In this document: piece after piece, positions 1 through 64,000 of the stretch
Numbering within the stretch: position 1 is the first letter of the stretch
Layout: each line of letters opens with the position of its first letter
From: Mustelus asterias
Lineage: Eukaryota
Reading direction: 5' to 3'
Assembly (NCBI RefSeq): GCF_964213995.1
Contig: NW_027590554.1
Location: 124,001-188,000, forward strand
Length of the DNA stretch: 64,000 bases
The notes under the pieces: generated by a model
Seen by the model: the letters and a program-made list of their open reading frames with translations, nothing else
What the model was told of the DNA's origin: nothing
Databases searched by the model: none
Program-made: the position numbers and the translations under genes

Positions 1-95
1 ACTGGGAACATCTGCAAACTCCACGTTGCCTGGAACTGAAACCGGATACCTGGGACTATGAGGCAGCAGTGCTAACCACCTTGACACCACTGTAC
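1..95 (-). mobile_element. HE1-like tRNA-derived SINE, 5' fragment
   Basis: Matches the reverse complement of the SINE head seen elsewhere in the window (tgcaaactccac...gaggcagcagtgctaaccac). Confidence 0.7.
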
Positions 96-605
96 CACTT
101 AATGACAGCCAAGCACGCACGATGGGGTGAATGACCCATCGCACGATCTGCAAATGTTCTGAATTTACAGAATTTCTTTGGTGGTTTACACACTTCGCTG
201 CGCGGATGTGAGCAGTGAGGATAAGGTGGTGCTGCTCCACTGGATGACTGTCAATGAAACGCCAAATGCAGCCATGATCTGCTCCGCTACTTTTGCCTTC
301 ACCATCTTTGACGGGGTACAGACAGCAGCGGAATCAATCGCTTCAGCAATTGCTGATGGCGAGAAGTGGGGCTGATCAGCAAGGCAGGATCACTGCTTAA
401 ATGTGGTGAACATTATCCATTTCCAACCAATCCAAGTGCAGAGAACACACGTGATCTTAAATGTATGTCGTTAACTTTAGCTACATATTTCTTATTTACA
501 CCGCCATTCTCATGGTCTCTAGTAATGACGGTTTCATTAAATGAGACAAATAGAAAGGGCACATTGATTGTCAGGTAGCGATGTGAAAACTCCGCAATGA
601 CGGTC

Positions 606-619
606 GCGCCACCTGCTGG
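606..619 (-). promoter_or_regulatory. CTCF-consensus site
   Basis: Minus strand CCAGCAGGTGGCGC fits the CTCF core CCASYAGRKGGCRS; upstream of the first V segment. Confidence 0.55.
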
Positions 620-1135
620 TTATTTCGGGTAACTTTGCTTGTCGAGTTTGTCAAACTCAGGCGTCACCCTTTGAATTATTCGAATTAATTTCCAGTCATT
701 TTAAGGAGGTTTACAAAAAGGAGCGGTTGGTATAAATGAGAGACAGAGGCAATAAGACAGAGTTATGAGGAAAGTCACATGAGACACAAAACTAATCAGA
801 AAACGTGATTTTTACAGCTCATTTATTGGCGGGGAATATCCATCAGTTCTGGCAGAGTAGCCAATCCTGTCCCTGGGAAACGCCCCTCAGTTTCTCTAAA
901 ATTAAACCAGATTATAATCGGGGCTACCCTTCACACTAGTTTGGAATCATCGGCAGAATTAGATCATTCTGTTACTTTCTATCGAGGTCAATATACGGAA
1001 ACCATCTGTTCCCCAAGCTCCTTACTGATAATAATGATCTTGCTGCCTGGCGAGTCCATTATTAAATGGTAACCATGTCATCCAGTGGTCATTTTTAAAC
1101 CCTGACTTTTGAGCCATTCTGTATTTGTGTGACAG

Positions 1136-1440
1136 GAATGAGTGGCGAAAATTCAGTGTTCCAGGCTCATTCCCAATTAGCAATTCGGGAAGGGCAGTGT
1201 GGTCTGGACTGCCGTTACTTGACAACCTACACTACCCCAACTCTACTCTGGTAGATGCAGTATTCCGCGGAAGCTCCGAGATATTGCTGAAGAGATATAT
1301 ATAGCTTAGAGGGTGAAGACAGGTTCCCAAACTTACCAGAGAGGTTCTCTGCAGATTTACCGAAGAGAAACAAAACAGTTCCTTTAAATATCGGCCGGGC
1401 TCTTCTGTCGGATACTGCCGTGTACTTCTGTGCAATGGAG
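1136..1440 (+). pseudogene. TCR alpha/delta V pseudogene (V1)
   Basis: After acceptor gacag: GMSGENSVFQ...LDCRY...LLW*MQY...RYC*...ERFSADL...LSDTAVYFCAME in one frame, with stops at 1252 and 1288. Followed by a degenerate RSS (cacacac/cacagct...gaaaaatcc). Confidence 0.85.
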
Positions 1441-1493
1441 CACACACAGCTGCAGAGATGGAGCGGGAAAAATCCTCACAATGGGAGTTTCAG

Positions 1494-1507
1494 TTAGCAG
1501 ATGGCGC
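1494..1507 (+). promoter_or_regulatory. CTCF-like site just 3' of the V1 RSS
   Basis: TTAGCAGATGGCGC. Confidence 0.45.
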
Positions 1508-2645
1508 TGTCACACAGATAAATAGGAGCAATAATTAAACCTAATGAGAGTCATAGGGACCTCCCAAAAAACAAAATATAACCATCCATAAGAAGGAGCG
1601 AGGAACACTTGCGGAATTTAATTAGTTGATTTTAACTCACGTTCATAATAAAGCTCGCCTTTATAAATGTATTTGATCTGTTTAGTTCACTTGGTGTTTT
1701 GAAGCTGTTTCCATACCTGTCTGTAACACCGAACAACCCTTCTCCATCTTCCCTGTCAGATTTCTGGAACCTTTGACCCGAGGTCAGTTCTGCGCTTTTA
1801 TTTGATCAGAATTTGGGTCAGAGGCAGTTTATGAAAACTGAACAGATTTCACAACGTTTTAATTTTGATCATTCAAACAAGCCCCTTGTACAGATTTACA
1901 CCAATGGCCAGTGAATTTCACAATGTTTCCTTAACAGGATTGAAATATTAATCTGATTTGCAGAAATAAGGAGTAGCGAGAAACAGATGAATAAGGCGGA
2001 TATGATATGAAGTGTAATGCTACCCTAGTACTCGGTGGAGACAGTCAGGGAGATGTGGAAATTGGCTGCTGTGTACTTCAGGCTTGTTTGAGAAATCAAT
2101 GTCACAGCCTTATGAAATGTGTCCAAGATGTGCAAAATGTCTCGAATGTAGCAATAATGATCAAATAAACGCTATGAACTCCCCGCCCTCAAAGGCTCCC
2201 AGAAACTGAAAAGGGAGATGGAACGATGGATGTTCAATATGATAGGCAGGCACAGAAAATGCAGGAAAGGACCAATAGGGACTTCGGGATCAGAGGACAT
2301 CACTCAAACGTGGCGAACTGTACGTCTGCTTTTTGTGTGACGCTTGACGGCCAGGTTTGACGGATATTTGGAGATCTAATTTTAGAGGAATACAGAGCTG
2401 ATTAGTAGTAGAAGGGACGAATTAAGTGACACATTCATTATGTGGTGGGCCTGTTGGCCTAAAACGATACTGCAGTTTGTTTTCTCGGCCTCTCCTGGAG
2501 ACAGTTGAGTGACAGTTTGATCCGAGGTTCATGTGGTTTCCTCTCAGTGTTTGTTTGAGCGGCTGACAGTGCCGCTGCTGATTGTGGCTGCATCTGCGAG
2601 AGGTTTTACACAGTAGAGAGGAGCTCTCACTTGCCTTGCTGAGAC

Positions 2646-2684
2646 AGTTTTTGTACAGGAGTCAAACTGCTTTCCATCACTGTG
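2646..2684 (-). other. 23-bp-spacer recombination signal sequence of V2
   Basis: Minus strand CACAGTG (2684-2678), 23-nt spacer, ACAAAAACT (2654-2646). Confidence 0.95.
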
Positions 2685-3142
2685 AGGCTGAAAGCGCAGT
2701 AATACACGGCCGCGTCAGACAACTGCAGACCCGAGATAGTCAAACTGATGGATTTCTTCGAGGTTTGGAGGTCAGCCGAGAAACGGATTTTAGCAAAATC
2801 TGCTTTATATTCATCATCCCCCGAATCCTTCCACAGTATGCAGTCGGGCTGGGAGTCTGGATGCTGTCGATACCAGTATAAATAATAGTCGGCTTCTGCA
2901 GTATCATAGTTGCAGTTTAATGTCACCACGTCTCCTTCTCTCTTAACATCTGAGGACAGCGGCTGAGTGACAGAATCTCCATGGGTCAGACCTGGAAAAT
3001 ATGTTCAAATAGATAAAGAATAGAGTGACGTGACTCAACAGTAAGATTCAACCCAAGTTTTGGAAATGAGTAAACAAACGTGATGTCCAGAAATACCTGT
3101 TAGAAATGCCCCCCACACAATCCAGATGCCGAGTACCCGCAT
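2685..3142 (-). CDS. Intact TCR alpha/delta V gene segment (V2): leader exon 3142-3097, V exon 2991-2685
   Basis: Leader MRVLGIWIVWGAFLT-G with GT donor; acceptor ttttccag; V domain GLTHGDSVTQPLSSDVKREGDVVTLNCNY...YLYWYRQHP...RFSADL...LTISGLQLSDAAVYYCAFS with C23, W41 and YYC; canonical 23-RSS; no stops. Confidence 0.93.
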
Positions 3143-4079
3143 TGTCTCTGTCCGCTCTGTAAAGAGGGAATCCGATATTTGAAGACACCCATTCTAATCC
3201 CCACCCTTAATAATCTGATGACGTGTCTCAGAATGCTCACGCGTCAGTTTCGTGTCTCGCCAGTGTCACCGTGAGATTGGTAACTGCTCTGGTGACTGTC
3301 AGTGAATAGAAGCTCCCCAACCATTCGGTGTCCCTGTTGGGCGAATTGTTCCGCTTTGGAAACGGGATGTCAAGAAAAAAACCTTAATTTTGTTATTGGA
3401 ACGGAGGAGCAAGGAGTGTTGATGGATTTGGTGGATTTCCAATCAATGTTCTGTGCACATTCTCTTAGCTTTACCATCCGAGCATTGGTGCCTGAGACTC
3501 AGTGAGAGTCCAGAGAACGGTGGAGGCCATGGGACAGAAGATTTTTAAAGCTGAGTGAAACCAACATTTTAACTAAAATTAATGTCACGGTTCACGAAGA
3601 TCAAGGCAGAAAAGTGGATTTAAACGGAAGATCAGATGAACTGTAATCTGACTGAATGGTAGAGCAAATTTGCAGGCAGCCTAATTTTTATGTTCGAATG
3701 TTCAGTTATCGGTGGACAGGCTGTGAGATACCTTGCAATCTTCGTTGTTTTACTAAAGGTACAGAGAAACCAAGCAATGAAGTCCAGTTGCCTGTATATT
3801 ATTCCTGAGATAATGTAAAGCGTGTACTGTGGGTGCTGTCCTGAAAGCTGACCATGTCTGAAATCAGCAGGGTTAGGATATGAAATTGTCATGGTGCAGC
3901 TAATTGTGACATTGCCGTTTCTTCAAAGGTCCACTCAGAGACAACCCGATGCACTGTGTGGTTGTGGTCCCATTCTGATATAATGTACTAGGAAGTGTCA
4001 ACTTTAAGAACTTGCGCTTTTTCTTCTTAATCATTATCAACATGGGGGTCACTGGACAAGTAGTTCACGAGCTCAGAGT

Positions 4080-4440
4080 AATGCTTTGGGAAAATTAGTT
4101 CAAATTCCACCGTATCAACTCGTTATATTTCAATTCGATTTTGGAGAAAAGTAGTCAAAATTTAAATTTAGAAAAGTAAAGGTTAAATTTAAATGTGATT
4201 AATTGATATTGAAAGCTAGTCGCATCGATGGTGCCTGAACGCACCACAAATTTCACTACAAATTCACCTAGTTCACTAATGCACTTTGTGGAAGGAAATA
4301 TGCCAGCCTAGCATGGCCTGGACTGTGTGTGATTACAGAACAACAACAATACAACGAACTCTCAAATATCCCAGCCTGGTTCGAGGGCAATTGGTGATGG
4401 ACAGAAATATTGTCCTGTCACCGACGCCCAATGAATAATT
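4080..4440 (+). mobile_element. Degenerate SINE/LINE-tail repeat
   Basis: gttcactaatg...ggaaggaaat...agggcaattggtgatgg...atgaataa; an inverted related copy lies at ~20060-20250. Confidence 0.5.
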
Positions 4441-4639
4441 TTTTAAAAAGAGTTCATCTCATTTGAATAATGGCAATGCCTGAGTTATAGCGTTCAGGAG
4501 AATAGCATATTCTTTACTTTCAATTGGGAAGGAAACGCGAAGTGAAAAGTGATACATTGATGAGGAGAGGTCCGTTGTGGTTCTGCTTCCTTCTCTCCGA
4601 GTCTATAACTCTACAGTTCGGGAAATATCCCCGTAACAC

Positions 4640-4836
4640 TAAGAGACAATTTAGCATGACCAATGCACCTAACCTGCACATCTTTGGACTGTGAGAGGAA
4701 ACCGTAGCATCTGGAGAAAACCCAGGCAGACACGGAGAGAACGTGCAAACTCCGCACAGTCACCCAAGGCCGGAATTGAATCTGGATTCCTTGCGTTGTA
4801 AGGCAGCAATGCTAACACTGTGCCACCGTACCGCCC
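4640..4836 (-). mobile_element. HE1-like SINE
   Basis: Reverse complement of ggcggtacggtggcacagtgttagcattgctgcc...gagtttgcacgttctct...aaagatgtgcaggttagg. Confidence 0.85.
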
Positions 4837-5934
4837 ATTCAGTAATGCAGGATACGTGAGGTGGGCCAGAGAGAGGGGGAGAGAGAGAGACTGTGGGTTT
4901 TGTTGCCAATAGCAACGGTATGCCAATGGTACCAAAGACATTGCCCGCGTCATTTCAAGCTTGGAGAAACATGTGACGACTGCGCCCTCTGACGGTGACT
5001 CAGAGTACGTGACACTGTCGGCAAGTGCAAGGTTGTCGATGGGCAGATTCCAGCGGCCTTTTATTGAGAGACGTGTTTTCAAACAATTGAACTATATAAA
5101 CAGACGCGAGGGAAATATAAATGAATTGAAAGAACAGTGCATTCTGTGTCATTTCTGAATCTCTTCCTTTCTGTCCTCCCCCCATCAGTTGGCTTTGTAT
5201 TTCGCACTCGTAATGACACACCTTCTTTCATTTCTCCTTCCATACTTTTCGAATTGCTTGTCCTCTGCCTGTAATCCAAAGCACAAAACGATTTCCAGAA
5301 TTTTGACGCAAGGGAACGGCGATATGGTTCAAAATGAGGATGGTGTGTGGCTTGAAGTGGTGCCACAGAATGTGGTGTTCCCGTGCATCTGTTCCTCTTA
5401 TCCTTAGAGATGAAAGAGATTCCGGATTCGGAAGGTGCTGTCGAAGCAGGCCTGACGGGTTAATTTAATCAAAATTTCAAGTACCGACATTAATTTATAA
5501 TGGAAGACTGTGGTTTTGTTGGTTAACAAATAAGGATCAGTGGACACCGTTATTTTTAAGAAGATTTGTTTATTGATGTGCAACGTTGTGCAAACCTTGT
5601 TACCCAGATTGCTTAGTGACATTGGAATGCAGTTATTTGTAGAGCCCACTCTCTAAGCCTCCTGTGTCATCCACCTCCTCCTCTCCCAGTTACCATGCCC
5701 CAATGGGGCATTGGTCGCCATGGACTTCAATTTGATCACTTTGTGGTTTCAAAGCACTCCAGCGGTTTGCCATTGACTTCCGCAGTATTATTGACCAGGA
5801 ATCTGTTCCGTCCCCATCACCTGCCATCAGCAATACTGAAAGGATTTACAGGCTGATAATCAACATGTTCGACCACGTTATGAACGTGACCATCACGATT
5901 GGTAGTTTGTGTTATGTGGAACGAATGGAACTTT

Positions 5935-6640
5935 GTGTTTGTCCACATATGTCTGAAAGTGGAAGAGTATGTTAGTAGGGTGGTGAAAAAGGCATACAGG
6001 ACACTTGACTTTGTCAATCGTGACGTAGGTTGCAAAAGCAGGGAACTCATGTTGGACTTGTGTAGAACTTTGGTGAGGTCACAGCTAGAGTACCGTTGCA
6101 GTTCTGGCCGCCACATTCTCGGAAGGATGTGATTGCACTGGAGGAAGTGCAGAAGATGTTTACCAGCATACTACGTGGGATAGAATATTTAAGTTATGAA
6201 GCGAGTTTGGTAGGCTTGGTTTGTTTTCGTTGGAGCAGAGAAAACTGAGGGGCGACCTGATCGAGGTGTACAAGATTATGAGATACATGGACAGAGTGGA
6301 TAAAGAGCAGTTATTCCCCTTAATTGAAGGGTCAGTCATGAGGCGAAATAGGTTCAAGGTGAGGGGCAGGAGGTTTCAGGGGAATGTGAGGAAAACCTTT
6401 TTAGCCAGAGGGTGGTGACAGTCTAGAGTACGCTGCCTGGGAGAATGGTGATGGCGGTTTCCCTTACGTCCTTTAAAAAAGTGTCTGGATAAGCACTTGG
6501 TACATCATAACATTCAGGGCGATTGTCCAAGCGCTGGCAGATGAGATTAGGTGGGAGTTCTGGTATTTAATGTAACAACGTGGCCTCGATGGGCCGAAGA
6601 GCCCATCTTCTGCGCTGTATGATTCTATGATTCTACGATT
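5935..6640 (+). mobile_element. CR1/HER1 LINE 3' fragment, degenerate
   Basis: Frameshifted RT C-terminus (LVRSQLEY, FSLEQRKLRGDLIEVYKIM) and a (tatgattc)n tail. Confidence 0.9.
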
Positions 6641-7071
6641 CAATGAAGGCACTTGAACCTGAATGAGGATCCGACCACTGCGGCAGAAAACTCCTGCGGT
6701 GCAATTGTGCCATATCCAATCTTTTGCCCTAAACATGCTATCGATTGCAAGGAAGTGTAACGGCCTAGGAATATTTCCCCTACTACTCTGCTGGCAGCTA
6801 TAACAAGCAACGAACTGACCCCTTTGCAGGTTTTAGTTAAATATGAGGTCCTGGGCGCAATCTAGCGGAACATTGTCTGTGAAACAGCGATTCTCAGTTT
6901 ATTATGCAGGATTACTGTGTGATTTCGCTGCCTGAGTAGTATGGGCGTTTATTATGGGTTTTATTGCTTTGATTTTATTATTTCAACGGCTGCTTCCATT
7001 TTCTTTTGTTTTTGAGGTTTCTCCTGGATTTTGCGATACTCTCGCATTTAACATCACGGGGTTTCAACAAG

Positions 7072-7170
7072 CAAAAACAGAAAATGCTGGAAAATATCAG
7101 CAAGTCTGACAGCATCACTGGAGAGAGACTGGAGCCAACGTTTCGTGTCTGGATGACTCCCTTAGACAGC
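7072..7170 (-). mobile_element. Penelope-like terminal repeat fragment
   Basis: aaaacagaaaatgctggaaa...cagcaagtctgacagcatc...aacgtttcg..tctggatgac; recurs at ~23130-23330, 42160-42290, 50090-50255 and 53720-53860. Confidence 0.6.
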
Positions 7171-7347
7171 TGCGGACGGACGCTTTTTAATTTTCAAGTA
7201 CAAGATAAGTTGAAATATCAGATTGAAAGTAACGGATGTGTTCATCTATTAAGTGACATGGCCTCTCAATCTAACCTTGAGAACCTGCAGCAACACAGAG
7301 GAGTTGAGCATTATGGTCAGGCCAATTGGCGTGTTACACTGTCATTT

Positions 7348-7390
7348 GTTTCGGTAGTGCAGTGGTTATCGAGTTCGCACAAAGCGGAAC
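7348..7390 (+). tRNA. tRNA-Val pseudogene, 5' fragment
   Basis: gtttcggtagtgcagtggttatcgagttcgc resembles tRNA-Val GTTTCCGTAGTGTAGTGGTTATCACGTTCGC. Confidence 0.55.
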
Positions 7391-8093
7391 AGACGCGTTC
7401 ATTCAGCTTCCTCATGTACGGTGAGAGAAATCTGTATGATTTCAGTTTGTTGCTGAACATTGTCCGAATCTCGATGTTGCAGCCATTGTACCTTTGCTCT
7501 GACCCCGACCTCAGATGCTTTCTGTAAGATAAGAAATTATGATTTTTTTTGAAGCACTGACAGGAAATACAATTTTCTATTTTGACAACGTGTACATATT
7601 AGCATCTCGTTCAGTGTACAGCAAAATATAATGGTGCAGATTGACATAGTTAATAGATCACTCCTAAATCTCTTCCTTTTTAAAAGTACTTGATTTTGTT
7701 TAAACAATGATGAGTGCGGTCAATCTCAAATAAGCAGCATGGCATGTGTATTACGCAGTGACTCGATTTCTTTTGTTGGTCAGTCATGTTTGCAATTAAA
7801 TGTTGTATATTTCAGAGATATTCAATTCAGAATGAGGACACCTGCGTTAAATAAATGTATTGATATTATATGTTGTATAACGACAAATACTGGATATAAC
7901 TGGTTGAAACTGGTTCAAATTATACGAACGTTATAATATTATATTCCGTGAAGCAATATATTTTTGCTGTCAATGCTAGTATAATATTTCTGTTTCGACA
8001 TTTGTTCTTTTAGTTACATTTTCTCAATATTGTTACTGGCTGCGGTTGTGAGTCTGGAATTCGCCCCGACATGAAACCCAATCCGGTATCCAA

Positions 8094-8107
8094 CTGCCCT
8101 CTGGTGG
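8094..8107 (-). promoter_or_regulatory. CTCF-consensus site
   Basis: Minus strand CCACCAGAGGGCAG. Confidence 0.55.
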
Positions 8108-8299
8108 CGGCGGCATGGAGCTACAAGGTGAAGCTTTCTTCCTCCTGTGACCCTTCGGGACTCAAGTTTGTTCAAACATTCCCGATCATAAATTCTACCG
8201 CGATTTTATTTATGGCATTCTTTTTCAAATTTTAGACCGCACAGAGGTGGAGAATCTTTTCTCATGAGTCCAACTCCTCCAAAGACAACCCTTTTCCAG

Positions 8300-8390
8300 A
8301 TATGGGTCATTGAGATTCTGTCACTCAGCCGCTGTCCTCAGCATTGAAGACAGAAGGAGAAGCGGGGACTTTACAATGTATCGATAATAT
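8300..8390 (+). pseudogene. Truncated TCR V fragment (FR1 only, V2 family)
   Basis: ttttccag followed by gagattctgtcactcagccgctgtcctcag...gaaggaga, near-identical to the start of the V2 exon; homology stops after the first Cys region. Confidence 0.75.
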
Positions 8391-8529
8391 TAAATTTTAC
8401 TCTCTGAAAAGGGGAAAATTCTAAACATATCAACTGAGTCGCCTTTGTACCTTCCTGTTTGTAAGCAAAATAAACCAAATTAGTCTGTTGATCACTGGCA
8501 CTATTCTGATTTATAAACATAAGCTCTTA

Positions 8530-10210
8530 AGACGATAAGCTATAACAGTGGCATTAGACCAGTCGACCCATGGAGTCTGTTCCGCCATTCAATCGTGTCT
8601 GCTAAGTTTCCCATCCCCAAAAATTATAAGGGATAGGATTTATAGTTATTTGGAGAGTAATGAATTGATAGGTGATAGTCAGCATGGTTTTGTGGCAGGT
8701 AGGTCGTGCCTTACTAACCTTATTGAGTTTTTTGAGAAAGTGACCAAGGAGGTGGATGGGGGCAAGGCAGTGGACGTGGTATATATGGATTTTAGTAAGG
8801 CGTTTGATAAGGTTCACCATGGTAGGCTTCTGCAGAAAATGCAGATGTATGGGATTGGGGGTGATCTAGGAAATTGGATCAGGAATTGGCTAGCGGATAG
8901 GAAACAGAGGGTGGTGGTTGATAGTAAATATTCATCATGGAGTGCGGTTACAAGTGGTGTACCTCAAGGATCTGTTTTGGGGCCACTGCTGTTTGTAATA
9001 TTTATTAATGATCTGGATGAGGGTATAGTTGGGTGGATTAGCAAATTTGCTGATGACACCAAAGTCGGTGGTGTGGTAGACAGTGAGGAAGGGTGTCGTA
9101 GTTTGCAGGAAGACTTAGACAGGTTGCAAAGTTGGGCCGAGAGGTGGCGGATGGAGTTTAATGCGGAGAAGTGTGAGGTAATTCACTTTGGTAGGAATAA
9201 CAGATGTGTTGAGTATAGGGCTAACGGGAGGACTTTGAATAGTGTGGAGGAGCAGAGGGATCTAGGTGTATGTGTGCATAGATCCCTGAAAGTTGGGAAT
9301 CAAGTAGATAAGGTTGTTAAGAAGGCATATGGTGTCTTGGCGTTTATTGGTAGGGGGATTGAATTTAGGAGTCGTAGCGTTATGTTGCAACTGTACACAA
9401 CTCTGGTGCGGCCGCACTTGGAGTACTGTGTGCAGTTCTGGTCCCCACATTACAGGAAGGATGTGGAGGCTTTGGAGAGGGTGCAGAGGAGGTTTACCAG
9501 GATGTTGCCTGGTATGGAGGGGAGATCCTATGAGGAGAGGCTGAGGGATTTGGGATTGTTTTCGCTGGAAAGGCGGCGGCTAAGAGGGGATCTTATTGAA
9601 ACATATAAGATGATTAGAGGTTTAGATAGGGTGGATAGTGATAGCCTTTTTCCTCTGATGGAGAAATCCAGCACGAGGGGGCATGGCTTTAAATTGAGGG
9701 GGGGTAGTTATAGAACCGATGTCAGGGGTAGGTTCTTTACCCAGAGGGTGGTGAGGGATTGGAATGCCCTGCCAGCATCAGTAGTAAATGCGCCTAGTTT
9801 GGGGGCGTTTAAGAGATCCGTAGATAGGTTCATGGACGAAAAGAAATTGGTTTAGGTTGGAGGGTCACAGTTTTTTTTTTTTAACTGGTCGGTGCAACAT
9901 CGTGGGCCGAAGGGCCTGTTCTGCGCTGTAATGTTCTATGTTCTATGTTCTATGTTCTATTCTCCCGCCTTTTTCCGGAAACTTTGATCCCCTTACAAAT
10001 CAAAAACATATCTACTCAATGACCTGACCTCCAGACCCTTCTGTGGCAATGAATTCCATCATTTCACCACCCACTGGCTGAAGAAATTCCTCCTCATCTC
10101 TGATTTAAACGTTCGTCCATTTACTCTGAGGCTGTTCCCTTGGATCCTCGTCTCTTTTACTTACATGGAAACACCTTCCCCAACCCGGCACTTTTTCCAA
10201 AGTCTTGGTA
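8530..10210 (-). mobile_element. Old CR1-type 3' end (8530-8618 and 9961-10210) split by a younger CR1 insertion
   Basis: ccgccattcaatc...catcccc and tctcccgcc...caatgacctgacctcc...gaagaaattcctcctcatctc read as one continuous element across the insert. Confidence 0.65.
8619..9960 (+). mobile_element. Young 5'-truncated CR1 LINE (RT domain, open frame to 9855)
   Basis: QHGF..GRSCLTNL, YMDFSKAFDKV, GVPQGSVLGP and KFADDTK motifs; (tgttcta)n tail; nearly identical to 37225-38560. Confidence 0.97.
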
Positions 10211-10416
10211 TGCTCTAGACTTCGGTGTACCCAGGATTTGAACAGAGAATTCCAGGAATGATGTCCGCAGGTTCAGCACCATTTTACGATATAAGCAGGA
10301 AACGTAGCAAAGACACCAATTCGGATTTCTGGGCAGCATTTGTGTCTTGGTATGGATTGGGGTAAACCCTGAATCCACTCAACAGCCAAATGCGAACTTG
10401 CATTAAGCAACATTTG

Positions 10417-10430
10417 TCAGCAGAGGGCGC
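10417..10430 (+). promoter_or_regulatory. CTCF-consensus site upstream of V3
   Basis: TCAGCAGAGGGCGC. Confidence 0.5.
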
Positions 10431-10910
10431 CAATTTCAAGCCCGGTTTTGGAGAGGGGAGAGATGTTGGGGAGGGGGGTGGTGATACAATCTCACGTGAC
10501 ATTATCACTAGAGCCTGTATGGATGGTAGGCTAGTGAGGTCACAATAGACTCCCCTTCCCCTCCCCACAATCACATCCACACAGACAAATTGTCATACAC
10601 TCAGTCACACGCTGCAATCAACTGAACAGAGCCTGGGTTCCCTCTCTCTTTCTCACTCTCTGATTCCGTCCATTCTCATTCACTGAAAGAGATTCACTCG
10701 GACATTCTGCTGATCATTCTGGTGGCGCTCATGCAGTTAGTACCAGATAACATTCATCAAGCCACGTGAACATATTTATACACACAGATGGCAATTTAAT
10801 CAACCATCAGAAACATCCATGTGCGGCGTAGGTGGGAGGTTGCACAAACTATCGCCTATAGAAAACAAATTTACATGAGGTCTTGATATTTCTTTCCTCT
10901 ACCTTCACAG

Positions 10911-11241
10911 GTGGACTGTACGCAGATCCAGTAACTCAGTCACCGGTGGCAATAACCGCATCACAAGGGGATTCGGTGCAGCTCGATTGTAACTATACAG
11001 ACGAGTATATGAGATACATGCAATGGTATTAGCAGAAACCTGCACAGCCACCGAGAGGGATTATTACCAAAACATTAGTCGTGAAAGAAAATGAAGTTCC
11101 AGGATGATATCTGGCGGCTGCTGACAAGTCCACATAGAACGGTCACCTCAATATAAGCGCCCCCAGTTTGGAGGACGTGGCGGTCTATTACTGTGCAGTG
11201 AGGCACAGCATTAGATTACAGCTAAAACCCGTACAAAAACC
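10911..11241 (+). pseudogene. TCR alpha-type V pseudogene (V3) with RSS
   Basis: GLYADPVTQSPVAITASQGDSVQLDCNY...MQWY*QKP...PG*YLA...KST*NGHLNISAPSLEDVAVYYCAVR, three in-frame stops. RSS CACAGCA (11204-11210), 22-nt spacer, ACAAAAACC (11233-11241). Leader-like ILLIILVALMQ at ~10692-10736. Confidence 0.9.
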
Positions 11242-11299
11242 TCAGCGGGTATTTACAACTCTATGAAGTTAACAAACAAGGCACACATGTGAGCAGATT

Positions 11300-11435
11300 T
11301 CCACTCCATCTGACGAAGGAGCAGGGCTCCGAACGCGAATGGCATTTGCTACCAAATAAACCTGTTGGACTTTAACCTGGTGTTGTTAAAACTCTTACTC
11401 TTTCTACCCCAGTCCAACGCCGGCATCTCCACATC
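11300..11435 (+). mobile_element. Penelope-like terminal repeat with hammerhead-like core
   Basis: ctgacgaaggagcagggctccgaac...aaataaacctgttggactttaacctggtgttg; same sequence follows the GIY-YIG remnant at 21.9 kb. Confidence 0.7.
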
Positions 11436-11799
11436 TTGTTCAAATCATCAGAGAAGCACTTTGGGAAATCTCGAGACTAAGCTCCATGCCGCGATTTATA
11501 TAGTAAGGAGATACCAGGAGTATCTAGCTATCAGCTGAAGGATGCTTTCAAAAGTGGAGGCAATATGGCAGACAATTGCCGGCTGTTCATCCAGAATTGT
11601 TAACTCAGATGAGCCCATGGACACCGACTCCTCGGCATTCGTTCCTATGCTTAAGTGCAGAATGGATCAAAGTCTGCTGTAGTTCATAACAAATGAGATG
11701 TCGAATAACCGGTACATAGACTCACTTAACAACACGACTATTATTATAAATCCGGGGCACAGAGACTCGTGTGTTTGGATTGTGCTGCGTAAAAAAAAA

Positions 11800-12330
11800 C
11801 CTTGGTGAGTTGCTGCAGTGTATCTTGTAGATGGTGCACACGGCTGCCACTGTTCGTCTGTGGTGGCAAGAATGGATGTTCATGGAATGGGTAGAAATCA
11901 AGCGGGCTGATGTTTCCTGTATCGTGTCGAGCCTCTTGAGTGTTCTTGGAGCTAAACTCATCCAAGCAATTAGAGAGTATTCCATCTCACTCCTGACCTG
12001 TACCTTATAGATGGTGGACAGGCTTTGGGGAGTCAGGAGGTGAGTTACTCGCCGCAGGATTCCTACCTTTGATCAGCTCTGGTAGCCACTGTATTTAAAT
12101 TCCTGGGTCCAGTTCATTTTCGGTCAGCTCCCAGGATTTTGATGGAGGTGGGGTGGGTGGGGGAGCAGGAGGGATGATCCAGCGATGGTAGTTCCATTAA
12201 ATATAAATGAAAGTTGATTAAATCCTCTCCTTTTGGAGATGGTCATTGCCTGGAACTTGTGTGACATGAATGTTGCTTGCACTTATCAGGCCAAACCTGT
12301 GTATTGTCCAGATCTTACTGCATTTGAGCA
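11800..12330 (-). mobile_element. Degenerate non-LTR retrotransposon (CR1/L2 superfamily) RT C-terminal fragment
   Basis: MEYSLIAWMS..PRTLKRLDTIQETSARLI...HHRRTVAAVCTIYKIHC. Confidence 0.7.
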
Positions 12331-13537
12331 TAGACCAAATGTCTAATTCGAGACATTGGAATATCAACCTTAAATTAAAGAATGCGGATGATTTCCTCAC
12401 CATAAAGCCCACTCTCACTGAATTACTGACCTGCTCTTTCGCTCTTTCTGCTCTTCCGCCTTTACCGACCACTGCAAATGTTAAAACCTTTTACATCTGT
12501 AACATTTTCCCCAGTTCTGATAAGCATAATGTTCCTCTATTTCTAACTTGAAAACTGCCGCCCATCCAACTGAGCAACTTCAGAATTGTGCGTTGACATT
12601 TTGGACACTATAACGTTCCTGGTGCATTCCAGTACATGTGATCACTGGGATTGAGGGAGGTCATGTAGCCACTTACGGAAATGTCGTAACTCCCTGTACG
12701 AATATATCTGCAAACATCTCCTTAAATATCTAGGGTTCCAGCCACCTTCCATTCAAACCGGCAATTTATTTCGCACATTTACCACTTTCTGTGAATGAGA
12801 AGCATTTTTCGATATTATCCCAGAATTGCACTTTTCACTTCGAACCCGTGTCCCCGAGTCCCTGTCTACAATTAAAATTGGAGTAAAATTGCAGGAAATG
12901 TTTTTACTACATGATGTATCTAATATTGTTGTAGGTACCAGTCAGACACTTGGGTGGGGACCTAATTGAGAGAAACACATGACCCTCTGTAGCGAGTCAC
13001 ACCGGCCAGAATCTGTCTTTTGGGTTGATTTGTTTCACAGATAGAAATACTTCAACACGAGATAGAAAGTGAGAACAGCGCGATCATTTCTTAAGCACAG
13101 ACCCCAGGAGGTAAACAGCGCCAATTGTCGGAAGTTTCCATTTGACCTGCCTGCCCTTGTCTCTGAAGTGGGGAGATTGATGCACCTATCCACTGGCTGC
13201 CATCGGTTGGCTGAGTAGTTCTGTGGTTGGGGACCTGCACTTGCTTTGACAGAGTAGTTCATTGTCTGCAGAGTTACAGACAACGGGAGCGACATTCGGA
13301 ACTATCTCTTTCCTTCCTGCTAACTCTGTAACATCTCAGTTAGTATTTCCTCCCGAGTAATACTCCACTCTCCCCCTAACCGCACTAAACAATGTATTCT
13401 TATTTGTAAAATGGTGGCAATTACGACATTAGCGGATCCAAAACATTTTACTTGTCCTTTTACTTCCAACATGTTGCGAATCTGATTTTTAAATTCTCGC
13501 ATGTTTGACCTTTCACCATTGGAACATTTTTTTCCAG

Positions 13538-13880
13538 ATCTGAGTCATGGAAACGCTATCAGCAGCTGCTATTCTCAGGAGTTAAGACAGAAGGAGAAGC
13601 GGTGACTTTAACCTCCATCTATAATCCTGCACCGAGCGACAGCAATGATTTATACTGCTACCGGCAACATTCCTGAAACAAAGCCAGAGCTTATTCTGAT
13701 AAAATACGCGGGAGGTTCAGCGATGAGACAGGTTTTGCCAAATACTTCTTTTGGGCAATTTAACAGCTTGACAAGAAAATTCACTTTCCCCATCTCTGGG
13801 CTGTAACTGAGAGGCACTGCAATTTATTTCTGCTCCCTGAGGCATACAGTGATAAAAAGTTAGATTCACGGCAAGAAACC
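13538..13880 (+). pseudogene. Degenerate TCR V pseudogene (V4, V2 family)
   Basis: Acceptor ttttccag, EGEAVTL, tactgctaccggcaacat (W lost), atctctgggctgtaactg..gcaatttatttctgc; frameshifts and stops; RSS relic tacagtg...caagaaacc. Confidence 0.8.
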
Positions 13881-13929
13881 CTCGCCTCTTGGCAGGACAG
13901 AAGTTGCCAATGTACATTATAGCATCGGT

Positions 13930-14143
13930 GAAATAGAATCATGGAATCCCTACAGTGCAGGCTATTCACAAAGGGGCAATTTAGCACGGCCAATCAACCT
14001 AACCCGCACATCTTTAGACTGTGGGAGGAAACCGGAGCACCCGGAGGAAATCCACGCAGACACGGGGAGAATGTGCAAACTTCACACAGACAATGACCCA
14101 AGTCCCTGGAGTTGTGAGGCAGCAGTGCTAACCACTGTGCCAA
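13930..14143 (-). mobile_element. HE1-like SINE
   Basis: Conserved SINE body plus a CR1-type tail remnant. Confidence 0.85.
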
Positions 14144-14394
14144 GTGTGAAAAAAAACGATTCATACAATCTGACAGTCGTTTGCGGTAATTTACTATTTC
14201 ATCTCTATCTGTCTTTCGTCGGTGCAAGTTACCCCGAGTCGCCCACATATTCTGAATTAAATTTCATGAAATTTAAACGCATTCGCCGAAGGGGGCATGA
14301 GGAGGTTGGTTCAGTTGTTGGTTTGATTGACGTAATGGGTAAGAGGTTGTGTTCTTTTCATCTTTAGTAAAAGTGAACGTTATTGTCAAAGCTG

Positions 14395-15632
14395 TATTTT
14401 TGAAGGGGTAACCAAGAAGGTAGATGAGGGCAGTGCAGTTGATGTTGTCTACACGGACTTTAGCAGGGCCTTTGACAAGGAACCGCATGGCAGATTGTTG
14501 CATAAGGTTAAATCTCACGGGATTTAGGGTGAGGTATCTAAATGGATACAAAATTGGCTCATTGACAGAAACCAGAGGGTGGTTGTAGAGAGTTGTTTTT
14601 CAAACTGGAGGCATGTGACCAGCGGTGTGCCTCAAGGATCAGTGCTGGGTCCACTGTTATTGTCATTTATATTAATGATTTGGATGAGAATATAGGGGGC
14701 ATGGTTACTAAGTTTGCAGATGACACTTAGATTGGTGGCATAGTGGACAGTGAAGAAAGTTATCTCCAATTGCAACGGGATCTTTATCAATTGGGCGAGT
14801 GGGCTGATGAATGGCAGATGGAGTTTAATTTAGACAAATGCGAGGTGATGCATTTAGGTAGATTGAACCAGGGCAGGACTTACTCAGTTAATGGTAGGGC
14901 GTTGGGGAGAGTTACAGAGAGATCTTGGGGTACATGTTCATAGCTCCTTGAAAGTGGGGTCACAGGTGGACAGAGTGGTGAAGAAGACATTTGGCACGCA
15001 TGGTTTCATCGGTCACAACATTGAATACAGGAGTTGGAATGTCTTGTTGAAGTTGTACAAGACATTGGTCAGGCCACACTTGGAATACTGTGTGCAATTC
15101 TGGTCACCCTATTATAGAAAGGATATTATTAAACTAGAAGAAGTGCAGAAAAGATTTACGAGGATGCTACCGGGACTTGATGGATTGAGTTAGAAGGAGA
15201 GGCTGGATAAACTGGGACTTTTTCCTCTGGAGCGTAGGAGGCTGAGGGGTGATCTTATAGAGGTCTATAAAATGAGGGGCACAGATCAGCTAGATAGTCA
15301 ATATCTTTTCCCAAAGGTAGGTGTTTTTTTTAAACTAGAGGGCATAGGTTTAAGGTGTGAGGGGAGAGATATAAAAATGTTCAGAAGGGCAATTGTTTCA
15401 CACAGAGGATGGTAGGTGTCTGGAACAAGCTGCCAGAGGTAGTAGTAGAGGCGGGTACAATTTTGCCTTTTAAAAAGCATTTAGATAGTTACATGGGTAC
15501 GATGGGTATAGAGGGATATGTGCCAAATGCGGGCAAGTGGGATTAGCTTAGAGGTTTAAAAAAATGGGCGGCATGGACAATTTGTTTCGAAGGGCCTTTT
15601 TTCCATGCTGCAAATCTCTATGACTCTATGAT
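14395..15632 (+). mobile_element. CR1 LINE, degenerate RT and 3' end
   Basis: Frameshifted RT (KFADDT, LVRPHLEYCVQFWSPYY) and a ctatgactctatga tail. Confidence 0.92.
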
Positions 15633-15834
15633 TGCCCATCACTAATTGCCTTTGTAAAAGTGATAGTGAGCTGCCGTCTTGGACTGCTGCAGTCCATGTG
15701 TTGTAAGTATATACACAAAACTATTCGGGAGAGAGCTCCGCATTTCGACCTAGAGACAGTGAAAGGAAAACGTTATAGTTCTAAGTTCTAGCCCTTCGCC
15801 TCTTGAGAGGTGTTGGTGGGCATTCTTATATATA

Positions 15835-16135
15835 GCGCCGGCGTGGATGGATCAGGACGAGTTGTTGGTGATCTGGACATCGAGAAACCTTGAAGCTCTC
15901 GACCATTCCCACTTCATCCCCGTTGATGTCGATAGGGCATGTCCTCCACTACGCTTAATGAAGTCGATGACTATCTCTTTCGTTTAACTGACATTCAGGG
16001 AGCGACTACTGTCCTCGCACCAGTTCACCAGATTCTCCATCTCTTTCCTGCCTCATCATTATTTGAAATCCGACCCACCACGGTGGTGTCATCAGCAAAC
16101 TTGAAAATTGAGTTGTAGGGGAATTTGGCCATACA
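15835..16135 (-). mobile_element. Rex1/Babar-type LINE RT fragment
   Basis: Minus strand reads NSIFKFADDTTVVGRISNNDE..MENLVNWCED..LNVS*TKEIVIDF, the Rex1-type RT signature. Confidence 0.7.
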
Positions 16136-16350
16136 TTCACTGTTTCATTCATTGTTTTCCTTCTCTGACTCCGCTGTACAGATTGAGCTGCTAAAGGACC
16201 AACGTTGGAATTATTCCACAGAAAGTACTCAGGTTAAGATGAATAAAATCACCTTCCACTCCGTGTCGAGGTTAGGAATTGAAGATCCAAGGAGTTTGAT
16301 ATTATTGGTTGAATCGTTAGCTTATTTGTTTTAGATGATTCAATGTCAAC

Positions 16351-16378
16351 TGATGACGCACGCGGCGAAGAACCAATG
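16351..16378 (+). promoter_or_regulatory. CRE-like and CCAAT promoter motifs of V5
   Basis: tgatgacgca and accaatg about 100-130 nt upstream of ATG 16479; similar CRE motifs lie upstream of V2 (~3216-3225) and V6 (20043-20050). Confidence 0.5.
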
Positions 16379-16478
16379 AGAAGAGAAGTGGGTGTTACTC
16401 ACCCGCTTCTCAATTCTTGAGTGAAAACTTTCAGCCTCAGCCCATTGCTGTTGACTGTGCTATGAGGTCTCTGCAAAC

Positions 16479-17289
16479 ATGTCTCCTGTTACTTTGCGTT
16501 TATTCCTCACAGCGGCTGCTCTGTTAACCGGTCAGTTCACAAGTTTCACAAAGCTGTGTTTCATATATTTACCACACATGGCATCATCACATCGATAACA
16601 ATGGATTGATCACGGATCAGTAAATTAACCCTAACCACTTTACCGCCACACACCCTGTGACAAACAGTGGACTTGAAAACCTATGGACAGCTGTCAGTTT
16701 CCCCTTCAAATTGCAGGAAACGCTAGAGGGGAACTGAACCCGATAGATGGCGCCAAATGTGCATTCCAGAAATTTTATTATTCGATTCAAATATAATCAA
16801 GTTATAATCCCAGAGATGTTGGAAATATGTTTCACTTTCGTTGCACCAAGTTATTTATCCGGCTGTTGCACAGGGCAAAATGCAGATTCTATGTGATAAA
16901 CGTAGTTGATTGACATCGTTTAATGTGTTGTTACTCTGAATACTTTCAGGATATTGTGGATGAGACTCTGTTACACAGACACCAGCTGCACTCACAGTGA
17001 GTGAAGGACGTCAGTTGATCTGTAACTTTACAGCTACAACCAGCGACGACCCTAAGCTATTCTGGTATCGTCAGTATCCCAGCGGGTCCATGGAGTTTCT
17101 GTATCAGAAAAGTAGATACAGTGGGAATACAGAAAGATTCCGAGGGGATCGTTTCTCTGCAGAGTTTGACTTTATGAAGAGCACCATTCCGCTGAATGTG
17201 TCTAAGATAGAGCTGGCAGACTCCGGGGTGTATTACTGCACACTGAGACCCACAGAGACACAGAAATGGGCTGAACCTGTACAAAAACT
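16479..17289 (+). pseudogene. TCR alpha/delta V (V5) with a single nonsense codon; leader 16479-16530, V exon 16950-17250, 23-RSS
   Basis: Leader MSPVTLRLFLTAAALLT-G with GT donor; exon GYCG*DSVTQTP...LICNF...LFWYRQYP...RFSAEF...LADSGVYYCTLRP with TGA at 16961-16963; CACAGAG, 23-nt spacer, ACAAAAACT (17251-17289). Confidence 0.9.
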
Positions 17290-18092
17290 GTCAGAGCATT
17301 ACTCAACATTCCAATGTGGCAGTTGAGTGAATCATTATAGAATATTTATATGCCGACTTACCTGATGTCACACAATGTGTTTAATGTCACTGATACGATG
17401 AATGAAAAAAACACAAGCCAATTTGACCCCCACCATGGTCCTTCAAACAACATTATTATGCATAGCCTGTTTGAGGACGTTTATTCTTGGGTAGTTATTG
17501 ACTAGAGCAACTCTACTGCTCTTCTTCGAAATAGTGTCCTTGCGCACTATCACGTCTATCTGAGAAGGCAGTCGGTGCCCTCGATTTAACATCTCATTCG
17601 GTACCTTTGACAATTCACCATCCGCTGCGGAGTGCACGGCCGCATCTGAATGGATCATGCGACTGGAGTCTCCTCAAATCTTCTGCTTCATAGGCGGTAA
17701 AAATAACAACGGAACCTAGCCTGGCAAGCGTTGTGTGTAGATTAGCGCGTATATTGTTAATTCTGATGCATTTACACTATTTTGAAAATTAATATATAGT
17801 TTATATTTACACATGCCGGATTGATGCAACGGTTAATCGAGGTGATCAGCCTGATAACTGAGAGATAGATTGGAGCAACCTCTCGATGCCTCAGTCACTT
17901 TCCATCAGCGTTACCCAAGTACCTTCTGGGATTGTGTTTCCTGAAAGAATCTGTGTGTTTGTTTACTGCAGCGGGTACGGGAACAATAACGTTGTGGTTC
18001 TGCAGCTAGTCTAGTATTCCAGAGGGACAAGCGGCTCTCCGAAATCACCCTTTCCTTAACACGTGTTATGTTATATAAGACTATATAATTAT

Positions 18093-18640
18093 TTGCAGCT
18101 ATATAAGACCCTGGTCAGACCACACTTGGAGCACTGTGCTCAGTTCAGGTCGCCTCATTACAGGAAGGATGTGAAAGCCATAGAAAGGGTGCAGAGGAGA
18201 TTTACAAGAATGTTGCCTGGGTTGGGGAGCATGCCTTATGAGGATAGGTTGAGTGAGCTCGGCCTTTTCTCCTTGGAGAGACGAAGGATGAGGGGTGACC
18301 TGTTGAGAGGTATTGATCGAGTGGATAGTCAGAGGCTTTTTCCCAGGGCTGAAATGGTTACCACTCGGGGACACAGGTTAAAAGTGCTGGGGAGTAGGTA
18401 CAGAGGAGATGTCAGGGGTAAGTTTTTCACTCAGAGGGTGGTGGGTGCGTGGAATGGGCTGCCAGCAACGGTGGTGGAGGCGGATTCAATAGGATCTTTT
18501 AAGAGACTTTTAGATAAGTACATGGAACTTAGTAAGATAGAGGGTTATAGGTAAGCCTAGTAATGGCTAAGGTGGGGACATGTTCGACAGAACTTTCCTG
18601 TATTGTGCTGTAGTTTTTCTATGTTTCTATGTTTCTATAT
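18093..18640 (+). mobile_element. CR1 LINE 3' fragment
   Basis: LQLYKTLVRPHLE..RRFTRMLPG..FFTQRVVGAWN and a (tttctatg)n tail. Confidence 0.92.
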
Positions 18641-19280
18641 TATGTTATTTTATTTCTCCATCTGGAATTCCTGATTCAATTCTGGACATTGCGTTTCTCA
18701 ATGCGCCCCCTCGTTTATCTCACTGTATAGCTCTCTGTTTCTAGTGTTCACAGCCTTCTTGTCTCTCTTCGTTTCTTCACCGTTTCTTCATCTAATTCCC
18801 TTCCTGCCTCCGCCTCTTTTTCACTCCGTGTCAGTCCCACTATTTATCTCTGTTTCTCGCTCATTTCTATCATTCCGCTTCCTCTTTACCTCCCCGAATC
18901 TCAATCCGTCTCACCCTATCTATGTACCTATATCTACCACGGTCTCTGCTTTTGATTCACTCACTGTCTTTCCATTTGCTTAGCTTCAATTCTTGTGTCG
19001 TATTTCTCCTTGCGACATGTCAAATATCAGATATTTTCCACAGCTCTTTTAAAACAATATCTTTAATTTTAAAAACAATGATTATTTCAAACTCATCTTC
19101 ACGTTATGTTCATGTATTCGACAAAAGTGGGACAGAGGAAACGTTTCCCAGTGCAGTACCTGTTGCTCTCGACTTGCTAATAATTTGGGTTCATTTTAAA
19201 TCAGAGCAATCTACAGGTAGGTTTGGAAATTCCAGGTTTTCCCCTTCTGCCCAGCTATTCCCTTTGTCACACTGCGGTAG

Positions 19281-19846
19281 TTACTTTGCACGAGGCTTCC
19301 TCTGGTTCTGGTCACTGTGTCTCTCAGTCCGCTGTAATAAACCGCGCTGTCAGACAGCTGCAGCTCACGTGGTGAAATTTCCCTGATTTTTCGAAGTGTT
19401 CAAAGATGCAGAAAATCGAGCCCCCACGCCCTCTGCTCTGACAACATCTTCGTAATTGGGGATGTAGATCAAGAATGTGGGGACTATATCCAGGTCCTGG
19501 TGGTAAAACTGAAAAGAATATGCAGCCGCTGTGGTCGAATAGCTGAAATCAATACACACCGATTCTCCTTCAAACCTTATCGCTGTAACCGGACCCTGGG
19601 AGACAAAACCTGCAGCACTCACACCTGCAAAAAAGAATAGAAATACGAAATTTAATTTTTCTGATCACTTTGTCAGAAACAACGGGATTTAGGTAATTGA
19701 ATATATTACAAATAGATGGAAAAACAGTTCAATGGAAAGATTTCTATGTTAGTATCGCGAGCAAGCGGCAGAATGTGCAACTTGGGAACAGTTAAAAGAG
19801 TTGAAGCTGTGAGGAACTGGTAAAGACTAACACACAAAGTCTTCAT
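19281..19846 (-). pseudogene. TCR V pseudogene (V6); leader from 19846, V exon 19624-19320
   Basis: Leader MKTLCVSLYQFLTASTLLT (donor deleted relative to the V5 leader); GVSAAGFVSQGP...EGESV...RFSASLN..., frameshift, ELQLSDSAVYYSGLR. C23, W41 and C104 are lost. Heptamer CACAGTG, 23-nt spacer, degenerate nonamer. Confidence 0.85.
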
Positions 19847-19934
19847 AGAGATGATGCTGGATCTGAACTCAGTGAGTTCAAGCTCCATATTTATTTCAGG
19901 GTTCAGAAAATGTTGAGAAATATCCGGCCTCAAG

Positions 19935-20050
19935 CGATTGGCTCGTTTCTGACAGAGCCAGCGGGAGACACCCAATCAGCTCACAGATTCATTACCCTCC
20001 ATTTCATCCAATCAGCTCAGAGTGCCTTCGCTCACCAATCCATGACGTCA
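19935..20050. promoter_or_regulatory. V6 promoter region: repeated CCAAT boxes and a perfect CRE
   Basis: gattgg, ccaatc three times, TGACGTCA at 20043-20050. Confidence 0.55.
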
Positions 20051-20884
20051 GACGGAGGAGCCTTAATTGCCCTCCATTTGAGAGGACATTTAAAGATCAA
20101 CCACATTACTCTGGCTCTGGAGTCACATGTCGGCCAAACCAGCTAAGGACGGCAGATCTCCTTCCCCCATGACATTAGTGAACCGGATGGGGTTTTGCAA
20201 CAGTCGATAATGGTTTCATGGTCATCATTACACTTTTAATTCCAGATTAATCACATCAAAACCTGAAAAATGTTCAATCTGAGAGCTGGCGTTTCTTCAT
20301 GCTGACGTTAATAATCTCCATAACTTGCTGCTTTTGAATATTCCGATATGTGTCAAATGAACTAATATTGTTTCAGGCACAGAGTCAGTTCCTTCATTTC
20401 TCCAGGATAGGAGCAGATTAATTGCTAACCTGTCACTGCCTGTCACTCAATGCTTCATCTTTATTATTTTCTCCTTTCTAACTGTCTAGATCATTTCATT
20501 TCTTGGACCTTCAGCTATTCTCTTGAACTCATACCTTCCAAAATGTCTTTCCAAGCCTTGGGAACCAGGGAAGGCATTGATAACACATCCGGGTCAGTAA
20601 ACACAAAACACGGCCGTGATGTGCTGGACCCCATCATTGAGAGTGGGGATGTTTGTGGAGCCTCCTCTTCTTGTGGTTCCACTTTGGATAGAAATCAGTG
20701 AGGTCTGAGAGCGGTTTTCTATTTTTCATATACTAGTAAAACAAATGAACTAATAAACTTGTTGAAATCCTATTAAAACGGCATTGTAATAAAAAGACAG
20801 AACTTCAAGGAAAACATATTAAATTAAAATATTTTCCCTATTTATACTCTTTAATCTTTGAACTGGGAAATGATCAACGCAGTC

Positions 20885-21390
20885 AAACTGGGGAGAGGTC
20901 ATTCACTGTCTCGAAGTGTGGAGATGGATATAATCAGTTGTCCCTTCTGTCAACACACCAGCAAGTTCATACTGGGGAGAAGCTGTTCTGATGTTTTAAA
21001 TGTGCGAAGGAATTTGCTTACTCATCTGACCCGCTGGCACATGAATGAGTTCACACAGAGGAGAATGCAGTCACCTGCTCTGTTTGTGGGAAAGGATTCG
21101 CTTAGTCATCCCAGCTCACTAAGCATAAACTTGATCACAGTGATCAGAGTCCTTTTAAATGTTCTGATTGTGAAAAGAGCTTTAAAACAAGAAGTATATG
21201 TGAATACAAAAACAGCTTCAGACTGGAGTGAGACGGTTCATATACCCGGAAAGTGGGAAAGGATTAATTCAGTCATCGGATCTGCTCACACACCAACAAC
21301 GTCACACCAAGCAGAGGCCGTTCACCTTCTCTGAGTTTGGGAAGGGATTCCAGCCGCTTCCTGGCACACCAGCGTGTTCACAAATGAGCG
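20885..21390 (+). pseudogene. C2H2 zinc-finger array pseudogene
   Basis: HQQVHTGEKLF*CFKCAKEF...H.*VHTEE..TCSVCGKGFA*SSQLTKH..DH..QSPFKCSDCEKSFK...HQQRHT..RPFTFSEFGKGF, with stops and frameshifts. Confidence 0.85.
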
Positions 21391-21394
21391 GAGG

Positions 21395-21975
21395 ACATTG
21401 CAGACATGACGGGAACGGTTGAACGGACACTGCACAACAATCGCCAGGCGGGAGTGTTCCCTTCCAGTTGGGGAGCTCTTCAGCGGTCCAGGACATTCAG
21501 CCTCCAGTTTTCGGGTAAGCGTTCTCCAACGCGGCCTTCAAGACATATGGCAACGCAGAATCGCCGAGCAGAAACTGAGAGCCAAGTTCAACATGCATGA
21601 GGACGGCCTTAACCGGGATCTTGGGTGAATGTCGCACTACTTGTAACCCTCATCATACTGCCTGGGTTTGCAAAATCCTACGAACTGACCTGGTTTGAGA
21701 CAATTCACACCCCTTTAAATTGTAATTGTCCCTCGCTCCACTCACACTTCGCACCTATAAAAACTTGATTATTTACTTTATATTTACCTGTAAAGACTCA
21801 TATTAAATCACTCTTCACATACCAATCTGTAACTATCTTGCAGTTGTGTCTTTGATTATATATACTGTGCTTGCGAACTAACCTTCACGCACCTGATGAA
21901 GGAGCAGCGCCCCGAAAGCCCGTGATTCCAAATAAACCTGTTGGTTCTTAACCTGGTGTTGTGTGACTTCTTACA
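21395..21975 (+). mobile_element. Penelope-like element 3' end (GIY-YIG endonuclease remnant plus terminal repeat)
   Basis: RERLNGH...LPVGELFSGPGHS...RRIAEQKL.AKF..HEDGLNRDLG, then the ctgatgaaggagcagcg..ccgaaagc terminal repeat. Confidence 0.8.
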
Positions 21976-23050
21976 TTGCTGCAGTTACTCACGCCCAGGA
22001 CTGAACTTGGAGGTTAATCCTGAGGTGTGTAAGGAATGTGTGCGAGCCGCTCTCTTCCATGGTTCAGAGCTCCGAGACACGGAAGAGAAGCTCCTTTACA
22101 ACTGTGTTCGGAGTCAGGAGAGCAATGTTGAATACTGCAAACGTGCTGTAAAATCAGAGGTTGGTGTAAAATTGGTCTGTTCCTGAGAGTGAAATGGTTT
22201 AAGTTTCCAGACTGAAAATGTTTGTGTGACTTTCCTGAATCTACTAATGTAAGTAACATCAAGTTACATTTCACTCTGGAACTTTGAACCATTCTGTTTT
22301 GGTTGAAAATATTTTGTTGAAAATGTTGAAAATAAGATGGGTATAGAGGGATATGGGCCAAATGCCGGCAATTTGGATTAGCTTAGGGTTTTAAAAAAAT
22401 GGCGGCGTGGACAAGTTGGGCCCAAGGGCCTGTTTCCATGTTGTAAACCTCTATGATTCTATGACTCTATGACTCTTTCTCCCACCTTCCATTGACTTCA
22501 ATGTGATGGAAACTGACTGTTGGAACCTGTGAACATTTGAAATATATTTACAAATGATTGGAGGGTTTCTTCCAGATGGATGTTTCTCTGTTCTTTCTAC
22601 TGGTAGCGTTAGAAAACATACTTTCTCCTGTGAATATCCAGCTGGAATATTCGGCACTGATGTCTTTCCTTGTTCATCTTTTTCACTCGAAATATTGAAT
22701 ATTTTGGTTTCAGACAGCAGATAATCAAACTCCCAGCAATAGACAGTCTATTACTGACTTTATTAACAGCACTGCAATAATACAGGGTAATTCCAAATTA
22801 GTTCCATTCCTTAATGAAGTATTTAAATGATGGCATCCATTTGTATTTCAGAGTCAGTAACATAGAAATGGTGTACTGGTCTTTAATTTCGATACAATTT
22901 TAATTCAATGTTCCTTCTTTCAATATCCTTTCCACCACTTCCCCGTTACCTGATTAATTTGAGATACCAGCAGACACAATGTAAATCACAGTTGCTGTGG
23001 GCAATTGACGTGTTTGTGGCGTCAGTTTCCGAATATCAGGGCATCGCAGC

Positions 23051-23123
23051 TTTGCCGTAGTGTAGTGGGTATCACGGTCGCTTTACACGCAAAAGGGTTC
23101 CTGTTGGATCTGGGGCAGGAATA
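23051..23123 (+). tRNA. tRNA-Val(TAC) pseudogene
   Basis: ccgtagtgtagtgggtatcacggtcgctttacacgcaaaagg with a degenerate T arm. Confidence 0.65.
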
Positions 23124-23764
23124 TTTACCAGAAAAACAGAAATTTCTGGAAAAACTCAGCCAGTATGATAGCATCTGTGGGGAGAGAGTGGAACCAACAT
23201 TTCAAGTCTGGATGACCCTTCGTCAGACTTCTTGATTCGACACAATGGCTCGATTCTCTCATCACAAGTGCTGGCAGACCTGCTGAGATTTTCCATTATT
23301 ATCTGTTTGTGTTTCAGGTTCCAGCATCAGTAGTAAATTATTTTTACAAAAAACATTTCCAAATGTTATCAATTTCAGAGTGATTGGGCTTTCAGAATTT
23401 TTCGCACATTTGTCACGAAACTGACCTGTGGAACATTTTCAAACAACGAACGTTGCAGTACAATTATCATTTTCGCTTCCGATGGTTCGAAACAGGAAAG
23501 AAATATTTCCAAATACTTTACAATTCGGAGTGAGGGAAAAGTTTCGTAATTCAGTGGCAGTGTAAATGGTAAAATCTGACCTATTACCAGACAGATTTTA
23601 CCTTGCAACAACATCTCAATCGTTCGTACTTTGCAGTCTTAATTCACCAGAAATGTTCCACACCCAGAAGCACGCTGCACCACTATCCAAAGCACTGCGT
23701 TGCTTTCAAAGGCAACTCTCCTCTTAAAAGGTTGCACACTCTCACTCGATGATGGTGAAATGTG

Positions 23765-23793
23765 ACAGACAAATAGATAGATAGCGAGGTAGG

Positions 23794-23824
<31 letters not shown>

Positions 23825-24162
23825 TGAATAGANNNNNNNNNNNNNNNNNNNNNNNNNNNNNNNNNNNNNNNNNNNNNNNNNNNNNNNNNNNNNNNNNNNN
23901 NNNNNNNNNNNNNNNNNNNNNNNNNNNNNNNNNNNNNNNNNNNNNNNNNNNNNNNNNNNNNNNNNNNNNNNNNNNNNNNNNNNNNNNNNNNNNNNNNNNN
24001 NNNNTGGGCAGACGGACGGATGGACGGACGGATGGACGGACGGACGGATGGATGGGCGGATGGATGGACGGATGAATGGATGGGCGGATGGACGGGCCAA
24101 CGGACGGACGGATGGATGGATGGGGAGAGGGAGAAGGACGGACGGAGGAATGGACGGACGGA
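23765..24162. repeat. Microsatellites (GATA/GA and GGAC/GGAT) flanking a 172-N assembly gap (23833-24004)
   Basis: Seen directly in the sequence. Confidence 0.95.
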
Positions 24163-24211
24163 AAGGAACATTTCACTGACTGAGAATAAGTAACATTCAC
24201 CTTAGTTCAGC

Positions 24212-37223: not shown

Positions 37224-39695
37224 AACATAGAACATAGAACATAGAACATTACAGCGCAGAACAGGCCCTTCGGCCCACGATGTTGCACCGACCAGTTAAA
37301 AAAAAAAACTGTGACCCTCCAACCTAAACCAATTTCTTTTCGTCCATGAACCTATCTACGGATCTCTTAAACGCCCCCAAACTAGGCGCATTTACTACTG
37401 ATGCTGGCAGGGCATTCCAATCCCTCACCACCCTCTGGGTAAAGAACCTACCCCTGACATCGGTTCTATAACTACCCCCCCTCAATTTAAAGCCATGCCC
37501 CCTCGTGCTGGATTTCTCCATCAGAGGAAAAAGGCTATCACTATCCACCCTATCTAAACCTCTAATCATCTTATATTTTTCAATAAGATCCCCTCTTAGC
37601 CTCCGCCTTTCCAGCGAAAACAATCCCAAATCCCTCAGCCTCTCCTCATAGGATCTCCCCTCCATACCAGGCAACATCCTGGTAAACCTCCTCTGCACCC
37701 TCTCCAAAGCCTCCACATCCTTCCTGTAATGTGGGGACCAGAACTGCACACAGTACTCCAAGTGCGGCCGCACCAGAGTTGTGTACAGTTGCAACATAAC
37801 GCTACGACTCCTAAATTCAATCCCCCTACCAATAAACGCCAAGACACCATATGCCTTCTTAACAACCTTATCTACTTGATTCCCAACTTTCAGGGATCTA
37901 TGCACACATACACCTAGATCCCTCTGCTCCTCCACACTATTCAAAGTCCTCCCGTTAGCCCTATACTCAACACATCTGTTATTCCTACCAAAGTGAATTA
38001 CCTCACACTTCTCCGCATTAAACTCCATCCGCCACCTCTCGGCCCAACTTTGCAACCTGTCTAAGTCTTCCTGCAAACTACGACACCCTTCCTCACTGTC
38101 TACCACACCACCGACTTTGGTGTCATCAGCAAATTTGCTAATCCACCCAACTATACCCTCATCCAGATCATTAATAAATATTACAAACAGCAGTGGCCCC
38201 AAAACAGATCCCTGAGGTACACCACTTGTAACCGCACTCCATGATGAATATTTACTATCAACCACCACCCTCTGTTTCCTATCCGCTAGCCAATTCCTGA
38301 TCCAATTTCCTAGATCACCCCCAATCCCATACATCTGCATTTTCTGCAGAAGCCTACCATGGTGAACCTTATCAAACGCCTTACTAAAATCCATATATAC
38401 CACGTCCACTGCCTTGCCCCCATCCACCTCCTTGGTCACTTTCTCAAAAAACTCAATAAGGTTAGTAAGGCACGACCTACCTGCCACAAAACCATGCTGA
38501 CTATCACCTATCAATTCATTACTCTCCAAATAACTATAAATCCTATCCCTTATAATTTTTTCCAACATCTTGCCGACAACAGAAGTGAGACTCACCGGTC
38601 TATAATTCCCGGGGAAGTCTCTGTTCCCCTTCTTAAACAATGGGACAACATTCGCTAACCTCCAATCCTCTGGTACTACACCAGAGGCCAACGACGACCT
38701 GAAGATCAGAGCCAGAGGCTCTGCAATCACTTCTCTTGCCTCCCAGAGAATCCTTGGATAAATCCCATCCGGACCAGGGGATTTATCTATTTTCAGACCC
38801 TCCAGAATATCCTGCACATCCTCCTTATCAACTGTAATACTGTCTATTCTACTCCCTTGCAACCCAGTGTCCTCCTCAGCTATATTCATGTCCCCTTGCG
38901 TGAACACCGAAGAGAAATATTGGTTCAATGCTTCACCAATCTCCTCCGGTTCCACACATAACTTCCCTCTGCCATCTATAACTGGCCCTAAACTTGCCCT
39001 AACCAACCTTCTGTTCTTGACATACCTATAGAACGCCTTAGGATTCTCTTTAACCCTATCCGCCAAAGTCTTCTCATGTCCCCTTTTAGCCCTTCTAAGC
39101 TCGCTCTTCAACTCCCTCTTAGCCAATCTAAAGCTTTCTAGTGCACTACCCGAGTGCTCACGTCTCATCCGAACATAAGCCTCCTTTTTCTTTTTAACCA
39201 ACAAAGAAACTTTTTTGGTGCACCACGGTTCCCTAGCCCTACCAATTCCTCCTTGCCTGACAGGGACATACCTATCACAGACTCGCAGTAGCTGCTCCTT
39301 GAAAAAACTCCACATGTCGGACGTTCCCAGTCCCTGTAATCTCCTAGTCCAACCTATGTTTCCTAATTCTCTCCTAATAGCCTCATAATTACCCTTCCCC
39401 CAGCTAAAACCACTGGCCCGAGGTTCATGCCTATCCCTTTCCATCACTAAGGTGAACGTAACCGAATTGTGGTCACTATCACCAAAATGCACACCAACTT
39501 CCAAGTCTAGCACCTGGTCTGGCTCATTTCCCAGCACCAGATCCAATATAGCCTCACCTCTAGTTGGCCTGTCTACATACTGAGTCAAAAAACCTTCCTG
39601 CACGCTTTGAACAAAAACTGACCCCTCTAACGAGCTAGAGCTATAACAATTCCAGTCAATATTAGTCAAGTTAAAATCCCCCATAACAATTGCCC
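37224..39695 (-). mobile_element. Young 5'-truncated CR1 LINE, open ORF2 (endonuclease end plus RT, 786 aa)
   Basis: MGDFN, LDLVL and SDHN (APE end) plus a full RT; (tgttcta)n tail. Confidence 0.97.
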
Positions 39696-40031
39696 TAGGA
39701 AACTAGAAAGGGCGAGGACGAATGAACAAACTGTCTCGTGATGGGATGTAAGGCAATAGTGATGGAATGACAATGGGGAAGATTAATGTCTACACTGACG
39801 CAATCTCCCAGATCTGGATGCAAATCTCACTCTAAATGAGAAGAAAACTTCTCGCTGAATTATGCACGAAACTCCTCGCCTTCCAGTGAAGATGAGGCAG
39901 TTCTCAGTCATAAACCATAAACTTTAAGATTAACAGTGGGATGGAGAAAGACTCAGTTTGAGCGGTGACAGCACCAGAGGAATGGAAAACTGTCGTTCAC
40001 CCAGGAAAAGGGCAAAGTTTAAACAGAGCTG

Positions 40032-40104
40032 CGCCCAAAGTGTGGCTCGAACCCATGATCCTGGGATTAAGAGTTTCATGCTTTAACGACTGAGCTAGCC
40101 GGGC
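40032..40104 (-). tRNA. tRNA-Lys(CTT) pseudogene
   Basis: Reverse complement GCCCGGCTAGCTCAGTCGTTAAAGCATGAAACTCTTAATCCCAGGATCATGGGTTCGAGCCACACTTTGGGCG; anticodon-stem mispairs. Confidence 0.85.
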
Positions 40105-40689
40105 ACATTGAGACGCTGATGCTCCAGATTCCAAAACAAATATGTGTTTCTTTTTCCATTCAGCTTGTTCTGATTACAAAGTTTACAATGAATCGACCTA
40201 CAGAATCCTGAAAGTTACAATGCATTCCTCTCAATAATCATTAACATCATTGTCATCTTTCACGTCTTAGATTCATGTCCTTCCAAACATTGCAAACTCC
40301 TCTTACATCTGTCGGGCGGCATGGACAAGTTGGGCCGAAGGGCCTGTTTCGATGCTGTAAACCTCTATGACTCTATGTCAACTTAATATTCTTGTTCGAA
40401 ATACTCCAGTCAGCGCGTGAAGCCACACAGCATGTTCACTGTCAAACTGTCTCCCAGTTGCAGACTTTTCATTGTGATCACATCTCATTCTAAACTACAG
40501 AGGGAACATATTCATCCAACAGCCTCATCATAGAAATCAATCCAGAGGACCTTGGTTACACACATACAGCGAGAGAATAGAAGGAGCAAAGAGCAAACAA
40601 TGATAGATGCACAGACAGGGACTGAAACAAACTGATACGGTAATGGAGTGACAAAAAGAGACAGAGCAGACATCAACAATCCATGAATA

Positions 40690-40990
40690 GTCCTGTAGAA
40701 TTCCTGCAGTGCGGAAGGACGCCATTCGATCCATCGAGTCTGCATCGACCAAAGTCCCGCATAGACACTATCCCCATAACCCCATGCATTTACCAGACTC
40801 TAAGGGGAAATTTAGCATGGCCAATGCACCTAACCAGCAAATCTTGTGACTGTGGAAGGAAACTAGATCACCCAGAAATAACACAGGCAGACATGGGGAG
40901 AATTTGCCAACTCCAAACAGACAGTTACCCTCGCGGGGAATCGAATGCAGGTCCCTGAAGCAGCAGTGATAACCACTCTGCCACCGTGAT
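40690..40990 (-). mobile_element. HE1-like SINE
   Basis: SINE body and tail. Confidence 0.8.
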
Positions 40991-41393
40991 ACCCCAATAC
41001 ATATCACTTACTAGATGAAGGCGCAGCGCTCTGAAAAATTGTGATAACAAAAAAAACCCTATTGGACTTTAGCTTGGTGTTCTGAGACCTCTAATGTGCC
41101 CACACCTGTTCAACGTCATATCTGCACATCATGGCTATACACACGTCATCTTTCTGAACCCACAGGCATGGGTTCCTCTGAATTGGCGAATCGAGATAAA
41201 GTGAATATCCACAAACATCTTTTAAAGATGTCTTGATTTATTTGTGAGCATGTTATGTTGTTAGAATCCCTGCAGCGTGTGCTCGGATTCTCAAACCAAA
41301 CCCCATGTAAACCAATCCTGCCGTGTGCACGGGAAATAAGTTAACAAACCCAACGGTTCGTTCACAAACCCTATCGCAAACAATAGCTAAATG

Positions 41394-41471
41394 AGGACTT
41401 GTTCGGGACCTCTTGCGACTTTGTGGATCTTAATACCCAAAGCCAGAATGGTACCCCCAGACCTACGAGCC
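41394..41471 (-). tRNA. Intron-containing tRNA-Pro(TGG) pseudogene (T arm deleted)
   Basis: Reverse complement GGCTCGTAGGTCTGGGGGTACCATTCTGGCTTTGGG-[tattaagatccacaaagt]-CGCAAGAGGTCCCG. Confidence 0.75.
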
Positions 41472-43576
41472 ACCGTGAGGAAAGCAGTTTAGGCATTACA
41501 TTCCCATTGCCATCAAAATCTGATCAGACATCTGCAGTGAAAGTGAAAGTGCTGAAAAAAGGCGGGAAGTCAGGACTCTTGTGTGCACAGGGAAAGAAAG
41601 TTCCATTTTTCACCTCCGTGACGTGTAATTTAAACTGGAAATGGTTAGAAATGTACGACGTTTTAAACAAGTGACATCCAGGAGGGAAGAAACATAACAA
41701 CAGCTGATGAGGTGGAAGTCAGGAGAGATTAGATGGGAGACACAAAAAAAAAATCACAAAGTGATTCCACCATAGAATGAGGCCAGTCCAAAGTTCTTTA
41801 CAGGAGTCAAGGGCTAAAGGGGAACCTGTGGATGTGCTGTACATAGATTGCACAGCTGTCACATTGATGTGGTTGTGGGTTTTGAAAATTGACAATTACA
41901 CTTAAGAACATAGGAACTAAGATCAGAAGTAGGCAAATACAGCTCTTCGAGCCTGCATTCAATCAGTTCATGACTGATCTCTCCCTGGTCACAAATCTAC
42001 GTCCCCACCTGTTCTCTTTCTTGAAAACGTTTAAAGATTCAGAATCCACCATGCTATGGGGCAGGAAATTTCACAAATCCACGACTGTCAGCAATACGTG
42101 GTTACTCAGCATCTCGGTTTTACGTCCACCGCCTCTCAACCTATATATGAAACACTAGCTCTGACAAAATGTCATCTCGACTCGAAATATTGGCTCTATC
42201 CTTTCCCCACAGAGGCTGTCAGACCAGCTGAGATTTTCCAGCTTTTCCTGGGGGGGTTTTCAGAGTCCAGCACCCACAGTATCTTGCTTTAATATACATG
42301 TGACCTCTTCTTCTCGATTGCCCGAAAAGATGAAACATTTGGTCTACATTTATTCGATCAATTCTTTTACAATTTTATATACCTCGATCACTTCAGCATC
42401 TGGTGGGACGATTTCACTCACTGTCAATTTCTTGTCCCAGCGAACTTAATTGGTGTCCTCACTGGCTGAAGGAAGTACCTATGTTCCATACAAACAGGAC
42501 ACTTTGAAGGAGAAACTTCGATCGAGTGAAAACGATCAGGGATGAAAATAATAAGCAAAGGGATATAATTCGAAATCCTCAGTTCACCAGTTACCCTGGT
42601 AGTCCACTGGTTTGTGTTTAGCACTCTCCCAATGATATTTGGTTTCAACTCTCGCTCAAGAAGAAAATATTCTCAGCAAACGATTAAAAATAAGGTGATT
42701 TACTCTTTGATCGAAAGCAGATCTACTAGAATCAGCCGAGTGAGGATTGTACGTTTACATCAGAGCTGGAAATGTCACATGTTCAACAGTTCAAGAACAA
42801 ACACAGAAAGAGAAGGGCAGTGATGGTCTGCAAAGCACGAGCAATAGAGATGGTGATGCAAGGGAAAGTCTGGATTATGAATTGCCAAATTTTTACCGAT
42901 TACACTGTCAGCGAAATATGAAATTTTTCCCTCTGCATTGAAAAACATTTGGAAATGTTTCTGTCCAGTTCTGAACCGTCGGAAGCGAAAGTGTTAACTG
43001 CAGTGTATTGATTGCTGTGTGTTTTCATTGGCTGAATACATCACTGTGTTGAAGCAGAATGTGCCATTTTGCAGGAAAAACTTGTTTGTGGTGAAAGTAT
43101 GAAAATAAAAATAACAAAGGTAGCGTGGATAAAGCAAATTCTAAAACACACTGTAAACTGCTGCTCTGGGGGTTAGAGATTGACATTTTCACTGATGTTT
43201 TGATTGCTGGTCAGTAAATGAAGATTTATTCCTCGCATCCAAACCGTGAAAACAGATGTCAGTTATTGCCTGGTGGAACATATCAAACACAATCTCGCCT
43301 CGTGTCCGGAAGTGAAGACTTCCAACAGGAAGTTTTCTTGTCATTTATGTCAGGAGTTTGGGAAACAGACGAGGCTAAGGACAGTTTAAATGGTGCCGGG
43401 CCTTTATTGCAGCTCATTGTGTTTCTGACTGGAGATGATTTCTGTTTGTTGAACAGTTCAGGATGAGTTGACTCAGTGAAGGTGCAGGCTCCTGACGGCC
43501 TTTCCCAAATCAGTTGCATCCAATGTATTTCAGTAACAATATCAGCAAATTGCAGGATTAGCATGATTATTTTTCT

Positions 43577-43664
43577 GCTCCCGTAGCCGAACGGTCTAAG
43601 GCGCTGGATTAAGCCTTCAGTTTCTGAGGCGGTGTGAGTTTGAGTCTGAATCCCACCGCTGCCA
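43577..43664 (+). tRNA. tRNA-Leu(AAG) pseudogene
   Basis: gtagccgaacggtctaaggcgctggattaagccttcagt...gaatcccaccgctgcca. Confidence 0.8.
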
Positions 43665-43936
43665 GAGTCAATTTAAGTTTTGGTCCTTTCGGCAGAATTC
43701 TAACAGCTCGGATATGTTTCCTCCCTGCTGGATTTCACTTGTTTTAAACTTCCTACATTTCTAACCATTCCCAATGTTAATGAAAAGTCTTGGAGGTGAA
43801 AGGTGAGCTTTGTTTCCTGTGCACACTCTGTATTACTTCCTGAGATTTTTCCAGCATTATCACCGTTCAATGCAGGTGTATGATCCGCTTTGGATGGCAG
43901 TGAAAATATATTTAGTTGACTTGCATTGATCACGAT

Positions 43937-44025
43937 TGCTATTTCGCCTAGGGGTATGATTCTCGCTTTGGGTGCTAAAATCCGCAAGCCTGCGTGAGGT
44001 CCCAGTTCAAATTCTGGGTAAGCCC
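43937..44025 (+). tRNA. Intron-containing tRNA-Pro(TGG), probably a pseudogene
   Basis: CTAGGGGTATGATTCTCGCTTTGGG-[tgctaaaatccgcaagcc, 43973-43990]-TGCGTGAGGTCCCAGTTCAAATTCTGGGTAAGCCC. Confidence 0.82.
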
Positions 44026-44865
44026 TCATTAAGCTGTCGTTTCGCATTGGAGAAGAGGAGGATTTTGTTAGTTTATTTCCCGTGCACATGGCAGGATTGG
44101 TTTACATGGGGTATGATTTGAGAACCTGAGCAGACAATGCAGGGATTCTGTCAGCACAACACACTCACAAAGAATCAAGACATTTTCAAAAGGTGACTAT
44201 GCTTTCGGACATTCACTTAATCCTTATTCACCAACTCAGAGGACCACATTCTTCTGGTTTCAGACAGCTGTTTTGTGTTTATTCGATTCTGCCGCACTCT
44301 CTGTCCCTCTCCGTGTCTTTTTTGTTGCTGTATACCTGTCTCAGGCTCTTTCACTCTCTGTCTCTCTGTCAGTTCATCAATCACTGTTCCCCCTTTTGCT
44401 CGATAATCCCTTTATTCTTTCGTTGTCTGTGTTCAATCAAGGTTCACTGGATTGATTTCTGTGATGATGCGGTTGTCCTGGGAGGAGAGATTCAGTGGAA
44501 TGAATCTGTTTGCTCTGTAGATTAGAATAATGAGAGGTGATCGGATTGGAAAGCCTGAAAATGGGGAGACAGTTTGACTTCGGACACACTGAAACGCTCT
44601 TTCCCCAAGTGGTTGGAATATTCAGATCAAAAATATGAAGGTGAAAAATATCAGACTGTTTGTGCAATGTTTGAAAAGAGGTGAAGCTAAGAAGTGGAAG
44701 ATGTGAATGAAGTTATTGATGATCGAGGGGAATGCATTGTAACCTCAGGGATTCCGTAGATTGACTAGTTATAAACTTTGTAATCAGAACAAGCTGAGAC
44801 ACCAGATGGAAACGCTTTATTTGCCTCCACACATTTTTGGATATGGAGTGCTGGGGCCCACATGT

Positions 44866-44930
44866 GCCCGGCTAGCTCAGTCGGTAGAGCATGAGACTCT
44901 TAATCTCACGGTCGAGCCCCACGTCCGGCT
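44866..44930 (+). tRNA. tRNA-Lys(CTT) pseudogene with T-arm deletion
   Basis: gcccggctagctcagtcggtagagcatgagactcttaatctca matches tRNA-Lys, then a deletion. Confidence 0.85.
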
Positions 44931-46227
44931 TTCTTATTTTAAAACTTGCCCCATTCCTGGGTAAACGCCAGCTCTCCATTCCTCCGGCACTGCCACCGCT
45001 CAAACTGAGTCTTTCTCCATCCCGCTTTGTTGATCTCACCGTTACTGCTTTCTGAGTTAAAGTTATCTTTGCCTCCCTGGAAGTCGAAGTGTTTAGTGCT
45101 TAATTCAGTGACAAGGTTTCTTCTCATTTTGCTCGAATTTGGAACTCAGACCTGGGAGATTGTCTCAATGGAAACAACAATCCCCATTGTCATCTAATCA
45201 CTCCAGCCTTACATCCTATCACAAGGACGTTTGACTTTTCGTCCTTTCTCTCTCTATTTCCCTTTATTTTGTATTTGTTAGTAAAACATTAAATCTCTAA
45301 ATTCTCCCAGTGTGGATAAAAGGTCAGCGACCCTACACACTCACTGTATTCCTCTCTCAATAGACGCTGTTTGACCTGCTGAGTGTTGCCAACATGGTCT
45401 ATTTTGAGTTGCGATTTGCAACAACTCCAGTAACAATTTTTGGTTCAATTTGGATCAGTTTTCTTCGACTGAACCTTACCTGTTTAAAAAGTTAAGGGGT
45501 TGAGGTTTTGAATAGTAAGATACAAGCACGTGTCACCCTGATTGACATAAAATGAAACAAAATGAGGATTATTCATTTCAAAAGATGTTACTAAGTCAAT
45601 ATCTATATTGAAGGGGGTCAACCTCCGGGTGACATTCAGTCACTCATCTGTTCCAATTTAAACAGAAAGTGGGACGGCGAGAGTCTAGAGTGATACGTGT
45701 TACCCCATGGAACCGACAGCACTCTGACCTAAGACACTAAGCCTTTCTCCCAAAATACACACACACGCACCAAGACTTGCTGAATAATTGCCAGTTTCCA
45801 GTCGAATAGTTGTTGTTGTGTTACACTAACCGCTCCTTTCTTTCAAAAGAGGAGTTCACGAGAGGCAAAAATGAAAAGAAGATTGCTGATGCAAGCGTCT
45901 GTCGCCAGAAGCTCAGCAATGTGCATTGTAAAAGAAGTTGAACTGGCTGAAAAAGTCCTCTCCCTATTCCTGTTTTGTGGGAAATTTAAACAAAAGGTTC
46001 TTCAAAAAAATCAATCCTCAGCAATGGCAAAGAAGAGCAAGGATCGGCCTAAATTTAAACTCGGTTCGTTGGATTCAAATGCTCACCATTAGACCAGAGA
46101 TCCCAGAATACAGCAGCCAGCTGCAAATCGTCGCTCAACGCATTTGACCCACTTGCTGTTGCTGCCACATTGAATGAAAGAGGTCGCAGTCCTTGAGTGA
46201 CCATTTGCAGCGCGCGGCTGTGTTCCT

Positions 46228-46299
46228 GGTTCTGTGGCGTGATGTTGAGCACTCTGGTCTCTGAATGCAGTTGTCCGAGTTCAGATCTCGACGAAGCAT
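46228..46299 (+). tRNA. tRNA-Gln(CTG) pseudogene
   Basis: ggttctgtggcgtgatgttgagcactctggtctctgaatgcagttgtccgagttcagatctcg. Confidence 0.7.
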
Positions 46300-46489
46300 T
46301 GCTTTTCTTTGCTAAAGCCGATGATTGGTTTGCTGAAGGGCATTTTATTTAAAATTCTAGGGAAGTGGAATTTTCTACTCTGAGGAAATTTCAGCAAATT
46401 CCACCGCAGTCACATTGCAACGGATCACTCTCAGCACGCTTCAGCCCCAGCGGACGATTTCTCAAGAATAAAAATGCTCAGAGGCACAA

Positions 46490-46800
46490 TCTTAGAATTC
46501 CTACACTGCAGAAAGAAGCCATTCGGCCCATCAGCCCGCACCGACAACAGTCACACCCAAGCCCTATCCCCGTAATCCCACATTTTTGGCTTTTTGTCCC
46601 CCTGACACTGCGGGCATTGTAACATGGCCAATCAAACTAACGCGCAAATCATTGCATTGTGCGCCGGGTGATCAGCTTCCTTCACACACGCAGACACGGG
46701 GAGATACTGCAAATTCCACACAGTCACCCGAAGCCTCACAGAACTAAACACCTGTCCCTGGCACTGTGAGGCAGCAGTGTTAACCACTGTGCCACCGTGG
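46490..46800 (-). mobile_element. HE1-like SINE (duplicate of 30607-30915)
   Basis: Shares the same internal rearrangement (gcgcacaatgcaa) as the 30.7 kb copy. Confidence 0.8.
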
Positions 46801-47728
46801 CAGAAAACGGTTCCCCTACTGATACCATTCACTGAGTCATCTTCCCAAGTTAAACAAGTGTTGGTCCGATGAGAATACTCATTCCAGCGAGTTTCGAACT
46901 CTCATTTTTGTATACAAAGTCCAGAATGCTCACCGTTACAACACAGAACCAACAGGACGTCCGTCGAAGGCAGGAAGCATTTCACCCAGATCTCACACAT
47001 CTACACTCTTGCTCAATAATAGTCAGGATCCAGTCGAAGGGTTGTTGTTCTTTGACAGCAACTGCACCTTTCTTTCGACAGAGCGTTAAAGTGCAGCGAA
47101 AAGATGAAAAAGAAAATTGTCTGCACCTGTAAGGACTTGATTACCCCTAAAGATTCCCATTCCAATCATTATCTTGCAATTGCGTCTCTTTCTATTTATG
47201 TCCTGTTTGTCAATAAAAATACCCCAGTCCAACGCCGGTAACTCCACATCATGAAATAGAAGATCACAGATGTTGCAAGCATCTGGCGTCAGAGGCTCAG
47301 CAATGTGCATTGCAATAGCTGTTGAACTGGCTGACAAATGCTCCTCTCGATTCGAAATTTGTGAAACATCTAAACGAAATGTCCTTCAGCAAATAATCAT
47401 CAGCATTGCAAAGAAAAGTAAGGTTCAGCCGAGATCTGAATTTCCATTGCCAGATTTAAAGGCCAGTTTGCGCACCATTACACCACGGAACAGAGGACGC
47501 AGCAGTAAGCTGTAAATGTCCTATAAAACATGATTATTTCTGCTGATGTCTTCCGATATGGCTTGCAAAGGAAATGATTTGCTGTAGATTGGTGGACTAT
47601 GTCTTCTGAGCTTCGCTCCTATCAATGGTGGCGAATAACGACACGTTGTTGTCGCACTTGCTGTTGCTGCCACAGAACGAAAGAGGTCAAATTCTTCGAG
47701 GGACCATTTTGGTGGTCAGTGTGTTCTG

Positions 47729-47801
47729 GGATCTGTGATGTGACGCTGAGTACTCTGGACTCTGAATCCAGCGATTCGAGTTCAAATAGCGGCAGAGACC
47801 T
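47729..47801 (+). tRNA. tRNA-Gln(CTG) pseudogene
   Basis: gagtactctggactctgaatccagcgattcgagttcaaat. Confidence 0.75.
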
Positions 47802-48433
47802 GCGTTGCTTTGCTTAAGCCGCTGATGGGTTTGCTGTTGGCATTATATCCAAAATTCTCAGTCAGTGCAAATCTAAACACTGAGGAAACTTCAACAAATT
47901 CCACCGCACTTGCGTCCAATGCACCGAATGACTCTCTTGGCGTCATTGCTTCAGCACCAGAGGACGACTGCTCAAGAATACAAAGCGTTGAGAGGCAGGG
48001 GAGCCACAGTGGGCATGACGTCCATCCACATGTGTCAGGCACTCAGTTATGTCACAAGCTTAGAAAGAGTTTGAATGCGAGAGTCCAGAGTGCTAACAGT
48101 TACACCATGCAACCGACAGCACACTGACCTCAGACACTAGGCCTTTCTCTCAAATCAGAAACACACACACAAACACACATGCTCAATAACTGCCAATAAT
48201 TGTTATTGTATGAAACCAACTTCTCCTTTCTTTCAACTTAAGGGTTAAAGAGTAGCGGAAAGATGAAATAAAATGCTGGGTGTTGCAGGTATCTGACGCC
48301 AGGGGTTCAGCAATGTACATTGTAATAGCTGTTGAACTGGCTGACAAATTGTCCTCTCAATTCAAACTTCGTAAAAAAACTAAACGAAATGTCCTTCAGC
48401 AAATCAATCATCGGCATTGGCAAACGAAAAGAG

Positions 48434-48505
48434 AGGTTCCAACGAAATGTGAACTCGGATAGCTGGATTCACAGTCCAGAGTGCTCACCATTACATCACG
48501 GAACA
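48434..48505 (-). tRNA. tRNA-Gln-derived pseudogene (anticodon mutated to GTG)
   Basis: Reverse complement GTTCCGTGATGTAATGGTGAGCACTCTGGACTGTGAATCCAGCTATCCGAGTTCACATTTCGTTGGAACCT. Confidence 0.75.
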
Positions 48506-49170
48506 CAGCGGGCGACAGCAGTCTGAAAATGGTCGTTCAATACCTGTACCAATTTGAACAGCAGGCAGAAATGTCAGCCCCATTCCACAAGCCCGTCAAT
48601 TACCCACTGCAATTCATATTCACATTTCCCTTACCTTTCCGTCCTGTCAAAATGTGTACTCTACCTTCAACTGCATTACATTTCACTGTCGCTCATCACA
48701 TTCAAAGAGCAATGTTAGCGTCGAACTGATGGAAACCTTATTGTGGTAAAAACGCTGAACAACATCAGCTTATCACAGCTCTGCCTTCGTCACATCAGTG
48801 TGAAAATGTGAACAATTTCATATCTGGACAGAAAGGAAGGATAGTGTGGCTGCGGATAATTGGGCGCTGTGTACATTTCTGTAATCAGTATCTGGGAGAA
48901 TCGGGCAAATGAGATCCTGGTGGCCTCGTGGTTAGGGGTTCGGTGCTTTCAGGGTTACAGACTGCCATCGATATGATAAGATTTAATATTTTTTACAAAC
49001 AAACCATGCAATACTTCCTGGTCCAACGCAGCTCTGCCAGAATCAGTGGAGTGAGATTTGCAGTTTTGCTTTTGAATTGGAAATGTCACGCGAACAACAG
49101 GTCAAGAACAAACACAGATAGTTGAAAAAATGTTGCAGTGCATCTATGATTATAGCAATTGCTCGCAACT

Positions 49171-49235
49171 TCCCTGATGCTTTAGTGGTTAGGATTTGGT
49201 TCCTTCGCCGCCGGATTCGATTCCTGGTCAGGGAA
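49171..49235 (+). tRNA. tRNA-Glu pseudogene
   Basis: tccctgatgctttagtggttaggatttgg...ttcgattcctggtcagggaa. Further Glu relics at ~42593, 48916, 49750(-), 53350(-) and 53620(-). Confidence 0.75.
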
Positions 49236-50258
49236 TAGCGATTTATTGCTCCCGACCAGCACATGAATTAGGAGGGCTGAAAATACTTCCTGATCGAAAA
49301 CAGGTGTGATCCTTGTGCTAGTTTGAACTACCAGGAGGAACAAAATAAGCCCATTTGCACAATCCCGGCAATTTACATTTACATTCCTCTTGCTGCTTCC
49401 TCCTGTTAAAATGAATAACAATACATTCTATTCCACTAAATTTCATGTAGCTCACCACATTCAAAGAGTAGTATTTGCATGAACCTCTTATCAACCTTGT
49501 TGTGGTAAAGCTGCTGAACAACATGAGCTGATCACAGCTCTGCTGTGATATCAGAGACTTGTATCTCATTGATCATCATTACTGTCTCCATTGCTTAATT
49601 CCAGGTCACTGTCATAACAGATATAGTCACACACTCATGCTATCATCTGCAGCAAATGATGTATTCTTCCTTTTTTCAGATACTTTCACCTCCAGAAACT
49701 AATTACATGCTGAGTAAAATGTTCTGTTTAGTTGATAGTGAATCACCAATCCCGGGCCGTGGCGGTGAAAGCACTGACTCTGAACGACCTGACCACCCGG
49801 CCTCCACCATCAGCGGATAAATTTGCCTTATCCATCATTCCATCATTCCTTGTTTCATTCAATCACCCTCCTTCGCTCTCGATCACAGAACTTCCCTTTT
49901 GTTCTTTTCACAGACTGCTTCATGACTTTACCATCAGAAAATGTTGGAAATACTCCGCAGGTCACTTAATGTTTCGTGATAAATGAGCAAAAAATTCTGA
50001 AAGCCGAATAGCTCTGAAATTGAAAACATTTGGAAATGTCTCTTTAGAGATGAAATACGACTAATGATGGAACCTGAATCACAAGCAGAAAATTCTCAGC
50101 AGGTTTGGCAGCATCTGTGAAGAGGGAACAGGGCCACTGGGTCGAGCCAGGAGTTCTGACGAAGGGTCATCCAAACTTGAAACTTTGGTTTTATTTCCTC
50201 CTCACAGATGCTGTTAAACCTGTTAAGATTTTCCAGCATTTTCTGTTTTTGGTGAAAA

Positions 50259-50332
50259 TGCTTCTGCCTGGGACCGAACCGAGAACTTTTCGTGTGCATG
50301 GCGAACGTGAAATCCACCACACAACAGAAACA
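50259..50332 (-). tRNA. tRNA-Val pseudogene
   Basis: Reverse complement gtttctgttgtgtggtggatttcacgttcgccatgcacacgaaaag..; another relic at ~54077-54146. Confidence 0.6.
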
Positions 50333-52080
50333 CTGCGATGGAACAATTCCAGGAGCCTGCCTCGATAAACCCGCCAATTAACAACAGCAATTCATATTTA
50401 CATTCTGTCTGCTTGTACCTCCAGATAAAATGTTTAGCGATACATTCTACTGCATGACATTCGTGTGATAGCATGTTCGACCAGAGATGTTCGATAAACT
50501 TAATAAACTGAACATTGTGCAGTGATTGACTTCGAGTGCACACCATGACTAATGTTATTACCCTGAATGCATTGTCTGAGGCAGCTCATCAACGCTGCCA
50601 GGAGAAGCCGTTGGTGCTCGATCTGGTATTGACATTGAACAACATCAATGAAGTAGGACTGTGTTCCATGTCCCATTGAGCCTCCTTTACGACTGAATCA
50701 AGGCAGATCCACAGCCTCAACACCAATTTCCCAGATTATCCCGTTAGCCCTTCATTCCCTTAGATTCCAAAGATCTCTTTACCTCAACATTCAACATGTG
50801 TATTGACTGAGGATCAACAGACAGACGTGCAGCGGCAGAATTCCAAAGATTCACAACACTTTTGAGCAAACGAAATATCTACGCACCTCAGTCATAAATG
50901 GTTGACACATTATCCAGAGAATGTGAGCCCAAAGTGCTTGAATGAGGCACTTTTCGCCACCCTACCCCGGAATCCAACACATTTACCATGGTTAATCCAT
51001 CTACCTACATCAGGTGCACCGTGAAAGCGGAATGCAAAAGTCTGCCAGGAGCAATTTTGCTGACTGCATTTTCTGAATAGCTGGTGAAGAATGTTTTGAT
51101 TGATCCATATTCAGTTCACAGTCAACAACGAACTAGAATCGTGGAACTTTAAAACAGTAAATTTCGATAATTTCTCGACCCCATTTGGAATCGAAGAGCC
51201 ATCGTTTATGATATGAAGATACTTAACCCGTACACTACAGAATTATTGGTCATGACCAACCTGACCTGCCTAGAATATCAAACTGTGCAGCTTCATTGCA
51301 CTTTTCGAACTTTGTTTTGTAGAAGTACAATTCGGCTGAAAACCTTAACCATGTGGCAGAGTCATTGATCTAACATAAGATTTAGAAAATAACATTTGTC
51401 CCGATTTTTACCCCTTGATCCATGATTGCAGTTGCAAAATATTGTTTAAAACTTGGGGAAGTGCAAATGTGACATGGCTGTGAGATAATGTGATTCCTTA
51501 ATATTTAACAACAACAATTAAAGGTGAATCAGTTGTTTTGGAAATATTTTGCCCCTTTGCGAACCCAATAATCTCTATACTTTAGAAAGAGGTAAAGCGT
51601 GGAAGCTCCATTTTATGTGTCCACAGATGCTGCCAAACTGGCTAATAATTTCCACCATCTACTGCTAGTATTATAACTGTAGATTTCATGAATCAGAAAA
51701 TAAACAACAAGTCGGCAATGATTAGTGGAAGGACGACGGAGATAAACGTTCACCAGAATAGTGTTTTTAGAACGGAAAAATCCTGAGATTGAGAGCAGAT
51801 TGTTCACATGTAAAATGCTTTGGTTCTTTCAGAGATGAATGTCTGCCGTGTGTTACCTTATGAGTTTCACAGGATTAGCAATGAAGAGTTTTTGGGATTT
51901 AGAAATTGGAAGTTACACATCCGCAGTTTGTGGGACTATTTCACCTCACTGTCGATTTCATTTCCCAGAAAGAGAAATTGGTCTTCTCACTGTCTGAAGG
52001 AGTCATTTGTGATCAGCTTTTTCTGAGAATTTAAAACGTGCTGAGGTGGACAGGTCAGGTTAAACATCAGTGTATGACTT

Positions 52081-52153
52081 TCCCTGGTGGCGTATTGGTT
52101 AGACTTCAGCGCTTCCACTGTCGTGGCGTGCGTTCGATTTCTCCTTCCAGGAA
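52081..52153 (+). tRNA. tRNA-Glu-like pseudogene
   Basis: tccctggtggcgtattggttagacttcagcgcttccactg...gttcgatttc. Confidence 0.65.
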
Positions 52154-52939
52154 AAGAAACGTTATTGCTCTCGTGCAGCACATTAATTGCTGGAATTATG
52201 TTCTGATTGAAGACAGGAGTGACTCGTGTGCCTGTTTGAATACCAGGGATAAAAATCCTTTCATTTCCTCAATGCCGTCAATTTTCCCCAACAATTTATG
52301 TTGACATTTCCTCTGCTGGTTCCCCCGTCAAAATAAGTAATGATAGATTCAACTGCATTAATTCCGAACCAAAACAATGTTCGACCAAATTTATTTAGGG
52401 CAGGTTAAACCAATCAAAGGCAAATGTTCCCTCGTCTACACAAACGCTGCCTATCTGAAGTAAGTGCCATGGCTGTGTCGTCAACGCTGCTTACGCATTT
52501 CCAGCTGGAAATAGAATAAAACTGTACAGACCCCTAAATGTTTTTGAACATCAACGCTTAGAAGTTGCTCGTCTTTAAAACCTCACTAGACTGTCTATAC
52601 AGAAACACTGCATCCAGAGCCTCAAGTGTAGATAATTCCATAGGTGCACCACTCAGTAGAGGCCAAAACACCTTTTCACTTCCTAAGTTTCCTGTAGCTA
52701 TATGCGAACTTTCTGCGTTCCTTGTACAAACACACCCAAGTCTCCTTGAACACCAACATTCTCACCTTTTCAAACATGTCTTGTTTTTTTTCTACTTCCA
52801 TGAACAAGAGAACATCTATTCACTTTCCAAAAGTGCGCCAGGTCTGTCATCTATTGTCCACAAACTGTCTTCACCTGTTTCTAATCTTGTCGCTTCCTCC
52901 CCTGAGCTGATTTGGTACCTTCAGCTAAATGTTAACCAC

Positions 52940-53011
52940 AGGCTCCAACGACAAGTGAACTTGCGGCCCTGGTTTGCAAAACTAAGGCTCTAACCACTGA
53001 GCTATGGAGCC
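52940..53011 (-). tRNA. tRNA-Thr(TGT)-derived pseudogene
   Basis: Reverse complement GGCTCCATAGCTCAGTGGTTAGAGCCTTAGTTTTGCAAACCAGGGCCGCAAGTTCACTTGTCGTTGGAGCCT. Confidence 0.78.
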
Positions 53012-55167
53012 AACTGCCACGCACTGACCACAGTGAGTGTATCACAATCTGTGGAACGAGGCTCAATTTTCAGATGGGTGATATTGGATTGATGTGGAAA
53101 TATCTGCGATAGAGGGCAGGGAGATAAAAGATACGACTTGAAAGCGGCAGAATTTAACACGTGTCAATCACATTAAATGATCAATGCCTGCCAAGTGTCT
53201 GTTGTGTGATTCTTCTTGAGAGTTTATTGTTCATGTTACATCTCTGATTTTCCAGCTCTGATTCAAGTTTCCCCAGTTCGAATATTAATTTGTTACTCCG
53301 TTCGCAGAGACATGTTTCCACTTAATGAAGAACTAAATAAAAAGTTATTAATTCCATGGCTTGAAATTAAGCCCGGGTCACAGTGCCGAATCCTGACCAC
53401 GAGTCTCAGAGGGAAGCACATGCAAGAGATTTGCAATTAGTTGAACATCTTTCTACTCGTTGCATCAGTTCAAGCCTCTTGAGCTGCATACATTGTAATA
53501 CATTCATTCTATCAAGTTGTAACCAATTACAGAAAATACCTCTTGTGTTCAGATCCGTTCACCTATTGGTACAGAACAACTTTCACTTTCAAAATGCACT
53601 GTTTATTTAACAGTTTGTGATTGAGCCCGGCCTTTGCGGGGAAAGCATTGACTCTGAACCACGAGACCGCCCAGGCTCCACCATCACCAGCTCAAAGGAT
53701 CAACGCAAAATACTGCGGATGCTGGAACTTGAAATACAAACAGAAAATGCTGGAATAACTCAGCAGGGCAGACAGCATCTGTGGAATAACGTTTCAACCT
53801 TGGCTCTCTTCTTTCTTCACAAGTGCTGCCTGACCTGTTTTTCCAGCATTTCCTTATTCTGAATCACCAGCTCAATTTTGCCTTGTCCATCATTCCTTGT
53901 GGCAATTAATCTACCCTGCCTTGGTCTCTATCAGTGACCTTCCTTCTTGTTTTATTTTTGTTGCCGAGTGATTCCTGAGTTCACAATTAGAAAATGCAAC
54001 AAGTGCTCTGCAGCTCAATAAAGTTGGTGACCATTAATGAAATCCGAATGGCATTGACATTAAAAACGTATGGAAATGTTTCTGATCAGTTTCGATGTGG
54101 GGATTCTTCCGCGTGTAAGTCAAACGTGACAACCAGTACAGAAGCACTGCAATATTGTTACCTGAAGCAAGTGTTGTTTTCTGGAGGGGAAAGTAACCTG
54201 GTTCCACAAGCCCGTCTCTTGTCCACATGAATTTATATTTACATTGGTCCTCCTGTTTCCTCCTATCAAAATGAATCATGATACACCCTGTGGCGTTATT
54301 TTTTCCTAACTTGATCAACGAATTGTGTTCCATGACTTCTAAAGTAAATTAACATTTGAAAGTGATATGATTAGATTCCAATATTTCCCCGTTATTATTA
54401 TGCTGGATTCAGTGCCTTAGACGACCCAGCAACGCTACCACAGGAAGCAATTGGTGTCATATCTGGGCTGCCAGGAAACAGAAATAATGGAGTAAGACAA
54501 AGTCATCTATCCCATTGAGCCTCCTCCACCATTTAATGAGGTCATGGCAAATAAAGTCACTATAGCCCCAGATCAACATCGGCTGTTATTTATTCAACTG
54601 ATAAAAAAACAAAAATACCGCAAACGCCGGAAATCCGAAATAAAAACAGAAAATGCTGGATCAACTCAACAATTCGAGACAGAAACAGAGTTAACGTTTC
54701 AGAGCTGAATCATCATCCTTCAGGGATATTCACCTTAGTTGTGTAGCTTCAGATTAATATGCTATACAAAGGTAAACGGAACAGTGCAAAAGTTCAGGAC
54801 ATTTCTTATTAAGTAGTTGAGAATGCCCGAGGGGCCAAATGGCCCACCTCTGTCCATGTTAACCATACGCTAATCAGTGAAGTCAAGACAATGATTATGG
54901 TGATGTTATGGTGGCAGTGTGGCTGGACGACCTGAGGTATTATTTCAAGTTCTAGTGTCTGTGGCGATTTGGTCTCAGTTCCCGCCTCTGCCAAACTTCC
55001 TGCTGGTTTACCCTTTGAGGAGTCAGGTCAGCAGGTCATGTCAAAATGTTTCTGACAAAAATAATTAAGGTGAATTATGTAAGAGGAGTTTGTGAAGTTT
55101 AGAGTGAGGTGCAGCAAAGGAGAGTAAGATGTGAATAATGTTAATGATAATTGAGAGGAATGCATTG

Positions 55168-55943
55168 TGAAGAAGGGAAAGGGGTAATTTTTTTTTTGCA
55201 CTCAATGTATTTTGTACCTAAAAGGTTGAACTTTGTACCTGGAATGTATCACAAACATAACCCTTCCTTATGGCTCGTCTCCCCTTTGTTTATATTGCTC
55301 CTGTTAGTAGTATAAGCCATTTGTTCTTGGTTTCCTCTTTTGCTTTTAGTAGTATAAGCCACTTGTTCATGTCTTTCATCTTTAACTTTTAGTAGTGTAA
55401 GCCATTTGTTCATGGCTCCCTCGCTTGTTTATATCATTCTGATAAAACAGATAGTTAAACATAAATGTTGGGTTGTAAGTCTTACCTTCCCCGTAGGCTT
55501 GTGTATGACTTATACAAAGGAAGCAGCTACCAAATGGTAGAGTGCGAGAATGGCCGTTTGAAGGAGGACTCCCACTGGGACAGCTGCAATCGCACACAGT
55601 CACTTCAAAGGAAAAGCTGCGGGAAGAGCAGGGGACCAGAGGTTGCATCTTGACTACAGCTACCAGGAGAATTGTGCTTTATGACACAGATACACTCTGG
55701 TTTATGGTTAGAGACTATCAGAAGCTGTTAAAGGAACTATAATTTATGATCAATGACTGTTAACTGAACTTTGCTTTATGACTTGTATTGGGAACCCTGA
55801 TGTATAAATGTCCACGCTTCTTGTGTTCAGAGAGAACTTTGGCTTCCGCTTTCAAGGGGTCAGGTTCTCCTGCAAGCTTGTGAGAATAAAGCCTTACTGT
55901 ATTTTGACTCAGACTAGCCTCAGAGGTATTTTTACCGACTTCA
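55168..55943 (+). mobile_element. Solo LTR (ERV-like or Gypsy), 776 bp
   Basis: Termini TGAAG...CTTCA; 4-bp TSD ATTG (55164-55167 and 55944-55947); TATAAA at 55803 and AATAAA at 55885; three ttagtagt(a/g)taagcca repeats. The empty site gaatgcattgtaacc is present in the paralogue at ~44730. Confidence 0.88.
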
Positions 55944-56074
55944 ATTGTAACCTTGGCGATTCTGTAGGTCGACTGTATTCGCCACTTTGAAATTTGAACA
56001 ATCTGAGATGCCAGATGGAAAAGCACGTTTGTGGTCCCCGTATTTTGGGGCTTGAAGCACAGCTGCCGCAATGT

Positions 56075-56147
56075 GCTTGGCTAGCTCAGTCGGTAGAGCA
56101 TGAGACTCTTAATGTTAGGGTCGTGGGTTTGAGCCCCACTTCGGGTG
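56075..56147 (+). tRNA. tRNA-Lys(CTT) pseudogene
   Basis: gcttggctagctcagtcggtagagcatgagactcttaatgttagggtcgtgggtttgagccccacttcgggtg. Confidence 0.85.
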
Positions 56148-56424
56148 TCATTGTTTTTAAACTTTTCTGCTTTCCTGGGTGAATTTCAGCTCTCCATTCC
56201 TCCGGCAGTGACACCGCCTAAACTGAGTCTTTCTCCATGCCGCTTTGTGAATACATCAGGTACTGGTTTCTGAATGAAAGCTGCCTGTACTCCATTGGAA
56301 GTCGAAGAGTTTGGTGCTTAATTCAGCGAGAAGTTTGTTTGTAAATCATTTAGTATCATATTTGGACCGAGATCGGGGATATAATGCTGTCAGTGGAAAT
56401 AAGAAACACTACAAAAAGTAGATC

Positions 56425-57263
56425 AGTTGGAGACTTGGGGGGAGAGATGGCAGATGGAGTTTCGTCCGGACAAATGTGAGGTAATGCATTTTGGAAGGTC
56501 CAATACAGATAGGAAATATACAGTAAATGGCAGAACCCTTCGGAGTATTGATAGGCAAAGGGATCTGGGTGTACAGGTACACATGTCACTGAAAGTGCCA
56601 ATGCAGGTGGGGAAGGTAGTCAAGAAGGCAGACGGCATGATTGCCTTCATCGGCCGAGGTATTGAGTTAAAAAATTGGAAAGTCATGTTGACGCTTTATT
56701 GAACCTTAGTGAAGCTGCACTTGGAATATGGTGTTCAGTTCTGGTCGCCGCACGACCAGAAGGATGTGGAGGCTTTGGAGAGGGTACAGAAAAGATTTAC
56801 CAGGATGTTGCCAGGTATGGAGGGCATTAGCTATGAGGAGAGTTTGGAGAAACTTGGTTTGTTCTTACTGGAGCGAAGGAGATTGAGGGGAGATCTGATA
56901 GAAGTCAACAAGATTATGAGAGGCATGGACAGAGTGGATAGTCAGGAGCTTCTTTCCCAGGGTGGAAGAGTCAATTACTAGGGGGCATAGGTTTAAGGTG
57001 CGAGAAGCAATTTTTAAAAGAGACGCACAAGGCAGGGTTTTTACACAGAGAGTGGTGGGTGCCTGGAACTTGTTGCCGGGGGAGATAGTGGAAGCGGATA
57101 CGGTAGTGACTTTTAAGGGGCGTCTTGACAAGTACATGAATGAGATGGGAATAGAGGGATATGGTTCCCGGAAACGTAGGGGTTTTTAGTTAAGTTGGGT
57201 AGCATGGTCGGTGCAGGCCGGGAGGGCCGAAGGGCCTGTTCCTGTGCTGTAGTTTTCTTTGTT
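56425..57263 (+). mobile_element. CR1 3' fragment, degenerate
   Basis: WQMEFRPDKCEVMHFG...; its tail continues after 58478. Confidence 0.92.
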
Positions 57264-57264
57264 G

Positions 57265-58478
57265 ACAAAGAACAAAGAACAATACAGCACAGGAACAGGC
57301 CCTTCGGCCCTCCAAGCCCGTGCCGCTCCCTGGTCCAAACTAGACCATTCTTTTGTATCCCTCCATTCCCACTCCGTTCATATGGCTGTCTAGATAAGTC
57401 TTAAACGTTCCCAGTGTGTCCGCCTCCACCACCTTGCCTGGCAGCGCATTCCAGGCCCCAACCACCCTCTGTGTAAAATATGTCCTTCTGATATCTGTGA
57501 TAAACCTCTCCCCCCCCCCCCCCGCCCCTTCACCTTGAACCTATGACCCCTCGTGAACGTCACCACCGACCTGGGGAAAAGCTTCCCACCGTTCACCCTA
57601 TCTATGCCTTTCATAATTTTATATACCTCTATTAAGTCTCCCCTCATCCTCCGTCTTTCCAGGGAGAACAACCCCAGTTTACCCAATCTCTCCTCATAAC
57701 TAAGCCCCTCCATACCAGGCAACATCCTGGTAAACCTCCTCTGTACTCTCTCCAAAGCCTCCACGCCCTTCTGGTCCTGTGGCGGTCAGAACTGGACGCA
57801 GTATTCCAAATGCGGCCGAACCAACGTTCTATACATCTGCAACATCAGACCCCAACTTTTATACTCTATGCCCCGTGCTATAAAGGCAAGGATGCCATAT
57901 GCCTTCTTCACCACCCTTTCCACCTGTGACGTCACCTTCAAGGATCTGTGGACTTGCACACCCAGGTCCCTCTGCATATCTATACCCTTTATGGTTCTGC
58001 CATTTATCGTGGAGCTCCTCCCTACATTATTTCTACCAAAATGTATCACTTGGCAGTGATCAGGATTGAACTCCATCTGCCATTTCTTTGCCCAAATTTC
58101 CAGCCTATCTATATCTTTCTGTAGCTTCTGACAATGCTCCTCACTATCTGCAAGTCCTGCCAATTTTGTGTCGTCCGCAAACTTACTGATCACCCCAGTT
58201 ACACCTTCTTCCAGATCGTTTATATAAATCACAAACAGCAGAGGTCCCAATACAGAGCCCTGCGGAACACCACTAGTCACAGGCCTCCAGCCGGAAAAAG
58301 ACACTTCCACTACCACCCTCTGTCTTCTGTGACCAAGCCAGTTCTCCACCCATCTAGCCACCTCCCCCCTTATCCCATAAGATCCAACCTTTTTCACCAG
58401 CCTACCATGAGGGACTTTGTCAAACGCTTTACTAAAGTCCATATAGACGACATCCATGGCCCTTCCTTCGTCAACCTT
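57265..58478 (-). mobile_element. CR1 3' fragment inserted into the tail of the preceding CR1
   Basis: VDEGRAMDVVYMDFSKAFDKV...KFADDTKL; (ttctttg)n tail. Confidence 0.95.
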
Positions 58479-58687
58479 TCTTTGTTCTTTGGTCTTTGTA
58501 AGCATTATTCGCCAGATTTGATCTTGTATTACCATCTCTATCGTCAGCGCTTTGCAGCCTATCGCTGTCCGATTCCTGTTCTTGATCGCTGAACATGACA
58601 TTTCCAAATCAAGCACAAAGTCGTTCATCTCCCTCACGAGTACTGACCACAAATCTATTAATGGTTGTTGCACAAGAATGAATTTTT

Positions 58688-58760
58688 TTGCTCTGACTAG
58701 GATTCGAACCCAGGCGGTGACAGTATCAGCACTGAAACCTAACCACTAGACAACCAGGGA
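58688..58760 (-). tRNA. tRNA-Glu pseudogene
   Basis: Reverse complement tccctggttgtctagtggttaggtttcagtgctgatactgtcaccgcctgggttcgaatcctagtcagagcaa. Confidence 0.72.
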
Positions 58761-59780
58761 AATTACGGCTTGCTCGTTTTTAAAAGAAAAGATCTAATTG
58801 ATATATGAAACCTTTGGCTTTCATTTTCTTTTCAGACTTATTTTCACCAGAAACAAGTTTCTCCTTGAAATTGTCATGTTTAACTTGAACAAAATTGACT
58901 TCTTAGCCAGTGGAAACACGAATGCTGTTAACTGGAACAAGAAATTGGCAGTGAGATTAAATAGTCCCATAAGCTGCTGATGTGTAACGTTCAATTTCCA
59001 AGCCTCACCAACCTCATCATTGCAACTCATGTGATACGTATGAGGCCACACAAGGCAGATATCCGACACTGAAAGCAATTGATGCAGATCCTTTGTTCAA
59101 TATTTTCTTGTTGCATCTCTTTCTGTTTCTGTTGTTGCCTCTCCTTCAGCTCCCTCTGACCGTCCAGCACCTAGAATCAATTAACTTCTTGATGCAGACA
59201 CAAAACATTGGTGAGACCGAGCTTTACCTGGAATGGAGGGAGGATCGGGATTGTAGGACACAAGGTTGTGTGAAGAGAGGGAGTTCACAGATGGCAGGGG
59301 ATAGAGGCACCAGGATCTTAGCTTCCTAATTCTCCATGACACAGATTACAGGAATTTGCACAGTGCAAATTATCCGCAGTCACGCTCTCCTTTCAGTCTT
59401 TTGTACGGAGTTACTTTTTGTCACCTTCGAAGCATTGCTGCAGTTGCTCAGGGTATTGCCAATACCTCATTTGGAATACTGCGTCCAGTTTTGGGGTTTT
59501 GCATTTAAGACAGGATGTACTTCTAATGGAGACGGTACAACAAAACTTCACTAGGTTATTCTCTGAGATGAAGGGCTTGTCCTATTATGAGAGGTTGGGT
59601 AAATTGGGCTCAATTTCTCTGGAGTTCAGCAGAATGATATACTATCTCATTGATACCTACACAAGAATGAATGGATTAAATCGGGTGCATTCTGAGATAT
59701 CAAAGAATTTAAAATATGGGACACAGTCTCAGGATAAGGGACGAGGACTTTAGGACATTTAGTACTGAGATGAGGAGAAT

Positions 59781-60093
59781 TTGTTTTGTTTATATATCCA
59801 ATTCAATCCACTCAAAGTCCAATTCAAAGCCTCAGCAAGTGAGACATTCCCGATCCAAGCTGACGACAGATGGTTCCCACGTCCTGTCTTGGGCTTGATC
59901 TACATGGTCCAAGCTAATTGGAGCAGGCATTGCACCTCCTCCAAGGCTTGATCTCATTTGCATTTTAGCCAAAAGGCCGATATGCCGCTTTAAAAAATTG
60001 CTTATAATGAAGCTACATTGTAACCTTATGACTTCAACCAAGTAGAGCATGTCGACACTACACTTGATCTTAGCCAAAAGGCCGATAAGCGAT
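59781..60093 (-). mobile_element. U2 snRNA-headed SINE-like element, unit A
   Basis: Reverse complement starts ATCGCTTATCGGCCTTTTGGCTAAGATCAAGTGTAGTGTC (U2 nt 1-40), then a non-U2 body and an A-rich tail; GAGGAGAAT on both sides. Confidence 0.8.
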
Positions 60094-60102
60094 GAGGAGA
60101 AT

Positions 60103-60637
60103 TTTTTAAAATGTTTTTTTATTCCAATTCAAATGTTTACGCAGAGAGTGGTTGGGGTGTGGAATGGACTGCCTGCAGTGATAGTGAGTCAGACACTTTA
60201 GAAACATTCAAGCGGTTATTGGATAGGCACATGGAGCACACCAGGATGATAGGGAGTGGGATAGCTTGATCTTGGTTTCAGATAAAGCTCGGCACAACAT
60301 CGTGGGCCGAAGGGCCTGTTCTGTGCTGTACTGTTCTATGTTCTATGTTCTAAATCAAGTCCAATTCAGAGTCACAACAAATTGAGACATTCCCGATCCA
60401 AGCTGACAAGACAGGGCTCTCCCCTCCCGTCTTGGGCCTGAACTACATGATCCAAGCTGATTGGAGGAGGCATAGCTCCTCCTCCAAGGCTTGATCTCAT
60501 TTGTATCTTAGCCAAATGTCCGAGATGCCGCTTTTAAAAATTGCTTATAATTAAGCTATAATGTAACCTTATGACTTCCACCAAGTACAGCATGTCGATA
60601 CTAACACTTGATCTTAGCCAAAAGGCCGAGAAGCGAT
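60103..60637 (-). mobile_element. U2 snRNA-headed SINE-like element, unit B (interrupted by a CR1 3' end at ~60135-60351)
   Basis: Reverse complement starts ATCGCTTCTCGGCCTTTTGGCTAAGATCAAGTGTTAGTATC; same body as unit A. Confidence 0.8.
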
Positions 60638-60646
60638 GAAGAGAAT

Positions 60647-60972
60647 TTTAAAAAACATACTTTTCCAGTTCAATCAAATGAAGTCCAATTCAGAATGTCA
60701 ACAATTTGAGGCATTCCCGATCCAAGCTGACAAGACAGGGTCTGCAACCCCTGTCTTGGGCCTGATCTACATGAGCCAAGCTGATTGGAGTGGGCGCAGG
60801 TCTTCCTCCTCCAAAGCTTGATCTCATGTGCATCTTAGCCAAAATTCCGGGATGCCGCTTTAAAAAAATGCTTCATATGAAAATGAAGCTTAAATGTGAC
60901 CTAACGACCTCAACCAAGTGCAGCATCCTATCCATACTACACTTGATCTTAGCCAAAAGGCCGAGAAGCGAT
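60647..60972 (-). mobile_element. U2 snRNA-headed SINE-like element, unit C
   Basis: 60972-60934 is a perfect U2 nt 1-39: ATCGCTTCTCGGCCTTTTGGCTAAGATCAAGTGTAGTAT. Confidence 0.8.
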
Positions 60973-61682
60973 GAGGAGAAATTACTCCACTCAAAATGTT
61001 GGGAATCGTTGGCATTTTCTCTTCCAGAAAGTTCGGGATGCTCCATCATTGAACACATTTTATTGTGGGATAGACAGATTTTTGATCTCTCCGGCAATGA
61101 AGGAGAGCGGGTGGGAAAATAGAACTTAAACAAATGTTCAGCCATGAATTAATGTTTCAACACTGAATCTTATGTTTAATAGCACAATTGAAACATGTAT
61201 ATACTTAATTTAATCTGTATGAAATGAATATTTATTAACTAAGTTACGTTGGCAACACTGGGAGACATTTTTATGGGCGCCCACGGATCCATTACCTACC
61301 CGCAAATGTTTGCGCATGAATGCTGCTGGGGAGAGAAGAGTATAATTTCCGTTCCTGGATTGTTTCGAACTACCAATCACTCCTTTAATAACCGAGCTGC
61401 GACAGATATCTTAAATTAGGGCGTTAATGATTTCTCTACAGATCCGACCAAATTCTATTGCTGCAAAAGTTGATCCAGAACTACAGGATGGCCACACCGT
61501 TTACAGTTCCATACAAGTCCCTTTGGTTATTTTGTTCCCACATGGTTGCTGTGTGTGGTGGGTATTCCCTTTCTCCGAGGAGCATGCAGTAAAATGAATC
61601 CATGTCTCTTACCACAGAGAGAAATTAAACGGTAAAGAATGGAATTGACCAGCAGAAGCCCAAGGCTACATTACCTTCAACT

Positions 61683-61886
61683 CATGATGTGGAGATGCCG
61701 GCATTGGACTGGGATAGGCACAGTAAGAATTCTCACCACACCAGGTTAAATTCCAACAGGTTTATTTGGTAGCAAGAGCTTTCGGAGCGCAACTCCTTCA
61801 CTTGATGAAGGAGCAGAGCTCCGAAAGCTCGTGCCACCAAATAAACCTGTTGAACTCTAATGTGGTGTTTTGAGACTACTTACTGG
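61683..61886. mobile_element. Inverted pair of Penelope-like terminal repeats
   Basis: caacaggtttatttggtagcaagagctttcggagc..ctccttca followed by its inverse, tgatgaaggagcagagctccgaaagctcgtgccaccaaataaacctgttg. Confidence 0.75.
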
Positions 61887-62024
61887 ACTTTCAACTCAAT
61901 CATCAATAACATCATTCACAGCTGCACCTTGTTCCAAGTATTGTGAACCATTTTACTCAGGATTTAATCCTGGATTGATATTTTCTTCCTTTGTGTTCTC
62001 ATTTTGAAATGAGATTCACTTCAA

Positions 62025-64000
62025 TAGAAAATAGAACATAGAACATAGAACATTACAGCGCAGTACAGGCCCTTCGGCCCTCGATGTTGCGCCGACCAGT
62101 GGTACCAATATAAAGCCCCTCTAATCTACACTATTCCAATATCATCCATATGTTTATCCAATAACCACTTGAACGCTCTCAACGTTGACGAATCCAACAT
62201 TGCTGCAGGCAGGGCATTCCACGCCCTTACTACTCTCTGAGTAAAGAACCTACCTCGAACATCTGTCCTATATCTCTCACCCCTCACTTTAAAGCTATGT
62301 CCCCTCGTGCTAGCCAACACCATCCGAGGAAAAAGGTTCTCACTATGCACCCTATTTAATCCTCTGATCATCTTGTATGCCTCTATTAAGTCACCTCTTA
62401 ACCTTCTTCTCTCTAACGAAAACAACCTCAAGCCCCTCAGCCTTACTTCATACGATTTTCCCACCATGCCAAGCAACATCCCTGGTAAATCTCCTCTGCA
62501 CCCTTTCCAACGCTTCCACATCTTTCCTATAATTCGGCGATCAGAACTGTACGCAATACTCCAAATGCGGCCGCACCAGAGTTTTGTACAGTTGCAGCAT
62601 GACCTCCTGGCTCCGAAACTCAATCCCTCTACCAATAAAAGCTAACACACCGTACGCCTTCTTAACAACCCTATCAACCTGGGTGCCAACTTTCAGGGAT
62701 CTATGCACATGGACACCCAGATCCCTCTGTTCATCCACACTACCAAGTATCTTACCACTAGCCCAGTACTCTGTATTCCTGTTACTCCTTCCAAAGTGAA
62801 TCACCTCACACTTTTCCGCATTAAACTCCATTTGCCACCTCTCAACCCAGCTCTGCAGCTTATCTATGTCCCTCTGTAACCTGCCACTTCCCTCCGCACT
62901 GTCTACAACTCCACCGACTTTAGTGTCATCCGCAAATTTACTAATCCATCCTTCCATGCCCTCATCCAAGTCATTAATAAAAATGACAAACAGCAGTGGC
63001 CCCAAAACAGATCCTTGCGGTACACCACCAGTAACTGAACTCCAGGATGAATATTTCCCATCAACCACCACCCTTTGTTTTCTTACAGCTAGCCAATTCC
63101 TGATCCAAACCACTAAATCACCCTCAATCCCATGTGTCCGTACTTTCTGCAAAAACTTACCATGGGGAAACTTATCAAACGCTTTGCTGAAATCCATATA
63201 CACCACATCAACCGCTTTACCCTCATCCACCTCTTTGATCACCTTCTCAAAGAACTCAATAAGGTTTGTGAGGCACGACCTACCCTTCACAAAACCGTGC
63301 TGACTATCCCTAATCAAATTATTCCTTTCTAGGTGATTATAAATCCTATCTCTTATAATCCTTTCCAATACTTTGCCCACAACAGAAGTAAGGCTCACCG
63401 GTCTATAATTACCAGGGTTGTCCCTATTCCCCTCCTTGAACAAGGGGACAACATTTGCTATCCTCCAGTCTTCTGGCACTGTTCCTGTAGACAATGACGA
63501 CACAAAGATCAAAGCCAAAGGCTCTGCAATCTCCTCTCTAACCTCCCAGAGAATCCTAGGAGAAATGCCATCCGGCCCAGGGGACTTATCTATTTTTACC
63601 CTTTCCAGAATTGCTAACACCTCCTCCTTATGAACATCAATCCCATCCAGTCCAACAGCCTGCATCTCAGTACTCCCCTCAACAACACTGTCCCTCTCCA
63701 GTGTGAATACCGACGAGAAATATTCATTTAGTGCCTCTCCTATCTCTTCAGACTCCACGCACAACTTCCCCCTCCTGTCCTTGACTGGCCCTAATCTTAC
63801 CCTAGTCATTCTTTTACTCCTGACATACCGATAGAAAGCTTTAGGGTTTTCCTTGATCCTACCTGCGAAAGATGTCTCATGTCCCCTCCTGGCTCTTCTT
63901 AACTCTTTCTTTCGGTCCTTCCTGGCTAACTTGTAACTCTCAAGCGCCCTAACTGAGCCTTCACGTCTCATCTTAACATAAGTCTCCTTCTTCCTCTTCA
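62025..64000 (-). mobile_element. CR1 LINE ORF2 (RT), with a stop and a frameshift near the C-terminus; runs off the window
   Basis: ORFs 62541-63971 and 62126-62635; (tgttcta)n tail. Confidence 0.96.

What the first reader, a model, noticed from the sequence alone, without database searches (positions are those of the whole stretch)
41394..44025. tRNA-Pro(UGG) genes with an 18-nt intron at the canonical 37/38 position
Seen: both copies have an 18-nt insert right after G37 (tattaagatccacaaagt and tgctaaaatccgcaagcc). Each contains CCA or CCG able to pair with the UGG anticodon, and a purine third from the end able to pair with U32, as in true TSEN substrates. Known: standard vertebrate intron-containing tRNAs are Tyr-GTA, Ile-TAT, Leu-CAA and Arg-TCT, while Pro-TGG introns are familiar from yeast. 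Inference: this lineage has or had an intron-containing Pro-TGG family.
Basis: partly seen in the sequence, partly recalled or inferred. Interest (0 to 1): 0.7.

Follow-up and report, generated by a model that had tools for sequence, protein, structure and literature searches.

The report
Shark proline tRNA genes carry introns
The two broken genes in this window belong to a family of about 200 proline-tRNA gene copies in a shark genome that carry a short intron, which is likely cut out by the standard tRNA-splicing enzyme and was likely gained in the shark lineage, whereas the papers I read give animals such introns only in tyrosine, isoleucine, leucine and one arginine tRNA.

Summary
Confirmed, and larger than proposed. 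Both window copies are decayed tRNA-Pro(UGG) genes with an 18-nt insert after G37, but they belong to a genome-wide family. There are 170 exact matches with 18-nt inserts and 44 with 8-17 nt, in all three Pro anticodons, against 10 intronless junctions. Of 100 genes with a perfect 3' exon, 92 have an intron. Exons stay about 97% identical while introns and flanks diverge to near background. The intron's 3' end pairs with positions 32-35 (201 of 216 pairs; slid controls 64-117), and base -5 follows the wobble base. Genomic fossils support function: intron-bearing copies fused to a SINE look like retroposed transcripts, and one intronless copy keeps the trailer of an intron-bearing family, as a precisely spliced transcript would. 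tRNA-Arg(UCG) also has introns (27 of 30). Against: the 32 pairs are weak (U-A, U-G, U-U), 30 of 92 genes lack a nearby T4 terminator, and I have no RNA data and no test in other species. [quoted passage not shown] Verdict: new variant of a known kind; the window copies themselves are pseudogenes.

The parts
41436..41471 (-). 5' exon of decayed tRNA-Pro(UGG) copy 1, ending at G37; 5 changes from the intact gene
41418..41435 (-). 18-nt intron of copy 1; bases -3 to -6 can pair with positions 32-35
41395..41417 (-). 3' exon remnant of copy 1 with a 13-nt deletion of the T-loop/B box (pseudogene)
   Evidence: sequence read against the intronless gene L064
43937..43972 (+). 5' exon of decayed tRNA-Pro(UGG) copy 2; 5 changes, acceptor stem broken
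43973..43990 (+). 18-nt intron of copy 2, related to the intact family of L019/L035
43991..44025 (+). 3' exon of copy 2 with substitutions and a 1-nt deletion; 14 places in the genome (this one included) match this decayed copy at 95-100%
41136..41696 (-). duplicated cassette around copy 1, 72% identical to the cassette of copy 2 and about 70% to intact intron-bearing cassettes elsewhere
43713..44281 (+). duplicated cassette around copy 2 (inverted partner of 41136-41696)

Best explanation
The two window copies are dead members of a large family of shark tRNA-Pro genes, covering all three anticodons, whose short intron between positions 37 and 38 is likely removed by the standard tRNA splicing endonuclease and was likely gained in the shark lineage. 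Shown: intron position, family size, intact exons, a conserved 4-base-pair match between positions 32-35 and intron bases -3 to -6 leaving a 3-nt bulge at the 3' splice site, and tracking of the wobble base by intron base -5. Inferred from genomic fossils: RNA polymerase III transcribes the genes (lone copies with a few bases of leader, intron, trailer, then a SINE), and the intron is removed exactly (one intronless copy with the leader and 43-nt trailer of an intron-bearing family, fused to a LINE fragment). Inferred from known biochemistry: TSEN measures from the tRNA body and cuts at both sites, RtcB joins the exons, and the product is the same tRNA that the 8 or so intronless genes make. 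Inferred by parsimony: gain rather than retention, followed by amplification in tRNA gene clusters with birth and death of copies.
For: Family size: 170 exact matches with an 18-nt insert, control 0; 79 of them AGG or CGG; 44 with 8-17 nt, control 0; 10 intronless junctions. Census: 92 of the 100 listed (of 109) genes with a perfect 3' exon have an intron; 57 of the 92 also have a 5' exon identical to the intronless gene apart from base 34, 24 differ by one base. Selection: 5' exon identity 0.96-0.99 in every flank-identity bin, while intron identity falls from 0.92 to 0.45 (shuffled baseline 0.35). Helix: 201 of 216 pairs in 54 distinct near-intact introns against 64-117 for seven slid registers; base 34 pairs with -5 in 47 of 54 (U-A 18, U-G 4, A-U 21, C-G 4), shuffle mean 24.7, maximum 38; by family 10 of 13 pair, 1 is mixed, 2 do not. 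Dosage: one Lys-CTT variant has 73 exact copies, mostly on the same cluster contigs. Fossil transcripts: 12 of 20 lone copies on large contigs have a SINE start just downstream against 1 of 107 cluster genes. Fossil splicing: L061 aligns to intron-bearing genes with one exact 18-nt gap, shares their trailer (score 28-30.5; median 3; best intronless trailer 4.5) and runs into a LINE fragment. One tRNA endonuclease domain match over the Pfam cut-off.
Against: The pair at position 32 is weak: U-A or U-G, and U-U in 18 Pro-CGG genes. In a fly tRNA-Tyr reporter U-A lowered splicing and U-G gave almost none (PMC6614914 section 20), though that reporter's helix is otherwise weak. 30 of 92 intact genes have no T4 run within 40 nt, against 0 of 8 intronless ones. 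Decayed copies keep the helix almost as well (64 of 76), so it shows inherited design more than present function. The shuffle ignores relatedness. The spliced fossil is one case among 15 intronless copies examined and lies 5.5 Mb from an intronless cluster, so conversion or a template switch could explain it. The roughly 8 intronless genes left about as many retrocopies as the roughly 200 intron-bearing ones, which suggests they are more active per gene. Copy counts include unplaced contigs; the 92 collapse to 71 distinct. Minimum-energy folds did not recover the short helix. No RNA evidence; no test in a second species.
Confidence: 0.8

Rival explanations
1. The intron-bearing copies are amplified passengers that are silent or poorly spliced; the 8 or so intronless genes supply nearly all proline tRNA, and exons are kept alike by gene conversion.
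For: Weak 32 pairs that impair splicing in a fly reporter; 30 of 92 lack a near T4 terminator; decayed copies are amplified too (14 near-identical copies of window copy 2); most fossil transcripts of intron-bearing genes still hold the intron; intronless genes are over-represented among retrocopies.
Against: Exons stay near-identical across at least four multi-copy cassette families whose upstream flanks do not align; conversion would have to stop at both ends of each 36-nt exon and spare the intron; compensatory pairs at 34:-5; the precisely intronless copy L061.
Confidence: 0.13
2. As to origin only: the Pro intron is ancient, was present in the ancestor of jawed vertebrates in part of the gene family, and was lost in bony vertebrates.
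For: Introns of different anticodon families are diverged to 0.39-0.43 identity, near the 0.35 baseline, so the family is old; Pro introns are common in non-animal eukaryotes (126 metagenome genes; yeast Pro-UGG, PMC4090602 passage).
Against: [quoted passage not shown]
Confidence: 0.2
3. The insert is a single chance insertion in a pseudogene that was then duplicated.
For: Both window copies are decayed and lie in one inverted duplication.
Against: More than 200 matches in three anticodons, intact exons, several unrelated cassettes, conserved helix.
Confidence: 0.01

Closest known systems
Metazoan TSEN-spliced tRNA introns: Tyr-GUA, Ile-UAU, Leu-CAA, and Arg-UCU in human (PMC12530127, PMC10275265, passages)
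   Same: Single short intron at 37/38, anticodon-intron pair at 32:-3, 3-nt bulge at the 3' splice site; mixture of intron-bearing and intronless genes as for human Arg-UCU (5 of 6) and Leu-CAA (5 of 7).
   Different: Isotype is Pro, in all three anticodons; the pair at 32 starts from U, whereas all 16 fly intron genes have C-G (PMC6614914 section 20); about 200 gene copies.
Yeast tRNA-Pro(UGG) intron (PMC4090602 passage) and the non-animal Pro introns in metagenomes
   Same: Same isotype and position.
   Different: Exons differ from the shark ones by 5 or more bases in all 126 metagenome genes; no sign of descent from them was found; fungi ligate with Trl1, vertebrates with RtcB (PMC4090602 passages).
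Archaeal bulge-helix-bulge introns (PMC4090602 passage)
   Same: 4-bp helix that includes the first two anticodon bases.
   Different: I did not test for the second flanking helix of a full BHB; the shark motif is described here only as BHB-like.
[quoted passage not shown]
   Same: Same lineage, same kind of gene, clustered loci.
   Different: The text names no isotype (0 hits for proline, tRNA-Pro, Pro) and gives no structure or splicing evidence. Figure 3A and the supplements could not be seen and may hold more.
Lineage-specific intron gains in yeasts, e.g. Ala-UGC in Lachancea thermotolerans (PMC4090602 section 18)
   Same: Intron in an isotype whose relatives lack it, with near-identical mature sequence.
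   Different: Vertebrate; at least two isotypes (Pro, Arg-UCG); intronless genes of the same mature sequence coexist, which that review calls unusual.
U6-L1 type chimeric retrocopies (recalled, no call)
   Same: A small Pol III transcript fused 5' of a retroelement.
   Different: Here the captured RNAs are pre-tRNAs, with or without the intron, fused to a shark SINE or LINE.

Membership tests
Canonical eukaryotic (TSEN-spliced) tRNA intron | Single intron between positions 37 and 38 | tested here: met
   25 of 92 introns cannot slide either way; the rest are compatible; ARAGORN with introns places it there in intact genes
Canonical eukaryotic (TSEN-spliced) tRNA intron | Short length (6-133 nt, PMC4090602 section 5) | tested here: met
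   10-18 nt; lengths above 18 were not searched by pattern, and none occurred among the 100 census genes
Canonical eukaryotic (TSEN-spliced) tRNA intron | Intact mature tRNA body with A and B boxes | tested here: met
   Met by the family: 57 of 92 have exons equal to the intronless gene apart from base 34. Not met by the two window copies
Canonical eukaryotic (TSEN-spliced) tRNA intron | Anticodon-intron pair between 32 and intron base -3 | tested here: met
   Purine at -3 in 152 of 170; the 18 exceptions are one Pro-CGG family with U-U. Pairs are U-A or U-G, weaker than the usual C-G
Canonical eukaryotic (TSEN-spliced) tRNA intron | BHB-like short helix with 3-nt bulge at the 3' splice site | tested here: met
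   201 of 216 pairs at 32-35, only 9 of 54 at 36; slid registers 64-117
Canonical eukaryotic (TSEN-spliced) tRNA intron | Pol III terminator behind the gene | tested here: inconclusive
   T4 within 40 nt in 62 of 92 intron-bearing and 8 of 8 intronless genes
Canonical eukaryotic (TSEN-spliced) tRNA intron | Splicing endonuclease encoded in the genome | tested here: inconclusive
   One match to PF01974 over the cut-off, model positions 1-32 only; other subunits and RtcB not searched
Canonical eukaryotic (TSEN-spliced) tRNA intron | Precise removal shown in RNA or by the enzyme | not testable with these tools
   No read-level result was obtained. Indirect only: one precisely intronless retrocopy, L061
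tRNA-derived SINE | Interspersed copies with unrelated flanks and a retroelement tail | tested here: not met
   Cluster genes share long flanks (23 of 25 controls match 48 nt or more upstream) and 1 of 107 has a SINE behind it; only the lone copies are retroposed chimeras
Spliceosomal or self-splicing (group I/II) intron | GT-AG ends with branch site, or a large folded ribozyme core | tested here: not met
   10-18 nt with variable first and last bases

The most novel reading that the evidence does not exclude
Sharks went through their own wave of tRNA intron gain: all three proline tRNAs and tRNA-Arg(UCG) acquired working introns, these genes then filled the large tRNA clusters so that about nine in ten intact Pro genes depend on splicing, and shark TSEN handles weak U32-based pairs that fly and human reporters splice badly. 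The genome also preserves its own spliced and unspliced pre-tRNA intermediates as SINE and LINE chimeras.
Probability: 0.45. Interest if true: 0.75.

Novelty: new variant of a known kind. Interest (0 to 1): 0.62.

Why it matters
The set of intron-bearing tRNAs in animals is treated as small and fixed, and how a eukaryotic tRNA gene gains an intron is an open question (PMC4090602 section 18). A vertebrate lineage with introns in four extra anticodons, dozens of diverged intron variants, and intronless twins of identical mature sequence offers a natural experiment on intron gain, on which features TSEN needs, and on whether introns mark a separately regulated class of tRNA genes. [quoted passage not shown] It is a practical trap: without intron mode ARAGORN called three intact genes tRNA-Gln.

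Tried and rejected
Sequencing runs: no RNA holder listed; 7 of 20 listed runs, from three coded organisms in two studies, held 0.30-0.48 of the words of a Pro-CGG locus, but no run was laid on the gene, so it is open whether they hold the intron; not used as evidence. Minimum-energy folding: z-scores -0.2 to -2.5, short helix not recovered, two of five references offset by 1-2 bases; uninformative. Rfam and default ARAGORN miss both window copies. CCA/CCG pairing with the anticodon triplet: rejected as out of register. Target-site duplication around L061: nothing longer than 7 nt. Further spliced retrocopies: none among 14 other intronless copies; L497 has a 4-nt remnant, an imprecise loss. 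Translation of the endonuclease exon was out of frame and not repeated. Rows dropped: L068 from the helix count (register ambiguous); L253 and L256 did not parse; 9 of 109 places were not listed; 48 of 78 Arg-TCG places were not fetched. Literature: ten searches found no paper naming Pro or Arg-UCG introns in a vertebrate; two searches returned nothing. Schmidt and Matera 2020 is not held; the tRNAscan-SE 2.0 supplement (one file, cut) has no shark entry; supplements of PMC12530127 and of the bioRxiv preprint could not be seen; GtRNAdb and RefSeq annotations cannot be queried here and may already list these genes. Earlier scan notes: nothing relevant.

Full report
Observation. The window is G000:C522:124001-188000 of a 3.68-Gb genome. 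It holds many decayed tRNA genes and U2 copies. Both Pro copies and their 18-nt inserts are as described. Copy 1 (41395-41471, minus) has lost the T-loop/B box by a 13-nt deletion; copy 2 (43937-44025, plus) has a broken acceptor stem. They form an inverted duplication at 72% identity, and copy 2 has 14 near-identical places in the genome. Both are pseudogenes. The lineage is shark: all 119 named hits among the best 120 for the receptor ORF at 24215-25240 are shark proteins.

The family. Searching with copy 2 led to intact genes, such as L019, whose exons equal the genome's intronless Pro genes. A pattern for anticodon arm, 18 free bases and 3' arm gave 170 exact matches, control 0; 79 have AGG or CGG (56 and 23 by my count of the list). 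Inserts of 8-17 nt gave 44 more for TGG and AGG, control 0. Only 10 exact intronless junctions exist. An intron-blind census used the perfect 3' exon: 109 places, 100 listed and examined, 92 with introns of 13, 17 or 18 nt and 8 without. Fifty-seven of the 92 have an identical 5' exon apart from base 34. The 92 collapse to 71 distinct units, and unplaced contigs may inflate the counts. For scale, one Lys-CTT variant has 73 exact copies, mostly on the same cluster contigs, and the 12 fetched are intronless where called.

Selection. The 5' exon was not used to pick these genes. Its pairwise identity is 0.96-0.99 in every bin of flank identity, down to unalignable flanks, while intron identity falls from 0.92 to 0.45. 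Flank clustering gives at least four multi-copy cassettes and several singletons (downstream links there are confounded by a SINE). This is the pattern expected if the spliced product is under selection.

Splice-site anatomy. Among 54 distinct near-intact anticodon-intron combinations, positions 32-35 pair with intron bases -3 to -6 in 201 of 216 cases; seven slid registers give 64-117; position 36 pairs in 9 of 54. That is the 4-bp helix and 3-nt bulge described for BHB and BHB-like sites (PMC4090602 passages; PMC6614914 passages). Base -5 follows the wobble base: U-A 18, U-G 4, A-U 21, C-G 4, unpaired 7; shuffled labels give 24.7 on average and at most 38. The shuffle ignores relatedness; by family the count is 10 paired, 1 mixed, 2 unpaired of 13. 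Decayed copies keep 64 of 76 pairs, so the helix shows design, not current activity.

Points against. The pair at 32 is U-A or U-G, and U-U in 18 CGG genes. In a fly Tyr reporter U-A reduced splicing and U-G nearly abolished it; all 16 fly intron genes have C-G (PMC6614914 section 20). Thirty of 92 genes lack a T4 run within 40 nt. No RNA evidence was obtained.

Fossil transcripts. Of 22 lone intron-bearing copies on large contigs, 20 parsed; 12 have the start of the common SINE just downstream, against 1 of 107 cluster genes. The four with a close cluster relative (intron identity 0.83 or more) share only 3-14 nt of upstream sequence with it, against 48 nt or more for 23 of 25 cluster controls. 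I read these as retroposed pre-tRNAs (leader to terminator) fused to a SINE, which implies transcription in the germ line. One intronless copy, L061, has a 4-nt leader and 43-nt trailer matching an intron-bearing TGG family, aligns to it with one exact 18-nt gap at 37/38, and continues into a 5'-truncated LINE fragment of about 1.26 kb with reverse-transcriptase motifs (the CR1 label and the likeness to U6-L1 chimeras are recalled). The simplest reading is a spliced, end-unprocessed pre-tRNA. It is a single case of 15 intronless copies examined, and it lies 5.5 Mb from an intronless cluster, so conversion or a template switch is not excluded. The other intronless retrocopies mostly trace to the roughly 8 intronless source genes and tend to lie near them; those few genes left about as many fossils as the whole intron-bearing family.

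A second isotype. In 200 kb of cluster DNA, tRNA-Arg(UCG) also carried an intron. Of 78 places, the first 30 were fetched: 27 have 16-20-nt introns, all with G at -3 opposite C32; 1 is intronless; 2 lack a 3' exon. Standard Arg-UCU intron genes lie in the same clusters.

Mechanism. Shown: structure, numbers, conservation. Inferred: Pol III transcription and precise splicing (fossils), TSEN cleavage and RtcB ligation (established vertebrate pathway; one endonuclease-domain exon found), gain in the shark lineage (parsimony from the reported metazoan set; no outgroup tested), birth and death in clusters.

What is known. [quoted passage not shown] Ten searches found no report of vertebrate Pro or Arg-UCG introns, but subscription papers, GtRNAdb and genome annotations were out of reach, and automatic annotations probably hold these genes already. 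Also seen, passages only and with no bearing on novelty: PMC8450103, PMC10485636, PMC6847341.

Verdict. A real feature and a new variant of a known kind. Probability that the family yields spliced tRNA: 0.8. Interest 0.62.

Noticed in passing
L372:941-1034, L375, L380 and L381-L410 (G000 C85 and related contigs): tRNA-Arg(UCG) genes with 16-20-nt introns at 37/38: 27 of 30 fetched loci (of 78), all with G at -3 opposite C32. A second isotype outside the reported animal set.
   Followed up: partly
L061:1476-2850 (G000:C3, 136.70 Mb): Intronless Pro-TGG copy with the trailer of an intron-bearing family, fused to a truncated LINE; about 330 bases upstream lies an inverted partial duplicate that starts at the 3' exon, unexplained.
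   Followed up: partly
L070, L254, L074, L248-L257; L472, L474-L476, L480, L491-L495: Many pre-tRNA-SINE and pre-tRNA-LINE chimeras; those from intronless genes tend to lie within a few Mb of their source gene. L475 joins a Pro copy to what looks like a Leu tRNA start.
   Followed up: partly
L411-L440 versus Pro-AGG introns: Arg-UCU introns are also 18 nt and mostly end in the same four bases before the last two as Pro-AGG introns, although only the Pro anticodon pairs with all four; a possible trace of intron transfer between isotypes, untested.
   Followed up: no
L259-L274 (13-nt Pro-TGG family): Introns and upstream flanks resemble 14-nt AGG-type copies, suggesting an anticodon switch; 3 of 6 variants have G at -5, which restores pairing with U34. 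L302/L333 show a TGG-to-CGG switch without compensation.
   Followed up: partly
window 24215-25240 (-): 342-codon open frame for a 7-transmembrane receptor of the GPR139-like family that is expanded in sharks (best hits 65-71% identical).
   Followed up: partly
window 59902-60972 (-): Three tandem decayed U2 snRNA copies.
   Followed up: no
window 31112-56147: Decayed tRNA genes for Gln, Lys, His, Thr and others in duplicated cassettes; several LINE reverse-transcriptase fragments, the longest open frame at 37327-39702 (-); a hairpin at 57191-57342 from an inverted LINE pair that weakly matches miRNA models.
   Followed up: no
L113:c893-964 region (G000:C4, 147.25 Mb): Intronless Pro-TGG variant with a compensated change in the anticodon stem, about 900 bases from an intronless Pro-AGG gene; I recall a similar pair in human, not checked.
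   Followed up: no
Within bins of high flank identity the intron is more diverged than the flanks (0.92 vs 0.98; 0.68 vs 0.80), which may reflect raised mutation in transcribed genes or only the binning.
   Followed up: no

Follow-up and report, generated by a model that had tools for sequence, protein, structure and literature searches.

Repeated insertion of a U2-headed SINE at one site of a CR1 remnant in Mustelus asterias

The analyzed stretch of Mustelus asterias DNA (64,000 nucleotides, hereafter the window) contains three related minus-strand units of a short interspersed element (SINE), named A, B, and C, within a remnant of a CR1 LINE. We conclude that these units are very probably separate insertions of three successive subfamilies, likely made by a Keno-type LINE of the Tx1 clade, each at the 5' copy of the target-site duplication (TSD) of its predecessor. 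The independence of the units, their order, the family-wide re-use of insertion sites with a 5' polarity, the lack of a preference for CR1, and the TSDs and U2 site that the SINE has in common with the LINE are each directly supported by the comparisons below.

Layout of the locus and relationships of the three units

The locus spans positions 59,440-61,075 of the window. The host sequence starts with the end of ORF2 and the beginning of the 3' UTR of CR1 (59440..59768, plus strand), which has 18 homologous CR1 copies in the DNA compared (929 kb) and a translated PHLEYCVQFW stretch that we take to be CR1 ORF2; the second part of the 3' UTR (60983..61075, plus strand) lies beyond the SINE units and is continuous with the left part in the empty paralogues. 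A motif of ~13 bp flanks the units in four plus-strand copies that start at 59769, 60091, 60635 (one mismatch), and 60970. The first copy is located behind the tail of unit A (59769..59781), the second between A and B (60091..60103), where it overlaps the U2 head of A by 3 nt, the third, with one substitution, between B and C (60635..60647), and the fourth ahead of the head of C (60970..60982), where the original upstream flank is retained and the putative re-used nick site would be located. At no more than one mismatch, the motif has six matches in the 64-kb window, four of them inside the 1.2-kb locus, with a shuffle mean of 1.6 per 64 kb.

The three units are ~320 bp long and share 78-87% mutual identity; each begins with a U2 5' end and terminates in an A-rich tail. 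Unit A (59782..60093, minus strand), which represents the oldest of the three subfamilies and was the first to be inserted, is 92.9% identical to the A-subfamily majority and A-type at 19 of 24 diagnostic sites. Unit B (60104..60637, minus strand) is assigned by the tree, by 92.5% identity to the B majority, and by 15 of 24 B-type diagnostic sites, whereas unit C (60648..60972, minus strand), from the latest of the three subfamilies, is 92.6% identical to the C majority and matches the Rfam U2 model with 48.7 bits. Unit C is predicted to be strongly folded (z = -5.6; 0 of 100 shuffles as good). In representative SINE units, the head corresponds to the initial 39-40 nt of the U2 gene present in this genome, and a second U2-like segment is carried inside the units. 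A functional U2 snRNA gene was rejected as the identity of the units, as only the first ~39 nt match and the true genes are located on contig C24.

The tail of B is interrupted by a younger CR1 3' fragment of 218 bp (60135..60352, plus strand) that matches another CR1 end at 62032-62245; among the four near-identical copies of the locus, this fragment is present in those on C522 and C111 and absent from those on C87 and C166. The layout of three units and four motifs with CR1 resuming afterwards, which was proposed in the initial annotation, is borne out by the motif positions, the unit comparison, and the Rfam U2 match on C. The visible differences between the units, to which the annotation also pointed, do reside in subfamily-specific bodies and tails, but the difference of B is inflated by the nested CR1 fragment, which it had overlooked. 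The window segment as a whole belongs to a multi-copy segmental duplication family found on C71, C75, C108, C138, and small contigs, and six tRNA-like Rfam matches are present at 31112-56147.

On the question of whether A, B, and C are each other's closest relatives, a tree of 105 units (those under 230 nt were dropped) places them in three different subfamilies, and a tree with the three in a single clade is rejected by the AU test (p = 0.00056). Between each unit and the majority of its own subfamily, the identity amounts to 92-93%, vs. 83-91% for the other majorities. Genome searches with each unit retrieved dispersed copies that are closer to the query than its neighbors in the window; some of these queries carried 1-3 TSD bases at their ends, a slight bias in favor of the CR1 motif as a target. 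Thirty loci share the window flank: four carry C-B-A, eight carry one unit, and 18 distant ones have no unit at the site. The single-unit paralogues, six complete and two with the 3' part lost, show 80-87% flank identity and the same TSD, while in the empty paralogues L154-L156 the motif is present once. The single unit has an A-type tail and is A-type at 17 of 24 diagnostic sites; in the truncated unit of L146, six sites are A-type and nine are B-type. The private changes common to A and the single paralogous unit number three, which is within the range for unrelated copies and no excess, so their orthology is based on position, tail, and overall divergence. It is possible that the paralogue lineage has lost B and C. 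The divergence from the respective subfamily majority is about the same for all three units, so the intervals between the insertions may have been short.

Thus, the three subfamilies, together with paralogues that are empty, hold A alone, or hold C-B-A, indicate independent insertions at one re-used site, as the initial annotation had supposed, and not a tandem duplication. The latter reading, in which a single insertion was followed by tandem duplication or by unequal crossing-over via the TSDs, could draw on the segmental duplication of the region into four near-identical copies; however, it is confronted with the rejected clade, with the subfamily-specific bodies and tails, and with other arrays in which LINE and SINE alternate, and its probability is next to nil. 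The annotation had further held that random flanks at other copies, combined with a single clade of A, B, and C, would indicate tandem duplication: the flanks of other copies are indeed unrelated, yet the three units are not one clade.

The SINE family and its target sites

The genome (3.68 Gb) contains at least 6,224 exact tails of this SINE family. Clustering of 231 units, with those under 150 nt dropped, resulted in nine clusters, and a subfamily ladder was built from the consensus distances; these numbers of tails and clusters indicate amplification from master copies and not one-off U2 chimeras. The site counts (77, 220, 224, and 161 sites) and the spacing and re-use statistics exclude the window locus with its duplicates and paralogues, as well as the U2 arrays of C24. 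The flank logo that a sequence-specific element would lead one to expect did not emerge: neither 77 nor 220 sites yield a strong logo, but only the weak consensus Y|A(1-3)T, with A at -1 in 91% and T at +1 in 66% of the 77 sites. The TSDs are mostly 8-23 bp, and the match to U2 positions 40-50 at the SINE sites shows a small excess over background (mean 2.98 vs. 2.81).

The initial annotation proposed a conserved CR1 3' UTR motif as the target of the SINE, which would renew this motif with its own U2 5' end. As a family trait, CR1 targeting is refuted. The motif copies are a target-site duplication, and the 3 nt that they share with the U2 start are microhomology as seen at many other copies. 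The junction of CR1 motif and head at no more than one mismatch has 14 genome matches, of which 11 are in the four locus copies, two in older paralogues, and one elsewhere with other flanks; for comparison, the genome holds 701 exact 37-nt heads, true U2 genes included. At no more than two mismatches, the motif is found at 0 of 220 other insertion sites, a non-redundant set in which no U2 sequence follows the site, and among 224 other insertion-site flanks none groups with that of the window locus. Moreover, within 929 kb of DNA, the homologous CR1 site is uninterrupted in all 18 cases, 15 of which have the motif. One of these sites, in a separate CR1 copy that serves as a control (10088..10098, minus strand), is the unoccupied similar motif correctly noted in the annotation near 10083-10098. 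What speaks for targeting is the three insertions at the window motif, other repeats that were hit repeatedly at one position (L014, L308, L317), and the resemblance of the motif to the U2 nt-38 target, with which it shares 8 of 12 bases, a value reached by 3 of 161 other sites (top 2%); this resemblance may be why this particular CR1 copy was hit. According to PMC4494074, an element is regarded as sequence-specific when the target occurs in more than 20% of flanks. A CR1-targeting element, with 0 of 220 flanks and one independent locus genome-wide, falls below that share and was rejected; we consider this reading extremely improbable. Two other repeats were hit repeatedly at the same base (L014, L308, L317, and also L059; L026, L294), which suggests local hot sites outside CR1.

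Apart from the U2 head and, in later subfamilies, a short motif in the tail, BLAST comparisons revealed no homology between the SINE body and the partner LINE; an origin of the body as a deleted LINE 5' UTR was ruled out, as the match stops at the U2 head. An exact octamer motif near nt 130 of the body (59954-59961 in A) is found in all nine subfamily majorities and in 186 of 207 long units. It is located ~185 nt from the unit end; in a stack, the following head would hence begin roughly 200 nt downstream of it, which is the spacing of the distal element of snRNA genes. A predicted stem that contains the octamer may be the cause of its conservation. In addition, we identified shorter or older U2-headed elements (L008:2306-2521, L007:806-833, L037:2119-2149, and L081:2302-2435). 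One shorter U2-headed element starts at the second U2 segment, which suggests that the long form could have arisen by a U2 module added in front, resembling the front addition of a U2 module in SINEU-1.

Re-use of old insertion sites

The re-use rates were obtained from samples of 90 head loci, 51 LINE 3' ends, and the first 100 tails listed. Among the first 100 tails listed on contig C1, nine same-strand SINE tail pairs are 299-346 bp apart, with 0.005 expected. In these samples, re-use of SINE sites is about a thousandfold above chance and affects roughly 15%, or about one copy in six or seven. Nine of 51 independent LINE 3' ends, selected by the LINE 3' UTR alone, continue through a TSD into a SINE head, for which the chance expectation is about 1e-4. 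Every array has its own local TSD. Tandem Alu insertions with repeated use of one target site were reportedly described by El-Sawy and Deininger in 2005; the shark SINE is alike in this respect, with a weak consensus and roughly one copy in six or seven involved. The same likeness holds for the tandem Utopia insertions reported in PMC4640811.

The re-use is polar. Among 38 adjacent pairs (the window C|B pair was counted once), the 5' unit has a later subfamily rank in 29, an earlier one in a single pair (L289), and a tied rank in eight, and the C-B-A order in the window agrees with this later-subfamily-5' rule; thereby, arrays order the subfamilies in time. In 25 of 39 pairs, the greater divergence is that of the 3' unit (p = 0.043), and the two members belong to the same cluster in only 4 of 39; the median divergence along the subfamily ladder, from samples that are top matches, is non-monotonic, with a low value for cluster 2. 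In L179 and L182, the TSD of the 5' LINE runs 7-8 nt into the SINE head, thus the 5' LINE is the later insertion. One could envisage that each array was made all at once, with serial priming or template jumping from a nick that had stayed unligated, which would fit the identical left TSD borders, the TSDs that reach into the head of the older copy by a few bases, the three TSD-less dimers (L059, L077, and L263, where poly(A) is joined directly to the head), and the similar divergence of A, B, and C. However, the ladder order in 29 of 30 rank-different pairs, the scarcity of pairs that share a cluster, and the paralogues that hold the 3' unit A alone make such an origin very improbable.

We propose instead that arrays grow by successive insertions. 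The LINE endonuclease would prefer nt 37/38 of the U2 gene but would mostly cut weak Y|A(1-3)T sites anywhere in this genome, and unit A would have been inserted at such a weak site in the CR1 3' UTR that happens to resemble the U2 target. The 5' TSD copy would retain the original nick context, that is, the upstream flank and the TSD, and could be recut for B and then for C, giving TSD-C-TSD-B-TSD-A-TSD. As this copy keeps both sides of the first nick, the scheme would explain the polarity. The retained nick context would then be the main cause of re-use, with a probable contribution of attraction by the U2 heads. Likeness to U2 is slightly higher at re-used sites than at sites used once (4.0 vs. 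3.4 of 12; n = 24 vs. 137; one-sided p = 0.046, one of three tests); given the weak consensus and this marginal difference, the retained sequence alone is not an obvious explanation of the thousandfold rate.

Alternatively, the main attractor might be not the retained nick context but the U2 head of the earlier copy, if a protein recognizes the U2 DNA or if the U2-headed RNA pairs with it. Insertions inside heads near U2 nt 11, 28/29, and 37/38 (L091, L251, L118, L227, L121, L305) and antisense SINE insertions inside older heads near U2 nt 48, which produced inverted head structures (L049, L091, L278), do not re-use the old nick, and seamless head-on-head junctions are observed as well; the internal hits make some additional attraction by the U2 heads themselves probable. 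However, headless junctions of 5'-truncated LINE copies are also re-used (L300/L312, L302, L114), and the nine head vs. one headless re-used junctions in the LINE sample, although small numbers, match the ratio of 6,224 SINE to 734 LINE tails (8.5:1), so the U2 head is not required for re-use. We consider head attraction as the main cause rather unlikely and retain the nick context in this role.

The partner LINE, U2 genes, and SINE transcription

The partner LINE encodes an apurinic-type endonuclease, a reverse transcriptase, a zf-RVT domain, and a CCHC ORF1, and its protein relatives are labeled Tx1. In L222, the endonuclease domain is in an open frame of 288 aa. The closest named protein matches of the LINE are from Heterodontus (55-67%, where the best matches from teleosts and lancelets reach about 35-42%), and no named Keno sequence is among the 120 matches listed. 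Keno is a U2-specific element of the Tx1 clade with the 3' junction 37 nt from the U2 5' end, as given in PMC4640811 and PMC6136364. The partner LINE is similar in its apurinic-type endonuclease and reverse transcriptase and in a 3' end at U2 nt 37/38; in contrast to the U2 specificity described for Keno there, however, only about 22 of at least 734 LINE tails in the genome are at the U2 nt-38 site, the others being dispersed, and the LINE has a SINE passenger. For this proportion of ends at U2, we regard its specificity as relaxed and withhold the strict Keno label.

The true U2 genes are organized into arrays on contig C24. At 44.81-44.94 Mb (L222), about 15 homogenized units of 8,035 bp form a tandem array, each with one intact U2 gene and a full-length Tx1 LINE, whose 5' end is derived from U2 and whose 3' end is joined to U2 38-191. 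A second U2 array consists of 1,833-bp units without the LINE. Among 28 junctions of poly(A) and U2 nt 38, 15 are in the 8-kb array (one inspected, plus L222), seven belong to the LINE, five to the SINE (one of these calls rests on 40 nt of tail), and one to neither. LINE and SINE also occur on shared TSDs in many arrays. The shared TSDs and the five SINE copies at U2 nt 38 indicate that the SINE uses the natural site of the LINE; SINEU was assigned to Tx1-Mar on the same kind of evidence, shared targets (PMC4494074). A Keno-type Tx1 LINE is thus the likely motor of the SINE, which would be mobilized by the LINE proteins.

SINEU-1, -2, and -3 are U1/U2-headed SINEs described from crocodilians only and mobilized by Tx1, and tandem SINEU-3 copies that sandwich a TSD were read as sequential insertions (Kojima, 2015, PMC4494074). 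As far as described there, SINEU and the shark SINE are alike in the U2-derived head, repeated U2 modules, a length below 500 bp, a poly(A) tail, TSDs, a Tx1 partner deduced from shared targets, and tandems that sandwich a TSD. They differ in that SINEU targets Mariner (13-90% of copies) with Tx1-Mar as the partner, whereas among the host repeats of the shark SINE none is dominant, its partner is found at the very U2 site, some of its copies lie within U2 genes, and its 5' polarity was measured. By this likeness of description, and not of sequence to SINEU or Mariner-N4_AMi, the shark SINE works like SINEU. No U2-headed SINE or Keno partner in cartilaginous fishes was found in the literature outside Repbase and subscription papers, which may hold it. 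SINEU and TSD-sandwiched tandems are already in print (PMC4494074), and the partner LINE, the measured polarity, and candidate source loci are added here.

A variant U2 (85-90% identical to the main gene) is contained in a ~449-bp repeat on C21 at 28.05-28.08 Mb (L321-L324, L343), several units of which are occupied by the LINE or the SINE at nt 38. In L318, L320, and L323, the SINE stands in place of the front of the variant U2 gene, behind the ~250-bp spacer that also precedes the intact variant gene. This upstream DNA would supply a promoter and would explain why many copies start exactly at U2 +1; no octamer-like motif was found at the expected place in the upstream DNA of true or variant U2, so the promoter reading is one from position. 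The transcription of promoter-less U2-headed SINEs is left open in PMC4494074, and the SINE copies seamlessly behind U2 upstream DNA are named loci at which transcription of SINEU-type elements can be tested. SINE copies that replace the U2 gene 5' end and inherit its upstream DNA would be the source of transcription.

Tentatively, and with somewhat more doubt than belief, we suggest that a retrotransposon directed at U2 has for the most part left the U2 genes and, together with its U2-headed SINE, prefers its own past insertion points, where new copies are stacked in front, the SINE being supplied by copies that stand in place of a U2 gene's front and use its promoter. If true, the question of how SINEs with an snRNA head come to be transcribed would be answered, and every array could be read as a dated record of how the subfamilies succeeded one another. 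Polar re-use at roughly 15% with a weak consensus presents a measurable puzzle of target choice by the Tx1 endonuclease.

Pieces of the ~449-bp variant U2 repeat on C1, C7, and C14 adjoin LINE or SINE ends (L318-L320), resembling 3' transductions. Finally, a 1,349-aa open gag-pol-like frame (L139:751-4800) belongs to an LTR-type element that interrupts a copy of the Tx1 LINE.

What the first reader, a model, noticed from the sequence alone, without database searches (positions are those of the whole stretch)
59781..60972. U2 snRNA-headed SINE-like family in a shark genome
Seen: three related ~310-330 bp minus-strand units start exactly at U2 nt 1 and follow U2 to nt 39-40, including stem-loop I and the branch-point pairing sequence GTAGTA. 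They then switch to a shared non-U2 body and end in an A-rich tail with flanking direct repeats. Known: snRNA-headed SINEs (SINEU) were described from crocodilians, and Keno (Tx1) and Utopia retrotransposons insert into U2 genes near this position. Inference: this is a non-autonomous retroelement born in a U2 gene, transcribed from the external U2 promoter of a master locus and mobilised by a poly(A)-type LINE (Tx1/L1) rather than CR1. I do not know of a described shark family like this, but could not search.
Basis: partly seen in the sequence, partly recalled or inferred. Interest (0 to 1): 0.9.

Follow-up and report, generated by a model that had tools for sequence, protein, structure and literature searches.

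The report
U2-headed retroposon stacked three times
Three copies of a short mobile element that begins with the first 40 letters of the U2 splicing RNA sit head to tail at one spot inside an older mobile element; it looks like a counterpart of the snRNA-headed SINEs known from crocodilians, which interests specialists but is not a new kind of thing.

Summary
Confirmed. On the minus strand, three units of 314-327 nt (60972 to 59780) each begin with U2 snRNA nt 1-40, share a body and end in an A-rich tail.

- **Layout:** the units are stacked head to tail, separated and flanked by four copies of one 8-nt repeat (11 nt counting an ATC shared with the element start). Unit B carries a later 217-bp LINE 3' fragment.
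- **Body:** it holds a second, older copy of U2 nt 4-33. By eye, an arm pairs with U2 nt 26-39.
- **Target:** the head ends where Keno (Tx1) and Utopia LINEs enter U2 genes. By eye, the target, inside an old CR1-like LINE, resembles U2 nt 30-53, with the 3' junction at pseudo-nt 38/39.
- **Best reading (0.6):** a non-autonomous, Keno/Tx1-dependent, U2-headed retroposon of the same kind as crocodilian SINEU, which also stack at one site in a transposon.
- **One insertion or three:** heads and repeats are less diverged than bodies (P 0.005-0.013), which favours three insertions over local duplication.
- **Not tested:** dispersal. Only unchecked scan notes report other copies; the scan found this before on other DNA of this genome.

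New member of a known kind; interest 0.5.

The parts
60973..60980 (-). Direct repeat copy 1 (TTCTCCTC), upstream of unit A; belongs to the target
60646..60972 (-). Unit A (327 nt). Head, U2 nt 1-40: 60972-60933. Fold-back arm: 60926-60913. T7 run: 60868-60862. Second U2 module (nt 4-27): 60855-60832. Three hairpins: about 60827-60771, 60765-60722 and 60720-60690. Then GAATTGGA-type repeats and an A-rich tail.
   Evidence: sequence; Rfam U2, 48.7 bits; second module, 0 of 300 shuffles reach its score; consensus hairpins; arm read by eye
60638..60645 (-). Direct repeat copy 2 (TTCTCTTC, one change), between units A and B
60102..60637 (-). Unit B (319 nt of element, interrupted). Head: 60637-60597, with one inserted base. 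Arm: 60593-60580. T5 run: 60540-60536. Second U2 module (nt 4-33): 60528-60498. The tail is split into 60370-60351 and 60133-60102.
   Evidence: (45.9 bits)
60134..60350 (+). Later insertion in the tail of unit B: a 5'-truncated 217-bp 3' end of the abundant CR1-like LINE, opposite in orientation to the units, ending in (TGTTCTA)n
   Evidence: matches to other copies; nhmmer E 3.6e-44, model 1-213; 7-nt tandem repeat at 60332-60352. The two halves of the unit B tail join into a complete tail when compared with units A and C.
60094..60101 (-). Direct repeat copy 3 (TTCTCCTC), between units B and C
59780..60093 (-). Unit C (314 nt). Head is the first 40 nt, with 2 changes. Arm: 60050-60037. T6 run: 59997-59992. 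Second U2 module: 59985-59955. Then hairpins, GAATTGGA-type repeats and an A-rich tail.
   Evidence: 45.7 bits; second module; 12-nt repeat at 59797-59829
59769..59779 (-). Direct repeat copy 4 (TTCTCCTC) plus ATC. The same three letters begin the element, so they are either microhomology at the 5' joint or part of an 11-nt duplication.
59436..59697 (+). Old CR1-like LINE that holds the target. This part is statistically supported; the sense strand is +, so the units lie antisense to it.
   Evidence: nhmmer E 1.6e-19 against a model of 5 other copies in the window, model 306-566. The register puts the repeat at about model position 224-234.
60981..61092 (+). Possible other half of the same old LINE (its 3' side). 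Support is weak.
   Evidence: fixed-register global alignment of 120 nt: 13-31 of 500 shuffles reach the score, z 1.8-2.3. Against: no nhmmer hit at E up to 10; local score not above shuffles.

Best explanation
Each unit is a copy of a short, non-coding, poly(A)-type retroposon whose RNA begins at the first base of U2 snRNA.

Layout of a unit, in order:
- U2 nt 1-40 (stem-loop I and the branch-point pairing stretch).
- A 14-nt arm that pairs back onto U2 nt 26-39.
- A small hairpin.
- A U-run between two hairpins.
- A second, older copy of U2 nt 4-33.
- Three longer hairpins.
- GAATTGGA-type repeats and an A-rich tail.

Inferred origin: a Keno-type (Tx1 clade) LINE sat at its usual site in a U2 gene, after nt 38-40, and was transcribed together with the upstream U2 piece. 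A shortened derivative kept that head.

Inferred mobilisation: the Keno/Tx1 endonuclease and reverse transcriptase act in trans. The enzyme nicks a site that looks like U2 nt 30-53, here carried by an old CR1-like LINE. The A-rich tail is primed at the position matching U2 nt 38/39. The 5' end is joined 8-11 nt further on, helped by the shared ATC, which duplicates TTCTCCTC(ATC).

The same site was most likely used three times, because one repeat copy keeps the recognised half of the site. This produced the stack repeat-A-repeat-B-repeat-C-repeat. Later a 5'-truncated LINE fragment landed in the tail of unit B.

What is shown: the layout, the repeats, the head and its end point, the second U2 module, and the LINE nature of the downstream flank. 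The fold-back arm and the U2-like target are read by eye, not computed.

What is inferred: the partner enzyme, the origin in a U2 gene, the order of events, and that copies exist elsewhere.
For: - **U2 head:** it is present in all 3 of 3 units, with near-perfect matches to model positions 1 to about 40.
- **Head end point:** the head ends at nt 40. Section 6 of PMC4640811 states that U2 downstream of Utopia insertions starts at nt 39 and that Keno has the same 3' flank.
- **Retroposition marks:** there are A-rich tails and four copies of an 8-11-nt repeat bounding the three units.
- **Flank:** the downstream flank is a LINE (E 1.6e-19). All 5 reverse-transcriptase ORFs among the 8 ORFs scanned lie antisense to copies of the repeat I call CR1-like.
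- **Target look-alike:** read by eye, the site without the stack against the Rfam U2 consensus line matches U2 nt 30-38 at 8 of 9 positions just before the 3' junction. It matches nt 39-50 at 8 of 12 just after it, allowing one extra A. Overall that is 19 of 24 aligned positions with two gaps through nt 53, on the same strand as the units.
- **Second U2 module:** nt 4-33 recurs at unit positions about 110-140 in 3 of 3 units, and 0 of 300 shuffles reach the score. It is already degenerate in the same way in all three while the 5' head is intact. That implies a lineage which gained U2 sequence at least twice, as described for SINEU-1.
- **Head and repeat conservation:** the heads carry 4 changes where body rates predict 11.2 (P 0.013). 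Heads plus repeats carry 5 where 14.2 are predicted (P 0.005). This fits three insertions of already diverged copies.
[quoted passage not shown] The paper attributes this to sequential insertion by Keno-related Tx1-Mar LINEs, some of which carry U2 heads.
- **Pol III unlikely:** internal runs of 5-7 T argue against a full-length pol III transcript, as the paper argues for SINEU.
- **Leads only, not support:** scan notes report similar elements, and U2-headed Tx1 LINEs, elsewhere in this genome.
Against: - No copy of the body exists outside the stack in 64 kb.
- Nothing I could run shows copies elsewhere. A body-ORF protein search, two metagenome scans, one viral scan and a findings look-up by sequence all came back empty.
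- No Tx1 or Keno LINE is in the window, and no LINE here shares the units' 3' end.
- The upstream flank is only marginally LINE-like, so the 'empty site' rests mainly on the downstream side.
- The target look-alike and the fold-back arm were read by eye, not computed.
- Structure shows no compensatory change: 0 of 63 predicted pairs.
- The excess of variable columns outside pairs (21 of 126 paired against 48 of 123 unpaired) is circular, because the structure was chosen on the same alignment. With structures folded from one unit at a time, only 2 of 6 comparisons reach p<0.05.
- The tails of A and B share an odd T-run interruption that C lacks, which would suit local duplication of A/B.
- Units B and C score just under Rfam's gathering score.
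Confidence: 0.6

Rival explanations
1. One retroposition, then local amplification. A single U2-headed copy inserted once with an 8-11-nt duplication. Unequal exchange or slippage between the two repeat copies then made it three. The element is the same kind of thing, but the stack says nothing about site preference.
For: - The layout repeat-unit-repeat-unit-repeat-unit-repeat is also what exchange between flanking repeats gives.
- There is no copy elsewhere in the window.
- The tails of A and B share a T-run interruption.
- Unit-to-unit distances are compatible with a clock on a tree ((B,C),A).
Against: - Heads and repeats are much less diverged than bodies: 5 changes against 14.2 expected, P 0.005. 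Equal age and neutral decay in place would not give that.
- The A-rich ends differ more than the bodies do.
- The published precedent reads the same layout as sequential insertion.
- Exchange between repeats of 8-11 nt is rare (general knowledge).
Confidence: 0.25
2. A one-off chimeric retrocopy. A LINE reverse transcriptase copying some cellular RNA switched template onto U2 snRNA, as in the U6, U1 or U2 chimeras known in human. The product was then duplicated locally, and there is no family.
For: Such chimeras with duplications and tails are known (Discussion of PMC4494074). I could not show other copies.
Against: - The body itself holds an older, degenerate U2 nt 4-33 copy, so U2 sequence was gained at two different times.
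- The junction falls at the Keno/Utopia site rather than at a random point.
- The target mimics that same U2 site (by eye).
- As a lead only, many scan notes describe like elements elsewhere.
Confidence: 0.08
3. A small tandem cluster of variant U2 genes or pseudogenes, or the seed of a U2-derived satellite. The repeat is then part of the unit, not a target duplication.
For: Rfam aligns the whole 192-position model over about 160-190 nt of each unit, with a U-run where U2 has its Sm site and a terminal hairpin where U2 has stem-loop IV. U2-derived satellites exist (PMC4640811, passages seen).
Against: - Beyond nt 40 the alignment has low posterior values and no sequence identity. Stem-loops IIa and IIb are absent, and the scores sit at or under the gathering score.
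- There are only three units, bounded by a LINE on at least one side, with the repeat continuous with that LINE.
- The units carry A-rich tails.
Confidence: 0.05

Closest known systems
SINEU (SINEU-1, -2, -3) of crocodilians (Kojima 2015, PMC4494074; Results and Discussion read)
   Same: - Short non-coding retroposon with a U2-derived 5' head and a poly(A)-type tail.
- Duplications of about 10 bp.
- U2 pieces added more than once at the 5' end.
- Internal T-runs that speak against pol III.
- Copies stacked in tandem around one duplication at a preferred site inside another transposon.
- Partner taken to be Keno-related Tx1 LINEs.
   Different: - The host is different (taken to be a shark; not verified here).
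- The target lies in a CR1-like LINE, not Mariner-N4_AMi.
- The head ends at the Keno insertion point, which points to co-transcription with a U2 gene rather than the template switch proposed for SINEU.
- An arm pairs with U2 nt 26-39.
- No sequence comparison with SINEU consensus sequences was possible here.
- The paper states that no SINEU was detected outside crocodilians.
Keno and Tx1-Mar LINEs (Tx1 clade, apurinic-type endonuclease)
   Same: Keno inserts in U2 genes with the downstream U2 starting at nt 39. Some Tx1-Mar families carry U2 heads and home to a site in a transposon. The head end point and the U2-like target here fit that enzyme.
   Different: The units are about 320 nt with no ORF of known kind. 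No Tx1 LINE is in the window. The link is inferred from junctions only.
Utopia (NeSL clade, restriction-like endonuclease) U2-targeting LINEs (PMC4640811)
   Same: Same insertion point in U2. Non-U2 insertions at U2-like sites are mentioned for crocodilian Utopia in the legend of S4 Fig (seen; the figure itself was not seen).
   Different: Utopia makes 0-bp or 20-bp duplications in the taxa described, against 8-11 bp here. An A-rich tail and short duplications fit an apurinic-type LINE better.
snRNA chimeric retropseudogenes made by LINE-1 template switching (as summarised in PMC4494074 Discussion)
   Same: An snRNA 5' part is joined to another sequence, with a tail and duplications.
   Different: - Those are single events. 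As I recall, not from any call, they usually carry the full-length snRNA.
- Here U2 stops at nt 40.
- A second, older U2 piece lies inside.
- The same site was used repeatedly.

Membership tests
SINEU (snRNA-headed SINE) | 5' head derived from U1 or U2 snRNA | tested here: met
   Rfam U2 matches at the start of 3 of 3 units, with model positions 1 to about 40 near-identical.
SINEU (snRNA-headed SINE) | Short (<500 bp) non-coding retroposon | tested here: met
   Units are 314-327 nt. One frame is open over 53-72 codons in all three, but no relative was found.
SINEU (snRNA-headed SINE) | 3' poly(A) tail and short target-site duplications | tested here: met
   Tails are interrupted and A-rich. 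An 8-11-nt repeat bounds every unit. The tails are not pure A.
SINEU (snRNA-headed SINE) | Many dispersed copies with the same structure (a family, not a single event) | not testable with these tools
   Only one stack of three in 64 kb. Other searches empty. Unchecked scan notes report more copies.
SINEU (snRNA-headed SINE) | Repeated 5' addition or duplication of snRNA pieces | tested here: met
   A second, degenerate U2 nt 4-33 module is present in 3 of 3 units; 0 of 300 shuffles reach its score.
SINEU (snRNA-headed SINE) | Preferred target inside a transposon, with tandem copies sandwiching the duplication | tested here: inconclusive
   The sandwich layout is present and the flank is a LINE. 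One locus cannot show a preference. The other LINE copies that run through the same site (4 of the 5 shown; the fifth appears to end there) show no break.
SINEU (snRNA-headed SINE) | Sequence relation to the crocodilian SINEU bodies | not tested
   No SINEU consensus sequence was available in any tool.
Non-autonomous derivative of a Keno/Tx1 LINE | U2 part ends at the Keno insertion point (downstream U2 starts at nt 39) | tested here: met
   The head runs to nt 40 in B and C and to nt 39 in A. The site is taken from PMC4640811 section 6.
Non-autonomous derivative of a Keno/Tx1 LINE | Inserted at a U2 or U2-like site in the orientation of the U2 motif | tested here: met
   By eye, against the consensus line: 8 of 9 positions before and 8 of 12 after the 3' junction, on the same strand. 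Not computed.
Non-autonomous derivative of a Keno/Tx1 LINE | Shares 5' and 3' ends with an autonomous Tx1 LINE of the same genome | not testable with these tools
   No Tx1 LINE in the window. Leads only: s1-892310, s1-892088, s1-892366.
Functional U2 snRNA gene | Full-length conserved U2 (stem-loops IIa/IIb, Sm site, III, IV) | tested here: not met
   Beyond nt 40 the Rfam alignments have low posterior values and little identity. Scores of 45.7-48.7 sit around the gathering score of 46.
Template-switch chimeric retropseudogene | Single event: the snRNA 5' part joined once to another RNA | tested here: not met
   The body contains an older second U2 piece, and the site is occupied by three units.

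The most novel reading that the evidence does not exclude
The element is more than a passenger with a borrowed 5' end: its RNA is a U2 snRNP mimic.

- It starts at the U2 cap site and keeps stem-loop I.
- It masks the branch-point pairing stretch in a 14-bp fold-back, so that it cannot compete with U2 in splicing.
- It carries a single-stranded U-run between two hairpins at the position of the U2 Sm site.

Such an RNA could be made by the snRNA-type pol II system and exported. It could then be loaded with an Sm ring and re-imported by the snRNP route. That would give a retroposon a private path back to the nucleus.

Repeated homing to one U2-like site could also place copies where a neighbour's tail helps to start the next transcript.
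Probability: 0.07. Interest if true: 0.85.

Novelty: new member of a known kind. Interest (0 to 1): 0.5.

Why it matters
SINEs with snRNA heads are known in print only from crocodilians, and how they gain their heads and how they are transcribed is left open in the paper that described them.

If this element is a true family in a cartilaginous fish, the kind is either far older or has arisen more than once.

The head ends exactly at the Keno insertion point, and the target imitates that same stretch of U2. Together these would make one answer testable: the head is a relic of co-transcription with a U2 gene, and the partner is a Keno-lineage LINE that now homes to U2 look-alike sites in an abundant LINE.

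For genome annotation it also matters that these copies hit the U2 model at or near threshold and can be miscalled as U2 genes.

Tried and rejected
- **Looking for other copies.** All of the following found nothing:
  - blastn of the units against the window: nothing outside the stack.
  - Two metagenome scans and one viral scan with body motifs: 0 matches.
  - Findings look-up by sequence with the unit B body: blank.
  - Runs were listed (organism A holds 0.59, 0.42, 0.27 and 0.26 of the sampled words; organisms B to E and two runs with no organism named hold 0.11-0.13; no run is on record as RNA).
- **Upstream flank as the other half of the LINE.** Local alignment is not above shuffles (47 of 200 shuffles reach the best score). 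There is no nhmmer hit. A fixed-register global test is marginal. I keep it as weak.
- **Model in which the 217-bp LINE fragment and the downstream flank are one LINE copy split by unit C.** Rejected, because the two halves of the unit B tail join into a complete tail. The fragment's truncation point lies within a few bases of the target position, which I take as chance. By my reading, another short copy in the window (R29) seems to end near the same point.
- **RNA structure as proof of selection.** There are 0 compensatory pairs. The alignment-based stem/loop contrast is circular, and single-sequence structures give mixed results. Not used as support.
- **A snRNA-type promoter motif in the tail.** This came from a motif I recall, not from any call. 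It is not kept in all three tails, so I dropped it.
- **Coding function of the shared open frame.** There is no relative, so I dropped it.
- **Host species.** Not verified.
- **Literature.** 'SINEU' as a whole word occurs in 23 papers, 21 listed, none about sharks by title. Phrases for snRNA- or U2-derived SINEs gave 6 papers, none relevant by title or abstract start. 'Tx1' plus 'shark' gave 10 papers, 8 listed, none on this by title. 'SINEU' combined with shark terms was swamped by other terms, and no listed paper held 'SINEU'. Repbase and Dfam could not be consulted. Supplements were not opened: those of PMC4494074 (S3-S6, target maps) and PMC4640811 (S1 and S4, junctions and non-U2 sites) may bear on the comparison of target sites.
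Full report
**What is there.** Reading 61300-59500 on the minus strand shows three related units laid head to tail.
- A is 60972-60646, B is 60637-60102 and C is 60093-59780.
- They are 327, 319 (without a foreign 217-bp insert) and 314 nt long.
- Whole-unit identity is 82.6% (A-B), 87.2% (B-C) and 78.0% (A-C). The bodies have 83% mean column identity.
- Rfam's U2 model matches the start of each unit (48.7, 45.9 and 45.7 bits; gathering score 46; E 3.4e-08 to 1.8e-07 for the 1.8-kb search). At gathering level only unit A is reported in the whole window.
- In each alignment, positions 1 to about 40 (stem-loop I and the GUAGUA stretch) match almost perfectly, and the remainder is weak.

Two points need adding: the units form one stack at one site, and blastn finds no further copy of the body in the 64 kb.

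**Anatomy of a unit.**
- *Fold-back arm.* After U2 nt 1-40 comes a 4-7-nt loop and then a 14-nt arm. Read by eye, the arm pairs with U2 nt 26-39: 10 Watson-Crick and 4 G-U pairs in the form seen in B. In A one G-U has become G-C and the extra bases sit in the loop. In C one pair is broken and one has become G-U. A scan note on another piece of the genome (s1-892366) made me look for this arm. I did not fold the heads in a tool (see limits).
- *Hairpin and T-run.* A small hairpin and a run of 5-7 T follow. Rfam aligns the T-run with the Sm-site region of U2.
- *Second U2 module.* At unit positions about 110-140 lies a second copy of U2 nt 4-33. It has the same departures in all three units, and 0 of 300 shuffles reach its score in each unit (also seen).
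- *3' end.* Three hairpins are predicted on the alignment, then GAATTGGA-type repeats and an interrupted A-rich tail.
- *Open frame.* One reading frame is open for 53-72 codons in all three units, but it has no detectable relative.

**The stack and its surroundings.**
- The 8-mer TTCTCCTC precedes A, lies between A and B (with one change) and between B and C, and follows C. After C it continues with ATC, the same letters that begin the element.
- With at most one mismatch the 11-mer occurs 6 times in the window, 4 of them here. Shuffles gave a mean of 1.82, and 1 of 100 reached 6.
- The tail of unit B is interrupted at 60134-60350 by the 5'-truncated 3' end of an abundant repeat (E 3.6e-44).
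- That repeat is the antisense reading of an endonuclease/reverse-transcriptase LINE. Of the 8 ORFs scanned, 5 have a reverse-transcriptase domain and all 5 lie on the strand opposite to copies of this repeat. Its clade was not tested.
- The flank after unit C is an old copy of the same LINE (E 1.6e-19). Its register places the 8-mer at about model position 224-234.
- The flank before unit A is only marginally LINE-like.

**The target.**
- Section 6 of PMC4640811 states that U2 sequence downstream of Utopia insertions starts at nt 39 and that Keno, a Tx1-clade LINE, has the identical 3' flank. The head of the present element ends at nt 40.
- I set the site without the stack by eye against the U2 consensus line printed. 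The 9 bases before the 3' junction match U2 nt 30-38 at 8 positions. The 12 bases after it, allowing one extra A, match nt 39-50 at 8 positions.
- Through nt 53, 19 of 24 aligned positions agree with two small gaps, on the same strand as the units.
- A simple binomial estimate of my own, not a tool result, puts this far below chance for a register fixed by the junction.
- Other copies of the LINE in the window carry a weaker version of the same motif and are unbroken at this site.

**One insertion or three.** Both sequential insertion at a regenerated site and exchange between the flanking repeats give the same layout.
- *For three insertions.* At the per-unit rates measured in the bodies (0.131, 0.056, 0.093), the three heads should carry 11.2 changes but show 4 (P 0.013). 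Heads plus the four repeats should carry 14.2 but show 5 (P 0.005) (with indels counted per column gave 11.9 expected and P 0.008). This is what is expected if much of the body divergence predates insertion.
- *Against.* A and B share a T-run inside their tails.
- *Structure tests do not help.* There are no compensatory pairs and the stem/loop contrasts are mixed.
- I put three insertions at roughly two to one over local duplication.

**Is it a family?** I could not test this.
I then worked beside that stretch.
- The other routes were empty.
- The second, older U2 module argues for a lineage that copied itself over time rather than a single accident.
- The scan's own notes are unchecked and count as leads, not support. 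They hold 77 entries with the words 'U2 snRNA'. These include 337-bp elements with two U2 heads, stacks at one site in a CR1 on other pieces, and U2-headed Tx1 LINEs.

**Comparison with what is known.** The closest described thing is SINEU (PMC4494074; abstract, Results and Discussion read). SINEU has:
- U1 or U2 heads and poly(A) tails;
- duplications of about 10 bp;
- repeated 5' addition of U2 pieces, and internal T-runs;
- a strong preference for one site in Mariner-N4_AMi, with tandem copies sandwiching the duplication;
- Keno-related Tx1-Mar LINEs as drivers, some with U2 heads.

That paper reports no SINEU outside crocodilians and leaves transcription open. The present element shares every structural trait I could test. 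The differences are the host, the target (a U2 look-alike in a LINE), the head ending at the Keno site, and the fold-back arm. It is not a U2 gene, and it does not fit a one-off template-switch chimera.

**Mechanism.**
- *Shown:* the layout, the head and its end point, the second module, the repeats, the tails, and the LINE flank.
- *Read by eye, not computed:* the U2-like target and the fold-back arm.
- *Inferred:*
  - a Keno-type LINE in a U2 gene was transcribed with U2 nt 1-40;
  - a shortened derivative is copied in trans by the Keno/Tx1 enzymes;
  - the endonuclease nicks U2-like sites at pseudo-nt 38/39, the A-rich tail primes reverse transcription, and the 5' end is sealed 8-11 nt downstream with help from the ATC overlap;
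  - one repeat copy stays cleavable, so copies pile up.

**Novelty and limits.**
- Full-text searches found no report of such an element in sharks. Repbase, Dfam and the papers' supplements were not available to me.
- The host was not verified, since run names are coded.
- The verdict is a new member of a known kind, of moderate interest.

Noticed in passing
window 60134-60350 (+): The LINE fragment in the tail of unit B is truncated within a few bases of the position at which the stack sits in the older LINE copy. Another short copy (from 28993, +) appears to end near the same point. I take this as chance or a favoured truncation point.
   Followed up: partly
window 57224-57310: Two 3' ends of the CR1-like LINE abut head to head: an inverted pair of the conserved terminal stretch.
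   Followed up: no
window 31112-31183, 32375-32446, 44866-44930, 48434-48505, 52940-53011, 56075-56147: Rfam reports six tRNA matches (29.7-42.8 bits). ARAGORN, run with bacterial settings, finds only tRNA-Lys(CTT) at 56074-56149. The others may be intron-bearing tRNA genes or tRNA-derived SINE heads. A scan note describes tRNA-Pro genes with an intron at 41394-44025.
   Followed up: no
window 24212-25240 (-): An intact 342-codon ORF with a rhodopsin-family 7TM domain (Pfam 7tm_1, E 1.4e-18), next to an N run at 23833-24004.
   Followed up: no
window 59835-60050, 60375-60533, 60693-60872 (-): The same reading frame stays open for 72, 53 and 60 codons in units C, B and A. No relative was found, so it is probably chance in three related copies.
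   Followed up: partly
(runs X5-X17): Runs of four other coded organisms, and two runs with no organism named, hold 11-13% of the sampled words of 59300-61300. This could be the LINE fragment or copies of the element in related species.
   Followed up: no
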